From the NCBI GenBank assembly GCA_965261395.1, contig OZ253462.1, positions 1,472,001 to 1,536,000 on the forward strand: 64,000 nt of DNA, written 5' to 3'. The notes beneath the pieces were generated by a model. It worked only from the letters and a program-made list of their open reading frames with translations, was not told the origin of the DNA and ran no database searches. Position 1 is the stretch's first letter. Each line of letters opens with the position of its first letter. Source of the DNA: Candidatus Latescibacterota bacterium. Lineage in GTDB: Bacteria > Latescibacterota > UBA2968 > UBA8231. Positions 1 to 64,000 of the stretch are shown in pieces. Both the position numbers and the translations under genes were made by a program.

Positions 1-2
1 TC

Positions 3-965
3 ACCGATGACCATAACGGCCCGAGTATGGATATCCTGCTCTATCGCCCCGCCGATGCTGCTGGCCCGGTGCCGGTCTTCTTGGGCCTCAACTTCTTTGG
101 CAATCACTCCATCCAACGCGATCCCGCGATCCACCTCAACACCCGCTGGATGCGCCCCGATGCGAAAAACGGCATCGTCAGTCATCGCGCCACCGGCAAC
201 TCGCGTGGCTGCGCAGCCAGCCGCTGGCCCGTCGCCAAGATCATCGAGCGCGGCTACGGCTTGGCCACCATCTACTGCGGCGACCTCGACCCCGACTACG
301 ACGACGGCTATCAAAACGGCGTCCACCCGCTCTTCTACCAAGAGGGGCAAAACCAGCCCGCCCCCGACGAGTGGGGTGCCATCGGCGCTTGGGCGTGGGG
401 TTTGAGCCAGGCCGTGGATTATCTGCAAACCGATCCTGACTGCAACCACGAGAAGGTCGCCGTGCTCGGCCACTCGCGGCTGGGCAAGACTGCGCTGTGG
501 GCCGGGGCCTGCGACCTGCGCTTTGCCATGGTCATTTCCAACGATTCCGGCTGCGGTGGGGCTGCCCTCTCGCGGCGGCGCTACGGCGAGACCGTCGCGC
601 ATATCAACCATGCGTTCCCGCACTGGTTCTGCGATAATTTCAGACGCTATAACGATGCCGAAGACGAGCTGCCCGTAGATCAGCATCAACTCTTGGCACT
701 TTGCGCCCCGCGTCCTCTGTACGTAGCCAGCGCCGTCGAGGACCGCTGGGCCGATCCGCGCGGCGAATTCCTCGCTGCCCTCGCCGCCGATCCCGTCTAT
801 CGCCTGCTCGGGACCGACGGCTTACCTGCCACGCAGATGCCGGCCGTCGATCAGCCGGTCATGGGCCAGATCGGCTACCACATCCGCAGCGGCGGTCACG
901 ACCTCGCCGAGTACGATTGGGGGCAATACTTGGATTTTGCCGATCGCCACTTGGGGAGAAATTAA
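3..965 (+). CDS. CE15-family (glucuronoyl esterase-like) alpha/beta hydrolase, 5' truncated by window edge
   Basis: GHSRLGK nucleophile motif, [26 protein letters not shown] and WADPRGE motifs; frame is open from position 3. Confidence 0.85.
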
Positions 966-990
966 GGGCACCCACGAGGGGTGCCCCTAC
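966..990 (-). repeat. REP-like palindrome (GTAG + GGGCACCC-ctcgt-GGGTGCCC) between convergent genes
   Basis: Minus strand reads GTAG followed by a perfect 8-bp GC hairpin, the architecture of RAYT-associated REPs. Confidence 0.65.
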
Positions 991-1003
991 GTCGCGAAAA
1001 ACG

Positions 1004-2119
1004 CTACCCGCCGCCGCCTTCACGGCCGTCGTGGCTTTCACTGCCTTCCCCGCCTTCCCCGCCTTCCCCGCCTTCGTCATGGCCCCTTTCTCCCCCGTCT
1101 TCCCCGTCTTCCCCGTCTTTCCCGCCTTCACCACCTTCCCCGCTGCCTTCGCCACTTGGGGGGTTGGGACTGGGGACATTGCAGTCGCAGTCAAACATCT
1201 CCGGATGGATCTCCCAAGCGTCGAAAGCTACTCCCGTCGCCAGCGGCTCGTCTTCGACTAACAGCTCGGTGGTCGTACTGGCACCCGGTGCTAAATCGCC
1301 GACTGGGGACGGCCCCAACTCGACGACCGTGCACGTGCCCTGCTTGAGGTTGAGTTCGATCTGGACGGCGCAGACAGTCTGCGCCGTCGCGTTCTCGACG
1401 GTGCCCGAGAACGAGCGCCTGACCGGGTCATAGGACATGGCCACGCGCAGGCCGTTGACGACGCCCTCCCACGACTCGTCGAGCGCGAGGATCGGACTCG
1501 ATGGGTCGCCTTCGCCGTCTTCGCCGCCTTCGTCATGGCCGCTGGTCTCATTACCCTCGCCTTCGCCGCCTTCACCGCCTTCACCGCCCCCGCCCTCTCC
1601 GCCTTCGCCAGAGCCGACCTCCACATGGGGCGACCAGCCATCAAAAGTCTGACCAGTGGCAGACAGGTTGATGAGTAGTTGCCCACCCGGCGCAAGGTTC
1701 GTCGGCGTCGTTGGTCCTAACTCCGCCGTAATCGCGTTGGATCCGTCGGACAGATGCACTTCCACCCGCACCCGGCACAAAATTTGGTTCGTCGTATTCT
1801 CCACTGTGCCGAAGAACGCATTCCTGCTGGGGATGTACCACATGATTAACCGTGCGCCGCTGCGCGTCTGGTCGTAGCGCTGGTCGAGGGTTAGTTGCTG
1901 ACCGCCCTCTTCGTTGACGACGGCTAAACGGCCTGCTCCGCCTTCACTACTTTCATGGCCTTCGCTGTCTGCGTTGTCACCATGTTCTGCGCCCGACTCA
2001 GACCTGCCTGATTCAGCGTTTTCGCCTGCGGGTGTTATTGGATTATCAGCACAGCCGCTTATTCCAATAAGTGCGAGAATAAGCCCCGCAGCGATTGGTT
2101 TGCCCATATTGAGCTTCAT
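1004..2119 (-). CDS. Predicted lipoprotein with two similar Ig-like (FxLYD-like) domains and Glu/Gly/His-rich linkers
   Basis: Signal peptide with ISG-C lipobox; duplicated motif GTVEN..Q..C.V..E..L...ELGP....LAPG; EGGEG/GHDEG repeats. Confidence 0.75.
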   Translation of the reverse strand: MKLNMGKPIAAGLILALIGISGCADNPITPAGENAESGRSESGAEHGDNADSEGHESSEGGAGRLAVVNEEGGQQLTLDQRYDQTRSGARLIMWYIPSRNAFFGTVENTTNQILCRVRVEVHLSDGSNAITAELGPTTPTNLAPGGQLLINLSATGQTFDGWSPHVEVGSGEGGEGGGGEGGEGGEGEGNETSGHDEGGEDGEGDPSSPILALDESWEGVVNGLRVAMSYDPVRRSFSGTVENATAQTVCAVQIELNLKQGTCTVVELGPSPVGDLAPGASTTTELLVEDEPLATGVAFDAWEIHPEMFDCDCNVPSPNPPSGEGSGEGGEGGKDGEDGEDGGERGHDEGGEGGEGGEGSESHDGREGGGG

Positions 2120-2190
2120 CGTGTCTCCTCTGAGTTAAGTGGGTAGTTCAAACCACATTTTTCGCCATGGCATTGGACACCCCTCCACTC

Positions 2191-2207
2191 TGCAATCTCC
2201 GTGCCAA
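2191..2207 (-). promoter_or_regulatory. Sigma-54 (-24/-12) promoter of the lipoprotein gene
   Basis: Minus strand TTGGCACGGAGATTGCA matches consensus TGGCACG-N4-TTGC(A/T); about 70 bp upstream of the 2119 start. Confidence 0.9.
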
Positions 2208-2257
2208 CTGAAAAGGCACTGGATCAAGGGGTTTTTGGGCAGAATCTGGAACGGACG

Positions 2258-2293
2258 CGGCAAATTTCCGCCGGAAAAGGCAGAAATTTGCCG
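2258..2293. promoter_or_regulatory. Inverted repeat, candidate enhancer (UAS) for the sigma-54 activator
   Basis: cggcaaatttccgcc / ggcagaaatttgccg (14 of 15 complementary), 50-85 bp upstream of the -24 element. Confidence 0.55.
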
Positions 2294-2398
2294 GGGAAGG
2301 CATTTTTCCGATAAATTCAGCGGAGGCTCAACACACGGCCCACGCCATTGATCAATCTTCTATCAGGCCGCTGTTCATTACTACGTGCGAAAGAACGC

Positions 2399-3859
2399 AT
2401 GAAGATCCGACTCCAAACCAAGACGACCCTCACCATTGCGCTGCTCGTGGTCTTGGTTTTGACGGCTAGTAGTTATCTATTTTACGACACGGCAAAGCGT
2501 GCGCTCGACGCCGAGATGGGCGAACGGCTCGTGGCGGTCGCCAAGACCTCTGCAGCCCAACTCAATGGAAGCTACTTGCGCGCACTCCAGCCGGGCAGCG
2601 AAGGCACGCGGTTGTACCGAACGCTGCAAAAGAAGCTGCAGTCTATGCGCGATGCTTCCGAAGCGCAGGCGATGTACGTGCTCGACCTTGAATACAAAAG
2701 CCTCGTCGATTCCCGCCTTGATGTGCCCATTGGCAGTCAATACCACTCACTGGGCGAAGACAGAATCCATATTGACCAAGCCAAACAAGGGGTAGGGGCC
2801 GCCTCGGTCGCCTTTCACGGCAAAGACGATGCTTTTTACCGATCGGCGTATGCGCCCATCCACGACGAACACGGTGATATCGTCGCCATCCTCGCCGTGG
2901 ATGCGAGTGTGCTGTTCCTCGACAGCCTTGCGAGGATGAGCCGCAACATGGTGCTCATCGGCGTCGTTGGTATGGTTTTTGCGGTCGTTCTCAGCATCTT
3001 TTTAGCTCGGTCGATCGTCGTGCCGATTGAGAGACTCTCGCAAGCGACCCAACAGATCAAGGCCGGGGCGTTCGGGACGCAGGTTGAAACGCGCAGTAAA
3101 GACGAAGTCGGCGTGCTAGCCACGACATTCAACGAGATGAGTATCGCGATTCAAGAGCGGGACCAGCAGGTGTCGCGCATGGCCGAGGAGCTTCGACAGC
3201 TATCGGCTGGGCTCGCCCATGAAGTCAGAAACCCGCTTAATGGGATGCGAATTTTTCTAGGCTTGCTCAAACGCCAACTCCCCGCCGACCCAAAGGCGGA
3301 GCAACTGATTGAACAAGTAGATGGCGAAGTGCAGTCATTGAACCAGCTAGTCAGCGAGTTTCTCGACTTTGCGCGTCCGACGCCGTTGCAGACCGAGGCG
3401 GTGGACTTGTCGGACGTAGTCGCTTCAGTACTGGCGCTGCTCGATGCGGAGTTGCGTGCGGGCGCTATCGAGGTTCAAACGGTAAACTTGGACACCTTGC
3501 CCACCATCGAAGCAGACGCCGACCAACTCAAGTGGGTGTTCACCAATCTGGTCAAGAATGCCGCGCAAGCAATCGACCGGGGCGGAACCATCGCTGTCGA
3601 AGGTTTTGTCGATGCGGACGCCGATGCCATCCGCGTCGAGGTTCGGGATACCGGAGTGGGTATGTCTCCCGAGACGGCGGAACGCGCTTTTATCCCGTTT
3701 TTTACCACTAAAGACAAGGGCACGGGGCTTGGGTTGGCCATCGTCAAACGGCTGGTCGAGCATCACCGAGGAACGATCGAATGCACGAGTAAGCAAGGCG
3801 ATGGTACTACGTTTGCCCTCAAATTGCCGACGACTCTGGAGCGAGAAAGACGGGCATGA
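2399..3859 (+). CDS. Membrane sensor histidine kinase (2 TM, periplasmic domain, HAMP, HisKA, HATPase)
   Basis: AHEVRNPL H-box, NLVKNA N-box, DTGVG, FFTTK and GTGLGL boxes; DEVGVLATTFNEM HAMP motif. Confidence 0.95.
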   Translation: MKIRLQTKTTLTIALLVVLVLTASSYLFYDTAKRALDAEMGERLVAVAKTSAAQLNGSYLRALQPGSEGTRLYRTLQKKLQSMRDASEAQAMYVLDLEYKSLVDSRLDVPIGSQYHSLGEDRIHIDQAKQGVGAASVAFHGKDDAFYRSAYAPIHDEHGDIVAILAVDASVLFLDSLARMSRNMVLIGVVGMVFAVVLSIFLARSIVVPIERLSQATQQIKAGAFGTQVETRSKDEVGVLATTFNEMSIAIQERDQQVSRMAEELRQLSAGLAHEVRNPLNGMRIFLGLLKRQLPADPKAEQLIEQVDGEVQSLNQLVSEFLDFARPTPLQTEAVDLSDVVASVLALLDAELRAGAIEVQTVNLDTLPTIEADADQLKWVFTNLVKNAAQAIDRGGTIAVEGFVDADADAIRVEVRDTGVGMSPETAERAFIPFFTTKDKGTGLGLAIVKRLVEHHRGTIECTSKQGDGTTFALKLPTTLERERRA

Positions 3860-5193
3860 GCCGGATACTGATCGCCGACGATCATAAAAGTACCAGAGAG
3901 GGGCTCGCCCTCGCGCTTGGGGGGCTGGGGCATTCGATCCATGTTGCATTTGACGGAGAGGATGCGATCGCCGCGGTCGGGAAGTATTCTTTCGATTTGG
4001 CCATGGTCGATATCCAGATGCCAAAGAAGACCGGGCTCGAAGTCCTCGCAGCCATTGCCGAGACCTCGCCCGAAACAAGTGTCGTAATGATGACGGCTTT
4101 TGGCACGATCGAGTTGGCCGTTGAGGCCATGCAAAAGGGAGCGGTGGATTTTATAACCAAACCGTACACGCTCGAACAGATCGAAATAAAAATTGAACAG
4201 GCCCTTGCCGGACGCCGTCTCAGTCAGGAAAACGCATACCTGCGCCAAGAAGACGAGCTGCGTTACAGCTTTGACGAGATCATGGGTGAAAGCCCGCAGA
4301 TGCAAGCGGTCTTTCGCAGGATACAAACCGTCGCGCCAACCCATGCGACCGTGCTCATCGGCGGGGAAAGCGGCACTGGGAAAGAGCTCGTTGCCCGTGC
4401 GATCCACCAGCACAGTACGCGCCGGGAAAAACCCTTCGTCAAAGTCAATTGCGCGGCGCTGGCAGAGGGCGTGCTGGAAAGCGAGCTCTTCGGCCATGAG
4501 AAAGGCGCATTTACCCAGGCCGTGAAGATGAAACCCGGACGTTTCGAGATCGCCGATGGCGGTACGTTGTTCCTCGATGAGATCGGCGAGAGTACGCCGG
4601 CGATGCAGGTCAAACTGCTGCGCGTCTTGCAGGAACGGGAATTCGAGCGGGTCGGGGGAACCCGCTCGATCTCGGTCGATGTCCGGCTCGTCGCCGCGAC
4701 CAACCAAAACTTGCCCGACCGCATCAGGGAAGGGGCATTCCGCGAAGACCTGTACTATCGCCTCAACGTGGTACCCATCGAGGTCCCGCCTTTGCGCGAA
4801 CGTCGCGAAGACATTCCGCTGCTCGTGGCCCATTTCCTGCTCAAGTACAACGCCGAGATCGGCAAGAAGGTGTCGTCAGTGCATCCCAGCGCAATGGAAT
4901 TGCTGACGACGTACTCTTGGGCCGGCAATGTCAGGGAACTCGAAAATGCCATCGAACGCGCCGTGGTGTTGGCACAGGGCAACGCGATTACGCCTGATGA
5001 TCTCTCGCTAAACGCTCAATCGCCTGAACACCACGTAGAAAGCGGCACATTGACGGAGCGCGTCGAGGCTTTTGAAAAGCAGCTCTTGTGGGATGCCTAT
5101 CTAAAGGCAAACAAGGTCAAAGCCGACGCCGCGAAATTGCTCGGTATCGAACGAACCACTTTCCGCTATAAATTCGAAAAATATGAACTCTAG
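3856..5193 (+). CDS. NtrC/ZraR-family sigma-54-dependent response regulator
   Basis: Receiver domain (DIQMP), GESGTGKE Walker A, ESELFGHEKGAFTQA, LFLDEIG, REDLYYRLNV, C-terminal Fis-type HTH. Confidence 0.97.
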   Translation: MSRILIADDHKSTREGLALALGGLGHSIHVAFDGEDAIAAVGKYSFDLAMVDIQMPKKTGLEVLAAIAETSPETSVVMMTAFGTIELAVEAMQKGAVDFITKPYTLEQIEIKIEQALAGRRLSQENAYLRQEDELRYSFDEIMGESPQMQAVFRRIQTVAPTHATVLIGGESGTGKELVARAIHQHSTRREKPFVKVNCAALAEGVLESELFGHEKGAFTQAVKMKPGRFEIADGGTLFLDEIGESTPAMQVKLLRVLQEREFERVGGTRSISVDVRLVAATNQNLPDRIREGAFREDLYYRLNVVPIEVPPLRERREDIPLLVAHFLLKYNAEIGKKVSSVHPSAMELLTTYSWAGNVRELENAIERAVVLAQGNAITPDDLSLNAQSPEHHVESGTLTERVEAFEKQLLWDAYLKANKVKADAAKLLGIERTTFRYKFEKYEL

Positions 5194-5216
5194 TCTCTCG
5201 GCGAGCGTTCAGGACC

Positions 5217-6110
5217 ATGCTTTTTAGCTGGCGGTGTTTCCTGCTATTTTTCGCCATCTCAATCGGGGCGGTGCCAGCGGCGTTCACAAAGGAACCGACC
5301 CTACAGAACCTGAGAATACAAATCGAACAACTTGCCGAGCAGGTCGAAGGCATTTCGGTTAAGAGCAACAAGTTGCTGCGCGAAAACAAGCAGTTGACCG
5401 ATAGGATCCGCACGGCCAAACAAGACCTGCAACAAGGCAGCGACCGACTGCTTGAGCGACAGTTGCAGGACGACCTGCAGGCGTCCCGGGCATTATCGGA
5501 CCGGATCCAGGCACTCGACGACCAGATCTATGCGCTCACTGAGGCATCGATCGGCAAGCAACGTACGCTCGTGGGCATGCTGAACGCCGAAATCGAGCGG
5601 CTTTCTGGGGAAGCCCGCGCCGCCAAAGACGCCAAAACCAAGACCCGAATTCTTGCCGAAATGCTGAAATTTCAGGAGGAAGTAGAAACCTACCGGGAGC
5701 AAATGGCCAGAGAGTCCAGCGAGTTGCTGTTGTCGTTGGATGTCGCCCCGGCGCAAACCGACGGCCCTGATGAGATCCAGCAGAAATTGGCCGTGCTCCA
5801 AGACCAACAGGATATTATACGGACCAAAATCGGAGAGCTTGACCGGCAGATCCGCGAAACCAGTAAAGCACTCGATTTGCGGCGCAACATGCTGGAGTTG
5901 CTCCGCGACATTCGCCGCGGGGAAGAAGACGAGTTTGATCTCGACCGCAACCTTGATATCGCCGAATTGGAAGGCGAGATTGCGGATGCGGAATCGGCGC
6001 TGGAAATTTGGCGAGCCAAACGGGAGAGCTGGGACGCCAAAGAAAAAATCCACGGTGAGAAAGCGGTACATCTCGCCCGGGAACTCAAGAATATGCTCCA
6101 AGGAAAGTGA
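5217..6110 (+). CDS. Exported coiled-coil protein
   Basis: N-terminal signal peptide; heptad-rich E/Q/L/R sequence; same operon as the two-component system. Confidence 0.7.
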   Translation: MLFSWRCFLLFFAISIGAVPAAFTKEPTLQNLRIQIEQLAEQVEGISVKSNKLLRENKQLTDRIRTAKQDLQQGSDRLLERQLQDDLQASRALSDRIQALDDQIYALTEASIGKQRTLVGMLNAEIERLSGEARAAKDAKTKTRILAEMLKFQEEVETYREQMARESSELLLSLDVAPAQTDGPDEIQQKLAVLQDQQDIIRTKIGELDRQIRETSKALDLRRNMLELLRDIRRGEEDEFDLDRNLDIAELEGEIADAESALEIWRAKRESWDAKEKIHGEKAVHLARELKNMLQGK

Positions 6111-6122
6111 CGGTACCCCCAC

Positions 6123-7250
6123 GTGTCATTGAGAGTTGCAGCTATGATATGGTCGCTCACGCTGAGCACCCCGTGCCTAGTTCACGCCGATTCATCGTTG
6201 CGGATCAAGCCCTTTTTTGACCTCCGCTATCAGTACGAAGACAATGTCTTTCAGGTGCCGACAGAACGGGGCGAACAACGGGATTTTGCCGCGTATATAT
6301 GGGCAGGGGTCGATGTCAGGGCCGAGCTTGATTCCCGCACGCGCATCGCCGTACGCTATGAGATGGCCCCGCGTCGCTTCGCCGACGTAACCCGGAAGAA
6401 TCGCTACGATCACCTGCTGTCAGGTCTTTGGCACCGCAAGCTTTCCCGCGATGCCACGCTCCTGACCGTCGCCAACCTCGGCCTGCGGCACCAACCCAAT
6501 GACCGCATCAACGAATACTTCAAGCAAGATATCAGCGGTCAACTCCAGATACGGTGGAACCCGTCGTGGTCGTCCCGATTCGGGGCCGAGCTGCGGAACA
6601 AGTACTTTCCCAACAGCAAAAGCAGCACGTATAGCAGTGTCATGGTCGAAGGCGGGCTCAGACGGCGGCTCAGCGCGATTGCAGATGTTTCCGCTGGCTA
6701 TCAGGTTCGCGCGTACCGAGGCGTTATTGACCCGAGAATCATCATATCCGACCTCAACGAGCACGTGGGCGGGATCCGCCAGACCGCCAGCCTCGGGTTT
6801 GAGGGCATGGCCTTGGGGCGGGTGTTGCTGAATTTGAAATATCAGTTCGAAATTGATCTAGCCACCCGCGAACTCCCGCGCCACGAACCCTTCTCTCGCG
6901 AGCCTGAGCAAGGGGGCGAATTCGGCCATCACAACGACGACGCGGACGATGTCGATTTCAACTTCGCCAACCACCGTATAGGGTCTTTGTTCATCTGGCG
7001 ACTCGCGCCGCGTTCCAACGCGAGCCTTGCTGCGCGTCGTCATTTCAAGTTATACCAGGATTGGATCGTGTCCGGGACCGGCACCAAACGGCGCGACAAC
7101 CTCACCCTGTTGCGCTTCGGCTTTAAGCAGGACCTCCGCGACAACCTTGCGGCGCGGCTGGAATATGCTTTTGCGACCAATGACTCGAACGACTCCACCC
7201 GGAGCTACGCCGACAACGCCTACTCGATGCAACTGCAATACTCTTTTTAA
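6123..7250 (+). CDS. Putative outer-membrane beta-barrel protein
   Basis: Signal peptide, alternating amphipathic strands, C-terminal aromatic LQYSF (BAM-type signal). Confidence 0.7.
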   Translation: MSLRVAAMIWSLTLSTPCLVHADSSLRIKPFFDLRYQYEDNVFQVPTERGEQRDFAAYIWAGVDVRAELDSRTRIAVRYEMAPRRFADVTRKNRYDHLLSGLWHRKLSRDATLLTVANLGLRHQPNDRINEYFKQDISGQLQIRWNPSWSSRFGAELRNKYFPNSKSSTYSSVMVEGGLRRRLSAIADVSAGYQVRAYRGVIDPRIIISDLNEHVGGIRQTASLGFEGMALGRVLLNLKYQFEIDLATRELPRHEPFSREPEQGGEFGHHNDDADDVDFNFANHRIGSLFIWRLAPRSNASLAARRHFKLYQDWIVSGTGTKRRDNLTLLRFGFKQDLRDNLAARLEYAFATNDSNDSTRSYADNAYSMQLQYSF

Positions 7251-7373
7251 TGGCCTGACCGTGCTGCCAACCTTGCTGCTACTAACGCTCGGCGATATAA
7301 TGTATCCCCCTTGCGGCAAGTTGCCCCTTACGTAGCGCAAAACACCCGATGTAGATTTGAGAAGGCTTTAGAC

Positions 7374-8534
7374 GTGCAAATACAATCCATCCGCGTAGTT
7401 GACCTCCGGCTTCCACACAATCCGCCCAAGACCGCAGGCCGCCGTCCCTCTTGGAACCAGAGCGCGCCGCGCTCGTTGCCGATTAACAAGTATCCAGAAT
7501 TTTCGCGCCTACCCGGCCAGATGCCGGGCATGGGCGGTGGGCCGGTATGGGTGCAGATCACGGCCGAAGACGGCACTTGGGGTTTGGGCGGCTGCTCCTT
7601 TGGCGATCCGGTAGCCGCCATCGTCGAGCAGGTCTTCGCGCCCCTGCTGACGGGCCGCGATTGTCTGGCGACGGAATTTCTCAACGACCTGATGTGGCGC
7701 GCCGCTCAGCGCCTCGGTCATGCCGGTAGCGCGGCCGTTGCCCAAAGCGGGATTGATCTGGCGCTCTGGGACCTCAAAGGCAAGCTGCTGGGTCAGCCCG
7801 TGTACCGCCTGCTCGGCGGCCCCTGCCGCGACCATCTCGAACTCTACGCCACCGGCGACGACCTCGACTGGGGTCTCGAACTGGGGTTTAGCGCCTTCAA
7901 GGTTACCAATCCGGTTCACTATCGAGAGGGTCAGGAAGGACTCAATCGCCTCGAAGACAAAATCGCCCAAGCGCGCGAGACCATCGGCCCGGACTGCGAG
8001 CTGATGCTCAACGCGGTCATGTCCTACAACGTCGAATACGCCGTTCAAGTCGCCGAACGGCTCAGGCCCTATCAGATGCGCTGGATTGAGGAACCGCTGA
8101 TTCCCACGGATCTTGAAGGCCACATCGCGCTCAAGCGGGCCGCTCCGTACGTGCCCATCGCTACCGGCGAGGACCACCACGGCCGTCAAGCCTTCCGCCA
8201 GCTAGTCGAGCACCGCTGCGTCGATGTGCTGCAACCGGACCTCAAGTGGTGTGGCGGGCTTTCCGAAGCCGTCAAGATCTACTACATCGCCGAAGCCGCC
8301 GGCCTTGTCACCATCCCCCACGGCGGTGCTAACTCTGCCTACGGACAACACTTCGCCTTTGCCTTCCCCGAATCGCCCATGGCCGAGTACTGGCTCGGCT
8401 CGGCTCCGGGCATTCCTCTAGATGAAGTCCCCGTCATACCGGGTACGGCCGTGCCCCAGGACGGGCACTTGGTCCCTTCGGACGCGCCGGGTTTTGGCAT
8501 GGAAATAGAAGACGATTGGATAGTGCCGCGCTGA
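7374..8534 (+). CDS. Mandelate racemase/muconate lactonizing enzyme family dehydratase (L-rhamnonate dehydratase-like)
   Basis: SGIDLALWDLKGK, WIEEPL, ATGED and LQPDLKWCGG motifs. Confidence 0.9.
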   Translation: MQIQSIRVVDLRLPHNPPKTAGRRPSWNQSAPRSLPINKYPEFSRLPGQMPGMGGGPVWVQITAEDGTWGLGGCSFGDPVAAIVEQVFAPLLTGRDCLATEFLNDLMWRAAQRLGHAGSAAVAQSGIDLALWDLKGKLLGQPVYRLLGGPCRDHLELYATGDDLDWGLELGFSAFKVTNPVHYREGQEGLNRLEDKIAQARETIGPDCELMLNAVMSYNVEYAVQVAERLRPYQMRWIEEPLIPTDLEGHIALKRAAPYVPIATGEDHHGRQAFRQLVEHRCVDVLQPDLKWCGGLSEAVKIYYIAEAAGLVTIPHGGANSAYGQHFAFAFPESPMAEYWLGSAPGIPLDEVPVIPGTAVPQDGHLVPSDAPGFGMEIEDDWIVPR

Positions 8535-8537
8535 AGC

Positions 8538-8966
8538 ATGGCTGAACAGTTCGACCTATCCACCAACCCCGGCACCAGCCAGCGCCTAATTTTTGCCCTG
8601 TTGGGCATTGGCCAGTTGGTGTTGGGCACCATCGCCTTCCAGCGCGGCGGCTTCGCGTATGGACTCGCGGTGCTCGGCGGCGGGATCGCGGCGTTCTGCG
8701 CGGCGGCTTTCTTCGTCCACCGCCTCCATCGGCGCTTGGTCTGGCTAGGACCGGAGGGCGTGACCGTCGAAGAGGGTCTGTTTGGCCGGCAGACCTTGGC
8801 GTGGGCCGAGGTCAAAAAGGTGAGTGTGTCGCCGGCCGCGACGGTGTTCCACACGGCGACGGGCGAAGATATTGTCCTCCCCAACGCGGCCGGCCAATCG
8901 CCAGATATCGCCCCATTTTTAGCGCGGTTGCGCGCCTTGGTGGACGAGCACGAACTGCGCGGTTAG
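8538..8966 (+). CDS. Small membrane protein (2 TM + bacterial PH-like domain)
   Basis: Two hydrophobic helices followed by a beta-rich segment containing LAWAEV. Confidence 0.6.
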   Translation: MAEQFDLSTNPGTSQRLIFALLGIGQLVLGTIAFQRGGFAYGLAVLGGGIAAFCAAAFFVHRLHRRLVWLGPEGVTVEEGLFGRQTLAWAEVKKVSVSPAATVFHTATGEDIVLPNAAGQSPDIAPFLARLRALVDEHELRG

Positions 8967-8977
8967 AACTGTTTGCC

Positions 8978-9430
8978 CTATTCGGGTGCAGACCCGTTCT
9001 GCTTAGGTTGTGCGGCGGCGAGGTGGGTTTCGATTTTGCCGACGATCTCAGCGGCGGAGTTTTGCGTGGTCACCGTTTCCAGCAGAGTGTGGTCTTGGGC
9101 GTTGATGAGCAGGACGAGGCCGGTTTGGTTGTTGGCCTTGAAGTGGTCTTCTACGTTGAGGGCCGCGGCAAGCAGGCGGGCTTGGGATGTCAACGTAGAG
9201 TCGGTGACGTCCAATTGGACGAAGAGGACGGGCTGATCGGCTACCCCGGCTTGGACTTCTTCTAGGATTGGCACGAGGGCCGTGCAGGAGCCGCACCAAT
9301 CGGCGTGGACTTTGACTACGTACAAGGCCGGATCGCCTTCGCCTTCTACCTGGACGGTGCCGGCGAGGGTGGGGGCCGGGGCTAGTAAAAGGGCTAAGGC
9401 GGTGAGGGTGAGGACGTATTTGGTCAGCAT
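8978..9430 (-). CDS. Exported thioredoxin-family protein
   Basis: Signal peptide and HADWCGSC CxxC motif. Confidence 0.85.
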   Translation of the reverse strand: MLTKYVLTLTALALLLAPAPTLAGTVQVEGEGDPALYVVKVHADWCGSCTALVPILEEVQAGVADQPVLFVQLDVTDSTLTSQARLLAAALNVEDHFKANNQTGLVLLINAQDHTLLETVTTQNSAAEIVGKIETHLAAAQPKQNGSAPE

Positions 9431-9593
9431 GATTTGCTCCCTATTTAGAGAAGTTGTGGTGTGATCGGGTCGAAGTCAGTCCGTCGGAAGACGTCCTGAC
9501 TCGCCGAGGGGTTCCTCGATCTTAGGCCAATTCTCTATTGCATTCAACCCCTATCGCCGTTAGCGCGGCTGCGCGCCTTGTCCCGGATTGCCC

Positions 9594-10409
9594 CTACGAT
9601 TTGGATAGCGAGCGCAAGTAGTCGCGGAATTCGACGGTGTCGGTGAGGTTGTTGCCCCCGAACTCCAACTCGAGCCAGCCGTTGTATCCCGTTTGATCCA
9701 TGATATTGAGAATGTGCGGCCAGTCGAGTTCGTCGTCTGCCAAGGAGGTCACGCCGCTCTGGCTGTTGACGCCGCGCACATGGAAGTGCGTGGCGTGCTG
9801 GAGCAGCGGATCGACCTCGTCGGTCGCGAAGCCGCGCGGGACGAAGTGGCCGTAGTCGAGCGTCAGGGTCAGCCCCGGGACCGCTTGTACCAACGCGGCG
9901 GCGCGCTCGGGGGTGTTGGCGAGCGAGCCGATGTGCGGCTCTATGGCGAAGACGACGTCGTGCGTCTGCGCCTGCTCCACTCGCCACGCCAGCTCCTCGG
10001 CGGCGCGGGCCGTAGAGTCGGGTTTTGGCTCGTGATCGAAGAAGGCTCCGGGTAGGCCGGTGACGTGCTTGCCGTCGCACTCGGCCGCGTAGTCGAGGAC
10101 CTTGAGGAAAGCTTCGCGCGCGTGGTGGCGGATCTCGGGCTGTGGGTGGTTGACGGCGTGGGATTCGTAGTCGAGGGCCAGTTGCAGGAACAGGTCAGCG
10201 GCGACTAGGCCGTTGTCCGCTAGCTGCTGCCCGAGGGCGCGCCCAGAGCGCTGGACGTTTTCGAACTCAGTGGAAGGCTGCAAGTGCGAGCGATCTTCGA
10301 AAAGCCCAATATCCACGCCCTTTAGCCCCAGCATGGAGATGAGCGTCAATACTTGCTCGTGTGGCAGGATGGGAAAGGTAAAGTCAGCGCACGCTAGTTT
10401 GAGCTGCAT
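9594..10409 (-). CDS. Sugar phosphate isomerase/epimerase (xylose isomerase-like TIM barrel)
   Basis: IEPH, LDYGHF, HFHVR and WLELEF metal-binding motifs; RBS ggagg before ATG 10409. Confidence 0.85.
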   Translation of the reverse strand: MQLKLACADFTFPILPHEQVLTLISMLGLKGVDIGLFEDRSHLQPSTEFENVQRSGRALGQQLADNGLVAADLFLQLALDYESHAVNHPQPEIRHHAREAFLKVLDYAAECDGKHVTGLPGAFFDHEPKPDSTARAAEELAWRVEQAQTHDVVFAIEPHIGSLANTPERAAALVQAVPGLTLTLDYGHFVPRGFATDEVDPLLQHATHFHVRGVNSQSGVTSLADDELDWPHILNIMDQTGYNGWLELEFGGNNLTDTVEFRDYLRSLSKS

Positions 10410-10476
10410 GGATCCTCCGTTATTTGTCAAGGCTTCGCCTAGCAGAGAAAGGCCGTTTATTCCAATCCCTGTATTA

Positions 10477-12558
10477 CTACCACCACGTAGGAACACCTAG
10501 GATAGTTGCCCGCCGTTGGCGGGTTTCTACAATCATATTGGTGTCGGTGGAATAGACGCGACGGATCGGGTCTTTCGAGACAACACCCCCTAAGTACTGG
10601 CCATCCTCGCGGAACCAGCGCAAGCTCTTCTTTTCAAGGAGCCCGAAAGAAGTCTGCGCGACGACTAGATCACCACCATCGAAGGTATCGACAAGAGTGA
10701 GCAACGCGTCATCGCGCAGTACATAGAGCCGCGTGTCCGTAAGCAAGTAGATATAATTACCCGTGTCCACGATCCTGCGGGGTACACTGCCGATGTCATA
10801 AACCCGTACGCCCTCTCCCTTGTCATTGACCAGAACGACGCGGCCGGAGTACCCGGCGAGATAGACCGCGTCCGATTTCGCTGCGAAGCCAGCAGCATAT
10901 ATCCAGTCGGCGGCATAAATCTCGTCGCTGACCATGCTTCTGGTGAATTTGATTCCACCCGTCTCAAACTCCTTGCTTTCCATCTCGTGGACGAAGGTGG
11001 CACCGGTAAAGCGTGGGAGTGCACTCGCTTCGATGCCGGTCAATACCTCCGCCGCCGCAGTAAGTGCCTTCATCTTATCGCTGGCCTCGGGGTCTCCCGG
11101 GTTGAGGTCGGGATGCCATTGCTTGCCGAGATCCCAATAGCGCCGTTTTAGGATCTCCGGGGTGATTGGGAATGACAGGCCCATGAGGGTGAGCGCACGG
11201 TCTATGTCGGTGCTTGTCCCGAATTCGCTGCTTGGCGTGGCGACCCGTGTCCAGCCTTCCTTGACTGGCAGCTTGGTGCCCCATAGCCCCCTTCCGCCGA
11301 TGTCCACGCACCACGCCTCATCCACCGTGGTAAAGAGGTAGCGGTTCGCATCCCGTGAAAGCGCGACGCAGCGAATATGATTCTTGAGTTGATCGTCCGG
11401 GATATCAAACCGCTTCCTCAAGGCGAGGATCTCGGGCGCATCAATGAGAGAAGTTTCCAGCATCGGATCGCATTGGTCGTCGTAAGCGTGGACGATACAG
11501 TCCCGCGACATAGCGATCAAACCACGGCCGATAGGGTGGACGCCGACACGGGACACGCCGTGCTGGAGCCTCTTCTTCACCGCCAACTCACCAGCTCGGT
11601 CGTAACGCAGAGCCGCCGCCTCAATCTGACCGAGACCATCGGCCTTGCCGAGATCGTCGATCATCACGATTCCGGAATCGGTTGGGTACATTTGACGAAA
11701 GGCGGTGTCCGGACGTTGAGATGGCGGTATCTTCTCGACGGTCGCGATACGCCAGTTGGAGTCACGAACCTCGAAAGGATCCTTCGCTTCGGAAATCATC
11801 GCCCGCTCGCGCCCGGTCTGCTCCTCCTCCCATCGCTCTGGTGCGCGTGGTAACGGCACGTAGTTGAGAGAAGATACGTCGATCTCCCGCAGTCTCGGTG
11901 GCTTTTGGTCGGTCCGATGCGACTTAATGATCCGTTTCTGGGGAGGTGCTGGAATATCCGGTGAATCTGATGGCAAGAGCCTGTACGTGCGGCCCGCCTT
12001 AACCCGTACGATCTTCTTGGCTTTATCGAGATAGGAGATGAGGTTCGCGACCCGGCGACCGTCTACTTCTCCGATCAGTCCCTTGACCTCAGTCTGGAGG
12101 CAGTTCGGCTGAGTGGCGACCGCCTCAAGGATGGCTTTGAATAGCTGCCGGTCCAGCTGGTGTCGCTGGATTTCCTCGGTCCACGGCTCGAGCTCTGGCA
12201 TAGACGCTATGATCTCACTCATCCAAGTGAGACCCTCATCATCACCGACGAGAGCGAGGACCGTCCCACCCTGCTGCAGAGCGGGAATCATACCAATGGC
12301 GAAGGATCCGTAATCGCTGCACCATTCCTTCACCAAGCCAGGGATGTACCGGAGGTTCTCATGCACGAGCCGTGCGGCCTCTTCAAAGTCACGTCTGGAG
12401 ACGGCTGCCTGCATTCGGGACATGGTATCGAAATAGGCGTCACTGACCCGGTACTCGTGCGAGCAGGATGAATGGTGGAGAACCTGCTTCTCATCGTTGC
12501 TACGCTGGCTATTGGGTAAGGCAGCGTCCGTTCCGAACGATTGTCTGATAAAACGCAA
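10477..12558 (-). CDS. Multidomain protein with internal DnaJ (J) domain, winged-helix-like segment and beta-propeller-like repeats
   Basis: LKRRYWDLGKQWHPDLNPGDPEASDKMKALTAAAEVL with HPD motif; beta-strand-rich flanks; codon style differs from neighbours. Confidence 0.75.
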   Translation of the reverse strand: MRFIRQSFGTDAALPNSQRSNDEKQVLHHSSCSHEYRVSDAYFDTMSRMQAAVSRRDFEEAARLVHENLRYIPGLVKEWCSDYGSFAIGMIPALQQGGTVLALVGDDEGLTWMSEIIASMPELEPWTEEIQRHQLDRQLFKAILEAVATQPNCLQTEVKGLIGEVDGRRVANLISYLDKAKKIVRVKAGRTYRLLPSDSPDIPAPPQKRIIKSHRTDQKPPRLREIDVSSLNYVPLPRAPERWEEEQTGRERAMISEAKDPFEVRDSNWRIATVEKIPPSQRPDTAFRQMYPTDSGIVMIDDLGKADGLGQIEAAALRYDRAGELAVKKRLQHGVSRVGVHPIGRGLIAMSRDCIVHAYDDQCDPMLETSLIDAPEILALRKRFDIPDDQLKNHIRCVALSRDANRYLFTTVDEAWCVDIGGRGLWGTKLPVKEGWTRVATPSSEFGTSTDIDRALTLMGLSFPITPEILKRRYWDLGKQWHPDLNPGDPEASDKMKALTAAAEVLTGIEASALPRFTGATFVHEMESKEFETGGIKFTRSMVSDEIYAADWIYAAGFAAKSDAVYLAGYSGRVVLVNDKGEGVRVYDIGSVPRRIVDTGNYIYLLTDTRLYVLRDDALLTLVDTFDGGDLVVAQTSFGLLEKKSLRWFREDGQYLGGVVSKDPIRRVYSTDTNMIVETRQRRATILGVPTWW

Positions 12559-12618
12559 TATTATTCTCCTTAAACGAAAATTTCCTAACGTATCATTGCT
12601 GAGTGAGGGAATCTTTAA

Positions 12619-14145
12619 TTAAGGCGCGTACAGATTGTGCGATCGGTATTGAAAAAAGATCATCCGCCGATTTTGCTCCCCCGTCCACGGATAAGCTCCG
12701 TGCGCCTGCGCCGACCCCAAGAATAGCAGCACGTCGCCCGCCTTCATGGCCACGTGTTTGACCAACCCCATTTCGTTTTCGCAGGTGTGGATGCCGTCGG
12801 GCATGGGATAGGCGGTTTTGTGCGAGCCGGGCACGCAGACAAAGCCCCCGTCGGCCGGCGTCACATCGCGCAATTGCCAAGCCACGTTGAGATATTCGGC
12901 GTACACGCGGCCATTCTGCTGCCGGTAGTGGTTAGTCGCCTTGGCTGGCGTGGCCGGGGAGTGCAAAGAGTGCCCGGACGACCCTTTTCCGGACAGGAAG
13001 CCGTTGCACATCATGCACTCGAAGCCGCTGCCCATGATCCAGTTCAGGCGCTGGACGAGTGCCGGATCGGCGATCATGCGCTGGAACGGCTCGCCGTATG
13101 GCGCGGGCAAGCCCCACGGGTTGCCCATGGACGAGCGGCCGACCCCGGTGCCGGCTAGCGGCGTTGAATCGCCGGCAGCCGATCCGCCGTGGCTAATCCG
13201 GTCGGGATTTTGGTCGATAGATTCGTTGGCCGCTGCCAGCCATTCCTCGTCCATCACCCCCCGCAAAACGAGGTGGCCGCACAGATCCCAGTGGAAAAAT
13301 TCCTTTTCGTCAATCTCGGAATCTGGGTCGCGGATGTAGATCGAGGGATGGAAAACCCCTGGTTCCTCTGCCAGCCAAACCTTTTCGCCGTCCGAATGCA
13401 CCACTGGCGGCGGGTACGGGCGGTTGGGATTGTGCAAGACGGCGCGCTGGATATCGGTCAGATCGTCGGCCCACTCGGGCAGCGCGCTGTCGTCGCCGCG
13501 GATTTCGGACGCCGCCCCTGGCCGCACGGCGGAGCTGATGTACCCGCATTCGAGTAGGCGTTGCGGCCCCGCGCCCTGCCAAGGCCGCAAGCCCCGCATC
13601 AGCGACTCGGTGCAGAGCAGGAGGTCGCCCGCCTGCAAGACCGGCTGCTCGACGAGTTCCATAGGATCGGTTCCGTCAATTAGGTCTTGCGGGGCCGGGA
13701 CCGTGCTGTTGTGGCTGGCCGGTACTACCACCAATCCTCCATCCTCTGCGCCCACGTCCGCCAGCGCCCAGAAGGCCCGCACCCCCTGGCAGAAGCGATT
13801 CCCATTGTACTGGCGATACGCCCGCGACCAATCCACCCACTCGTCGCCCCCCGACAGGTCCGTCGCTTCGGCGCATGACTCGACGAGCCGCGGCGATTCG
13901 TCGAGCCGGAAGTCCTCACCGCAAATTTGCTCCAGATACTGCATTAGCACTGGATGCTCGCGCAGGGCGCGCAGGGGATTGCAAGCGGGCGACGTCCAGC
14001 GCAGCGGACCGTTATCAAACGCTAGCTGGTCCAGTGCCTGATTGCAGGCGTTCAGTTCGGCTGCCGTCAGGACGCTGGGGACGATCATGTACCCCGCTAC
14101 GTCGAAGCGGTAGTTTTCTTCGTTGGTCATCGTCTTGTCGTCCAT
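12619..14145 (-). CDS. Tandem two-domain phytanoyl-CoA dioxygenase (PhyH) family protein
   Basis: Two repeats of FDxxGY/H..., GGxxxVPxSH and AGDxLL; RBS gaggagg before ATG 14145. Confidence 0.85.
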   Translation of the reverse strand: MDDKTMTNEENYRFDVAGYMIVPSVLTAAELNACNQALDQLAFDNGPLRWTSPACNPLRALREHPVLMQYLEQICGEDFRLDESPRLVESCAEATDLSGGDEWVDWSRAYRQYNGNRFCQGVRAFWALADVGAEDGGLVVVPASHNSTVPAPQDLIDGTDPMELVEQPVLQAGDLLLCTESLMRGLRPWQGAGPQRLLECGYISSAVRPGAASEIRGDDSALPEWADDLTDIQRAVLHNPNRPYPPPVVHSDGEKVWLAEEPGVFHPSIYIRDPDSEIDEKEFFHWDLCGHLVLRGVMDEEWLAAANESIDQNPDRISHGGSAAGDSTPLAGTGVGRSSMGNPWGLPAPYGEPFQRMIADPALVQRLNWIMGSGFECMMCNGFLSGKGSSGHSLHSPATPAKATNHYRQQNGRVYAEYLNVAWQLRDVTPADGGFVCVPGSHKTAYPMPDGIHTCENEMGLVKHVAMKAGDVLLFLGSAQAHGAYPWTGEQNRRMIFFQYRSHNLYAP

Positions 14146-14270
14146 AAGGTCCTCCTCGCGGTTCTCGGCCGGATCGACAGATCCCTTTGTGATTACTCGG
14201 CAATTTGGTATCATAGTAGCCCGTAAAAAAATGACGCGCAACTAACGCCTTATGGCAGAGGAGGTTCGCC

Positions 14271-15275
14271 GTGAAAATCACCCAAGTAGAGCTATACGAA
14301 GTCGAAATCCCGCCGATCCCGGTGATCGCCCGCTACTTTCCCAAGATCTACGATATCACCCTCTGCCGCGTGCAAACGGACGAGGGCTTGGAGGGCTGGG
14401 GCGAGTTCCTCAGCAAAAAGTCTGCTGGTCAGGAGCAAGCCGACGCCCTCGTGGGCCAAGACCCGCTGGCCTTGGACCCGTACAACCGTCCAGACGCTTT
14501 CACCTGCGCCTTGCTCGACATTGCGGGTCAAGCCTACGGCATTCCGCTGCACCGCTTCTTTGGGGCGCAGGTGCGCGACAAGGTGCCGGTGTCGTACTGG
14601 TCGTGCCCCATGACGCCAGAAGAGACTGCGGCCGAGGCGGAAATAGGGGCCGAGCAGGGCTTTAGTAACCACAAGCTCAAGGCGCGCTCGTGGAATATCG
14701 TCGAGACGGTGCGGCTGATGAAAGAAGCGGCGGGTGCCGACTACACGGTCGGCATTGATCCCAATACTGAATTCGCCCTGCTGCCCACTGGCGCGCGCTT
14801 GGCGAGCGAATTGGAGCCTTTTGGCACGGTGTCGGTCTTTGAAGATCCCATCCTCAAAAACAACCTCGAATGGTACCGCATCCTGCGCGAAAAGACCCAC
14901 ATCCCCATCGCCCTGCACTTGGGAGCACCGTCCGGCGTGCTGGCGGCGCTCAAGGCCGAGTGCATCGACTACGTGAATTTGAGCGGCTCGGCGATGCAAG
15001 TGCGGAAGGCAGCGGCGCTGGCGGAGGCTGCGGACGTGCCCTGCTGGATCCAGATGGGCGGGTTGTGTACCGGGGTGATGGCGGCCTACTCGGTGCATCT
15101 ACAGGCGACGTTGCCCAACGCGACGCTGCCTTGCGATGAGCTGCCCTTTACGCGGGAGGCCGATGTTGTGGCCGAGGGGTTGGCGCTGGAGAAGGGGCAC
15201 TTTGCCGTGCCCACAGGGTCGGGGTTGGGGATCAAGGTTGATATGGAGGTGGTCGAGCGCTATCGCGTCGCTTGA
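14271..15275 (+). CDS. Mandelate racemase/muconate lactonizing enzyme family protein
   Basis: ALLDIAGQAYGIPL, KLK, DPN, FEDP and PTGSGLG motifs. Confidence 0.9.
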   Translation: MKITQVELYEVEIPPIPVIARYFPKIYDITLCRVQTDEGLEGWGEFLSKKSAGQEQADALVGQDPLALDPYNRPDAFTCALLDIAGQAYGIPLHRFFGAQVRDKVPVSYWSCPMTPEETAAEAEIGAEQGFSNHKLKARSWNIVETVRLMKEAAGADYTVGIDPNTEFALLPTGARLASELEPFGTVSVFEDPILKNNLEWYRILREKTHIPIALHLGAPSGVLAALKAECIDYVNLSGSAMQVRKAAALAEAADVPCWIQMGGLCTGVMAAYSVHLQATLPNATLPCDELPFTREADVVAEGLALEKGHFAVPTGSGLGIKVDMEVVERYRVA

Positions 15276-15288
15276 GAAAGAAAGACTC

Positions 15289-15486
15289 ATGAAGCCATTC
15301 GAGAAATGCCCAGTATGCAGCGGGGAGTTGGTGAGAAAGGACGTTGAAAAACTTCTCCATGGCGGAAAGCATACTGCCGTGATTAGCGTTTCTGCAGAAG
15401 TATGCCTTCATTGCGGAGAAAGATTGTATTCAGAGGATACAGTCAGACGTTTTGAAGAAATCCGTGTAAAACTAGCCCATGAATAA
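15289..15486 (+). CDS. YgiT/MqsA-type zinc-finger protein (antitoxin-like, no toxin partner)
   Basis: CPVC...CLHCGERLYS pattern. Confidence 0.75.
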   Translation: MKPFEKCPVCSGELVRKDVEKLLHGGKHTAVISVSAEVCLHCGERLYSEDTVRRFEEIRVKLAHE

Positions 15487-16471
15487 ATCAGAAAGTTACG
15501 ACCCCAAGCCGAGTATGCTGCTGTCACCGGCGCAGCTGGACGAGTTCAAAGCAGAGGGGGCGCTCGCGATTCCGGGATTGGTACCTCCTGATGTGCTTGA
15601 CGGGTGGCAAGCCCAAATACGCGGCGCTTGCTCCGACGGCGTCGACCTCGACGACCCCAACACCTGGCCTGCCGGGCGGTATGCACCCGAGGGTGGTTGG
15701 CCCGAGCTCAGCCCCAACCTGTACGAGTTACCGAGCCTGCGGTCCATCGTGGAGCAGATCGGTGGCGGTGCTTTTGCCCCTTCCCACCCGGCGGGGCAGC
15801 CGTGGACGCCGCAGATTCCAATGACGCGGGTGATCCTGCCGAGCGCTCCGGGCACGGAGTGGGCATCCCCTGTCGATGGTCACCTCGATGGGTATGCGAC
15901 AGGCTGGGGCGGTGGGTTCATGGCGTTCTTCGCCGTGCTGCTCTGGGACGTCAGTAGCCCTACGGGCGGAGGCACGGCCTACTGGCCAAGGTCGCACCTG
16001 GCCAACCACCGATACTTCCTCGAGCACCCCGAGCAATTCGACGGTTCGTACCTCTTCACAGAGCCCGTGCGGAGTGGCGGGCACCGGGCGCTCTTGGAGG
16101 GGGATCTCAGTGTGGGCGAGGTGGTATGTATGACGGGGCGAGCTGGCGACGCCATGCTGCTCCACGGCCTCACTACGCACGTCGGCTCGGCTAACGCGGC
16201 GGGGTCAAAGCAACCGCGAGTGGCGCAGTTTGCACGGTACTCCCACAGGGAAATGCGCGAGCAGGCACCCATGGTCATGTTTCCTGACAAGGATGGCACG
16301 CCATGGTCGCCCCCGACGCCGTCACCGCACGTTGGCAACACCCCGGTGGAGCGTGACGAGCAAGCGGCGGCGACAGGTTTTCTACCGCCGGGGCACCCAG
16401 GCCGGAGGCTCAAGCGATACGACGTACCGCGGAACCTCTGGAAATATTGGCCCCCTGCTCTCAATACCTAA
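15479..16471 (+). CDS. Phytanoyl-CoA dioxygenase (PhyH) family protein
   Basis: GHLDG HxD motif, GGGTAYWPRSH, AGDAMLLHGLTTH. Confidence 0.8.
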   Translation: MNKSESYDPKPSMLLSPAQLDEFKAEGALAIPGLVPPDVLDGWQAQIRGACSDGVDLDDPNTWPAGRYAPEGGWPELSPNLYELPSLRSIVEQIGGGAFAPSHPAGQPWTPQIPMTRVILPSAPGTEWASPVDGHLDGYATGWGGGFMAFFAVLLWDVSSPTGGGTAYWPRSHLANHRYFLEHPEQFDGSYLFTEPVRSGGHRALLEGDLSVGEVVCMTGRAGDAMLLHGLTTHVGSANAAGSKQPRVAQFARYSHREMREQAPMVMFPDKDGTPWSPPTPSPHVGNTPVERDEQAAATGFLPPGHPGRRLKRYDVPRNLWKYWPPALNT

Positions 16472-16585
16472 TTCGTCGCCTGAGATCGTCTGGCCGTAGG
16501 TAAATGCCCGGTTCATTATGGCCTTCGCACTGCCGTATACAGGAAATTTCATAATTATTATTCTCAATATATTACAATAAGTTAT

Positions 16586-17631
16586 ACGTGATGTGTGACT
16601 TTTTTATTCAATGGCGATCCCTCCCCTATCTTATTTGTGCGACCAAACCGATAGGGATCATCTCGGAGGGATCACCATCATGTATAAAGTAGAAGATTTT
16701 GTCATTGCCATCTATTGCTTGATCGAGGACGAATTGTATCCGGCGTTCTGCCAGCAGCATGGCCTTCCTCGTCGGGCGGGTTTCCCCCCGGCGTTAAGCG
16801 ACATCGAATGCCTGACGGTCGAGTGGGTCGGTCCGTATCTGGGCTATACCACCCAAAAACAACTCTACGAGCAGATGCACGACCGCTGGAACACTTGGTT
16901 TCCGGCCCTACGCGACCGAGTCGCCTTCGGACGCCAGTGCGCCAACCTCTGGCAGGTCAAAGCCTGGATGCATCATCACATCGTTGAGCGATTGGGCGGT
17001 TATCAGGCTCCCTGCCAAATCATAGATACGCTCCCGGTGCCGATCTGCCATGCCGCGCGCCGATTTCAACGCCGAATTTTCCGCACCGAGTCCGTCGGCG
17101 CATGTCCGGCACCGACCCTCGGCTATGGTGCGGCCAAAGACGAAGTCTACTTTGGCTTTAAAGGCGGCCTGCGCATCACCGACTATGGCCTGATTGTCCA
17201 CGCGCCGCTGCTGCCGGCCTATGGCCATGACAGCACCTGTCGCGACCCGCTCTTAGCCGGCCTGCAGACCCCCACGCAGGTGCTCGGCGATGCCGCCTTT
17301 TTAGCCTTGGATCGACAACAGGAACTCCAACAGCACCACCTCCACCTGCTGACCCCCCTCAAACGCAATATGCAGCCCACCGAGGCGCGAAAGCCCTTTG
17401 TCGCCCCCGCTTGGGCGCTAAGGCTCCGACGACGTATCGAAACCGTCTATGCCCAATTGGTACAACGCTTCCACGTCCAAACCATCAAAGTCCGCGATGC
17501 GTGGCATTTGCAGAGCCTATGGACCACCAAAATACTCACCCATTCGATCTGCGTATGGCTCAATATACGCCTCAAACGAAAACCGCTGGACTTGGAAGGA
17601 CTCGTCCAATGGTAAAAGTCACACATCACGT
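16586..17631 (+). mobile_element. IS982-family insertion sequence
   Basis: 18-bp perfect terminal IRs acgtgatgtgtgactttt; target duplication AAGTTAT at 16579-16585 and 17632-17638. Confidence 0.92.
16680..17615 (+). CDS. IS982-family DDE transposase
   Basis: IIDTLPVPIC, YFGFKG, LGDAAF and RRRIETVYAQL motifs. Confidence 0.92.
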   Translation: MYKVEDFVIAIYCLIEDELYPAFCQQHGLPRRAGFPPALSDIECLTVEWVGPYLGYTTQKQLYEQMHDRWNTWFPALRDRVAFGRQCANLWQVKAWMHHHIVERLGGYQAPCQIIDTLPVPICHAARRFQRRIFRTESVGACPAPTLGYGAAKDEVYFGFKGGLRITDYGLIVHAPLLPAYGHDSTCRDPLLAGLQTPTQVLGDAAFLALDRQQELQQHHLHLLTPLKRNMQPTEARKPFVAPAWALRLRRRIETVYAQLVQRFHVQTIKVRDAWHLQSLWTTKILTHSICVWLNIRLKRKPLDLEGLVQW

Positions 17632-17706
17632 AAGTTATGTATAATACATCAACCTCGCGGTATTGGTTTGCGACGGTTCACACGAATACGTACCTTCGTC
17701 TTTAGA

Positions 17707-17763
17707 TAAGTAACATATAGTGGCCATTACCCGAACCAGTTATTCGGGTACAAGCAGATATAT
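17707..17763 (+). repeat. attC-like repeat, copy A (core site degenerate, GATATAT)
   Basis: Near-identical to 27057-27113; AAGTAAC ... tacccgaa/ttcgggta hairpin ... caagca. Confidence 0.65.
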
Positions 17764-17907
17764 GAAAGGGAAAAATCTGAATCCTTGTGGAACATCTCCA
17801 GTGTCTCTGTTTGCGATTGGGATACTGTCGGGTGAAGTCACTACCGCACAAGATATGGAGTTCGCAGTTTATGCCTAAGGTTAGCGAAAATCACGGGGAA
17901 GTGTTTG

Positions 17908-18513
17908 ATGGTTGAAAAATTGCCCACTGGGAAGAAACTATCCTTTGAAGAGTACGAACTCTTTTACAAGTCTACTGAAAAGGTCACGGATTGGCGCCAT
18001 GCCGCGAACCGGTGGAATTACTCAATCTGTTTGGCTCTCCTCATCGCCATAGTTGCGCTTGGGAGATGGGGTCTATCTGATCCAAAGCTGTTGGCTATAT
18101 CGATTTTAGCAATGATTATTCTCGCATTAATGGCTATTCTTTTTTGCTCCCTTTGGATTGAGCAGATTGAGGATTTCAAAGCTCTAAATAATGAGAAATT
18201 TTCCGTACTAAACGAAATGGCAGAACATGTCGTGTTTAGTGCTGACATGAATGATCCCCGTATGTCTTACTCGCCCTTCGAGCGAGAATGGGAGCAATTT
18301 AATAGAAAGAAAGAGCATAAGGGTACACAAATCATCGCACTAGAATCGACTAAACTCGAATATTGGGTCCCCAAAGCATTTCGCATCGTTTATGCCTGCA
18401 TTCTTGTATTCGTAACGGTGATTTTTATTATAAATTGGGAAGAGATCCGAAACACGACTCTACAACTCCCCTCTAAGCCACCAGCATCTGTCATCAGTGA
18501 AACTAAAAACTAA
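17908..18513 (+). CDS. Three-TM membrane protein resembling the RipA/'octameric membrane protein' type; putative defence effector
   Basis: FEEYELFYKSTEKVTDWRHAANRW, two TMs, W...I..FK.LN..KF.VLNEM, PFEREW, third TM; family name recalled from pattern, not searched. Confidence 0.6.
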   Translation: MVEKLPTGKKLSFEEYELFYKSTEKVTDWRHAANRWNYSICLALLIAIVALGRWGLSDPKLLAISILAMIILALMAILFCSLWIEQIEDFKALNNEKFSVLNEMAEHVVFSADMNDPRMSYSPFEREWEQFNRKKEHKGTQIIALESTKLEYWVPKAFRIVYACILVFVTVIFIINWEEIRNTTLQLPSKPPASVISETKN

Positions 18514-18902
18514 TGCCATTTCTATATGTAATCATGCCTGTCGGTGGAGATCCCCAAGCTGACAGTAAAAAAGCGATTATCGCTCAAGCTGCCCATGAAT
18601 TAGGAGTAGACGTCATCCTTCCTCAATATTCACTAATCAAACCTACATTCCAGCTTGATTATACGATTGAGGTGATTGAAAAGTGCGACTTCGCCCTCGC
18701 GGACCTATCGTTTGAACGTCCAAGTTGTTACTACGAACTAGGACTCGTCGAGGCTCGGAAAAAAGATGTGGTCATCGTCGCCAAAGTAGGAACCGATATA
18801 CATCAAACATGGGCACGTAACCGAGTACATGAGTACAAAACAGCTACTGACTATCCAACTGTCACGAGGTCTGCCTTAAAGAGCTTACTTGCTGGCCGCT
18901 AA
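18513..18902 (+). CDS. Nucleoside 2-deoxyribosyltransferase-like (N-glycosidase fold) protein
   Basis: YVIMP N-terminal strand; IEKCDFALADLSFERPSCYYELG with catalytic-type Glu; start overlaps upstream stop (TAATG). Confidence 0.75.
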   Translation: MPFLYVIMPVGGDPQADSKKAIIAQAAHELGVDVILPQYSLIKPTFQLDYTIEVIEKCDFALADLSFERPSCYYELGLVEARKKDVVIVAKVGTDIHQTWARNRVHEYKTATDYPTVTRSALKSLLAGR

Positions 18903-18933
18903 TGGGCTTATAATGAACTAGGAAAGGACTTGT

Positions 18934-19521
18934 ATGGGACGAAAGTGTTTTATCTCCTTCAAGACAGAAGACATCGCGTTCAAACTACACATACAGAATG
19001 AACTCAACATAGATATGATAGATAAGTCACTGGATGAAGCTATCGAGTCTGAAGATGAGGACTACGTTCTCCGTCGAATTCGAGAAGACTACCTCTCGGA
19101 CTCGACTGTCACCCTGCACTTGATCGGTTTGGCAAGTGCTGAAAACCGAGGCTCCTTTGAGCAGGCATATATAAAACGAGAGTTACAAGCCTCTCTATAC
19201 AATGGACCAGGGAATACACGTAACGGAATTCTCGGAATTGTCTTACCGTTTATGGACACGTCAGTATATAGAGGGAAGTACAATTGCTATATGTGCGGCG
19301 GAGAACACAACCATATCGCCTTGAACGAGAGTACTGTGATCAGAGAATTCAGCTATAACTACTACATCCCTAATGATCGCTGCTACCATATAGAAAGTGA
19401 TCGATACTGCGTGTTGTGTAGATGGACTGATTTCTGTAGTGCCCCAGAAGCTTGGATCGAATCAGCATTCGCTAAGCGTTCTGAACCTATAGCGGACAGA
19501 ACTAGGGTTTATGTTGATTGA
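18934..19521 (+). CDS. ThsB-like TIR-domain protein (DUF1863/MTH538-type)
   Basis: RKCFISFK, IREDYLSDSTVTLHLIG, YIKRELQASL (catalytic-type Glu), RNGILGIVLP. Confidence 0.85.
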   Translation: MGRKCFISFKTEDIAFKLHIQNELNIDMIDKSLDEAIESEDEDYVLRRIREDYLSDSTVTLHLIGLASAENRGSFEQAYIKRELQASLYNGPGNTRNGILGIVLPFMDTSVYRGKYNCYMCGGEHNHIALNESTVIREFSYNYYIPNDRCYHIESDRYCVLCRWTDFCSAPEAWIESAFAKRSEPIADRTRVYVD

Positions 19522-19780
19522 TATAGGAGGAAAGATTTTTATATATCACATCCGTTTACGCTGAGCGCCATACGGCGTTTGGGGCTGCTCCCACTCCTCA
19601 TGCGTGGGGTCGTGAATGGTGAAAGCGACGTTATGCAAAACTGGCGCAGGGGCAGCCCCTAGATCCCACCCCGAAGAATCGCACACAAGAAACAACCTAT
19701 CCGAACGCTCAGAATACCGCTGGGGTATATTCCCTTGGGGTCAACGGTAGATCGAGCAAACAGAGAACGGGAGGAAATCC

Positions 19781-21538
19781 GTGTACGACGAGATTGATAG
19801 AGAAATCCAGCAGGAATACTACCACCAGAACTTTTCCAATGATGGACAACGGTTCGTAGCGTGGTATCTAAGGAACGTGCACCTTAGAGACATGAATGAG
19901 ACCAAGGACGACGTCACCGATGGACCAGACGACAAGCAGATTGACGCGATCGTGATCGATGACGAGAAATCCATCATCTTTATCGTACAGGGGAAATTCT
20001 ATAGTGGCGAGTCAGTCGATGCTGAACCTCTCCGTGAGGTACTCAGTGCCTGGATACAGATTCACGATCTGGTACGTCTCCAGGAGGTAGGAAACACCAA
20101 GCTGAAGCGGAAACTGTCTGAGGTGGCCCAAGCGCTTGAGGATGACTATGAGGTGGAGTTTGAGTTGATCACTACTTCTGGTCTTACACCCACAGCCAAC
20201 GACGATCTGGCTACCTTTCAGCGTCAATTGGCTGAGTTGTCGGAGAGTAAGGACTTGGTGTGCTCAATCAGTGTAATTGACCGAGATGAGTTACGCCGAA
20301 GGTACGATCTCGCTCTTGAGCGTGACAATCCGTCAATAGAACATACTGTCGATATGTCCTCCTGTTCCCATATGGAGATGACGTTAGATGGGACCAAAGC
20401 TGTCATAGCTGCCATTCCGTTGAGTGAGTGCATCAAGTTTCCTGGAATAAGGGATGGCACGCTGTTCCAGAAGAATGTGAGGCAAAGCTTGGGACTGAGC
20501 AATCGGGTCAATAAGGGGATCAAGAACACTATATACAGCGACCGCCATATGGATTTTTTCTTCTTTCATAATGGCATCACCGCAATCTGTAACCGGATGT
20601 CTATGGAGGAGAGCCAGCTCAAGCTCACTGGACTCAGTGTTGTCAATGGGTGTCAGTCACTCAATACGATCTTGAGCTGCAGCGAACGCGTCAAACAGCT
20701 GGCAGACACCTGCGTTTTGTTTCGTTTCTACGAGATTCCGCAAAGGGAGCGCGGCGACCGTATTAGCATTAATACAAACTCTCAGAGTTCGGTAAAGCCG
20801 CGCGATCTACGCAGCAATGATAGGCGCGTCCTTAACCTCAAAAGACGGTTTGAACAGAAGTTTTCTAATGGCTGTTTCCTAACTAAGCGAGGAGAGGTAG
20901 CGACCCCCTCGTGTGATAAGGACTACGTGCTAGACTTGTCTGATCTGGGCAAGTACCTCATCGCTTGGCATTCGCAAAGGCCCAATATTTCTTACAGCGA
21001 GACGCGCATATTCGACAAATACTTCGAGCAGCTGTTCAGACGAGACTACTCTCCAGAAAGCGCCCAAGCCCTCCACCACTGGATGAGGCACGTAAGGGAT
21101 CGTTGGACGAAGGATAACCCCTTGGGGCTGAACGAGTCACTATTGGCCATGCGCGCTTACGCTCCCTACCATCACCTATATTCTGTTTCTCTTTGCTTCT
21201 GCGTGGCAAACAACAGATCAGAAGGTGTACCAGTTCCCCAAGTGACCTATGAGAGGGTGTCTGATCATGACCTTGTCGATCAGGTCGTTGACATCGCTGG
21301 AAGTTGTCTGAACAGCGCCCTAGAAGCTGCAGCGGCTGAGCCGCTTCCCCCAAATCGTGTCTTTAGCCCCCAAAACTGGGTGAAAACCAAGAGTTGTCTG
21401 GCCGGGATTAGGGCTGCGATGCGGCAGTACTTTAACATGCTTCCTACCATGCCGATGGGAAGGGAAACGAGCCAGAAGCTCAAGGCTGGCCTCGCCATGA
21501 CCGAAGATCAGTTTGAGGCGAGATGGGCAGCAGATTGA
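19781..21538 (+). CDS. AIPR-family (abortive infection phage resistance) protein
   Basis: DGPDDKQIDA and IVQGKF nuclease-like N-terminus; LFQKNVRQSLG, FFFFHNGIT, VVNGCQS and NTNSQ AIPR motifs. Confidence 0.9.
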   Translation: MYDEIDREIQQEYYHQNFSNDGQRFVAWYLRNVHLRDMNETKDDVTDGPDDKQIDAIVIDDEKSIIFIVQGKFYSGESVDAEPLREVLSAWIQIHDLVRLQEVGNTKLKRKLSEVAQALEDDYEVEFELITTSGLTPTANDDLATFQRQLAELSESKDLVCSISVIDRDELRRRYDLALERDNPSIEHTVDMSSCSHMEMTLDGTKAVIAAIPLSECIKFPGIRDGTLFQKNVRQSLGLSNRVNKGIKNTIYSDRHMDFFFFHNGITAICNRMSMEESQLKLTGLSVVNGCQSLNTILSCSERVKQLADTCVLFRFYEIPQRERGDRISINTNSQSSVKPRDLRSNDRRVLNLKRRFEQKFSNGCFLTKRGEVATPSCDKDYVLDLSDLGKYLIAWHSQRPNISYSETRIFDKYFEQLFRRDYSPESAQALHHWMRHVRDRWTKDNPLGLNESLLAMRAYAPYHHLYSVSLCFCVANNRSEGVPVPQVTYERVSDHDLVDQVVDIAGSCLNSALEAAAAEPLPPNRVFSPQNWVKTKSCLAGIRAAMRQYFNMLPTMPMGRETSQKLKAGLAMTEDQFEARWAAD

Positions 21539-21594
21539 CTGGGTTCGGACAAACCATCCTCGAACTGTATCCCCCTCTGCCCATTAGGGCCGGG

Positions 21595-21657
21595 CATTAT
21601 GGCCTTCGCACCGCCGTACATTACTCGAACCAATTGTTTGGGCACAAGCAGTTATGT
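21595..21657 (+). repeat. attC-like repeat, copy B, ending in GTTATGT
   Basis: attactcgaaccaattgtttgggcacaagcaGTTATGT matches the copy at 27057; first 24 nt match 16514-16537 (23 of 24). Confidence 0.65.
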
Positions 21658-21708
21658 GCCATGCGACCCTCAAGAACGCCTACAGCAAAGCAGACAGAGT
21701 AAGACACC

Positions 21709-22524
21709 ATGCACCGACTTCACAGTGAAGAGACTTTGTCTATTCGGCCTCATTTTGACACTCTCAACCTCCGCCTCGTTGTAGATAGCATTATTGATGG
21801 CAAAACTCCCGCTAGAGTCTGGGCAGACGATCTAGCTGCGCCGAGGACCGTGTTAGCTTGGGAAGGCCGGTGTATCTATCTCGTAGGAGACTTTGAAGAC
21901 GCCGAAGTCAACAAAGGGCTGCGAGAGATCTTCTTGACTGAAATCCAGCCAGAGGGTCAGTCGAGAGAACTCGGGTTCTTCAAGCTCTACTATTCACCAG
22001 ATGCTTGGAGCCTCCGGCTGGAGGAGATTTTCGGCTCGCTCTCGGACAATGACGTGGAAAGACGGATTTACTGCTCTGTTCGGGACAGTTCATCGAGCAT
22101 TGCCGTCCCATCGCTCCCGCTGGAGCTCAGGCAGATCGACGCCCAATTGCTCCAAAGTGACTTTGTGCACATTGGCTTGGTCAAAGATGAGATCCTGGGA
22201 GGCTGGCCATCCTTTGAAACATTCCTCGACCAGGGATTCGGCTTCACGATGCTCGATGGGACTTCAGTTGTCTGTTGGTGTACAGCAGAATACGTGAGCG
22301 AAGGCAAGTGCGGCATAGGTATCGAGACGATTGAGGCATACCAGAGAAGGGGCATTGCTACTGTGGTGGCTGGAGAGTTTGTCAGGCACGCCCTCGCTTC
22401 AGGGGTAAATCCCCACTGGGACTGTTGGGCAAGCAACACACCATCGGTCAGGGTGGCAGAAAAGGTGGGGTTCGCCGACATGCACGACTACAAGATTGCA
22501 ATTGGCTCATTCGGCGACGGATAG
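21709..22524 (+). CDS. GNAT-family acetyltransferase
   Basis: GIETIEAYQRRGIA acetyl-CoA motif, WDC and NTPSVRVAEKVGF. Confidence 0.9.
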   Translation: MHRLHSEETLSIRPHFDTLNLRLVVDSIIDGKTPARVWADDLAAPRTVLAWEGRCIYLVGDFEDAEVNKGLREIFLTEIQPEGQSRELGFFKLYYSPDAWSLRLEEIFGSLSDNDVERRIYCSVRDSSSSIAVPSLPLELRQIDAQLLQSDFVHIGLVKDEILGGWPSFETFLDQGFGFTMLDGTSVVCWCTAEYVSEGKCGIGIETIEAYQRRGIATVVAGEFVRHALASGVNPHWDCWASNTPSVRVAEKVGFADMHDYKIAIGSFGDG

Positions 22525-22557
22525 AGGGTCGCACGACATTCCCAATGGAGCACATAG

Positions 22558-23262
22558 ATGGATAGGCCACAGGCTATTCTCTTCGATTTCATAAATACTC
22601 TCGTACGCAATCTGAAGTCCGATCCCCTCGCAGGTAACACTCGCCTTCTCGAATATGCAGTGGATCGAAAAGGTATATCACCTGAAGAGGTAACGACTGA
22701 AGCAAAAAGGCTCGATAGTGAGGTTGCTGTTGAGGGTAATTCAATCATCGAATTCACGCATCATCAGTTTAATCGACTACTCTTTGATCGACTCGGCATC
22801 ACCTTTCGTGAACCCATGGAGGTACTCGAACTGGAATTCTGGAAAGAATGTATGCTTTTCGCTCCTGAGCCCGGCATTGCCGATGTATTGACCGCCTTAT
22901 CTGCCCATGATTTGAGAATGGGAGTAGTAAGCAACCATTCAGTATCTGGAACAGTTCTCTCCTGGGAACTTCAACGTCATGAACTGCTCAACTATTTTGA
23001 ATTTGTTATCTCTAGCGCCGATTATGGGATAAGAAAGCCCCATTCCGTGATTTTCACCTCAGCGGCCACCCGATTGGGCATGGCACCTTCAGAGATATGG
23101 TATGTAGGCGACACGTTGGAGACCGATATGGTGGGGGCGAAGCAGTGCCACATGAGTGCAATCTGGTATAACAGGCGACAACAAGAGCCTGCGGATATCC
23201 CAGTTGATGCAGAGGTTAGGAGCTGGGAGGAATTTCTGGAGTTGGCTCAAACGTATTTATAG
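22558..23262 (+). CDS. HAD-family hydrolase
   Basis: LFDFINTL, VVSN, RKPH and VGDTLETDMVGA motifs. Confidence 0.9.
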   Translation: MDRPQAILFDFINTLVRNLKSDPLAGNTRLLEYAVDRKGISPEEVTTEAKRLDSEVAVEGNSIIEFTHHQFNRLLFDRLGITFREPMEVLELEFWKECMLFAPEPGIADVLTALSAHDLRMGVVSNHSVSGTVLSWELQRHELLNYFEFVISSADYGIRKPHSVIFTSAATRLGMAPSEIWYVGDTLETDMVGAKQCHMSAIWYNRRQQEPADIPVDAEVRSWEEFLELAQTYL

Positions 23263-23271
23263 GAGTTTCAC

Positions 23272-23697
23272 ATGGAAATTAGGATTGCTGAAGTAGATTC
23301 AGATTTAGAAATAGTTGGTAGTTTGTTGATTCAACTCAGACCTAGCTATGACCTACGCACTATAATCTCTCAGGTTAAGGCTCAGCAAAAGAGAGGTTAT
23401 ACCGTCGCTTATATCAAGGATGATGGTCAGGCGATTTGTGCGGCGGGATTTGTAATTGAGACCGGATTGGCTTGGGGAAAATACATGTACATTGAAGATT
23501 TAGTCACAGATGCACACCGGCGTTCCTCGGGCCTAGGCAAAGTCATGCTAGATTGGCTTAAATCTTGTGCGCGAAAAAATGACTGCGGTCAGATCCATTT
23601 GGATTCAGGCATTCAAAATTTTTCTGCACATAGATTCTATCTACGAGAGGGGTTTAATATCGCAAGTCATCATTTTTCGATTGTGAATGTCAAATGA
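23272..23697 (+). CDS. GNAT-family acetyltransferase
   Basis: YIEDLVT, RSSGLG, LDSG and AHRFYLREG motifs. Confidence 0.9.
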   Translation: MEIRIAEVDSDLEIVGSLLIQLRPSYDLRTIISQVKAQQKRGYTVAYIKDDGQAICAAGFVIETGLAWGKYMYIEDLVTDAHRRSSGLGKVMLDWLKSCARKNDCGQIHLDSGIQNFSAHRFYLREGFNIASHHFSIVNVK

Positions 23698-23750
23698 CTG
23701 TATAACCGTAATCGCGGTTTGCAGCTAAGAGTTTTGTAGGAGTAAAAAAT

Positions 23751-24677
23751 ATGAAGCTGTTGACTAGGGACTCATTCGAGAAAGCAAGGACTTTCGTGAT
23801 GGAGCAGGGCCGAGAGTTAGAAAGACGGCTTCTATCGTATTATTTCGATGATGGAACTCCAGCCGCAGTCCTAGACGAACTTGCTCGCTATCAGAATCAA
23901 GATGGCGGTTTCGGCAATGGCCTTGAACCCGATCTCCAATTGTCTGATTCATCCGTTATCACGACGACCATTGCGCTACGCATTCTCAGAGAGGTCAAAG
24001 CGACCAGTAGTGATGAGATTGTCCGCAAGGCAATCCAGTATTTACTGGCTGAATACGATTCGACCCAGAGCACATGGCCTATCGTCCCGCAAGCGGTGGA
24101 TGAATCCCCCCATGCGCCGTGGTGGAATTTTGAGAATACGGCAGATACTTTTGGTAATTTCTTGGCCAATCCTCGTGCGGAGGTCGTGGGCCATCTACAT
24201 GAATATCACGAGTTGGTACCTATAGACCTGACTAAACAGCTCACGGTAGAGGTCATAGAGCATATAAAAACATTACCAGATAAAATGAACATGTACGACT
24301 TTATCTGCTATGTTCATCTGGTTGAGACGGCTGCCCTGCCCCAATCCGCGAAAGATACGCTGGCGGAAATACTAATTCGGAGAGCACACTATGTCGTCGT
24401 TCACACGCCGAAAGAATTGATGGAACCCTCTGCCAGACCGCTCTGGTTAGCTTCTACGCCCACCTCGTTGCTAGCAGAGACACTGAAGAGCGAAATAGAT
24501 ATGAATTTGGATTTTGATATTGAGCATCAAAATTCAGATGGCTCTTGGTCTCCTGCTTGGACTTGGTATGGCCAGTATCCAGAAGCCTGGGAGCAAGCCG
24601 AGCAGCATTGGCAGAGTTGTTTGACCGTTGAGATACTAAAAGCATTAAAAGAATTTGGGCGGATTGAAAGTCTTTAG
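23751..24677 (+). CDS. Prenyltransferase/squalene-cyclase repeat (alpha/alpha toroid) family protein
   Basis: YQNQDGGFGNGLEPD, QNSDGSW and HAPWW motifs. Confidence 0.7.
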   Translation: MKLLTRDSFEKARTFVMEQGRELERRLLSYYFDDGTPAAVLDELARYQNQDGGFGNGLEPDLQLSDSSVITTTIALRILREVKATSSDEIVRKAIQYLLAEYDSTQSTWPIVPQAVDESPHAPWWNFENTADTFGNFLANPRAEVVGHLHEYHELVPIDLTKQLTVEVIEHIKTLPDKMNMYDFICYVHLVETAALPQSAKDTLAEILIRRAHYVVVHTPKELMEPSARPLWLASTPTSLLAETLKSEIDMNLDFDIEHQNSDGSWSPAWTWYGQYPEAWEQAEQHWQSCLTVEILKALKEFGRIESL

Positions 24678-25606
24678 AAGCCGTCTGAAAACCCTCTGAT
24701 GTAGCCGAATTTGAAAGGGCGTACTCATCGAGCCATATTCAGGTTTCACCACAAAATCTGAACAGAAAGGCTTGTATAATGAGTACGCCGCGTAGGCAAT
24801 ATGCCACCGATCTAACCGATGGACAATGGCAGCGGATCGAACCGTTGCTGCCCGCGCCGCGCTGGCGGCTTCACGGTCCGGGTCGGCCGCCGCGGGATCG
24901 ACGCCAAATCGTCAACGGCCTTTTATATTTGAACAAGACGGGGTGTCCTTGGGCTTTGTTGCCTGCTTGTTTTGGGCCGTGGAAAACGGGGTATGATTAC
25001 TTTCGTCGCTGGAGCCTGCAAGGGGTCTGGCCGCCGGTGTTGGATCGGTTGACCAAGCGGGAACGCCGCCAGAGCGGCCGGGCGGCGATGCCGTCGGCTG
25101 GCTGCGTCGATAGTCAGACGATTAAGACCGCAACGCATGGTAAAACAACCGGGTATGACGCCGGTAAAAAGATCAAAGGCCGCAAACGGCATTTGTTGGT
25201 GGACACGTCGGGTTTGCTTCGACAGGTGGTGGTCACCGCCGCCGATGTCGATGATCGAGAGGGTTTGAAGCAGGTGTTGACCCGCTTGAAGGCCGCCGGA
25301 GTGGCTCGGTTACGCAAGCTGTGGGTTGATGGCGGCTACCAAGGCGAGGCCATCCGAACGTGGGTGGCCAACCAAAAAAAGACGCACAAAATAGACTTGG
25401 AAGTCGTCGCCAAACAAGGCTCCGGATTTACCCTAGTTAAACGCCGGTGGGTCGTCGAGCGCACCTTGGCGTGGTTGATGAATTTTCGCCGACATGCGAG
25501 AGATTATGAGGTCTTGACCCGCCATAGTGAAGCCTTGATCCAGATTGCCATGATCCACTTGCTACTTAAACGAATCAAATGAAAATTAGAGTTTTCAGAC
25601 GGCTTC
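24677..25606 (+). mobile_element. IS5-family (IS1031-type) insertion sequence, intact
   Basis: 16-bp perfect IRs gaagccgtctgaaaac; TTA target duplication at 24674-24676 and 25607-25609. Confidence 0.92.
24779..25582 (+). CDS. IS5-family transposase
   Basis: DLTDGQW, VDSQTIK, GYDAGKKIKGRKRH, DGGY and RWVVERTLAW motifs. Confidence 0.95.
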   Translation: MSTPRRQYATDLTDGQWQRIEPLLPAPRWRLHGPGRPPRDRRQIVNGLLYLNKTGCPWALLPACFGPWKTGYDYFRRWSLQGVWPPVLDRLTKRERRQSGRAAMPSAGCVDSQTIKTATHGKTTGYDAGKKIKGRKRHLLVDTSGLLRQVVVTAADVDDREGLKQVLTRLKAAGVARLRKLWVDGGYQGEAIRTWVANQKKTHKIDLEVVAKQGSGFTLVKRRWVVERTLAWLMNFRRHARDYEVLTRHSEALIQIAMIHLLLKRIK

Positions 25607-25652
25607 TTAGAGGCGATACTATTCATATCTATCACTTCAGACCGTCCGTCTT

Positions 25653-27059
25653 ATGAACCGAGAAGACTACTTTCGCTGGGCTGAGCGAGCTGCCCGGTGG
25701 GGTGCCGAGTACCTGGCCACGCTCGATGAGCGGCCCGTTCGGGCGCAGACCGCACCGGGTGAGATCGCGGCGCTGCTGCCTTTAGCTCCACCGGAAGAGC
25801 CGGTAGATATGGAGACGATCTTCGCCGACTTTGAGCGCATCGTACCCGACGGCATGACGCACTGGCAACACCGGCGTTTCTTTGCATACTTCAGCGCCAA
25901 CGCCGCGCCGGTTTCGATGATCGCCGAAAATTTGACGGCGGTCATGGCGGCCCAGTGCATGCTCTGGCAGACCTCACCTGCAGCTACGGAGATTGAGACC
26001 CGGATGGTCGATTGGATGCGCCAGGCCCTTGGGCTGCCGGAAGGATTCCAAGGGGTTATCCAAGATTCGGGAACGTCGGCAAATGTCTGCGCCGTACTAA
26101 CGATGCGCGAGCGAGCGCTAGACTGGCGCGGGATCAATTCTGGCATGGTGGGGGAGCAACAGGTCCGGGTCTACGCCTCACCGGAGACCCACTCGTCGGT
26201 TGACAAGGCGATCCGCATCGCCGGTATCGGCCAACAGCATCTCGTCAAAGTCCCGACCGATGGTTCCTGGGCACTCGATTCGGAGATGCTCCGCCGGGCG
26301 ATTGACGCTGATCACGCGGCGGGTTTCCTCCCGGCCGGTGTCGTCCTTTGCGTTGGGGGTACGTCGATCGGCGCGTCCGACCGCGTGCACCAGACCATCG
26401 AAGTGGCACGAGAGCACGATCTCTACGTCCACATCGACGCCGCGTGGGCTGGTTCCGCGATGATCTGTCCTGAGCTACGGGAGTTGTGGGAGGGCGTCGA
26501 GGGAGCCGACAGCATCGCCTTCAATCCCCACAAGTGGCTCGGTGCGCAGTTCGACTGCTCAATCCAGTTTCTTGCGGACCCGGAACCGCAGGTTCGCACC
26601 CTCGGCGTCCGTCCGGATTACCTCCAAACCCTCGGCCAAACCGAGATCACCAATTACAGTGAGTGGACGATCCCCTTGGGGCGTCGGTTCCGCGCTCTCA
26701 AGCTCTGGTTCCTGCTACGCGCGCACGGTCTCGAAGACCTCCGCCAGCGCATCCGGAACCATATTGCCTGGGCTGAGGAGGCCGCCGCGGCGATCGCATT
26801 GCTGGATGGCTTTCGCCTGACGACGGACTGCCACCTTTCGCTCTTCACGTTCCAGTATGCCCCCGACGGCGAGAATGCCAACGACGCCACCGAGCGCCTG
26901 CTCCGCGCGGTCAACGATGACGGCCGGATCTACCTGACGCAGACAATCCACGAGGGCCAGTTCGTCATCCGCTTCCAGGTCGGGCAGTTCGACTGTAGAA
27001 GGGAGGATGTGCTCCTGGCGGTCGATGTGCTGCGGGAACTAGCCCACGCGATCCATTAA
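25653..27059 (+). CDS. PLP-dependent aromatic L-amino acid decarboxylase family protein
   Basis: MTHWQH, SPAATE, HIDAAWAG, FNPHKWL (PLP lysine) and LGRRFRALKLW motifs. Confidence 0.93.
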   Translation: MNREDYFRWAERAARWGAEYLATLDERPVRAQTAPGEIAALLPLAPPEEPVDMETIFADFERIVPDGMTHWQHRRFFAYFSANAAPVSMIAENLTAVMAAQCMLWQTSPAATEIETRMVDWMRQALGLPEGFQGVIQDSGTSANVCAVLTMRERALDWRGINSGMVGEQQVRVYASPETHSSVDKAIRIAGIGQQHLVKVPTDGSWALDSEMLRRAIDADHAAGFLPAGVVLCVGGTSIGASDRVHQTIEVAREHDLYVHIDAAWAGSAMICPELRELWEGVEGADSIAFNPHKWLGAQFDCSIQFLADPEPQVRTLGVRPDYLQTLGQTEITNYSEWTIPLGRRFRALKLWFLLRAHGLEDLRQRIRNHIAWAEEAAAAIALLDGFRLTTDCHLSLFTFQYAPDGENANDATERLLRAVNDDGRIYLTQTIHEGQFVIRFQVGQFDCRREDVLLAVDVLRELAHAIH

Positions 27060-27113
27060 GTAACATATAGTGGCCATTACCCGAACCAATTGTTCGGGTA
27101 CAAGCAGTTAGAT
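27057..27113 (+). repeat. attC-like repeat, copy C (AAGTAAC ... GTTAGAT)
   Basis: Starts at the stop codon of the upstream gene; internal hairpin; canonical GTTRRRY core site. Confidence 0.7.
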
Positions 27114-27124
27114 GACATGAGCAA

Positions 27125-27631
27125 ATGCCTGGTATGAAAAGCCATCATCGACATCGATTTCATGGCGATCCAAAACGTTTTGATGTGCTTGCATCATATA
27201 TCGACGTGCGCTTTGGAAATACGGTCCACTATCTCGCTGATGTTGCTGGCGGGCAAGGCATGTTAACTCGGATTCTACGTAAGAGGTACAATTACGATTG
27301 CGAGGTTGTCGATCCTCGCGCCCGGACTCTCAAAGGCGTGCCAAACCGAGCCGTGGAATTCGATTCCTCGATGACTGACTACTATGACTTGATTATTGGG
27401 TTGCATGCCGACGAAGCCACTCGTCCTGTAGCCCAAGCGGCTCTTAGTCGACCGGTAATCCTCGTACCTTGTTGCAATTTTTGGTCCGAGGAGAAGCTGG
27501 GACGGGACGAATTACTCGATGCTATCGAAGATTACTACCGTTGTCATAAGGTGTCCTTTGAACGAGTCGAATTCCCGTTCAAGGGGCCCAAGAATATTGG
27601 TATTGTATCAGAGCCGCCCAAGAAATCGTAA
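27125..27631 (+). CDS. Hypothetical protein with SAM-methyltransferase-like motifs (cassette gene)
   Basis: ADVAGGQG, GLHADEAT and VPCC motifs; bounded by complementary GTTAGATGAC/GTCATCTAAC. Confidence 0.65.
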   Translation: MPGMKSHHRHRFHGDPKRFDVLASYIDVRFGNTVHYLADVAGGQGMLTRILRKRYNYDCEVVDPRARTLKGVPNRAVEFDSSMTDYYDLIIGLHADEATRPVAQAALSRPVILVPCCNFWSEEKLGRDELLDAIEDYYRCHKVSFERVEFPFKGPKNIGIVSEPPKKS

Positions 27632-27694
27632 GTTCAGTAAGGGGTCTCACGTCATCTAACTCTACACCTCTAACAGAGTAGGAGAAACACAGGC

Positions 27695-28057
27695 ATGGAA
27701 CGCGCGTACCCCATCCTCCGGATTGACGATTACGAAGAGGCAAAGAGCTACTACATCGAGTTTTTGGGATTCAAAATTGACTTTGAGTGGCGTCACGCCG
27801 AGGATTTCCCCATCTATATGGGCGTTTCGCGAGGCGGCTTAGCACTTCACTTATCGGAGCATCTCGGCGAACCGGCCGGCCGGCCTGGAGCAGTCCAGCT
27901 TCAAGTCGAGAACGTCCTCGAGATCTATGAAGAGCTAAAGAGTAAAAAGAGCGACATGACGGAAGAGCCCATCGACCAGGCATGGGGATCGACGGAGCTA
28001 AAGCTTATGGATCCATTTGAAAATCAGCTAACCTTCACGAGCCCTACTCCCAAGTAG
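27695..28057 (+). CDS. Glyoxalase/bleomycin-resistance (VOC) family protein
   Basis: YIEFLGFKIDFEWR, LHLSEH and WGSTELKLMDPFEN motifs. Confidence 0.9.
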   Translation: MERAYPILRIDDYEEAKSYYIEFLGFKIDFEWRHAEDFPIYMGVSRGGLALHLSEHLGEPAGRPGAVQLQVENVLEIYEELKSKKSDMTEEPIDQAWGSTELKLMDPFENQLTFTSPTPK

Positions 28058-28069
28058 AAGCTAACCTTA

Positions 28070-28636
28070 ATGGAGAAGCTGACGGAACGCCTACTCCTGA
28101 GGGAGTTTACCAAACAAGACGTGGACGCCGTCGCCGAGTTTAGGAGAGACCCAAGGTATCTGGAATACTATTACCGGCCCGCCTACACTAGAGAAGAGTG
28201 CGTCCGCTTTGTAGAAAAGTGCATCGCATGGTCCAAAGAAAGTCCGAGATGCAAGTTCCAGCTAGCCATCACGGATCGCTCAAACGGGGTATTACTCGGG
28301 GACTGCGGAGTACGCACAGAAAGCATTGAGAGTCGGCGAGGCGACATAGGCTACGAGTTGTCGCCCGTTTATTGGGGTCAAGGCTTTGCCTCAGAGGCGG
28401 TCCGGAGCATCCTGCAGGTAGGTTTTGAAGATTTGGAGCTAGACGAGATTGAAGCTAGATGCGTTGTTGCAAACAAACGGTCTGTCCGGCTTCTCCACCG
28501 GCTAGGTTTCGAGGAGACCGAGCGTGTACCGCTCGGACTGAGTAGCGGCGCATTTAAGGACCGCATGTTGCCCAGGCGGTATGTATTTCTTTTGTCTCGG
28601 GACAAATGGATTGAGCATCCCCATGTTTTTTATTAG
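28070..28636 (+). CDS. RimJ/RimL-type GNAT acetyltransferase
   Basis: TERLLLREF, IGYEL..YWGQGFASEA and NKRSVRLL..LGF motifs. Confidence 0.9.
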   Translation: MEKLTERLLLREFTKQDVDAVAEFRRDPRYLEYYYRPAYTREECVRFVEKCIAWSKESPRCKFQLAITDRSNGVLLGDCGVRTESIESRRGDIGYELSPVYWGQGFASEAVRSILQVGFEDLELDEIEARCVVANKRSVRLLHRLGFEETERVPLGLSSGAFKDRMLPRRYVFLLSRDKWIEHPHVFY

Positions 28637-29765
28637 GCCATTTCTCATAGCTGTTTTATGCGGCATTTTCCTCGTGTTTCCCAATGCATGTAACGGCGAA
28701 GACCCGATGAGTAGTCCAGATAAAGACCCAATGGATTCACTATATACCGTAGGCGTCTATTACTACCCCTGGTACAGCGGTGATTTTCACGGTGGCCGCT
28801 ATATGCGCAAAGAGCTGATACCGCCGCAGTTGCCGATGCTGGGCGAGTACGACGATCGCCATCCCGCTGTGATCGCCCAGCATCTCAAGTGGAGCCGACA
28901 GGCCAATATCTCGCTGTGGGTGGCGAGTTGGTGGGGGCCCGATTCGCGCGAAGATCAGACTCTGCTACAGCGCATTCTGCCGAACGATGAATTAGGTGAT
29001 ATGCAGATTGCGCTGTTTTATGAGACTACAGGACGCACAAGGGAGTTTTCAGCGTTCAACCGTGTCGCACCGGACATCGCCCATATTGCCGAACGCTATT
29101 TCAACCACCCCAATTATCTGCGGATCGATGGACGTCCGGTGCTTTTTGTCTATTTGACGCGGGTACTCTCGCGCAATGGGACGTTGGCCGAGGTGGTGGA
29201 GGCGATGCGTGTAACGGCCAGAGAGGCGGGACACGACATATACATCGTCGGCGATGAGGTTTTTGGCCAACCGTCGGCGTCTTCTGAGGCTGTTGGGCTA
29301 CTGGATGCCGTGACGAATTACGACGTGTACGGCAGTATGGGAGCAAAGGGTTATGCAGGACAGGCGGCCGTGGATTGGTATTATGCGGCGCAGGCGGGTT
29401 GGCGGGAGCTGGCTCATGCTGAAGGGACAGCATTTATACCCGCTACGACACCAGGATTTAACGACAAAGGTGTGCGCAATGGACATGAGGCTGTCTCGCG
29501 GAAGTTGAGTGAGGAAGCCGAATTTGGATCGCTATTTCGGGCGATGCTGGCGCAGGCTGTAGAGTATGCGGATGAGTCAACGGGGCGAATACTGATGGTT
29601 ACTTCGTGGAATGAGTGGCATGAGGATACACAGATTGAGCCGGTTGAAAAGGGGGGAGTGACTCGGTTGGATGGCAGCGAGACGGGGGAGGCGTTTAGTG
29701 AGGGATTGGGTTATGAGGGATATGGGGAGCGGTATTTGGAAATATTAAGGGATGGGACAGAGTAG
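28623..29765 (+). CDS. Exported glycoside hydrolase family 99-like protein
   Basis: YYYPWY, SWWG, PGFND and TSWNEWHEDTQIEP (GH99 catalytic ExxE-type motif). Confidence 0.8.
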   Translation: MFFIRPFLIAVLCGIFLVFPNACNGEDPMSSPDKDPMDSLYTVGVYYYPWYSGDFHGGRYMRKELIPPQLPMLGEYDDRHPAVIAQHLKWSRQANISLWVASWWGPDSREDQTLLQRILPNDELGDMQIALFYETTGRTREFSAFNRVAPDIAHIAERYFNHPNYLRIDGRPVLFVYLTRVLSRNGTLAEVVEAMRVTAREAGHDIYIVGDEVFGQPSASSEAVGLLDAVTNYDVYGSMGAKGYAGQAAVDWYYAAQAGWRELAHAEGTAFIPATTPGFNDKGVRNGHEAVSRKLSEEAEFGSLFRAMLAQAVEYADESTGRILMVTSWNEWHEDTQIEPVEKGGVTRLDGSETGEAFSEGLGYEGYGERYLEILRDGTE

Positions 29766-29805
29766 ATATGAACCGCATACACGAAGCCAACCGTCGGCTG
29801 TGGAA
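29765..29805 (+). repeat. 41-bp direct repeat, copy 1 (5' end of the methyltransferase gene at 37175)
   Basis: 40 of 41 identical to 37172-37212. Confidence 0.9.
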
Positions 29806-29824
29806 GCGCAAGTGCCAATGCCCC

Positions 29825-31432
29825 TCACCCGCCCCGGCGCAGCACCTGCCCGCCCCGCGCCCCGGTCCACGCCCCGTCTTCGAGTGTGGGCACGCCGTTG
29901 ACCAGCACGTGGACCATGCCCCGGGCAGTGAGATTAGGCGCGGCGACCGTGCCCCGTTCGCGGAAGGTCTGGCCGTCGAACACCGCTAGGTCGGCCCAAG
30001 CGCCCGGGCGGATCGTCCCCCGGTCTTTTAGACCGAGGCGGCCGGCCGGCAGCCCGGTGAGACGGTGGACGGCCGCCTCCGGGGACAAAAGACCCGTATC
30101 GCGCACAAAATGCCGAAAAAACCAGCCCGCCCAGGTATAGGCCCCGTGGAAGACAGCCCCCTGTAGCGGACCGTCGGGGCACAGGGCCGTGGCGTCCGAG
30201 CCGACCATGCAGCGCGGGTGGGTGAACACCCGGCGCACCTCGTCTTCTCGGTAGCAAAAGGCTAGGATCATCGGCTCGTGGACCCGGTCCTGCGCCGCCA
30301 GCAACAACTCGCAGATAAGGTCGACGGGCTCCAGCCCCATATCCCGGCCAATATCGGCCAGACTCTGTCCGGCCAGCTCGGGACGGGGCCCGTACTGCGA
30401 CAGGAGAATCCGCTGCCAATCGCCCTGGGCCAGCCCCGCCACAATACTGCGGTACGCCCCCACTCGCCGCCGCACCTCGGGATCGCGCAGCCGCACCGCC
30501 ACTGCGGCCTGATCGCCCTCCAGCACCTCGGGCGGCAGCGCCGCGCTCAGATTCGTCGTGCCGAACAACCGCGTGTGCATATCGAAGTCCACGTCCAGCC
30601 CGGCCCGCCGCGCCCGGTCCACCTGCTCCAGGGCCCCGTCCACGGCTCGGACGCCGTCTGCGGCCAGCCGCGCCACCACTGAGATATGGGAAATCTGCAG
30701 GGCCACGCCCGCGGTTTGAGCCGTGCGGATGGCCTCGGCAATGGTCTCCTGGTCCTCGCCCGCCCGATTGCGCGTATGGGTGGCGTACAAGCCCCCGCAC
30801 TCGGCCACCACGCCGCACAACTCGGCGATCTTCTCCTCGGAGCAGGCCCGCTCCGGCCCGTATTCCAGACCCGTGGAAAAGCCAAAGGCGCCCTCCTCCA
30901 AGCTCGCCTGCAGCAGCTTTTTCATGCGCCTCAACTCATCCGGTGTGGAAGGCCGGTCCACCAGACCGGCCACGGCCAGGCGCAGCCGACCGTTGGGCAC
31001 CAAGGTCAGCACGTTGAGCGCCGGCCGGCGCTCTTGCAGCCGTTCGAGGTACTGGCCCATGCTGCGCCAGTCAATGGGATAGTCGGCAGCGTACCCGTAC
31101 ACATTCATCCGGGCGGTGGTCGGATCGGCCAGGGGGGCGCAGCCGTGGCCGCAGTTGCCCACCACTTCGAGGGTCACCCCCTGGGCAATCGAACTCATCG
31201 CCCGAGGGTCGGCCAGCAAAGTAAAATCGGAATGACTGTGGATGTCGATAAAACCCGGCGCGACCCACAGACCCGCCGCCTCCAGCACCCGATCCGCGGT
31301 CCCGGACCAGCGAGGTCCCACGCACGCAATGCGGCCGTCTTTGATCGCCACATCCGCGCTCAGGGGCGCTTTGCCCGTGCCGTCGATTACGGTGCCGCCC
31401 CTGATGAGCAGATCCGCTGGCGCCGGGCTCAT
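29825..31432 (-). CDS. N-acyl-D-amino-acid deacylase family amidohydrolase
   Basis: APGFIDIHSHSD, GNCG, GFSTGLEY, GSDA and ADLAVFD motifs. Confidence 0.92.
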   Translation of the reverse strand: MSPAPADLLIRGGTVIDGTGKAPLSADVAIKDGRIACVGPRWSGTADRVLEAAGLWVAPGFIDIHSHSDFTLLADPRAMSSIAQGVTLEVVGNCGHGCAPLADPTTARMNVYGYAADYPIDWRSMGQYLERLQERRPALNVLTLVPNGRLRLAVAGLVDRPSTPDELRRMKKLLQASLEEGAFGFSTGLEYGPERACSEEKIAELCGVVAECGGLYATHTRNRAGEDQETIAEAIRTAQTAGVALQISHISVVARLAADGVRAVDGALEQVDRARRAGLDVDFDMHTRLFGTTNLSAALPPEVLEGDQAAVAVRLRDPEVRRRVGAYRSIVAGLAQGDWQRILLSQYGPRPELAGQSLADIGRDMGLEPVDLICELLLAAQDRVHEPMILAFCYREDEVRRVFTHPRCMVGSDATALCPDGPLQGAVFHGAYTWAGWFFRHFVRDTGLLSPEAAVHRLTGLPAGRLGLKDRGTIRPGAWADLAVFDGQTFRERGTVAAPNLTARGMVHVLVNGVPTLEDGAWTGARGGQVLRRGG

Positions 31433-33168
31433 GTGCTCTCGGCTGTTCGCGTCGCTGCCCGCTGCGCCCGCAGGGCGGCCGTAGCCTCGCGGTCCACGGT
31501 TAGGGACCCGTCGAGCACCACCCCGTACTGGTCCCGGGCCGCGGCGAGCGAAACCTTGTCGTTGCCCACGTCCCGGGCCACGGCCTCGGGGTCGCGCTCC
31601 AGCGGGTCGCCCCAACCGCCGCCGCCGGCTTGGCGGTGGTAGATCACTTCGCCGGCGGCTATGGTGGTGGATATCATCGTCGGCAGGGTCTCGGCCTCGC
31701 CGGCGCGGTACAGCGTATTGATCGAAGCCGTGCCGGTCCCGCCCCCGTACAGGCCGTAGGGCAGGTGGTCGCGCCGGTCCGAGCGGATGGCCAGGTGCGC
31801 CTGGCCATCGAGCAGGCGCCACGACCGCTCGATGGCTAGACCACCGCGGAAACGGCCCGGCCCGCCGCTGTCGCCCACCAGCCCATAGCGCTCCACCCGC
31901 ACCGGGTACTCGGATTCGGCCTGCTCCACGGGGATATTGCTGGCGACATTGGCCGGATTGCACAGCCCGTCGTTGCCGTCGCGGTCCGGCCGACCGCCCC
32001 AGGTCCCCGACAGCAGCTCGTAGTACACGTAGGGCTGGCGATCGGGCCGCTGCCCCCCGATAATCACCAGGGTATTGCCCCCTTCGCCAGCGGCCATGAC
32101 CCGATCGGGCAGCAGTCCGGCCAGAGCCCCGAAGATCGTATCGGCCAGGCGGAAGCCGGTGATGCCGCGCATGGACGAAGCCGCGGGCATGACTCCGTTG
32201 ACCACGGTGCCGGGCGGGGCGACAATATCGAGGGGGCGGAACATGCCCGCGGTGTTGGGGATATCCTCGCGCAGCACGGACCGCACGCACAGGGCCACCA
32301 CCGAAGACGTGAAGGAGAGCGTGTTGTTGATGGCCCCGCTCACCTGCGGAGCAGTGCCGGTGAAGTCGGCCCGCAGCTCGTCTCCCGCCACGGTGATCTC
32401 CACCTGCAAACGCACCGGCGGCCCTCCCACCCCGTCGCTGTCCATATAGTCGACAAAGGTGTGGCTGCCGTCGGGCCAGGAGGCGATTTCGGCCCGCACC
32501 AGCCGCTCGGTATAGTCGATCAGATCCGCGGTGCAGCGCGCAAAGGTGTCGGGGCCGTAGCGGCCGATCAACTCGCCTATGGCCCGGGCGCCGATGTGGC
32601 AGGCCGCTAGCTGGGCCCGCAAGTCTCCAATGGTCATCTGCGGTACCCGCACATTGGCGCGGATCAGGGCGAACAGGGCCTCGTCGGCCTCGCCCCGGCG
32701 GTAGAGCTTGAGCCAGGGGATGCGCAAACCTTCCTGAAAAATCTCCGTATTGTCGCAGGCCGAACTCCCCGGCAAACGACCGCCCATATCTAGGTGGTGG
32801 GCCGTGCTCACGGCAAAGGCCACGCGCTGGCCCTCCCAGAAGACGGGCTGGACAATGAAGATGTCCGGGATGTGCATGCCTCCTTCAAAAGGATCGTTGA
32901 GGATGAAGACATCGCCCTCTTCCACATCGTCGCCGTACTTGGCCAGCAGGGTCTCCATGGCAAAGGGCACCGCGCCCAAATGCAGCGGAATGGTGACGCC
33001 TTGGGCGATCATCTGGCCCTCGGCATCGCACAGGGAAGTCGAGTAGTCCAGACAGTCCCGCACAATGGTCGAATAGGCCGTGCGGTAGAGCGCCATGGCC
33101 ATTTCGTCGGCCGCCGAAGCTAGGGCGTTGCGCACGATTTCGCGCGTGATAGGATCTATGGCTGCCAT
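31429..33168 (-). CDS. Hydantoinase B/oxoprolinase family protein
   Basis: NDPFEGGMHIPD, HHLDMGG, EIFQEG, SGGPGRFRGG and GGGGWGDP motifs. Confidence 0.93.
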   Translation of the reverse strand: MAAIDPITREIVRNALASAADEMAMALYRTAYSTIVRDCLDYSTSLCDAEGQMIAQGVTIPLHLGAVPFAMETLLAKYGDDVEEGDVFILNDPFEGGMHIPDIFIVQPVFWEGQRVAFAVSTAHHLDMGGRLPGSSACDNTEIFQEGLRIPWLKLYRRGEADEALFALIRANVRVPQMTIGDLRAQLAACHIGARAIGELIGRYGPDTFARCTADLIDYTERLVRAEIASWPDGSHTFVDYMDSDGVGGPPVRLQVEITVAGDELRADFTGTAPQVSGAINNTLSFTSSVVALCVRSVLREDIPNTAGMFRPLDIVAPPGTVVNGVMPAASSMRGITGFRLADTIFGALAGLLPDRVMAAGEGGNTLVIIGGQRPDRQPYVYYELLSGTWGGRPDRDGNDGLCNPANVASNIPVEQAESEYPVRVERYGLVGDSGGPGRFRGGLAIERSWRLLDGQAHLAIRSDRRDHLPYGLYGGGTGTASINTLYRAGEAETLPTMISTTIAAGEVIYHRQAGGGGWGDPLERDPEAVARDVGNDKVSLAAARDQYGVVLDGSLTVDREATAALRAQRAATRTAEST

Positions 33169-33188
33169 CGCTTCACACTCTTCCCTCT

Positions 33189-35276
33189 CTAGCTGGAGCG
33201 CACTTCGATGAGGAGGTGGCCCAGATAGTGCCGCCGGGCGCGCATATCCGGCGGCACTACAATGGTGGAATCGCACTCGTCGATGAGCAGGGGTCCCTCG
33301 GCTCCCTGGTCGAGGTCCCGGCGGTCGACCAGGGGGACGGCCAAGGTCTCGCCGGCGAAATAGGCCATCCGACTGCCCCCACCCGCAACTGGCTGGACCG
33401 CTGTTTCCAAGCCATGGCCCAGACCTCGCACTCCGGCCTGGCCGACCAGACGCACGGCCACCACTTCCACGGGGTTGTCCGGGTCGGAGCGATGCCCGTA
33501 TAGGCGCTCGTGCTCGCGCACAAAGTCGGCGCGCAAGCGGGCCACTCCCTCCGGGCTTATGGGCCCGTCGGCCAGGTCGACGCCGATCTCCGAGGTCTGC
33601 CCCCTAAAGCGCACGTCGGCACTGCAGCGCAGCCCGACCTGGTCGGCCCCGAACCCCTCGGCGGCGAACTGGGCCAACTGCCGCTCCTGCATCCGGACCC
33701 GGATCTGCTCTAGGGCCGGGGCCTGAAGATCCTCCCCCCCCAGCAGGCAACTGCGCACATCGTGGTGCTCCACCCCCGAACACAAAAGCCCCAGGGCGCT
33801 GAACAGACCCGGCAGCGGCGGCACCACGACCTGACCAATGGCCAGGTCCCGAGCCAGGCCCGCGGCGTGGATGGGTCCGGCCCCGCCAAAAGCCATCAGA
33901 GCGAAGTCGCGCGGATCCCGCCCCCGCTCGGTGGACACGGCCCTCAGGGCCCGCATAGTGCGGGCGTTGGCAATGCGGTGGATGCCTTCGGCCGCCTGCA
34001 GCAAATCCAGTCCGAGGGGCGCGGCAATGCGGTCGTGCACCGCCCGCTGCGCAGCCTCCGCGTCGATCGATACCTCGCCGTCGGCCAGGTCCCCGGGGCG
34101 GATATAGCCCAGCACCACATTGGCGTCGGTGAGCGTCGGCTCGAGCCCCCCCCGCTGGTAGCAGGCCGGCCCCGGCACGGCCCCGGCGCTGCGCGGCCCC
34201 ACCCGCAAACCGCCGGCCTGGTCCAAAAAGGCGATGCTACCACCTCCTACCCCCACTTCGGCGATATCGATGCTGGGCGCCCGGATCAACTCGCCCCCGC
34301 CGCCGATGAGCCGGTTGCCCGCGGACAGCGAGGCGCCCACCTCGTACTCGGGGCTGTAGGCGATGCGGCCCTCTTCGATCATGGCGGCCTTGGCTGTGGT
34401 GCCGCCCATATCCAGGGTGATGACCTGGTCTAATCCCAGCTGGCCGGCGGCGAAACTGGCGCCTAGGACCCCGGCCGCGGGACCCGATTCGAGGGCAAAG
34501 ACCGGCCGGCTGGCCGCCTCCCAGTCCGCGGCCAGCCCGCCGGTCGACTGCATGATCAGCAGCGGCGCGTCCACGCCGCGCTGCTCCAGCCCGTGGCGCA
34601 GGGCGCCCAGATAGCGCTGCATCACGGGCTGGACATAGGCGTTGACCGCGGTGGTGGCGCTGCGCTCGTACTCGCGGCGCTCGGGCAGCACTTCCGACGA
34701 CAGCGACACCGGCACCTCGGGCAAGCGCTCGCGCAAATATTGTCCTAGGCGGAGTTCGTGCTGCGGAAAGGCGTACGCGTGCAGCAGGCATACGGCCACT
34801 GCCTCTACCCCCTCGGCCTCTACCCGCTCGGCGAGCCGCTCGAGTTCTCGCTCTTCGAGGGACACCAGGACCTCGCCGTCGGCCGCCACCCGCTCGTCCA
34901 CTTCGAGGCGCAGGCGGCGCTCGATCAGGGGCCGGGGTTTGTCGAAGAACAAATCGTAGAGCTGGGGGGCCCGGACGCGGCGCAGTTCCAGCACATCGCG
35001 GAAACCCCGGGTGGTGATCAGGGCCGTGCGTGCGCCCCGGTGTTCGAGCACCGCGTTGGTGGCCACTGTGGTGCCGTGCGCTACCTCGGACACGGCCTGG
35101 TCCGCAGCGCTGAAGCGGGGTATGAGCTGGTCGAGGGCAGCTAGCACGGCGCGCTCGAAATGGGGAGGGGTCGACGGCACTTTGTGGGTCCAGATGCCGC
35201 CCTGATCGTCGAGGGCCACCACGTCGGTGAAAGTGCCTCCCACATCGGCACCAATGCGGATAGTAGAGCGGGTCAT
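33189..35276 (-). CDS. Hydantoinase A/oxoprolinase family protein
   Basis: DVGGTFTD, HGTTVATNA, ESGPAAG, DMGGTT and FGGAGPIH motifs. Confidence 0.95.
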   Translation of the reverse strand: MTRSTIRIGADVGGTFTDVVALDDQGGIWTHKVPSTPPHFERAVLAALDQLIPRFSAADQAVSEVAHGTTVATNAVLEHRGARTALITTRGFRDVLELRRVRAPQLYDLFFDKPRPLIERRLRLEVDERVAADGEVLVSLEERELERLAERVEAEGVEAVAVCLLHAYAFPQHELRLGQYLRERLPEVPVSLSSEVLPERREYERSATTAVNAYVQPVMQRYLGALRHGLEQRGVDAPLLIMQSTGGLAADWEAASRPVFALESGPAAGVLGASFAAGQLGLDQVITLDMGGTTAKAAMIEEGRIAYSPEYEVGASLSAGNRLIGGGGELIRAPSIDIAEVGVGGGSIAFLDQAGGLRVGPRSAGAVPGPACYQRGGLEPTLTDANVVLGYIRPGDLADGEVSIDAEAAQRAVHDRIAAPLGLDLLQAAEGIHRIANARTMRALRAVSTERGRDPRDFALMAFGGAGPIHAAGLARDLAIGQVVVPPLPGLFSALGLLCSGVEHHDVRSCLLGGEDLQAPALEQIRVRMQERQLAQFAAEGFGADQVGLRCSADVRFRGQTSEIGVDLADGPISPEGVARLRADFVREHERLYGHRSDPDNPVEVVAVRLVGQAGVRGLGHGLETAVQPVAGGGSRMAYFAGETLAVPLVDRRDLDQGAEGPLLIDECDSTIVVPPDMRARRHYLGHLLIEVRSS

Positions 35277-36928
35277 GGGCGCGGTATCACCGGCAGGATC
35301 AGGTAGGAGGGATGGGCTCGGTCGTGGTAGATCCGCTGCCGGGCCACTTGCATCTCGTCGTCCAAACCGTGCGGATGGCCGGTGTTGAGGTTGCGGTCAA
35401 AGCGCGGGAAATTGCTGCTGGAGACCTCCAGCCGGATGCAGTGCCCGGCCCGGAAGAGATTGCTGGTCTCCCACAGCTCGATCCGATAGACGTACACCTG
35501 ACCTGGTTCGATGGGACTGGGGTCTTGGTAGGAGTCGCGGAAGCAGGTCCGCACAATGCCCTCGCACAAGTGGATGGCCTTGCCCCCGGGGCGCACGTCG
35601 ACCAGGGCGGCGGTAAAATCGGTCTCCACCGCGCTGGAGGCTGCGTGCAGCACCAATTCCACCGGCCCGGTAACTTCCACGTCCGCGGCCAGCGGCTCGG
35701 TGGTGTAGACCAGCACGTCGTCGCGCCGCTCCACCGGCCGGCGGTCCTTGGGTCCGGTGTTGTCGATGAACATGCTCTGTCCCCCCAGGGTGGGCACTGG
35801 GTCGTCCGGATCGTAGGCATAGCCGTCGCACGGCTCGTCCCCGGGCTCCTGGTGGCTCAGCCGTCCATTGCCGTGCACCGAGTTGGCCCGCCCTCCGCTG
35901 TGCAAAAAGAAGCGGGTGTACTGGGTCCGCTTTAGGGGCCACGCCTCTTCGCCCCGCCAAACATTTTCCCCCATGACAAACAACTGCACCGGCGCCTCCC
36001 GGTCGATGCCGCTGTCCACGCCCTTGAGTCGCTGATCGTACCAGCGCAAATGCGCCTGCGGCATATCCACCCGGGCCGCGGGTCCAAAGTCCACATCGCC
36101 AAAGGGATCGTCGCTGCCGATCAGTGTATGGGTCCACGGCCCCACCATGAGGCGCGATTGCTCGCGGGCTTCCCGTCCCTTGGCCTGTTGCCGCCAGCCC
36201 TTGAAGCACTTGAAAACTTCGTGCAGCAAATTGTCGTACCAGCCCGTGATGAAATAGGCCGGCGTTTCCACCTCGCCGTACTGGCCCTTCATGCTGTGCG
36301 AAGCCCAGAACTCGTCGAAGCAGGGGTGGCGAATGATCTCCCGGTAGAAGGGCCGTTCGCCCAGGTCGTCGAGCGCCGTCAACAGCGGCAGGCGGCGGTA
36401 GACCCGATCCCAGTCGAGCAGATCCCTGGGGGCGTTCTGGTTGGTGCGCTGGCCCAGCCAGATGAAATTCATGGCGTTCTGCAGCTGCAAAACGCCGTTG
36501 TAGCGCATGTGGCCGTAGTTGTCCTCTTGGTTGGCGATAGGCACGATGGCTTTGACAAAAGGGCTGCGCAGCGGTGCCGGCAGGAGCTGGGTGAAACCCG
36601 GATAGGACACCCCAAAGGTGCCGATGGTGCCGTCGCACCAGGGCTGCTGTCCGATCCACTGCTGCGTATCGTACCCATCGTCTCGCTCGTCGACATAGGG
36701 GCGCCATTCGTCCTCCGACTCGTACCGGCCCCGGCTGTCCTGCATGAGCACGGCGTACCCTGCCGCCACAAAGCGCCGGGCCCACTCCACGTAGCGGGGA
36801 TGCTGGGTGCTGTAGGGCGAGCGGATCAGCAGCACGGGGAAGCGCTCCCCCGCGGCCGGCCGGTACAGGGCTCCGTAGAGCCGCACCCCGTCGCGCATGG
36901 GTATCGAAATATCGAGTTGAATGCGCAT
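35273..36928 (-). CDS. CocE/NonD-family hydrolase
   Basis: MRDGVRL, QDSRGR, GVSYPG, GWYD, GPWTH and SSNFPRFDRN motifs. Confidence 0.93.
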   Translation of the reverse strand: MRIQLDISIPMRDGVRLYGALYRPAAGERFPVLLIRSPYSTQHPRYVEWARRFVAAGYAVLMQDSRGRYESEDEWRPYVDERDDGYDTQQWIGQQPWCDGTIGTFGVSYPGFTQLLPAPLRSPFVKAIVPIANQEDNYGHMRYNGVLQLQNAMNFIWLGQRTNQNAPRDLLDWDRVYRRLPLLTALDDLGERPFYREIIRHPCFDEFWASHSMKGQYGEVETPAYFITGWYDNLLHEVFKCFKGWRQQAKGREAREQSRLMVGPWTHTLIGSDDPFGDVDFGPAARVDMPQAHLRWYDQRLKGVDSGIDREAPVQLFVMGENVWRGEEAWPLKRTQYTRFFLHSGGRANSVHGNGRLSHQEPGDEPCDGYAYDPDDPVPTLGGQSMFIDNTGPKDRRPVERRDDVLVYTTEPLAADVEVTGPVELVLHAASSAVETDFTAALVDVRPGGKAIHLCEGIVRTCFRDSYQDPSPIEPGQVYVYRIELWETSNLFRAGHCIRLEVSSSNFPRFDRNLNTGHPHGLDDEMQVARQRIYHDRAHPSYLILPVIPRP

Positions 36929-36932
36929 CCTC

Positions 36933-37019
36933 TCAGTACCCCTTGTCTTTGTCGATGAATCCCAAGAGGGGCTCGCCGGCGAGAAAGCGCCGCAGATTGT
37001 CGCAGAATACGCCCACGAT
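36933..37019 (-). pseudogene. C-terminal remnant of a D-2-hydroxyacid dehydrogenase-like gene
   Basis: Minus strand reads IVGVFCDNLRRFLAGEPLLGFIDKDKGY-stop; the rest of the gene is absent. Confidence 0.65.
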
Positions 37020-37171
37020 TAGACCGAACCGGTTGACCAGCCGACGAGCCAACTGATGGGCGCAGTCATGGCGACCCTCAAAAGCTTGGGCTTTACGACC
37101 TAAAGGCTGGGAGGTAATATACAGCTAGAAAGTGTCCATCAAAACCGGGGAAATACCACCGGATCAGAATT

Positions 37172-37212
37172 GATATGAACCGCATACACGAAGCCAACCG
37201 TCGGGTGTGGAA
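37172..37212 (+). repeat. 41-bp direct repeat, copy 2
   Basis: 40 of 41 identical to 29765-29805. Confidence 0.9.
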
Positions 37213-37972
37213 TGGTCAGGCCGCTAGCTGGGAAGAACGAAGCAATCGAGAAGATCGGTGGCACCGATGCCACATAGATCCTGATTTGGCGTTCGAAGGT
37301 GGAGCGCTTCAACTGATTCAGACGGTTTCTGACGGGTTAAGCAACAAAAAGGTGTGCGTTATCGGCAGCGGCGATAATATGGCAGCGTTCGCTCTTGCAG
37401 GCTTGGGTGCGCAAGTTACGTCGACGGACATTTCGGAAGAGCAATTAGCAACGGGGGCACGTAGAGCTGAGCAGCTTGGTTTGTCCATCTCATTCGTTCG
37501 CTCGGATGCCGCCTGTCAGGAATCGCTGGCCGATTCGAGCTTTGACCTCGTATGCTCGACCAACGGCTTTTTTGTGTGGATCGCCGATCTGGAAGCGGTT
37601 TTTAGTGAGGTCACGCGAATTCTAAAACCCGGTAGCTCTTACGTGTATTTCGATATCCACCCCTTTCAGCGACCCTGGAAGGATCAGGCGACCCCACTTG
37701 CAATGGAAAAGCCATATTGGTCCACAGGCCCATTTCAGTCGCAAGATCGAGACTCTTATGAATTCAACTGGACTTTGGCTGACCTCTTGAACCCAATGGC
37801 GGCGGTGGGGCTCATGTTGGTCAAGCTCTTGGAGAGTCCAGCTCGCGACACGCGGTATTGGCAGGGGTCTTCTCATAGCGATGGCATTGACGACACCTTG
37901 TTGGAGTGGAGTGAAAATTCCCGGGCTGGACTCCCCGTATGGCTGGCGGTTGCGGCGCGCAAGGTAGTTTAG
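37175..37972 (+). CDS. Class I SAM-dependent methyltransferase
   Basis: VCVIGSGD, TDISEEQL, SFDLV, RILKPG and DIHPF motifs. Confidence 0.88.
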   Translation: MNRIHEANRRVWNGQAASWEERSNREDRWHRCHIDPDLAFEGGALQLIQTVSDGLSNKKVCVIGSGDNMAAFALAGLGAQVTSTDISEEQLATGARRAEQLGLSISFVRSDAACQESLADSSFDLVCSTNGFFVWIADLEAVFSEVTRILKPGSSYVYFDIHPFQRPWKDQATPLAMEKPYWSTGPFQSQDRDSYEFNWTLADLLNPMAAVGLMLVKLLESPARDTRYWQGSSHSDGIDDTLLEWSENSRAGLPVWLAVAARKVV

Positions 37973-37979
37973 CGGAGAG

Positions 37980-38024
37980 GTCCAACCTGCTAGCGCAGGT
38001 TCGCAGCCCGAGCGAACGTTGGAG
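37980..38024 (+). repeat. Short attC-like site (GTCCAAC ... GTTGGAG)
   Basis: Complementary inverse core and core sites directly after a stop codon and before the next gene. Confidence 0.6.
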
Positions 38025-38067
38025 GCCAGTCAAATAGAGTCGTATGAATCGCCACTAGGAGCCTGTA

Positions 38068-38541
38068 ATGCTCAAAGTCCGTGCAGCGACTGTCGCTGAC
38101 GCCGGCACTATCTCCAGCTTGAACGATGAGGTTCAGAATGTTCATGCTGAGGCTTTGCCGCATCTTTTCAAGCCGGCATCGAGGGAGACCTTTTCGGCAG
38201 AGGAGATCACCGAAATTCTAACCGAGCCAGACAATCACATATTCTTGGCCTATTTTGGTGAGGAACCTGCGGGATATATCTATTGCGAAATTCGACATCG
38301 CGAGGAATCACCTGCTATGTATGCACGGAATCAGGTTTACATCCTCCACGTGTCGGTCAATCGCTCGCATCAGAGAAAGGGAGTTGCTACAGCACTGTTT
38401 TCTGCGGTTACGGCGCTGGCAAAGGATGTTGGTATTCGACGATTGGGGTTGGATGTCTGGTCGTTCAATGCAGATGCGATCGCCTTCTTTGAGCGCGAAG
38501 GATTCGAGATCGCCAGGCACATTATGATAAAGAATCTGTGA
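38068..38541 (+). CDS. GNAT-family acetyltransferase
   Basis: HQRKGVATAL and LDVWSFNADAIAFF motifs. Confidence 0.9.
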   Translation: MLKVRAATVADAGTISSLNDEVQNVHAEALPHLFKPASRETFSAEEITEILTEPDNHIFLAYFGEEPAGYIYCEIRHREESPAMYARNQVYILHVSVNRSHQRKGVATALFSAVTALAKDVGIRRLGLDVWSFNADAIAFFEREGFEIARHIMIKNL

Positions 38542-38589
38542 CCGGTGCCTAATTAATACAAGACCTTGACTCGTAAAGGAGTATCTGAC

Positions 38590-38748
38590 ATGAATGAGCG
38601 CGACTTTGACCAACTTGTATCCAGCGTCAAGCAAGCCGGAGCGATCAAGCGCGGCAAGATGAAGCCAAGGCGCAGAATCCAGATGGATGCAGCCGATATC
38701 AAGACGATCCGCAAGAAACGGTCCATTGCGCAACCGCAGCGCGGTTAG
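38590..38748 (+). pseudogene. Truncated HigA/NadS-type HTH antitoxin
   Basis: MNERDFDQLVSSVKQAGAIKRG...DIKTIRKK stops where the HTH should begin. Confidence 0.6.
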
Positions 38749-38794
38749 GGAACGTTATCAGCGACAGCAATGAGGAGGAGAGGATTTTGTCGAG

Positions 38795-39136
38795 ATGATG
38801 TTCAGGATTCGAAGATATCAGGTCGTCCCCGGTAAGACGCAAGCGTTCAACGACTTTTTCCTGACGAGACTGTTTCCCGTTCAGAAGAGGTACGGAGCCC
38901 GTCTCGTCGGTCGTTTTCAAACAGACGATGGGCTCCAGATCGTCGCTGTATGGGTTTACCAGAGCTTCGACCACTACAAAGAAGTGCAGAGCTTGGTCGC
39001 CGAGGATACCAACTCGATTGCGGCTCAAGAGTATCGATGACAGGTGTTAGATCCGCTCTTCACAGAGACGGATGAATCCTTCATGACTTCAACGGTACCA
39101 ATGGCATTGACGGAACTTTCTCACTTGGAAACATGA
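38795..39136 (+). pseudogene. NIPSNAP-family protein with in-frame TGA at 39038
   Basis: FRIRRYQVVPGK...YGARLVGRF; frame continues 31 codons past the TGA. Confidence 0.6.
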
Positions 39137-39161
39137 AGGCATCTCAAGATACAAAAAGAAA

Positions 39162-39716
39162 ATGGTAGTCCTAGAGCCATTCACTGAAGCAGACTTCGAT
39201 AGGTTGATTGGTTGGATACCATCCAGTGACTTTCTTTTGCAATGGGCTGGACCGGATTTTGAGTATCCGCTTGATCGTGAACAGCTAGACGAACATCTGA
39301 CTGGTACTCGGAGCGACTTGCCAAGCAAGCTGATCTACAAGGTTGTGGACAGTGAGAATGGGACAGTAATTGGGCACATTGAGCTGGCGGCGATTGATCG
39401 TCGCAACGGAAGTGCCCGTGTGTGTCGGGTGCTCGTCGGCGATCCTGCTTACAGGGGAAAGGGCATCGGAACGGTTATGATGGAGAAGATCGTTGAGGTC
39501 GGCTTTCGTCGGCTTGATCTCCATCGCATTGAGCTAGCCGTGTTCGACTTCAACACAAGCGCCATACGCTGCTACGAGAAGGTCGGGTTTGTGAAGGAAG
39601 GACACCTCAGAGAATGCCGAAAGGCCGATGATGGCTATTGGAGTTCCTATATCATGGCTATCTTGAGGCATGAATGGGAAAGCAGTAGAAACGAACTAAG
39701 GACGGAACGGGCGTGA
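39162..39716 (+). CDS. RimJ/RimL-type GNAT acetyltransferase
   Basis: YRGKGIG and VFDFNTSAIRCYEKVGFVKEG motifs. Confidence 0.9.
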   Translation: MVVLEPFTEADFDRLIGWIPSSDFLLQWAGPDFEYPLDREQLDEHLTGTRSDLPSKLIYKVVDSENGTVIGHIELAAIDRRNGSARVCRVLVGDPAYRGKGIGTVMMEKIVEVGFRRLDLHRIELAVFDFNTSAIRCYEKVGFVKEGHLRECRKADDGYWSSYIMAILRHEWESSRNELRTERA

Positions 39717-39845
39717 TGTGGATATCGGTTATATTCGATGCAGTTTGCGATGGGCAAGGATCGTGTGTAGTATCTTGATCAATGTCTCTGATAACAGCAA
39801 AGCTGGACAACAGTCTGGATTGCTTCTTGCGAAGGACGGTTCGCA

Positions 39846-41075
39846 ATGTTTAGGTCGATAGAAATACAAGACTGGCGTCAGTTTTCGTCCGTGGATATTA
39901 CGTTCCACGAAAAGCTGACAGTACTTACAGGTGCCAACGGAGCCGGCAAAACAACGATCTTGAATCTCCTCAATAGGCATTTTGGCTGGAATCTGCACCT
40001 CGTCGGCACTCCTCGTGCTGGAAAGAAGGGAGTGCTAAGATTCTTCTCAGACCTTTGGAAGTTCAAAAAACTGTCCCTTGATAGCTCGGCCCCCAGCGAG
40101 AATGTATTTGGAAAAATTGTCTATGAAGATAGTGCGGAGGCACAGCTTGCAGTTCCCCATGAAGTTTCAAGTCAATATCAAGTGGATATACATGGTCAGC
40201 AAAGTGTCTCGGGGTTATTCATCCCATCTCACCGTCCAATATATGTCTATCAGCAAGTTTCTCAGATACCGACCTCAATAAGTGCAAATGAACAACTTCT
40301 GTATGACTACTTGAGCGAGATACGAAGTCGCTACAATGCAAATGCTCGTGTTCAATCAGCAAGCTATCGAATAAAGGAAGCATTGATATCCTTAACCACG
40401 TTTGGTTACGGAAACCAAGTCGTAGCAAGAAACGAAGATGCGGTGTCGACGTTTGAAGGATTTGAGAAAATTCTCGCACGCGTACTTCCTAGCACATTGG
40501 GCTTCCGAAAGATTCTAATTCGGATGCCAGAGGTAGTCTTGGATACAAGTAGTGGAGAATTTTCTTTTGACGCGGTCTCAGGTGGTGTATCAGCGATCAT
40601 TGACTTGTCATGGCAACTTTATATGACATCAATCGTATATCCCCGTTTTGTCGCGGTCATTGATGAGCCGGAAAATCACCTACATCCAACTCTACAAAAG
40701 ACCCTTTTACCAGATTTTATTGAAGCTTTTCCTAATGTACAATTCATTATCGCAACACACAATCCTTTCATGGTTAGCTCAGTTTCCGACTCAAATGTTT
40801 ATGTTTTAGACTATAATATGGAACAACCTACACGCGTTGTTAGCACTAAACTTGATCTTGTCAACAAGGCTGCATCATCAAACGATATATTGAGAGAAGT
40901 TCTTGGGCTACCACATACTAAGCCGGTATGGGTAGAAAAAAAGATTGATGCTCTAATTGAAAAATATAGTTCACGTGAATTGACAAAGAGTGATCTTGTG
41001 GAGCTACGGAATGAAATGAAAAGCCTGCGACTGGACCATCTGTTTCCTGAAACTCTCTCGCGTATCCAGAAATAG
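39846..41075 (+). CDS. ABC/AAA_21-type ATPase, Septu PtuA-like
   Basis: GANGAGKT Walker A, VSGG signature, VIDEPENHLHP Walker B, IIATHNP; directly upstream of an HNH gene. Confidence 0.85.
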   Translation: MFRSIEIQDWRQFSSVDITFHEKLTVLTGANGAGKTTILNLLNRHFGWNLHLVGTPRAGKKGVLRFFSDLWKFKKLSLDSSAPSENVFGKIVYEDSAEAQLAVPHEVSSQYQVDIHGQQSVSGLFIPSHRPIYVYQQVSQIPTSISANEQLLYDYLSEIRSRYNANARVQSASYRIKEALISLTTFGYGNQVVARNEDAVSTFEGFEKILARVLPSTLGFRKILIRMPEVVLDTSSGEFSFDAVSGGVSAIIDLSWQLYMTSIVYPRFVAVIDEPENHLHPTLQKTLLPDFIEAFPNVQFIIATHNPFMVSSVSDSNVYVLDYNMEQPTRVVSTKLDLVNKAASSNDILREVLGLPHTKPVWVEKKIDALIEKYSSRELTKSDLVELRNEMKSLRLDHLFPETLSRIQK

Positions 41076-41082
41076 GTTCAGC

Positions 41083-41742
41083 ATGATAAAGCTAACCAAG
41101 GGAGAGAAACCAGAAGTATTAGTCAAAAATAACCAGAGTTGGAAGACAGAATACGTCACGGGTGTGAAAACTGGTAATCTAAAGGATTCTCAAAAATACC
41201 GTTACAGAGACTCAAGTATCAAAGAGGCACTTCGTGCCGAAACTCACGAGAAATGTGCTTATTGTGAGAGCAAAATTTCTCATATACATCCAGGTGAGAC
41301 AGATCATATTTTTCCTGTCTCTCGTCGTCCTGATCTATGCGTTGATTGGGACAACCTTACTTTGGTTTGCTCAGAATGCAATAGACGTAAATCGGATTAC
41401 TATAACGAAGAAGAGCCCTTGGTAAATCCGTACGTTGACGAACCGTCAGATCATTTGATTTTTTTTGGTCCTATGGTCCTGCATTGGGATGCAATGGGCT
41501 TTCGCACGAGGAAAAAAATGGGACTTTCGCGAACCCAACTCATTGAGCGAAAACAGGAGCGGATCGAGCAGTTGAATACGTTGGTTCAGCAGTGGCGTGA
41601 AACGCCGAATGGCCCGACTCGACAGTTTCTTAAGGAAGAGATTATGAAGTATGCTGCCGATGCTGCCGAGTTCGCAGGGACATTTAGGGCATTCATTCGT
41701 GGAGAAATGGGCTGGGAAGTTACTGCGGAGAGTCAGGAGTAA
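41083..41742 (+). CDS. HNH endonuclease, Septu PtuB-like
   Basis: KCAYCES, DHIFP, WDNLTLVCSECN and NPY motifs. Confidence 0.85.
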   Translation: MIKLTKGEKPEVLVKNNQSWKTEYVTGVKTGNLKDSQKYRYRDSSIKEALRAETHEKCAYCESKISHIHPGETDHIFPVSRRPDLCVDWDNLTLVCSECNRRKSDYYNEEEPLVNPYVDEPSDHLIFFGPMVLHWDAMGFRTRKKMGLSRTQLIERKQERIEQLNTLVQQWRETPNGPTRQFLKEEIMKYAADAAEFAGTFRAFIRGEMGWEVTAESQE

Positions 41743-41975
41743 TCGGCTTCGATTTCCGCTCGCTCTACCTCGTATCCTGCCGATTTCACATCTGCGATGG
41801 CTGAACGAATAGCTGCTTCGAGGGAATCGCCCTCTCGGTGAAAATCAATCGAGAAGACGCCGTTGCATACACCTGGCGTTCCATCGTTGCAACCGGCCTC
41901 AAGCAATTCGTCTGCAATTTCTTCGGTCAGTTCGTATTGTCCTTTGAGAATCAAGGCAAACTCATATTTGGCCAT
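41733..41975 (-). CDS. Small hypothetical protein, antitoxin N-terminal-like
   Basis: YEFALIL...LLEAGCND...IDFHREGDSLEAAIRSAIADV. Confidence 0.55.
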   Translation of the reverse strand: MAKYEFALILKGQYELTEEIADELLEAGCNDGTPGVCNGVFSIDFHREGDSLEAAIRSAIADVKSAGYEVERAEIEADYS

Positions 41976-42131
41976 TGGGCTTAACCCTTCCAATTTATAG
42001 CCTACAACAGGTGATGAGGGCAACGATCAACAGCTCGACGGATGTCTTTGGCATGGTCTTCGGGGTTCTTTGGTGTTAAGTATATAGCTCTCACATAGCT
42101 CGTTCAACGACTCAATGCCCAGTACAGATAT

Positions 42132-42908
42132 ATGATTAAACGCGACCGCCGCCTCCGACTGCTCTCCTACCTGACGATCGTCTTCTGGACGGTCATTTTC
42201 CTGCAGCCACCCATTCCGCAAGACCTCGCCTATCACCAGTTCGCCGATCAGCGCACCCTGTTCGGCATCCCCCACTGCCTGAACGTGATCTCCAACCTGC
42301 CCTTTCTGTTGGTGGGGTTGTGGGGATTCAGCGTCGTGTTCCGCCTCGCCACAGACCCCGAGCAGCAGGCGTTCGTGCGTCCGGCCGATTCGCTGGCGTA
42401 TCAGATTCTCTTCCTCGCGGTGGCGCTGGTCGGCCTCGGCTCTACCTACTACCATCTGGCCCCTAGCAATGAAACGCTCCTGTGGGATCGCCTGCCGATG
42501 AGCATCGCCTTCATGGCATTTCTCGCTACTGCGATCACCGAGCGCCTGGACCGGCGCGCTGGAATCATCACCTTGCTGCCGCTGATCGCCTTCGGCCTTT
42601 TCAGCGTGTTGTACTGGCACTATACCGAGCAGGCCGGAGCCGGCGATCTCCGTTATTACATCGTCGCTCAAGCCTATCCGATTCTGTTCGTGCCCCTCAT
42701 GGTTCGCCTGCTGCCGTCGCCGTACACGCGCGGGTCTGATCTCTATGTCGCCGGCCTGTTTTATCTGCTCGCGAAAGCCGCCGAGGTGTTTGACCAAGAC
42801 CTCTACGCGGCCGGAGGATTGATCAGCGGTCATACTTGCAAGCACCTGCTCGGTGCCTTGGGTGCCTATTGGGTGCTGCGGATGATCCGGCTGCGGCGGC
42901 TGAACTGA
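42132..42908 (+). CDS. Ceramidase-like (CREST-type) integral membrane protein
   Basis: NVISNLPF, GSTYYH, WDRLPM and SGHTCKH motifs; multiple TMs. Confidence 0.8.
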   Translation: MIKRDRRLRLLSYLTIVFWTVIFLQPPIPQDLAYHQFADQRTLFGIPHCLNVISNLPFLLVGLWGFSVVFRLATDPEQQAFVRPADSLAYQILFLAVALVGLGSTYYHLAPSNETLLWDRLPMSIAFMAFLATAITERLDRRAGIITLLPLIAFGLFSVLYWHYTEQAGAGDLRYYIVAQAYPILFVPLMVRLLPSPYTRGSDLYVAGLFYLLAKAAEVFDQDLYAAGGLISGHTCKHLLGALGAYWVLRMIRLRRLN

Positions 42909-42931
42909 TTGATTAGTTTGTCAGGGATACT

Positions 42932-44020
42932 ATGGAAACTATTCGCCCCATCCGCGAGTCGGAACTCGACGAACTCATCGACCTGCTCTGCGCCGTGCAC
43001 AACCCCCAAGGCCGCGAGCGCTACCAAGGCTACATCGAAGGCGATCCTACTTGGTGCCCGTCGCAGACGCCGGTCGTCGTCGTTGGAGGCCGCATCGTAT
43101 CGACGCTGCGCATCTGGGACCGCTGGGTCCACCTCGGCTCCACGCCCGTCCGCATGGGCGGCATTGGCGGCGTCACCACTCATCCCGACTACCGGCAACG
43201 CGGCCTAGCGACGCGGCTCATGGAGCATGCGGCCGAGTACCTGCGCGACGATGGCTACGATCTGGGTCTGCTGTTCACGATGATCCCGGCGCGCTTCTAC
43301 CGGCGTCTCGGCTGGTGCTGTGTGCCGCTCATGGGATTTCACGCCAAGCTGCACCGCTCTCCGCAGCCGGGGCGGTCCGCACTTGAGGTGTTGCCGTTCG
43401 ATGAGAGCCGCGACTTGGAGGAGACGGTAGCACTCTACCAACGCCACAACGCCGGTCGCAGCGGTAGCCTGTTGCGTCCGCGTCCGTACTGGGACTACAC
43501 CCCCTCCCGCGTGCGGGGCGTGCTGCCCACCGCCGTCGTCCATGGCCCGGCGGGGCTCAGCGGGTACATCAACTGGGAGAGCGACGACGACGCTCGAGTT
43601 CGTGAAGTCGCCTACGAGAGCGGCCCGGCCCTTGATTCCCTCGTGCAGTACCTGCTTGACGAGTGCGCAGCGGCTGGGGTGACGCAGATCCACGGCGAGA
43701 TCCCCCATAGCCATCCCTTTGTCGATGCCCTAGTCGCTACCGCTGACGCCGATCTGGGGCTCACGGGCGACAGCTCGATGATGGCCCTGCCCTTCGACCT
43801 CGGGGCGCTAATCGCCAAGGCCGTGCCCGAAGCGGCGGAGTTGGTCCACAGGCTGCCGGCCGATCTGATATGTCGGCTCCTGTTTGGCGAGTCCTCCGGC
43901 CGCGACATAGAACCCGTTCTCCGCGCCCGAGGGATCTCGCTGGAGGCCGGGGAAGTTCGCCGGCTCGAAGAGTGGTTCCCACGCCGCGAGGTCATATTCT
44001 GGGAGCCCGACCACTTCTGA
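42932..44020 (+). CDS. Eis-like GNAT acetyltransferase
   Basis: GGIGGVTTHPDYRQRGLA and FYRRLGW motifs; second GNAT-like half. Confidence 0.8.
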   Translation: METIRPIRESELDELIDLLCAVHNPQGRERYQGYIEGDPTWCPSQTPVVVVGGRIVSTLRIWDRWVHLGSTPVRMGGIGGVTTHPDYRQRGLATRLMEHAAEYLRDDGYDLGLLFTMIPARFYRRLGWCCVPLMGFHAKLHRSPQPGRSALEVLPFDESRDLEETVALYQRHNAGRSGSLLRPRPYWDYTPSRVRGVLPTAVVHGPAGLSGYINWESDDDARVREVAYESGPALDSLVQYLLDECAAAGVTQIHGEIPHSHPFVDALVATADADLGLTGDSSMMALPFDLGALIAKAVPEAAELVHRLPADLICRLLFGESSGRDIEPVLRARGISLEAGEVRRLEEWFPRREVIFWEPDHF

Positions 44021-46533
44021 TGCTCCCGCGCTCGACCAAGTCCTCGAAACAGACCCCGCTCCCGGTCATCCGCCGCGAGCGACCCCGACTGTTGCGGCCC
44101 CTCGACGATCCCGGTTTCCGCTTCGAGCCGCCAGACGATCCCGTGCGTCGGCGCATCCTCGCCAATCTCCTAGCCGACTGCGAGTTGTATGCCGGCCAGC
44201 GGCCGTGGTCGCGGATCCCAAGGCGACCAGATAGCCCTCATCCGTATCACCAACTCTATCTGACTTTCTACACCGCCATGCAGGCTACGGCCTTGATCGA
44301 GAACTTCGCCTTTGCTTGGCAGTTGACCGGCGACCGGCGCTGGCTCGACCGGGCTCGCGCTTGGCTGCGGGCGGCTGCTGGTTGGGACCACGACGACCGC
44401 GTGGAGGAGCACTTCTACACGGCCAACCGCTACATGCAGGCTTTTGCCTTGGCCCTTGACCTGCTGGACGGAGAGTTGCCGGCCAACGAGAAGCGTCAGG
44501 TTCGCGCCTGTCTCGTGCGGCTGTTGGAGCGCTGGTGGCCGGATGTGGACGAGCAGCGCCACTCGGAGGAAGGCGGGCACCATGCCGTCGTGGACAATGG
44601 GCACTTCGGCGTGGCCGCTCTGCACCTGCTGGGCGAGCACCCCCAGGCGGAGGCGTGGGTGCAGGCGGTCATTGATCGCTTCCGCGCCGCCATCCTGCCC
44701 CACGGCTGCGGCCCCGCTGGCGAGCCAGTGGACGGGCCTTCCTTCTGGCCTTGGGAGAACCTCTGGCTCCTGCAGTTTGCCGACGCTCTGCGCAACGTCA
44801 CTGGCATTGATCTCGGCCGCGAGGTTCCGACCCGGCTGCGACGGCCGCTGACTTGGTTCCGCGCCCATTGGGCAGCACCGCGCAAGATTCCCGACCAACT
44901 CTACTATCCCGCCAACGCCAACGTGCTCGGCACCCAACTCAACGCCTGCTCCCCCGCTCTCCTGCGGCTGGCCCAAGAGGCTGGCGACGAGATGCTGCGC
45001 GACGCCGCCCTCGCCGACCCGCGCCTAGGCCGGATCTACCGCTTCGGTGGTGGTGTCAAAGGCTCGACCGCGGAGTGCATGATCTCCTACGGGCCCTACG
45101 CCTACTGCTTTTACGATCCCGACTTCCGGGCGGCCAAGCAACATCGACCGGCTCCGCTGGCACGTCGTTTTGCGGCGCGCTCCGGCCGTTCCGCCGTGAT
45201 GCGTAGCTGTCATGGACCCGACGCGGCGATCCTTTGCGTTAGTGGGTACGACGGCGATGTGGCCCACGGCTTTATGAACTTGCACGTGCAGTGGGCGGGC
45301 AATCCCGTGCTGCGCGCGATCAGTGCCGCCGAGGCCCAGCCGGTGAGTTGCGGTAGCCTGCCCTGCGTGGGCGGTCAGAACGAGATCGTCGCCGTGCCGG
45401 GCGGTCTGGAGAGCACGCGACACTGGCAGCGGCTGCGCGTCTCTGCCCAGCGCACCGAGCACGAATACTGGCTGTTGGTTGGGGAGCACCCGGTTCTGCT
45501 TGTGGCGCTGCGGCGTCGGTCGCGCGGCCTCCGGCTCGTCGATGACGGTGGCTCCCTGTTCCGGCTGAGCGGTGGTGACGCCTTGCAGTACGAGGCCCAG
45601 CCTTGGTTTTGTTCCAACGGCGGACGCCTGCGTCTGTATTTCCGATTGCGGGAGCGCGGCGGTCCCCAAGTGTTGTTCAACACGGGGAACGGCGTCGGTG
45701 GGATTGGTGGGACGGGGGTCAACACCTTCGCCCTCGTCGCCGCATCGGCCGGTCGGCTGTGCTTCAGTGTGCAGAGCCAGAACGGTCACGAGGTGGCGGT
45801 GTGCGCGCCGGGTAGGGTGGACGCCGGAGCTTGGCACGAGGTTGAGATCGGGTGGGGTGGCTTCAACCGGCGCGCGGGTAGGCCGTGGATGGAGGTCGCT
45901 ATCGATGGCGAGGCGAAGCGTCTCGACGACCCGGCTGCCTTCGGCGAGATGGGCCGCGACTCTCAGGGACTCGCCTCGCGGCAGGAACCGCGCACCTTCT
46001 ACGTGTGGCCCCACTCCACCCTCGCCTTCGGCGGTGCTGTGCAGACGCCCGGCGTCTCCGCGGCCTGCGATTTGGCCCTCATTGACCTCCGCTGTCCGGG
46101 TCGTCGTCGGCTGACAGTGGATTCGGCTAGCGGCTGGGGACCGGAGACGGGTGGTGGTGAGCTGGCTTACAAGCTGAACCCGGTGGACCTGCGCGGCTTG
46201 GACAGAAATCGCGCTCGTCTTGGTGCTGGAGCGCGTGTGGTGGAAGTGATCGCGGCGTTTGGAAAGGATCTTCGACTGCGGACCGAGGAGGTGCCCTTCG
46301 CACCCTCCGGGCTGGCCGCTGGCAGCCTCGTCAGCTTTCTCCCGGGTGCTGCCGAGGCGTCAATGCGGCTGGTGGCGGGCACGGACGACGATGTCCTCGT
46401 CCTCGCCTTCTGCAGCCGTTCGGCAAAGGCCCGGGTCACACGGGAGGGCGACCGGTTCCGGCTGCGCGCTGGCGACCGGGAGCTTTCCTTCGACGTGCTC
46501 CGGCGGGGCGGTGCCATCCTGCGCCCCCGCTGA
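44020..46533 (+). CDS. Large hypothetical protein with polysaccharide lyase/heparinase-like alpha/alpha toroid and LamG-like beta domain
   Basis: AWQLTGDRRWLDRARAWL, GGHHAVV and GEPVDGPSFW motifs; WHEVEIGW...IDG beta-sandwich motif. Confidence 0.55.
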   Translation: MLPRSTKSSKQTPLPVIRRERPRLLRPLDDPGFRFEPPDDPVRRRILANLLADCELYAGQRPWSRIPRRPDSPHPYHQLYLTFYTAMQATALIENFAFAWQLTGDRRWLDRARAWLRAAAGWDHDDRVEEHFYTANRYMQAFALALDLLDGELPANEKRQVRACLVRLLERWWPDVDEQRHSEEGGHHAVVDNGHFGVAALHLLGEHPQAEAWVQAVIDRFRAAILPHGCGPAGEPVDGPSFWPWENLWLLQFADALRNVTGIDLGREVPTRLRRPLTWFRAHWAAPRKIPDQLYYPANANVLGTQLNACSPALLRLAQEAGDEMLRDAALADPRLGRIYRFGGGVKGSTAECMISYGPYAYCFYDPDFRAAKQHRPAPLARRFAARSGRSAVMRSCHGPDAAILCVSGYDGDVAHGFMNLHVQWAGNPVLRAISAAEAQPVSCGSLPCVGGQNEIVAVPGGLESTRHWQRLRVSAQRTEHEYWLLVGEHPVLLVALRRRSRGLRLVDDGGSLFRLSGGDALQYEAQPWFCSNGGRLRLYFRLRERGGPQVLFNTGNGVGGIGGTGVNTFALVAASAGRLCFSVQSQNGHEVAVCAPGRVDAGAWHEVEIGWGGFNRRAGRPWMEVAIDGEAKRLDDPAAFGEMGRDSQGLASRQEPRTFYVWPHSTLAFGGAVQTPGVSAACDLALIDLRCPGRRRLTVDSASGWGPETGGGELAYKLNPVDLRGLDRNRARLGAGARVVEVIAAFGKDLRLRTEEVPFAPSGLAAGSLVSFLPGAAEASMRLVAGTDDDVLVLAFCSRSAKARVTREGDRFRLRAGDRELSFDVLRRGGAILRPR

Positions 46534-46558
46534 GGTCCTCAGCGGAACTGTTATCCCG

Positions 46559-47245
46559 CTAATGCGTCAAACGCAGCATTTTCGAATCACCAGACCGAAA
46601 CTCAAAGGACAGTGGAACAAGCTCAACGTGTGTCGACACTCGCAGTGCCCGAATGGTGTCCTCCAAATGCGCGGAAGGTTCACCATCCATGTCAAGCAAT
46701 GGAAATACGCGAACCTCTCGACCTACGCGAAGCATTTCCCGCAGGAAGGAGAGGTGCATTTCTGAGTCGAATTCGGCAGAGTAAAGAAATAGTAGATGAG
46801 AACAAAGTACAAGATCGAAGGATTCCGACAGGAAAGGCAATTCCGGTAGGCCGGCAGATACGTAGTGACCACTCCGAGTCGCTGCCTGAAAATCGGCAAT
46901 GAAGGCCGTGAGGACGTCACGCCGGCGTTGGACGACATCTTCCGGGCTGCCGTAATAATCCCACTTAAACCTGTCCCGCGCCTTCCGCATTCCCGCGAGC
47001 ATCTGTGGCGCTGTGGAATCGAAGTCGGCTAGAAAATCTCTGGCAGAAAACCTATATATGGGGTCAACGGCGACAACGTATCGTCCATTTCTACTCCATT
47101 CCGCAACGAACGATGACGGTCCACCCCCGCAGTCCAATATTCGCGCAGATGGCGCGACGTCAGATAACGCGAAGAACGCCTCGTATTCGGCGGCGCTACG
47201 GCCCCACGGAGGGACGGCTCCGCCAAAATCAAAATCGCTTGACAT
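46559..47245 (-). CDS. SAM-dependent methyltransferase
   Basis: ILDCGGGPSSF, FDLVLCSHLLFLYS and EVRVFPL motifs. Confidence 0.85.
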   Translation of the reverse strand: MSSDFDFGGAVPPWGRSAAEYEAFFALSDVAPSARILDCGGGPSSFVAEWSRNGRYVVAVDPIYRFSARDFLADFDSTAPQMLAGMRKARDRFKWDYYGSPEDVVQRRRDVLTAFIADFQAATRSGHYVSAGLPELPFLSESFDLVLCSHLLFLYSAEFDSEMHLSFLREMLRVGREVRVFPLLDMDGEPSAHLEDTIRALRVSTHVELVPLSFEFRSGDSKMLRLTH

Positions 47246-47257
47246 GAGTTCTACCGG

Positions 47258-48397
47258 TCAGGAAGCGAGTCGCGGCGGCGAGTCCCCGGCGCACCTGATT
47301 GCGGCATCCGTCATGCGCAGAATCACTATTTCTACTTCGCGTATCGCCGACTCGGCTTTGATGCCATACTCTTCTTCTAAAACTCGCCGTGTCTGATCAA
47401 AAGTTTCAAACGGCAATACAAAGTCATATTTCCCTGCCAAGTGTGTTCCGTTGAAAAATATGCGCTTTGTCGATCTCTCAAGGTAATCGGTAAGCTCATC
47501 TATCGTGAGATTGGAGCCGGTAAACTGATTATTGGACGCGCCCGTGGACATGCCGCCGCCCAAGTCAGACATATCCGTCGATTGAAAGTTAGAACAGGTT
47601 AGCGTCCATCCTTCCCGTTGTTCCACAACACGACAAATCGCGATGCCAAACATATCGCACAGCACGTCTACCACTCTTTCTTTTGCCGCCTTTGCTTTCA
47701 GGGGATGGAAAGAACGCAACTCAATGTCCAACAGCTCTTCTGGCTCTTTTCCTTTAATCCGCATCCGGGAGTGGGGATGATCCAATAGCGAGCAAATCAC
47801 ATCGACCACTCGATACCCGTAAAATTCTGCCTCGAATTGCGTATCGCCACTACTCAAACTGGCCTCTCTGCGATCGGAAGCATTTCGATCGATCTTTAGG
47901 AAAAACAGGGTGTCTGGAGTGACCACCGGCACGGTTTTTGAATAGGTGGTTGGTTCGGCTACTTCGGGTACGTTGTCTGTCTGGAGAAACTCCTCTAACA
48001 ATTCTGCGGTAAAAGAAGTTGGATGACCGTGCCAACGAAGTAGACCTTGTGAGTCGATGAGAAAGGTATGAGGGATACTTCGTATGCCATAGGCATTGAA
48101 CGTTGCACCCTCTCGATCTGTGGCGATCCCGCCCTTTATCGGCCTTTTTTCTAGGAAGCGTTCTATGGTGTGGGGCTCTTCACGGGTCAACGAGACAAAA
48201 AGGGTGTCCTTACTACCATACGTGGCGACGAGTTCATTGAGATGAGGAATGGCGGCGATACACGGTCCACAATGAGTGCTCCAGAACTCAAGGATTACAT
48301 TCTTTCCAGAAAATCCATTTTCCTTTTCTGGCTTACCGCTAATCCATTCACTGACCTCGATCGTGGGGGCCGGTTGGTCAATCGCGGGATAACCCAT
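47258..48397 (-). CDS. TlpA/redoxin-family protein with C-terminal extension
   Basis: LEFWSTHCGPC, IPHTFLID and WHGHP; C-terminal half ends in a T.L.GKYDF-type motif. Confidence 0.8.
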   Translation of the reverse strand: MGYPAIDQPAPTIEVSEWISGKPEKENGFSGKNVILEFWSTHCGPCIAAIPHLNELVATYGSKDTLFVSLTREEPHTIERFLEKRPIKGGIATDREGATFNAYGIRSIPHTFLIDSQGLLRWHGHPTSFTAELLEEFLQTDNVPEVAEPTTYSKTVPVVTPDTLFFLKIDRNASDRREASLSSGDTQFEAEFYGYRVVDVICSLLDHPHSRMRIKGKEPEELLDIELRSFHPLKAKAAKERVVDVLCDMFGIAICRVVEQREGWTLTCSNFQSTDMSDLGGGMSTGASNNQFTGSNLTIDELTDYLERSTKRIFFNGTHLAGKYDFVLPFETFDQTRRVLEEEYGIKAESAIREVEIVILRMTDAAIRCAGDSPPRLAS

Positions 48398-48426
48398 TCT
48401 GAATCCTTTTCTTTTTTGCTACTTTC

Positions 48427-48464
48427 AGTTAACTGCTTATATCCGAATAATTAATTCGGATAAC
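48427..48464 (-). repeat. attC-like repeat, copy D (minus strand)
   Basis: cgttatccgaattaattattcggatataagcaGTTAACT: same hairpin + aagca + GTTRRRY layout as copies A-C, oriented with the minus-strand genes. Confidence 0.6.
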
Positions 48465-48479
48465 GAGTAGAGAAATCTG

Positions 48480-49484
48480 TCAAGGGCGCGGCGTGCCCCG
48501 AACCTCGACCTGAGTCCCGTCCCGCACCGGCGTCGTCACCCGCAGCACGCCGGGCCGCACAACCTCCGCTGCCAGCTCCCGCCCGTCCACTACCACGCGG
48601 GGATCGCGGCACCAAGCCGCTGGCACGCTGGCCTCCAGCGTCAGACTGCGGTACGGCACCTGCTCGGGCAGCCCCGGAAGCTCGATGCGAAAGCGCTGCG
48701 TCTCAGCCCCGTCGCCCACGGCCTCAATCCGGGCGTGACGCCGCATCAGATGGTAGCTGAGCGCCTCTTCGGGCACCGCGCACCAGACCGCATCACCCCC
48801 CTCGGACAGCACCGTTTCAAAGCGCTGCCGTAGCTGGGCCTCGGAGCAGTCCTTGTTGGGATGCACGGCTGTTTCCAGCGGGCAGTGGCAATAGTCGATG
48901 AGCCAGCCCTGCACGGCTTGGGCCTGACGGATGTTGCGGTACGGGTCGTAGGCGCTGTAGAACGGCTCGTAGTAGTGGTCGTGCAGCGCCGTGCGGTTGA
49001 TCCAGAACAGCTCGTCCTCGGGCAGGTTGAGTGCGTCCGTTAGGCTCATGGCACCTAAGTAGCCGTAGTGGCGGCAGGCTTCGAGGACGTGATCGGCCAT
49101 GTTCGTGTTGTTGCCGGGCGAGCAGTAGAGGATTATCGGTTCGCCGAGGGCTTCCTCCAGCACTTGCTTGGCGTGGCCGATCTCCTGGTCCACCATTTCC
49201 GGCGTGATTACTTCGTGGGTCCACGAGTGGTTGCCCACGCCCCAGCCGCGAGCGAGCAGATCGCGCAACTCGCTCGCGTTCATGTGGCGGTAGCCGTTGT
49301 AGCTGGAGTTGCCGGCCTTGCGGATCTCGCCCATCTGGCCGACGAGCAGTTCGACGTGGCCGGGGATGCCGTACTCCTCGTGCATGGGGACGGCGAAGCG
49401 GTGGAGGTCGGCCAGGGCCTCGTCGTAGGTGATTGAGTAAACCCAGCGCTTGCCGTACTTCCACGGACAGATGCTCAAGCTCAT
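48480..49484 (-). CDS. Polysaccharide deacetylase (NodB-like) family protein
   Basis: SITYDE and GNHSWTH motifs. Confidence 0.8.
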   Translation of the reverse strand: MSLSICPWKYGKRWVYSITYDEALADLHRFAVPMHEEYGIPGHVELLVGQMGEIRKAGNSSYNGYRHMNASELRDLLARGWGVGNHSWTHEVITPEMVDQEIGHAKQVLEEALGEPIILYCSPGNNTNMADHVLEACRHYGYLGAMSLTDALNLPEDELFWINRTALHDHYYEPFYSAYDPYRNIRQAQAVQGWLIDYCHCPLETAVHPNKDCSEAQLRQRFETVLSEGGDAVWCAVPEEALSYHLMRRHARIEAVGDGAETQRFRIELPGLPEQVPYRSLTLEASVPAAWCRDPRVVVDGRELAAEVVRPGVLRVTTPVRDGTQVEVRGTPRP

Positions 49485-50257
49485 GGCTGCTCACCTCTCA
49501 TCTGATCGATGGCCTGTTGGAATTGCGCCAAGGTGCAGCCGAAGCCCAAGCTCCACTCGAAGATGTGGAGGGCGTAATTCGTCGATAACCGCTGGGGAAA
49601 CGACGCTGGTGTCTCCACTCCGACGGTCGCGTCGCGCATCACCACGCAGCGATAGCCGCGAGCCAGCATGGGCCGCGCTCCCCCCTCGGCGCCGAGCAGG
49701 CACATGTCGGCTGCGAACCCCATGTAGATGAGCGTATCCACGCCGCGGCTGCGCAGGTATTCGTCCAGCACGTCGGAGTAGAAAAAGAGAGGTTCGTCCC
49801 CAACCGGGGAGACGATTTCGGCGCGCCGCATCTGCGCCAGTGGCGAACGCTCCATGTAGCCGACGCCGTGGGCTCGTTCGAGCATCTCCTGTTGGTGTGG
49901 GTGCACAGATCCCGACTCTCCCGAGCGCCGCGACTCGATGTGGGGATACTGGTGGTCCATCCAGTCCGTCTCGACGTGGCAGACCGGCATCCCAATCGCA
50001 CGGGCCGCGTCCATGGCTGGGCGGATGACTTCGGCCATGATGCGCCCGGCCTCCTGCGTTGACTGGGGCCAACCCATGCCGACGCAGTAGTTGACGTCCA
50101 CGGGCGGGCCGTCGGGGCAGCCGATGTTCCAGCAGTGCATTCCTACTAGGGCGGTCTTGTCCACTGGCAGCGACAGGGTGACCTGTTCGTATCCAGGACG
50201 GTCAATCGGCAAGGCCCGGTAGTAACGGGCGGCGAGTTGTAGCGTGGCCTCTGTCAT
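49481..50257 (-). CDS. Isochorismatase/cysteine hydrolase family protein
   Basis: LIYMGFAADMCL and VMRDAT motifs. Confidence 0.75.
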   Translation of the reverse strand: MTEATLQLAARYYRALPIDRPGYEQVTLSLPVDKTALVGMHCWNIGCPDGPPVDVNYCVGMGWPQSTQEAGRIMAEVIRPAMDAARAIGMPVCHVETDWMDHQYPHIESRRSGESGSVHPHQQEMLERAHGVGYMERSPLAQMRRAEIVSPVGDEPLFFYSDVLDEYLRSRGVDTLIYMGFAADMCLLGAEGGARPMLARGYRCVVMRDATVGVETPASFPQRLSTNYALHIFEWSLGFGCTLAQFQQAIDQMRGEQP

Positions 50258-51522
50258 CGTCGGTACTCGTCGGCGACGCGGCGCACGATCGCGGCCACCT
50301 GCTCGCAGTGGTGAGGCTCGTACTTATCGCAGAAGGTGCTCCAGCGGATGAAGCGCTCCAGCAGTTCGTGCGCGTTCGGACAGCACGCTGCGTCGTAGCG
50401 GTAGGTGCGCGACGCCGGCGGCTGCGAGTACGGGAAGCGCTGTCGCTCGGCCGCCTCGGTGAGGTAGGGCAGGGCCGCTGGCAGCAGATAGTAGCGCGCT
50501 TGGCTCGCCCCTGGGATACCGGCGGCTGCTACCTGCGCGCCGAACTCCTCTGTGTCACACCGGAACTGCTCGGGATCGATGGTGAACCCCGCCATCCAGC
50601 AGGAGTACACCTCAGTCTCCGGTGGGATCGGCAATGCTGAGACGCCCGGGATTTCATTGAGGAGCGCGCTCAACAGACGGATCATGCGGTCGCGCTTCTC
50701 CACCTGCGGCTGGATGATCTCTAGCTGGGCCAAGCAGATCGCCGCGGTGGATTGGGTCATGCGATGGGCGAAGCCGTTGACCGTGTGCACGCGGCCGAAG
50801 TGCTCGACCATCTCTCCGCCGCGACTTTGGCCGACGAAGCGCGCCCGCTCGGCCAATTCGTCGTCGTTGGTGAGGATGCAGCCGCCCACGTCAGAGCCCA
50901 TGGTTTTCTCCGCGTCAAAGGAAAAGGCACCTGCCGTTGCCAAGGTGCCGGCGTAGCGGCCCTTGTAGCGGCCAAAGACCGCTTGGCAGGCGTCCTCATA
51001 GACGGCTAGGCCGTGGCGCGCGGCGACTTCGTTGATGGCGTCCATGTCGCAGATCAGGCCGGTCAGATGCACGACGAGAATCGCCCGCGTGCGTTCGGAA
51101 ATGCACGCCTCTATGGTCTCGGCGCTGACGTTGATGGTGCCGGGTGCGGCATCGGCGAACACGGGGATGTAGCCAGCGCTGATCAGGCCCTGCACGGTGC
51201 CGTAGTCGCTGACCGAGCTGACTACGATTTCGTCGCCGGGATCAAAGCCGAAGGCTGCGGCTAGTACGGCTAAGGCCGGCGTGCATCCCGGCGTGGCGAT
51301 GCAGTGTGCGACGCCGTGGGCCTCGGCGAAGGCTGCTTCAAACCGGCCCACCATATCGCATAAGAGTCCGGAATCGACGACCTCGGCTAGGTACTCCATG
51401 GCTCGCGGGCCGATCTCTCGGGGAAAGGGCTGCGGCAGCGGTCCCTCGAACTCCCGCTGAGATGCGGCCCCGTAGCGCGCGTGCTCGCGTCGTCGATGGA
51501 CGATAGCGGTATTGGATGTCAT
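50254..51522 (-). CDS. DegT/DnrJ/EryC1/StrS PLP aminotransferase
   Basis: EDACQA and FSFDAEKTMGSDVGG motifs. Confidence 0.9.
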   Translation of the reverse strand: MTSNTAIVHRRREHARYGAASQREFEGPLPQPFPREIGPRAMEYLAEVVDSGLLCDMVGRFEAAFAEAHGVAHCIATPGCTPALAVLAAAFGFDPGDEIVVSSVSDYGTVQGLISAGYIPVFADAAPGTINVSAETIEACISERTRAILVVHLTGLICDMDAINEVAARHGLAVYEDACQAVFGRYKGRYAGTLATAGAFSFDAEKTMGSDVGGCILTNDDELAERARFVGQSRGGEMVEHFGRVHTVNGFAHRMTQSTAAICLAQLEIIQPQVEKRDRMIRLLSALLNEIPGVSALPIPPETEVYSCWMAGFTIDPEQFRCDTEEFGAQVAAAGIPGASQARYYLLPAALPYLTEAAERQRFPYSQPPASRTYRYDAACCPNAHELLERFIRWSTFCDKYEPHHCEQVAAIVRRVADEYRR

Positions 51523-51583
51523 GGGCGGCTCCGGTTTGCGGAAAATAGGTTTGATGCAATATAGCAGGTATTAAGCTATAGAA

Positions 51584-52555
51584 CTACAGTGACGGAGCAA
51601 TGCGATTTAGCCAATCCCAACCCGCAATTTTCCGCAGCAACTCCATCCTTTTCGGGATGTGATAGTTCAATAGCAGTCGTCGCAGCACAGCTACTGTTAG
51701 AAACCACCGGAGGACGCTGTCTTCCCCAATGGGTTTAGGCTTGTCCGTTGACGCGATATACGTCTCGACAAATTGCTTGGCGAGGTCCAGCGATACTTCG
51801 GGGAAAAGACATTCCCGATCTCCGAACTGGAGTGACGCGAATGCCACATCGTAGAGCGAGTAGTCAATGACAGCCATGTCGAAGTCCCACACTGTGGCGA
51901 TCTTCGACTCCCATATCCGCAAGTTGGCAGGGCGATAGTCTTGGTGCGTGATTGACCGCATTCCCCATTCGTCGCATAGTGACTTCACAGCGGTGGCGTT
52001 GGATTGTATGAAGCGGAGTTGAGATCTGAGGAATGCTGCGTCATCCTCACTTAGCTCGTTCCATCGGAAAGCGCCAGCAATTTTTGCCGACGCTTCAGCC
52101 CATCGGGTCGAGGGTATGTAGTACCAACCCAAGTCCTCTCTTTCTGATTCGGCTCGGAGTTCATCCCCGTATCTGCGACCTGCCGAATGCAGCGCCGCTA
52201 GCGTCTGGGCTGCCTCAGTAATCAGATCACGGGAGTCCCACGGAGGGTGCTCGTCAGATGGCATGTAGGAGTTCAACACCCACCAGTCTTCCCCTCCCCA
52301 ATAGCAGTAATTTCCATCCAGTGTCTGAATCGGCAATGAAACTTGTCTAAAACCGTTGTACTTGAGGACTTCCATTAGCTGGAATTGATAGCTCTTTATC
52401 ATTCTGTCTGCTTGGAACAGAGAGCAGGATAGGACGAATTGCCCCTGAGACGATTCTATGAAGAAGTGATTGCTGAAATGCGCTCGCGATTCAACCAACC
52501 GCAAATCAGTGAGACCGTAGGCGGCGGTGGCGATGTCGTTCCAGCGGTTGTCCAT
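51584..52555 (-). CDS. Phosphotransferase (APH/homoserine kinase type II-like fold)
   Basis: LAALH, THQDYRPANL and WDFD motifs. Confidence 0.8.
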   Translation of the reverse strand: MDNRWNDIATAAYGLTDLRLVESRAHFSNHFFIESSQGQFVLSCSLFQADRMIKSYQFQLMEVLKYNGFRQVSLPIQTLDGNYCYWGGEDWWVLNSYMPSDEHPPWDSRDLITEAAQTLAALHSAGRRYGDELRAESEREDLGWYYIPSTRWAEASAKIAGAFRWNELSEDDAAFLRSQLRFIQSNATAVKSLCDEWGMRSITHQDYRPANLRIWESKIATVWDFDMAVIDYSLYDVAFASLQFGDRECLFPEVSLDLAKQFVETYIASTDKPKPIGEDSVLRWFLTVAVLRRLLLNYHIPKRMELLRKIAGWDWLNRIAPSL

Positions 52556-52576
52556 AGTGGACTCGGAGAGCGCTTA

Positions 52577-53504
52577 GAAGCGGTCTGAAAACTTTTTTTA
52601 TGCGAGTCGTTTGAGTAGCAAGTGGATCATGGCGATGTGAATCAAGGCCTCGCTATGGCGTGGCAACACTTCATAATCTCTCGCATGACGGCGAAAGTTC
52701 ATCAACCACGCAAAGGTTCGTTCCACCACCCAACGACGTTTGAGCGGTGTAAATCCAGTCCCTTGTTTGGCGACGACTTCCAAGTCGATCTTATGCGTCT
52801 TTTTTAAGTCCGCTACCCAAGCTTTGAGGTCGGCCCCCGAATAGCCGCCATCAACCCACAGCTTGCGCAGCCTAGGCACACCGGGAGCCGCGTAGCGTGT
52901 CAACACGCGCTTCAGGCCGTCCCGATCGCCCACCTCGGCGGCGGTGACTTCCACCTGTCGGATCAACCCCAAGGTATCCACCAACCGATGACGCTTGCGT
53001 CCTTTGATCTTTTTGCCCGCGTCATAACCGATTGTTTCCCCTTAGGTTGCCGTCTTAATGGTCTGGCTATCGACGCAGCCGGCCGACGGGGTGGGTTGGC
53101 GGCCTTGCCGGCGGCGTTCCCGTTGGGTGAGTCGATCCAATATCGGCGGCCAGACCCCGTTTAGGCTCCAGCGACGAAAGTAGTCATACACGGTTTTCCA
53201 CGGCCCAAAACTCGGCGGCAACAAAGCCCAGGGACCGCCGGTTTTGGTCCGATACAAAAGGCCATTGATGATCTGGCGTGGATCCCGCCGTGGGCGGCCC
53301 GGCCCGCCGGGATGCCAGATGGGGGCGGGCAGTAATGGCTCGATCAGACGCCATTGCGCATCGGTTATATCGGTGGCATATTCGTCCGTCGGCGTACTCA
53401 TCATAGGGCCTTTCTGTTCAGATTTTGTGGTGAAACCTGAATATGGCCCGATGAGTACGCCGCTTCAAGCGCTCGATCCAGTATGAGAGTTTTCAGACTG
53501 CTGC
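52577..53504 (-). mobile_element. IS5-family (IS1031-type) element with inactivated transposase
   Basis: Imperfect IRs gaagcggtctgaaaac / gcagcagtctgaaaac; related to the copy at 24677; flanks TTA and TAA do not match. Confidence 0.88.
52598..53404 (-). pseudogene. IS5 transposase with in-frame TAA at 53044-53042
   Basis: KTAT-stop-GETIGYDAGKKIKGRKRH is collinear with the intact copy. Confidence 0.88.
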
Positions 53505-54035
53505 TAAGACGTGATAGACAGCATTTGTGCGGAGAGTTTCATGCGTCTTTTGTAACGTTTTTTTGAATATAATACCTTCTTCATAAGGTTCAGTCGTTGT
53601 TCCTTTTGCCTGATCAATCTCCTCTTCTAAGCCCTGTTCGCGGGATTTCAACTCTCGTTGTAATTCATTTTTCAGATCGTTTTTGATCCGCGTAATCCAA
53701 TCCTCATAAGCCGCTTGGATGTCCTTCGCGGCATTGTGGAGAGACTTGGTCAAGTCTTCACGTAGTTGCTTAAACTGTTCGATTTCCACGCGCTCAATTT
53801 GGTGCTGTCTCGTGTTGACAAATACCAGCAGACCATCTTTCAACGCCTGAAGAGCTTGACCTTTTGCCTGGATATAATCCCTCGTCCTTTCTTGGATGAT
53901 CTCGTCTTTTTTCACCCGTACTCCCTCGACAACATTCCGCACGGCTCCTATGCTGGACAGCTTGTCCAAATTGATGTCCGACAAGTCCGCGTCCACAGCA
54001 GAAAAATAATCCGGATACATCTCCAGCAAATTGTC

Positions 54036-55141
54036 CGCGGATTCAACTCGTAAGCGCAATTTCGCCATGTTTGGGTTGAACTTCTGTTTCCTTGCATAAG
54101 ATTTCATGCGGCGTTTGAAATGCCAAGCCCTTTCGCGGTCGATGATTGAGCCGCTCCATGATGTGGTGTACCTGCGCCTGGGACAGCGTATCCAAGGCCG
54201 TCCCTTTGGGCACATACTGGCGAATCAGCCCGTTGGTGTTCTCGTTGAGTCCGCGCTCCCAGGCATGGTAGGGATGGGCAAAATACACAGCCGCGTCCAA
54301 CGCTTGGCTGATCGTGGCATGGTGGGCAAACTCCTTGCCGTTATCGGCCGTAATCGTCTGGGTATGCCCCTTATGGGCAGCGAGCAACGCAATGGTGGCC
54401 GCCGCTACGTGCTCGGCCTGTTTGGAGGGGACTTTGCCCAGCACGGTATAGCGCGAGCGACGTTCCACCACCGAGACGAGCGCCCCGGTGCGTGCACGTC
54501 CCATCACCAAGTCGATTTCCCAATCGCCGATGCGACTTTTTTCCTCCACGATGGCCGGTCGCTGGTCCATGCTGATGCGGCCTTTAATCTGCCCTCGGGC
54601 ATCGGCTTTTCCATAACGTTTCTTGCGTTTCTTCTGACTGTGGCGCAGATGGCGATACAACATCCCGCCCGCCTGGCGATCCGCCTGGATGTGCTGGTAG
54701 ATACGCTGCGGACTCAATCGAAACCCGTCGGTCGTCGCCAGCCGACCCGCAATCTGCTCTGGACTCCACTGCTGACCCAGGCCCGCTTCGATGCGCTCGA
54801 TGACCGCCGCCGTCATCTTGGTCGCCTTCGCCTTGTGGCGACGACGCGCCAACGCTTTGTGATGGGCTTGGCCGGGACGATAGCCGCGTTGCCCTTGATT
54901 GCGCCGCAACTCCCGACAAATCGTCGAGGGCGATACCGCCACCGTCGCCGCGATGGACTGCTGATCATGCCCGGCTTTCTTCAGGGCGTAAATTTGGTAT
55001 CTTTGATGCTCGGTCAACTGGTGATACGTTCCCATAAGCGCCTCCGTCGGGAGCTGCGTTTGAAATGGCCAGGGAAAATATACCAGTTGGCCTTTTCTAT
55101 GCCAGCTACCCAAGCGATTGCACTTACAAGTTGAATTCAAG
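54036..55141 (-). mobile_element. IS30-family insertion sequence
   Basis: Imperfect IRs (cgcggattcaactcgtaagcgcaat / cttgaattcaacttgtaagtgcaat); GTC duplication at 54033-54035 and 55142-55144. Confidence 0.9.
54043..55035 (-). CDS. IS30-family transposase
   Basis: STICRELRRN, WSPEQIAG, GDWEID, DNGKEF, WERGLNENTNGLIRQY and NHRPRK motifs. Confidence 0.96.
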   Translation of the reverse strand: MGTYHQLTEHQRYQIYALKKAGHDQQSIAATVAVSPSTICRELRRNQGQRGYRPGQAHHKALARRRHKAKATKMTAAVIERIEAGLGQQWSPEQIAGRLATTDGFRLSPQRIYQHIQADRQAGGMLYRHLRHSQKKRKKRYGKADARGQIKGRISMDQRPAIVEEKSRIGDWEIDLVMGRARTGALVSVVERRSRYTVLGKVPSKQAEHVAAATIALLAAHKGHTQTITADNGKEFAHHATISQALDAAVYFAHPYHAWERGLNENTNGLIRQYVPKGTALDTLSQAQVHHIMERLNHRPRKGLAFQTPHEILCKETEVQPKHGEIALTS

Positions 55142-56508
55142 GTCCCAAGCATGTCGCATGTCCTTGTCCCACTCGTCTTGCGATCCGAAGCGTTGTTTCA
55201 GGCTTTCGCACATGCCCGAGGAGACAATGACACTTCCCTTACCTGCGAGTAATGAATCATAACTGTTCCTCACTTCGGGGTTACTCTCTTTCAGGTCCGC
55301 GATAACCTTTTTCAATTGATTACCAAGAATCTCAGATAGACGGTCCAATACGCGATCGAGTTGTCCATCATTATCGGCCTTCAGACTGCCGTAAAGTTGG
55401 GTGTCGGCCTGAGCCGCTACGACGCGCAGTTCGCGGACGCCCTCCTTGCTGGTAATCCGATCCATCAAGTTTAGATCTTCAGTCGTCATAAACTGACCCG
55501 CAGGGCTGACGATCAATACCACATCGCACTGACTCAGATGCTCGCGGGTGCGCTCCTCTCGAGACTGCACTGGATCGTTAATGCCCGGCGTGTCCACAAT
55601 CTCTATGTCCTTCAGACTTTCTTGCGGAAGCCGGATATTGACGCTCTTGGTAAACGGCATATACCGGCCCTCCACGCCGACATAATCATCCAACTGACCG
55701 CGCAAATATGCAAGGCTTGCAAACTTCAAGGTCTCTTTCCCGGAGTTCCTATTGGACCATCCGGCCTTTTGCATTTTCGCGTACTGATCATGCGCGGCTG
55801 AGAGCTCGGTTTTCTCTCGCATTTCCCTATCGGCCTTGCTCTGTGCCCGTTCCTCTGGTGTTCGAGACGCGGTGCTAGGCCGAGACGTCCGACGCTTCAC
55901 TTCGCCCAAATATGTCTCGTATAGTCTCTCCCACTCGGTCTCGTATTCCCTGTTCTTGGCTTCGATGTTAGCGAAATCTTCATCGCTAAAAAATTCCACT
56001 TCTGCCGCCAGCGTTTCCCCATGAGACAGAGTCGTCAAGGCCGCCGTCATAGGCGTCGCGGCCTTGGGCAAAAGGCTTTGCCCTTGAAAAAGAAGCGCGT
56101 TCAGCAGCGAGGATTTCCCGGCCTTGACCCGCCCCACAATGCCGATTCTGAGCAGCCGGTTTTTCTCGGCAATAGACGCCAAATCCGCCTGCAATTTTTT
56201 CGCTGGCTCAATGCCGTACTCGCGACACAGTTTGACCGCTTCATCACCGAGAAAATCATTGTACTTACTGATGACCTCATCTAGCTTTTCCCGCGCTGAG
56301 ATGATGCCGTGATCTTTCATTTCCTGTTCCTTCCTTTTATCGGGTAGTGTCTGAGAAGTCGTAGCGTTGTCACTCCTGCGAAGCCTGTTTCTGCGAAAGA
56401 AAGCAGGAAGCAGGAATCCAATCCAGCGCGTCAGCCTAGGGAGCGGGATCAGACGTGGAAGCAAAGGCGGCTTAGATAGGTGAGCAAGGCATACCTTTCA
56501 GACACCAC

Positions 56509-58247
56509 CTAGGGAAAGATCGCTCGGTTTGCCAGCGAGCGGATGCGATCCCGAATGCCGGTCAGTTCGGCAATGGTCTGTTCAATACCCTGCAACTCGT
56601 TCTTCTTGGCCTGCTCGGCGGCAGCGATTTCGTCTTGTTTGGTTTTGATCTGCTCATCAATCAACGCCGCCGCCTCGTTGATCAGCGTATTCACCTGCTC
56701 AGCAAAAGAATCGCCAAGCTCGCTACGCAGTTTGGTTTTGAACGACGGAATAGCCGTTCCGATTAATTGCTCGTGAATTTGTGTCTTTTGCTGTTGCTTG
56801 CGGAAATAGCCGATAATGTCGGGGAGAAAGACAATTACGAGTTCCACAAGTGGCGCTACGAAGCCGGTCGTAATGGCTAGCGCGGTGGTAGCAACCCGAT
56901 ATAAGTTGCGATTACGGAGTGCTCCGGATACGCCCTGTGCTTCAATCGTCCTCTTCAAGCCCACCGCCACAGAGCTTGTCGCCGAACGAAGTGCTTCCCC
57001 AGTTTTGTGCCCGACGTCATCTGAGTCCCAGTTCTCCCCAGCCCTTATATATGAGGCGAGAATCGGCTCAACACCTTCGAGGCTGCTCGACAAGTCTCGC
57101 ACGATTTCTTCGTTTAGCTGATCCAGTTCGGTTTTTACGTGGCGTACGAGTGAGGCGCGGACTATTTCCGTCCAGTATCGTTGCAGCGCATCCTCGCCAC
57201 CGTTCACGGCGACATTGGTCAATTCGTCAACCGCGTTGTTCAGGTCGGTTCCCACGCCATTCACAATGCTATCGACGCGGCGCGTGGAGTACCTCGCACG
57301 AACATCCTCGACCATCTCGTTCTTCTTACGCTCCAATTCCCGCAGGCCGACGGCGAGTTCGTCAATAGCTTCCTGATTGTCGCTCTCGTCCTTTTGCAAT
57401 GCACTGATACGCGTATTCAAGCCTCCGTCTAAATCAAAAAAGTGCTCCTCTAAGCGGGGTTTCCAACGCCGGTCGAAAAGCACTTCGGGATCAATCGCCT
57501 TGAGCATCTTTGCGAGGCTCTCGCCACCCTCTAGGTCAACCACAACGACCTCATCGCCAAAATCAAAATCATCGCTGAGTTGCTCCTTAATATTCTGAGC
57601 AATGGCGACCACATCGGACTCCGAACGCAGATTCGCCTTGCTCAAGAAAACGGAAAATGCCTTGTCGAACTCGTGGAACTCCGACAACTGCCGCTGAATG
57701 GAGCGGGTAACAGTGCCCTCCTCCACGCTGATCAAAACCGCATAGTGACTCCCTCTATCGAGATAGGTCAAAACAGCTCGCTGATGGGCATCCAACGGCG
57801 AATCAAACCCTGGCATATCTACCAAAACAAGGGGCGCAATCTCGCGTAGCGGCTCGCTGTTGAGAAAGACCTCTAGGTACGTGTATTGCCGCGCTTTCTC
57901 CTTGATCGAGCCTATATCCCCGATGTCAAAACTATCCGCCTCTCCATCGGCCTTGATCGCCTCAATGTAATCGCTCGTAGAATGGCGCAATTCGGTGGCC
58001 AACGCCGTTTCCGGCGTGATGTTCACCGGTAGAAGCTCGGAATGCAAAAAGGAATTGATCAACGTGCTCTTGCCCGCGCTGAAAGCCCCCACCACCGGCA
58101 CCATCAGCTCGGCCCCGATAATGTCCTGCTTTAACTCCCCTAGCGATTGTACGCTTTTTTGATGTCCTCAAACGCATAACCGGCCTTTTCCAACTCGGCG
58201 TTCACCGCATCTAGATACTCGACAAACTGCTGTTGATTCTGAAGCAT
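56509..58247 (-). pseudogene. Dynamin-like GTPase (LeoC/CrfC-like) with a frameshift near the 5' end
   Basis: VVGAFSAGKS, ITPETA and DMPG motifs; RBS + ATG at 58247 is one base out of frame across an A6 run at 58155-58160. Confidence 0.8.
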
Positions 58248-58338
58248 ATTCGCGCTCTCCTCAGCGCTATTGTTGCATATTTTTTTGGATTTAAGCGCAC
58301 CGACTATACCTATTGCTTACCAACACGTCAACAGCTAT

Positions 58339-59319
58339 CTACCCCTCCCGCTGTCGTCGGCGGTCAACCCACGAATGCAGGGCCATCATTGCCAAGATGA
58401 TCGCGCCGATGAAAATGTTGTACGCCAGTCCGGGCACGCCAATGAGCACAATGCCGTTGCGCATCAAGCGCAAGATGAACACGCCGAGCACCGTGCCGAT
58501 GATAGTGCCGCGCCCGCCCGTCAGGGCCGTCCCCCCAATCACGACCATAGCGATGACCTCCAGCTCGTAGCCCGTGCCGCTGTTGGGATTGGCCGCGGCC
58601 GTGCGAATGGAGCTGATGATGCCGGCGAAACCCGCCATGACGGCTGAGAGGACAAACAGCTTGACCTTGGTGCGTTCTACGGCCACCCCGCGGGCGCGTG
58701 CAGCTTCGGTATTGCCGCCTGCGGCTTGGAGCCAGTTTCCCATCTTGGTCTGCGTCAGCAGATAGCCGAGCAACAGCGCAGCCGCCACAAACCAAAATAG
58801 CGACATGTACAAGCGCAGGCCGCCCACGTTGAAATCCCCGACCAGTAGCTCGGCGAGGAAGAGATCCTCGGCGTCCCAAGTCCGCTGCGGGAACCCTCTG
58901 GTCGCCACCAACGCACTGCCCCGCACGACCAGCAACATGCCGAGCGTCACCAAGAACGAGGGAATCCGCAAGCGCGTGACGAACAAGCCGCTGCACAGGC
59001 CGATAGCCGCCGCCGTGCCTAAGGCGAGGACAAAGCCGACCTCAATGGACGTGGCCTCGGTGTTGTACAGGGTCCACATGAGCACCGGACAGAACCCGAA
59101 CAACGAGCCGACCGAAAGGTCGAATTCGCCGGCCGTCATCAGCAGAGTCATGGCCAGCGCAATCAGCCCTAGCTCCACTGTGAAGGCCAGCATGTTGCCG
59201 ATGTTGCGCACTGATAGAAACGCCGGATTGATCTGCCAGAAGACGAAAATCATGGCGACCAGCAGAACGAACGGGCCGAATTCCGGCCTCGACATCATGC
59301 GCTGTACAACCGCGTTCAT
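58339..59319 (-). CDS. Sugar ABC transporter permease (RbsC-like)
   Basis: GEFDLSVG, IPSFLVTLG and ELEVIAMVVIGGT motifs. Confidence 0.93.
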   Translation of the reverse strand: MNAVVQRMMSRPEFGPFVLLVAMIFVFWQINPAFLSVRNIGNMLAFTVELGLIALAMTLLMTAGEFDLSVGSLFGFCPVLMWTLYNTEATSIEVGFVLALGTAAAIGLCSGLFVTRLRIPSFLVTLGMLLVVRGSALVATRGFPQRTWDAEDLFLAELLVGDFNVGGLRLYMSLFWFVAAALLLGYLLTQTKMGNWLQAAGGNTEAARARGVAVERTKVKLFVLSAVMAGFAGIISSIRTAAANPNSGTGYELEVIAMVVIGGTALTGGRGTIIGTVLGVFILRLMRNGIVLIGVPGLAYNIFIGAIILAMMALHSWVDRRRQREG

Positions 59320-60249
59320 CTATTCGCCCGATAGAATGTCGTCGTAGAGCTGGGCCTCGTCGGCTTCGTAGAGCGCGCCAGTAATGACGTCGAAACCGGG
59401 CGGAATGCCGCTGGCAGCCATAGAGGCCAACGACAGCGCCATGTAACTAATCGCCAACGGATCTTGCCACATGGCCGCGTTGACGTAGCCGCTGAGGATT
59501 TCCTCGGTGGTGTCGAGGGAGTTGCCCCAGCCGACGACGGGAATGTCGCCGGGGGCGGAACCGGCTTGGTCAAAGACGCGCTTGATGCTGCCAGTGACTA
59601 GGTCGCCGAGGCCGATGATTGCGTCGATGTTGTCGCCGTTGGCCGTCATGTAGTCAACCATGCGGGCGATGACTTCGGCTTGGTCGAGGGTAGCGTCGGT
59701 GACTTCCCAGGTGATGCCCAACGGCTCAAAGACGCTGGCGACGCCTTGTTCCTCTTGGACGCCATAGGTCGCACCTGGCACTTCCACTGGCATCCAGACG
59801 AAATCGCCGGGTTTGACGTGCCCCTTATCGACCAGATACTGCGCCCACTGCCGGCCCACCGCCACCAAGTTGCCCCCGACATACGCGTCGAAACTGGCGG
59901 TGGGATCGGGCGTATTCATGTTGATGATGGGAATGTTTGCGTCGTTGGCTTCCTTGGCCACTTGCACCAAGCTGCCCGGGTCGGGGCTGCTGGTGACGAT
60001 GCCGTCGGCCCCAGCGGCAAGGGCAGCGCGCACAGCCTCCTGATGAGAAGCCACGTCGCCGTTGTGGAAGGACGTGTTGACTTGATGACCGGTATCCTGA
60101 CTCCACTGTTGCGCCCCGGCTAGGAAATACGTCCATACCGGATCGGCGGGCGAGCCGTGCGAAATCCAGTAAAAGGTCTTGGCCTCGGCCAAGGGCGCGT
60201 TCAAGGCCAGCAGCGCGCTGGCAAGCGCAACAATCCTCGTCTTAAACAT
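59320..60249 (-). CDS. Sugar ABC transporter substrate-binding protein
   Basis: Signal peptide; periplasmic binding protein type I motifs (ADGIV, WQDP). Confidence 0.88.
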   Translation of the reverse strand: MFKTRIVALASALLALNAPLAEAKTFYWISHGSPADPVWTYFLAGAQQWSQDTGHQVNTSFHNGDVASHQEAVRAALAAGADGIVTSSPDPGSLVQVAKEANDANIPIINMNTPDPTASFDAYVGGNLVAVGRQWAQYLVDKGHVKPGDFVWMPVEVPGATYGVQEEQGVASVFEPLGITWEVTDATLDQAEVIARMVDYMTANGDNIDAIIGLGDLVTGSIKRVFDQAGSAPGDIPVVGWGNSLDTTEEILSGYVNAAMWQDPLAISYMALSLASMAASGIPPGFDVITGALYEADEAQLYDDILSGE

Positions 60250-60270
60250 CGGCGTTCCTCTCTAATTAAG

Positions 60271-61938
60271 TTACAATTCCAGATCCACGAGATTCTCCTC
60301 AAACACCTCCACTTGCGCCGCGTATTGCTCCCGTAGTCTGACGATCAATTCCTCGAAGTACTTGTTCTCCTCGGACTTTCTCAGCCAGTACTTGGCCCGC
60401 CGCACCGTCTGCGGAAAAGGCTCGGGCCGGTCGGGGATGCGCTCCTCGACCTTGAAGATGGAAAAGCCTTCCTCTAGCACTAAGGGGCCTTGCAACTCGC
60501 CAATGGGGGCCTTTTCCATGGCCTCGTCGTGGAGTGGGCCGAATCTGGCCCGCTCGTACGCATGCAGGTGGATCCGCCCTTGTTGCTGTTTGGCGAACTG
60601 CCGCGTGGTGTGGCGCACGGCGAGCATCTCCATATCCGCTCCGCCCTCGATTTCCTTCAGCAGCGAATCGGCCACGGCCCGGATGGGAACCAAAATCTCC
60701 AAAATCACGGTCGCGCGCGGCTCCATGAACTTGTGCAGGTTGTTCTCGTAATAGCGGCGCGCCGAAGCGTCGGTAGTATCGATGAGGGCCTGAACTTCGC
60801 GCTCTTTGAGCGCTTCGAGCAGCAGGGCCTCTTTCCTGTTGTGCAGCCAAGCCACGACCGCCGGGTCCTCGTCCAAGCCCTCCTCAAGGGCTTCGAGGTA
60901 AAACAGTTGGACCGACAGGATGTGCGTATCGATGAAATCGGCGATGCCCTCGCGGCTGAATTCGAGCCGGTACTGGAAGCGGGCCTTCCAGTGCGCATTC
61001 ATCAAGTCCTCGATGGTGAAGTGCCCGCGGTCGTAGCGGCCCAGAATCCGCTCTCGGTCTGCAGGCGCAATGTCCCACAAGGCGGTACTGCCCTTGGTAC
61101 CCTCGACAATGAGGAACGCGACGGCTGCCGTATCCACCTCAACCTTGTACTTGGGCTTGAGTTCGGCCACCCGCTCCTGCTGGGCGCGCTCGTAATTCTG
61201 CCGGAAGAGCCACTGAGCGAATACTTGGAGGTAGTAGTCGGGCGCGCGGGCTTCGTCCAGTACCTTGAAAATCTCGTACGCGCCCCGCACCTGAAAGGGC
61301 TGGCTGACCTCGCCCTTCGGCACCTCGAACAGGACGTGGGCGATAGACAACGGGAGCTGCACATCCCGCAAGTTTTCTCGGCCTATAAAGTTATCGCTCA
61401 GAAGGCCGCCGTTGGCTGCCGTGGTTTGATTCACCGAGCGTTCCGCAGCTACTTCTGCGAATGGGCGTCCCTGCTCCAGCTCTTGGACGACTCGTTGGGC
61501 TTGCTCTTGGGTCTCCACCCGAATGTGCGCTAGCTTTAGCAGGCGGCTCCACTTGCTCTTGGCGAATTGCTCCCGGACTTCCTGCTCCGAGGGCTGGCTC
61601 TCGGGCAGCACGTGTCGATCTATGTACTCCTTGACGATCCTGTGCTGCTGCTCCTGCTCCCATTGCGCGGCGAATTGCGCCTCCTTATCCAAGCCTTTGG
61701 CGCGGGCGGCCACGAGCATCAATTCCATGTCGATCAGGGTCTGGAGATAATCCTTGGCCGCGTCAATGCCGGTAGCTTCCGATCTCAGCAGGGCCGGCGT
61801 CTCCGCGGCGAAAAGGGTTAGGTCCTCGCGGGTAATTTCTTTGTCGGCGACTCGGGCGGCGACATGGTCGGCGACATCGCTAGGACTGCCGCACTGAATC
61901 AAGACGAGTGCGGCGAGAGTCGAGATATTTCTGCGCAT
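60271..61938 (-). CDS. Exported PpiC/PrsA-like peptidyl-prolyl isomerase with two parvulin domains
   Basis: AHIRV..F.EVA..RS..A.NGG and EILV...ADME.LA..HT motifs; N-terminal signal peptide with Cys. Confidence 0.8.
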   Translation of the reverse strand: MRRNISTLAALVLIQCGSPSDVADHVAARVADKEITREDLTLFAAETPALLRSEATGIDAAKDYLQTLIDMELMLVAARAKGLDKEAQFAAQWEQEQQHRIVKEYIDRHVLPESQPSEQEVREQFAKSKWSRLLKLAHIRVETQEQAQRVVQELEQGRPFAEVAAERSVNQTTAANGGLLSDNFIGRENLRDVQLPLSIAHVLFEVPKGEVSQPFQVRGAYEIFKVLDEARAPDYYLQVFAQWLFRQNYERAQQERVAELKPKYKVEVDTAAVAFLIVEGTKGSTALWDIAPADRERILGRYDRGHFTIEDLMNAHWKARFQYRLEFSREGIADFIDTHILSVQLFYLEALEEGLDEDPAVVAWLHNRKEALLLEALKEREVQALIDTTDASARRYYENNLHKFMEPRATVILEILVPIRAVADSLLKEIEGGADMEMLAVRHTTRQFAKQQQGRIHLHAYERARFGPLHDEAMEKAPIGELQGPLVLEEGFSIFKVEERIPDRPEPFPQTVRRAKYWLRKSEENKYFEELIVRLREQYAAQVEVFEENLVDLEL

Positions 61939-61980
61939 TAGAGGTCTCCGGTAGCGGCAAATAGGCGAACAAAGGCCAAC

Positions 61981-62862
61981 TTAGGTGGTAATCCCAAGGG
62001 CCTCCACCTGCGCCAACAGCGTCTCGCGCTCGTCGGGTCGCACGGGTCGCAACGGACGTCGGGGATCGCCGCACTCTATCCCTATGCGCTGACTGACCAC
62101 GGCCAAGACACTGCCGAAATAGCCGAATTGCGCCACCGTGCGGTGAAAGGCAGTGGCCCGTTCCTGGGCCTGTTTTGCCGCGGCCAGATCGCCTGCCTGA
62201 TAGGCATTCCAAATGGCCATCCACAGTTCCGGGGCCGCGCACAAAGGACCATCCACAGACCCAACGGCCCCGACAGTCATGGCCGGCAACATCAGCTTGC
62301 CGCTGCCGATAAAGGCGTCTAGCCCCATGCGGACGAATTCGAGCAGGTTGGCGAATACCGGCGACGAGTGTTTTAAACCAACTGTCTGGGGTACTTCCTC
62401 AACTAGGCGCTGCATCAGGGCCGGACTGACATCGAGACCGGTGCAGCCAGGCAAGTTGTAGATGAACAGCGGCCGGTCGGCCGCAGCCCCCACGGCTCGA
62501 TAGTATTCTACCACGCCGTCGTCGTCGCCTTGGTAGAAAAAGGGGGGCACCGCGCAGATGGCTTCCACTCCGGCTTGGGCTGCGTGAGCCGCCAATTTTT
62601 CGGCCCGCGCCGTGGTGTTGGCCCCCACGTGCATGATGACCTGGGTGCGTCCCGCATTCTGGTCGGCGGAGATTTCGGCGATGCGCTGGTTCTCCTCGTC
62701 GTCGAGCAGGACGCTCTCGCCGGTGCCGCCGGCGACCCAAAAGCCGTGTACGCCAGCTTGTATATTGAACTCCATTGTGGCGCGGAAGGCCTCTTCGTTT
62801 AAGGTGCCATCCTCGTTTTTTGGACTGATAATCGCCGGCACTACCCCGTGGAATTGTCCCAT
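61981..62862 (-). CDS. Dihydrodipicolinate synthase/N-acetylneuraminate lyase family protein
   Basis: GGTGE, PPFFY, IYNLP and GLKHS motifs. Confidence 0.92.
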   Translation of the reverse strand: MGQFHGVVPAIISPKNEDGTLNEEAFRATMEFNIQAGVHGFWVAGGTGESVLLDDEENQRIAEISADQNAGRTQVIMHVGANTTARAEKLAAHAAQAGVEAICAVPPFFYQGDDDGVVEYYRAVGAAADRPLFIYNLPGCTGLDVSPALMQRLVEEVPQTVGLKHSSPVFANLLEFVRMGLDAFIGSGKLMLPAMTVGAVGSVDGPLCAAPELWMAIWNAYQAGDLAAAKQAQERATAFHRTVAQFGYFGSVLAVVSQRIGIECGDPRRPLRPVRPDERETLLAQVEALGITT

Positions 62863-62985
62863 GTTTTCCTCCTTAGTATCACTATTTGTTATAATACCTC
62901 AGCACTCTTTCGCGCCGAGGCGGACCACGCTCAATATAGGCGTCGATTTCTCGGCTTCCAACACTCAGACCGCTAGGAGGATGGT

Positions 62986-64000
62986 ATGAAAAGCTATCGC
63001 GTGGCCATATTGGGTTGCCGGGGCCGCGGCGCGGCCGCAGCACGCGCGTACCACGCCCACCCCCGCACGGAAATCGTCGCCCTTTGCGACCTCGTGCAAG
63101 ACCGGCTCGACACCCTAGGCGACGAACTCGGAGTCGCGGCCCGCTACACCGACCTAGACTCGATGATCGGACAGCACCAACCCGACATAGTCGCCATTCC
63201 CACCGGCACGGAATTCCACCACGCGCTAGCGCTGCGCACACTCGAATACGGCGTCCACATCGACATTGAAAAACCGCTGTGCGTCGATTGCCAACAGGCC
63301 GACGAGGTGCTAGCCAAGGCCCGTGAAAAAGACGCGCGCATCGCCGTGCATCACCAAGGGCGCGTCGGCGTCTATATGAAAGCCGTGGCCAAAGCCCTTG
63401 CCGAGGGGCGCATTGGCCAGTTGCGCCACATCCACGCTCACGGCAAGAACTACTACGGCGGCTACAACCTAATGAATATCGGTACGCACATAATCAACAA
63501 CCTGCTCAAGGTCGCCGGTCCGTGCCACAGCGTCGTGGCCACCGCCACCACCGATGGCCGCCCCATCGCCCCGACGGATGTGGTGCCCTCTCCGCAAGGC
63601 ATGGGCACCATCGCCGGCGAACACATCACTGCGACGCTCAGTTTCGCCGACGGCGTCACCGCAACCCTCCTGCAACACCGCTTTCCCGCCCCGGTCAATC
63701 CGGTGATAGAATTCTGCGGCAGCGAAGGCCGCTTAGTCCTCTCACAGCTCGTCTGGAAAAGGGACTTCGGCGCGTTCCTGCTATCGCAGCCCCACTACGC
63801 CCTCAACGACCAAAGAGAACCCTATGAAGTGCTCCCACCCATCTACTGCGAGAGCTACGATCCGCAGAGTTCGGCCCACCCAGACGACTACGCCTATGTA
63901 GAGGAGTACGTCGCGGCTCTCGATGAGGGCCGCGAGCACGAGTGCAGTGGCCCAGTCGGCCATCACATCGTGGAAATCATGATGGGCATCTTCGAGTCCG
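62986..64000 (+). CDS. Gfo/Idh/MocA oxidoreductase, 3' truncated by window edge
   Basis: MKSYRVAILGCRGRG, IEKPLC and GTH motifs; RBS aggagg; not in the ORF track because it has no stop. Confidence 0.88.
   Translation, partial: MKSYRVAILGCRGRGAAAARAYHAHPRTEIVALCDLVQDRLDTLGDELGVAARYTDLDSMIGQHQPDIVAIPTGTEFHHALALRTLEYGVHIDIEKPLCVDCQQADEVLAKAREKDARIAVHHQGRVGVYMKAVAKALAEGRIGQLRHIHAHGKNYYGGYNLMNIGTHIINNLLKVAGPCHSVVATATTDGRPIAPTDVVPSPQGMGTIAGEHITATLSFADGVTATLLQHRFPAPVNPVIEFCGSEGRLVLSQLVWKRDFGAFLLSQPHYALNDQREPYEVLPPIYCESYDPQSSAHPDDYAYVEEYVAALDEGREHECSGPVGHHIVEIMMGIFES

Follow-up and report, generated by a model that had tools for sequence, protein, structure and literature searches.

In bacteria, Thoeris corresponds to the TIR signalling of plant and animal immunity, and to our knowledge every new Thoeris effector or signal so far has brought new chemistry to light. 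The described systems that come closest to the locus studied here are Thoeris types VII and VIII (10.64898/2025.12.03.692087, a preprint of December 2025), which combine a ThsB TIR protein with a SLATT effector (ThsH) or with an effector made of a 'CMP hydrolase' and TPR (ThsI), respectively. In its accessible text the signal of both types is canonical cADPR, and that the enzyme domain of ThsI acts as an effector is put forward as a hypothesis only. We also compared the locus with gene modules that join a ThsB TIR to a membrane protein of the 8xMP family, with Francisella RipA, and with enzymes of the NDT fold, i.e. nucleoside 2'-deoxyribosyltransferases (NDT), DNPH1 and MilB/BcmB.

The locus lies in a 64-kb window (the whole stretch of DNA that was analysed). 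The original prediction described three tightly packed, AT-rich genes, and we found the open reading frames as claimed (Table 1): the trio spans about 1.6 kb in all, and the GC content is 41.7% in the 8xMP gene, 45.4% in the NDT-like gene and 43.9% in the TIR gene, against 59.3% in the genome and 50.3% in the AIPR gene that follows. A TTG codon precedes the ATG of the 8xMP gene by one codon. The stop codon of the 8xMP gene and the start codon of the NDT-like gene overlap in the sequence TAATG, and 32 nt separate the NDT-like gene from the TIR gene, with no terminator-like site on the plus strand of that gap; the three genes are probably co-transcribed. The operon contained no SIR2, SLOG, Macro or caspase gene, as had been stated, and neither a SLATT or TPR-S effector gene nor any other known effector domain was present there. 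The trio is small and easy to test.

Table 1. Positions of the genes and elements of the locus in the window.
Feature	Position	Strand	Description
IS element	16585..17632	+	Pfam DDE_Tnp_1_3, DDE_Tnp_1; 19-nt perfect terminal inverted repeats
Mobile segment with four genes	17658..21619		About 3.96 kb; bounded by repeated elements
8xMP / RipA-family gene	17908..18513	+	201 aa from ATG; Pfam PF24838
NDT-like gene	18513..18902	+	129 aa; predicted N-glycosidase-like, NDT fold
ThsB-type TIR gene	18934..19521	+	195 aa; four-cysteine insert
AIPR/AbiU-like gene	19781..21538	+	Pfam AIPR PF10592, PADLOC AbiU

The TIR protein matched the PADLOC ThsB1 profile PDLC00428 (E 1.7e-10), and its E83, the Glu of the KRELQAS motif, was invariant in the alignment of 18 homologues, in agreement with the expected ThsB-type TIR with a catalytic Glu. 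The same alignment showed four invariant cysteines (C118, C121, C150 and C159), and because of them the suggestion of a metal site in the CYMCGGEH region is supported as a prediction. The TIR of this locus had no Pfam match at E<=1, while its homologues, 2930 sequences at about 65% identity and distributed across phyla, carry PF08937. We examined the gene neighbours in 80 homologue loci: in 38 the direct neighbour was a SLATT gene and in 17 a gene for a CMP-hydrolase-TPR-S protein (about 405 aa), together 55 of the 80, and an 8xMP or NDT-like gene adjoined the TIR in none of them. Judged by sequence, the TIR is a member of a large ThsB subfamily that is normally found with SLATT or CMP-hydrolase-TPR effectors. 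It is the TIR subfamily of types VII and VIII, as far as the accessible text of the preprint (10.64898/2025.12.03.692087) allows the comparison, and since the usual partners of that subfamily are the effectors of those two types, the TIR side of the locus cannot be called undescribed.

Unlike type VII, both the locus and the genome lacked SLATT: a genome search for PF14015 and PF18184 (SLATT) gave 0 matches. The genome also had no member of the TIR subfamily other than the one in the trio, so the only candidate effector beside the intact TIR is the 8xMP protein, together with the NDT-like protein. We considered a SLATT remnant displaced by the IS element and ruled it out, since tblastn against the 64-kb window with six SLATT proteins and an unassigned 300-aa neighbour protein of locus L003 found nothing below E 0.1, and a contig free of the IS joins the flanks directly.

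The first protein of the trio had been described as a 3-TM protein without enzymatic domain. Its three hydrophobic segments (residues 39-57, 61-79 and 157-175) agree with this, but it is not an orphan: it matched the catalogued Pfam family PF24838 (8xMP) over profile positions 1-135 of 136, with an E-value of 2.2e-18 and 66.8 bits (cut-off 30). The AF2 monomer model consisted of long helices (pLDDT 78), and an alignment of homologues, of which 107 were recovered, contained 35 invariant columns, most of them in the cytosolic parts. The name 'RipA family octameric membrane protein' comes from database cluster names, reached through the homologue P0062, and according to those names Francisella RipA belongs to the same Pfam family. 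RipA matters for intracellular growth, and we know of no mechanism for it. The accessible parts of two papers connect RipA with LpxA and discuss it in relation to LpxA and intracellular growth, not to TIR or NDT partners (PMC12444477, PMC4322802). Our literature searches on 8xMP, PF24838 and octameric membrane proteins returned nothing relevant, those on a Francisella RipA octamer returned no structure paper, and PDB sequence searches with the three proteins and the 8xMP profile gave nothing significant. In both the trio and type VII a small multi-pass membrane protein is the presumed effector, but no kinship between the 8xMP protein and SLATT could be detected (hhalign probability 7%), and such a relationship was ruled out.

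Elsewhere in the phylum, the 8xMP family is a neighbour of small ThsB-type TIRs, which adjoined the 8xMP gene in 16 of the 19 other loci examined, and for this reason the earlier idea of a signal-gated membrane effector is a reasonable reading. These loci include a second 8xMP–TIR pair in this genome itself, and two TIRs surround one 8xMP in L135 (= L150), L136 (= L142) and L139. The genes of these ThsB_TIR + 8xMP modules overlap or abut each other. As in the trio, PF24838 is common to them and the partner is a small Glu-dependent protein of the Rossmann-like N-glycosidase fold; unlike the trio, they have no NDT-like gene and the TIR lies upstream, whereas here the fixed partner is the NDT-like gene and lies downstream. 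The 8xMP subfamily of the trio was divergent, with 25-30% identity and 66.8 bits against PF24838 versus 108-139 bits for the 8xMP genes of the phylum loci examined; two low scorers stood apart from that range, L155 (53 bits) and the second 8xMP of this genome (47 bits).

The second protein bears the motif ADLS.ERPSCYYELG, and its prediction as a 129-aa protein of the NDT fold was confirmed by the AF2 model (pLDDT 93.9), whose best Foldseek matches, all with probability 1.0, were nucleoside 2'-deoxyribosyltransferases, DNPH1, the CMP N-glycosidases MilB/BcmB and TIR domains. D64, P70-S71-C72-Y73, E75, G77 and H97-Q98 were invariant in 28 sequences. The fold and the catalytic Glu in the same motif are common to NDT, DNPH1 and MilB/BcmB, but the invariant S-C-Y and H-Q residues are peculiar to the NDT-like family, which is always coupled to a membrane protein. 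Its score against PF05014 was 21.1 bits, under the curated cut-off of 28.8, so we treat it as a member of the NDT superfamily and not, by score, of PF05014. Alignment of the NDT-like family with the N-terminal domain of ThsI-like proteins gave an hhalign probability of 90.5% (E 1.4e-6), and both share the motif AD....P...YELG; these profile comparisons make the NDT-like protein a distant homologue of the enzyme domain in the type VIII effector as outlined in the accessible text of the preprint (10.64898/2025.12.03.692087). It differs from ThsI in its length of only 129 aa, in the lack of TPR-S and in its coupling to a membrane protein, and the majority of its relatives are not accompanied by any TIR. 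We found no fused 8xMP–NDT protein in the top 150 of 6973 matches; the few long ones comprised a fusion to NUDIX, a tandem duplication, and two proteins without a second Pfam domain that would explain their extra length. The NUDIX fusion belongs to the NDT-like family, and a NUDIX gene was also seen as a neighbour; the retained catalytic motif with its Glu and the NUDIX fusion suggest that the substrate is a nucleotide or of the ADP-ribose type. When viral contigs were scanned with the NDT-like profile, no locus came up.

The conserved core proved to be the 8xMP + NDT-like pair and not the trio. Of 39 genome loci, which come from at least 10 phyla, 37 had the NDT-like gene immediately downstream of the 8xMP gene, and in the other two the contigs end there; the stop/start overlap of the two genes was common among these loci. 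A TIR was found near the pair in only five of the 39 loci (L001, L011, L028, L035 and L039), and the ORFs examined at the remaining 34 included none. Those five have the pair and TIR genes in one cluster, with all genes on the same strand in L001, L011, L035 and L039. Four of the five also include a SLATT gene, so that pair, TIR and SLATT share one cluster, a likeness to type VII, and in L001 and L011 the pair sits between the SLATT and TIR genes. On the pair tree, TIR adjacency was scattered (5 changes, at least 4 of them forced) when scored with the window, L001, L011, L028 and L039 and with L035 left out, and the pair tracked taxonomy within Actinomycetota. A PF08937 search of five pair-holding genomes gave no match in four of them, which argues that the pair works without ThsB in most hosts; the sole match was the TIR of the pair's own locus. 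Many pair loci lie among housekeeping or metabolic genes (e.g. formate dehydrogenase, urocanase, MreB and PspA), and the pair also turns up repeatedly next to TIR, SLATT, caspase-like, Gabija-like and pAgo-associated genes.

Within the genus, the pair was absent from the 24 other species searched. Close relatives of the 8xMP protein (79-97% identity) were found on five related contigs, one of them of only 3124 nt, and in all five cases a member of the TIR cluster (90-94% identity) was present on an equally long contig. One related contig encodes a TIR product of only 157 aa together with a full-length 8xMP protein. Contigs from four studies carried the trio intact, even with a pair of frame-preserving indels in the TIR gene.

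Copies of a repeat flank the locus at 16514-16537 and 21595-21618, and a second repeat set occurs at 17725-17757, 21619-21651 and 27075-27107. One contig of a public run joins position 16519 to 21588, and the segment is therefore absent there, and another contig joins 21619 back to 17658. The operon had been placed downstream of attC-like sites; repeats do flank the segment, but an attC identity was not confirmed, because no integron integrase or tyrosine recombinase occurred within 2 Mb and no Rfam family matched in the 14-30 kb region. The IS element just upstream of the operon is polymorphic, since it is missing from a contig of run X6 in which 16577 is joined to 17631, and a promoter-like site (17618-17645) spans its right end. 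The AIPR gene announced downstream of the trio was present, with matches to PF10592 (E 6e-33, 115 bits, cut-off 25) and to PADLOC AbiU (E 4.8e-34) and a weak N-terminal match to Mrr-type nucleases. We ruled out TIR and AIPR as a pair, as no AIPR homologue adjoined any of the 80 TIR homologues or the 39 pairs. The AIPR/AbiU gene, whose GC content of 50.3% differs from the 42-45% of the trio, probably forms an abortive-infection system of its own, made of one gene and carried by the same mobile segment.

From the gene anatomy, folds, family memberships, conserved catalytic residues, gene linkage and segment mobility we infer, with a modest degree of confidence, a Thoeris-like system in which the 8xMP protein would be the membrane effector and the NDT-like and TIR proteins the enzymes of a nucleotide signal. 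The presumably oligomeric 8xMP protein would bind a nucleotide-derived signal at its conserved cytosolic face and then breach or depolarise the membrane, so that the infection is aborted. As Glu-dependent enzymes of the N-glycosidase fold, the NDT-like and TIR proteins would make or convert this signal. For this 8xMP subfamily the NDT-like protein is the constant partner, coupled to it in translation, and it occupies the place that a small ThsB TIR holds in the majority of other gene pairs with 8xMP. Some Thoeris loci are known to have more than one thsB gene for a single effector, and the ThsB TIR, whose clade makes canonical cADPR in types VII and VIII, may serve as an additional sensor of phage and synthase of the signal. 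The AIPR/AbiU gene that follows the trio would act on its own. A bolder and rather unlikely version is that NDT-fold enzymes form a second class of enzymes that synthesise immune signals, independent of TIRs, and that their messenger gates the RipA/8xMP oligomer as a membrane pore; in the widespread 8xMP + NDT-like pairs the NDT-like protein would then itself sense infection and produce a nucleotide messenger by glycosyl transfer, and the locus would be an 8xMP + NDT-like module wired together with a cADPR-type ThsB.

The trio could instead consist of two independent systems that lie side by side in a defence island or cassette, namely a TIR-free 8xMP + NDT-like module and an orphan or degenerating ThsB that has lost its SLATT or ThsI effector. 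The absence of a TIR near 34 of the 39 pairs and of the pair from all 80 TIR loci agrees with such a separation, and the SLATT gene in four of the five TIR-linked pair loci is possibly the real effector of the TIR there, with the pair as a mere island neighbour. The TIR product cut to 157 aa in one related contig and the unrelated AbiU-like gene and IS in the region point the same way. We nevertheless regard two separate systems as unlikely: the TIR is intact with all its invariant residues, stays in frame in several populations and is linked to 8xMP in five related contigs, the short gap to the NDT-like gene has no terminator-like site on the plus strand, the GC content is similar across the three genes, 8xMP is a habitual TIR partner elsewhere, and in L001 and L011 the pair is placed between the SLATT and TIR genes.

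The roles within the trio may also be reversed or mixed, with the TIR as the sole signal maker, 8xMP as an anchor, sensor or regulator, and the NDT-like protein either as an effector that depletes a nucleotide pool, a role suggested for the CMP-hydrolase domain of ThsI, or as an off-switch that cleaves the N-glycosidic bond of the cyclic signal. Given the kinship of the NDT-like protein to the presumed ThsI effector domain, an effector or signal-degrading role fits as well as a signal-making one; the structural matches to MilB, BcmB and DNPH1 belong here too, the NUDIX fusion and neighbour suggest the breakdown of ADP-ribose-type molecules, and the overlapping 8xMP and NDT-like genes suggest a stoichiometric complex. 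Since a TIR that could supply a signal is lacking at most pairs, both forms of this arrangement are improbable, and the pattern of several sensors for one effector in other 8xMP subfamilies, which partner a ThsB-type TIR and sometimes two of them per 8xMP, also speaks against them; moreover, the accessible text of the preprint (10.64898/2025.12.03.692087) offers an effector function of the enzyme domain of ThsI only as a hypothesis. Very unlikely, in our judgement, is a pair without any defence role, i.e. a housekeeping or stress module for membrane nucleotide salvage or for envelope homeostasis of the kind discussed for Francisella RipA, with TIR and AIPR as unrelated cargo. The many pair loci amid metabolic genes, the agreement of the pair with taxonomy within Actinomycetota and the link of Francisella RipA to LpxA in the accessible parts of two papers (PMC12444477, PMC4322802) would suit this account, and yet the pair is missing from the 24 other species of the genus searched, lies here in a low-GC mobile segment with presence/absence polymorphism, recurs beside TIR, SLATT and other defence-type genes, and belongs to a wider 8xMP family tied to TIRs.

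The claim of an undescribed system was upheld for the combination and not for its components: the 8xMP + NDT-like combination, with or without a TIR, was absent from PADLOC 2.0 and from the literature searched, while the TIR falls in the subfamily of types VII and VIII and the membrane protein in a Pfam family. Among the 29 putative types of the preprint, a 'TIR + 3TM' or similar entry may cover part of the combination. The chances are slightly in favour of the trio being a Thoeris-type module in a configuration not previously described.

The reading of the trio as a Thoeris-like module draws attention to a membrane-protein family that pairs with TIRs or, in a subfamily present in at least 10 phyla, with an NDT-fold enzyme that keeps its Glu. 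This dual pairing suggests either that signalling has a parallel branch with a different enzyme or that cADPR-type signals are processed in a new manner, and the trio offers a testable function for the RipA/8xMP family. If NDT-fold enzymes do signal independently of TIRs, the RipA family would gain a general role as nucleotide-gated membrane effectors.

The original prediction had described three genes at 17908-19521, and this was borne out by the ORF coordinates (all on the plus strand), by the TAATG in which the stop of gene 1 overlaps the start of gene 2, and by the low GC content (41.7, 45.4 and 43.9% for genes 1, 2 and 3, respectively, vs 59.3% for the genome and 50.3% for the downstream AIPR gene). 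Genes 2 and 3 are separated by 32 nt, and no terminator-like site was found on the plus strand between the trio genes.

Coordinates of the trio and of the mobile features around it (window positions).
Feature	Position	Strand	Remarks
Gene 1 (8xMP)	17908-18513	+	201 aa
Gene 2 (NDT-like)	18513-18902	+	129 aa
Gene 3 (TIR)	18934-19521	+	195 aa
IS element	16585-17632		DDE transposase; 19-nt perfect terminal inverted repeats; just upstream of the trio
Repeated element with internal palindrome	16514-16537, 17707-17776, 21595-21663, 27057-27126, 48433-48465 (-)		Brackets multi-gene segments

The gene 1 product matched the Pfam domain PF24838, octameric membrane protein family (8xMP; E 2e-18), and the database cluster of its relatives, reached via the homologue P0062, is named RipA family octameric membrane protein. 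It contains three hydrophobic segments and was modelled by AF2 as a set of long helices (pLDDT 78). Among 24 aligned homologues (36-83% identity) 35 columns were invariant, mostly in predicted cytosol-facing parts and including several Arg, Lys, Asn, Trp and Tyr. No kinship of 8xMP with SLATT was detectable by profile-profile comparison. Of 168 genomes from the phylum, a profile search found PF24838 in 27. The gene directly beside 8xMP was a small ThsB_TIR or TIR_2 in 16 out of 19 distinct loci (window's locus left out), a count that is drawn from related genomes and is not a statistic; three of those 16 loci had two TIRs, while L144, L146 (broken) and L147 had no TIR beside 8xMP. It is plain that 8xMP genes habitually adjoin TIR genes in this phylum. 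At C1:6409940-6410892 of the window's own genome (locus L124 980-1932), another, divergent 8xMP gene of 165 aa overlaps a 158-aa TIR_2-like gene at that gene's end and adjoins a DDE_3 transposase fragment; the 8xMP and TIR_2-like genes are a candidate for a separate two-gene TIR + membrane module. At L138 (982-1917), an 8xMP protein has a ~170-aa N-terminal extension with no Pfam match, and a TIR_2 gene comes next.

Gene 2 scored below the Pfam cut-off for NDT. Its AF2 model was confident (pLDDT 93.9), and the top structural matches were nucleoside 2'-deoxyribosyltransferases, DNPH1, the CMP N-glycosidases MilB and BcmB, and TIR domains. The motif A-D-L-S-x-E-R-P-S-C-Y-Y-E-L-G and a later H-Q were nearly fixed across 28 family members; the motif's second Glu, E75, occupies the position of the NDT family nucleophile. 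An exhaustive profile search recovered 846 representatives (E<=1e-10), nearly all stand-alone proteins of ~130 aa. One of them (P0373) is fused to a NUDIX hydrolase, and at locus L005 (5987-6565; Alloyangia pacifica) a NUDIX gene comes right after the pair of gene 1 and gene 2 relatives, which hints at an ADP-ribose-type nucleotide as substrate or product of the NDT-like enzyme. A 235-aa ORF of the window's own genome (C1:2650921-2651628, minus strand) weakly matched both the NDT-like (E 3e-6) and the ThsI-like (E 4e-8) profiles and may belong to this enzyme superfamily as well.

The gene 3 product had no Pfam match and was recovered by the PADLOC ThsB models (E 1.7e-10). Many of its 2930 homologues, with PF08937, are ~65% identical in distant phyla. 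The KRELQAS glutamate and four cysteines were invariant, which fits an active TIR carrying a zinc-ribbon-like insert. We sampled 80 metagenome loci with TIRs 58-68% identical to gene 3: the direct TIR neighbour was a SLATT/DUF4231 protein in 38 loci and a ~405-aa protein with a TPR-S domain in 17, extra small ThsB TIRs occurred in 11, and the rest were mostly short contigs. The TIR + TPR arrangement was also found on Lactobacillaceae plasmids. A preprint (Yirmiya et al., bioRxiv 10.64898/2025.12.03.692087) defines Thoeris type VII as TIR + SLATT (ThsH) and type VIII as TIR + 'CMP hydrolase' + TPR (ThsI), both driven by canonical cADPR, with rare operons carrying both effectors. Judged by the neighbourhoods of its homologues under these definitions, gene 3 is classed as a type VII/VIII-kind ThsB. 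The NDT-like family aligned with the N-terminal domain of ThsI-like proteins (profile-profile probability 90.5%, E 1.4e-6).

The gene neighbourhood was conserved for the pair and much less for the trio. Scanning one genome per species yielded 39 loci with a gene 1 relative; a gene 2 relative was directly downstream in 37 (phmmer E 2e-16 to 3e-30), and in the remaining two the contig stops just past gene 1. A TIR was linked in 5 of the 39: Pfam and PADLOC searches of one upstream and two downstream ORFs found it at L001, L011 (two), L028 and L039 and in none of the other 34 loci, and at L035 a ThsB_TIR lies four genes farther down on the same strand. PF08937 matched one of five pair-holding genomes, in the TIR of the pair's own locus. 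TIR-linked loci were scattered on the tree of the pair (5 changes, no fewer than 4 of them forced, in a scoring that does not include L035), so the association was gained or lost several times. The six-gene, single-strand L035 cluster (5599-9875; Terracoccus) mixes nucleotide-modification genes with a TIR: the pair, 5-hmdU DNA kinase-like, MazG-C and 260-aa genes, then ThsB_TIR. At L001, the pair and a SLATT gene are directly followed (6226-8387) by a TIR of 484 aa that carries a fused TGT/DpdA-like domain, then by an Ogg-HhH glycosylase-like gene.

The IS is missing in one population (contigs of another study), where the flanks join directly, 16577 to 17631; displacement of an effector gene by the IS is thereby ruled out. 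The right end of the IS is spanned by a promoter-like site (17618-17645) from which the operon could be transcribed. Only ~8 copies of the palindrome-bearing repeat exist in the genome. Repeats bracket 17658-21619, followed by GNAT, HAD and GNAT genes at 21.7-24.7 kb. One contig joins 16519 to 21588 and lacks the four genes; in a second contig 21619 is connected back to 17658, and this points to a circular form or a tandem copy. Given the repeats and both joints, the trio and AIPR move as one segment of ~4 kb. No recombinase was found near it, no integrase within 2 Mb, and no close homologue in the 24 other species of the genus searched. Since AIPR matches AbiU (PADLOC) and is linked to neither family elsewhere, we treat it as a putative separate abortive-infection gene. 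A small ORF at 15286-15486, just upstream of a PhyH-like gene, weakly resembles an MqsA-antitoxin-like zinc ribbon (E 1e-5, below cut-off).

That the trio is two unrelated systems lying side by side appears unlikely to us, with evidence on both sides. Neither 8xMP, a close NDT-like gene nor AIPR occurred at any of the 80 TIR loci, most pairs lack a TIR, a SLATT_3 + SLATT_1 protein is present at four of the five TIR-linked pair loci (L001, L011, L028, L039), and on one related contig the TIR product is merely 157 aa. For one unit, each of the five close 8xMP relatives (78.7-96.5% identity) is matched by a TIR from the window's cluster (90.4-93.8% identity) recorded on a contig of identical length, in one case only 3124 nt. 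The genes are present on contigs from four public runs, each of a different study, and two mutually compensating indels leave the TIR reading frame intact; the three genes share the same unusual GC, and the scatter of TIR-linked loci over the pair tree points the same way. In type VII the SLATT effector ThsH stands beside the TIR; a search of the window's genome found no SLATT and no other member of the TIR subfamily, so an intact ThsB would otherwise be left without an effector.

It is rather improbable that the NDT-like protein is itself the effector or an enzyme that degrades the signal, 8xMP then being an anchor or a sensor, and very improbable that the pair has no defence role; many TIR-less pairs have a metabolic neighbourhood, and a few adjoin genes that are caspase-like, Gabija-like or pAgo-associated. 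As for the trio being an undescribed Thoeris-like system, catalogue entries already exist for the TIR side and for the membrane family; neither the pairing of 8xMP with an NDT-like gene nor the combination of that pair with a ThsB of type VII/VIII kind turned up in PADLOC 2.0 or the literature searched. We lean, on sequence grounds, towards a model in which a nucleotide signal would gate 8xMP as the membrane effector; the NDT-like enzyme would be the built-in partner of 8xMP, in the place held by TIR in sister modules, and ThsB an added sensor and signal synthase.
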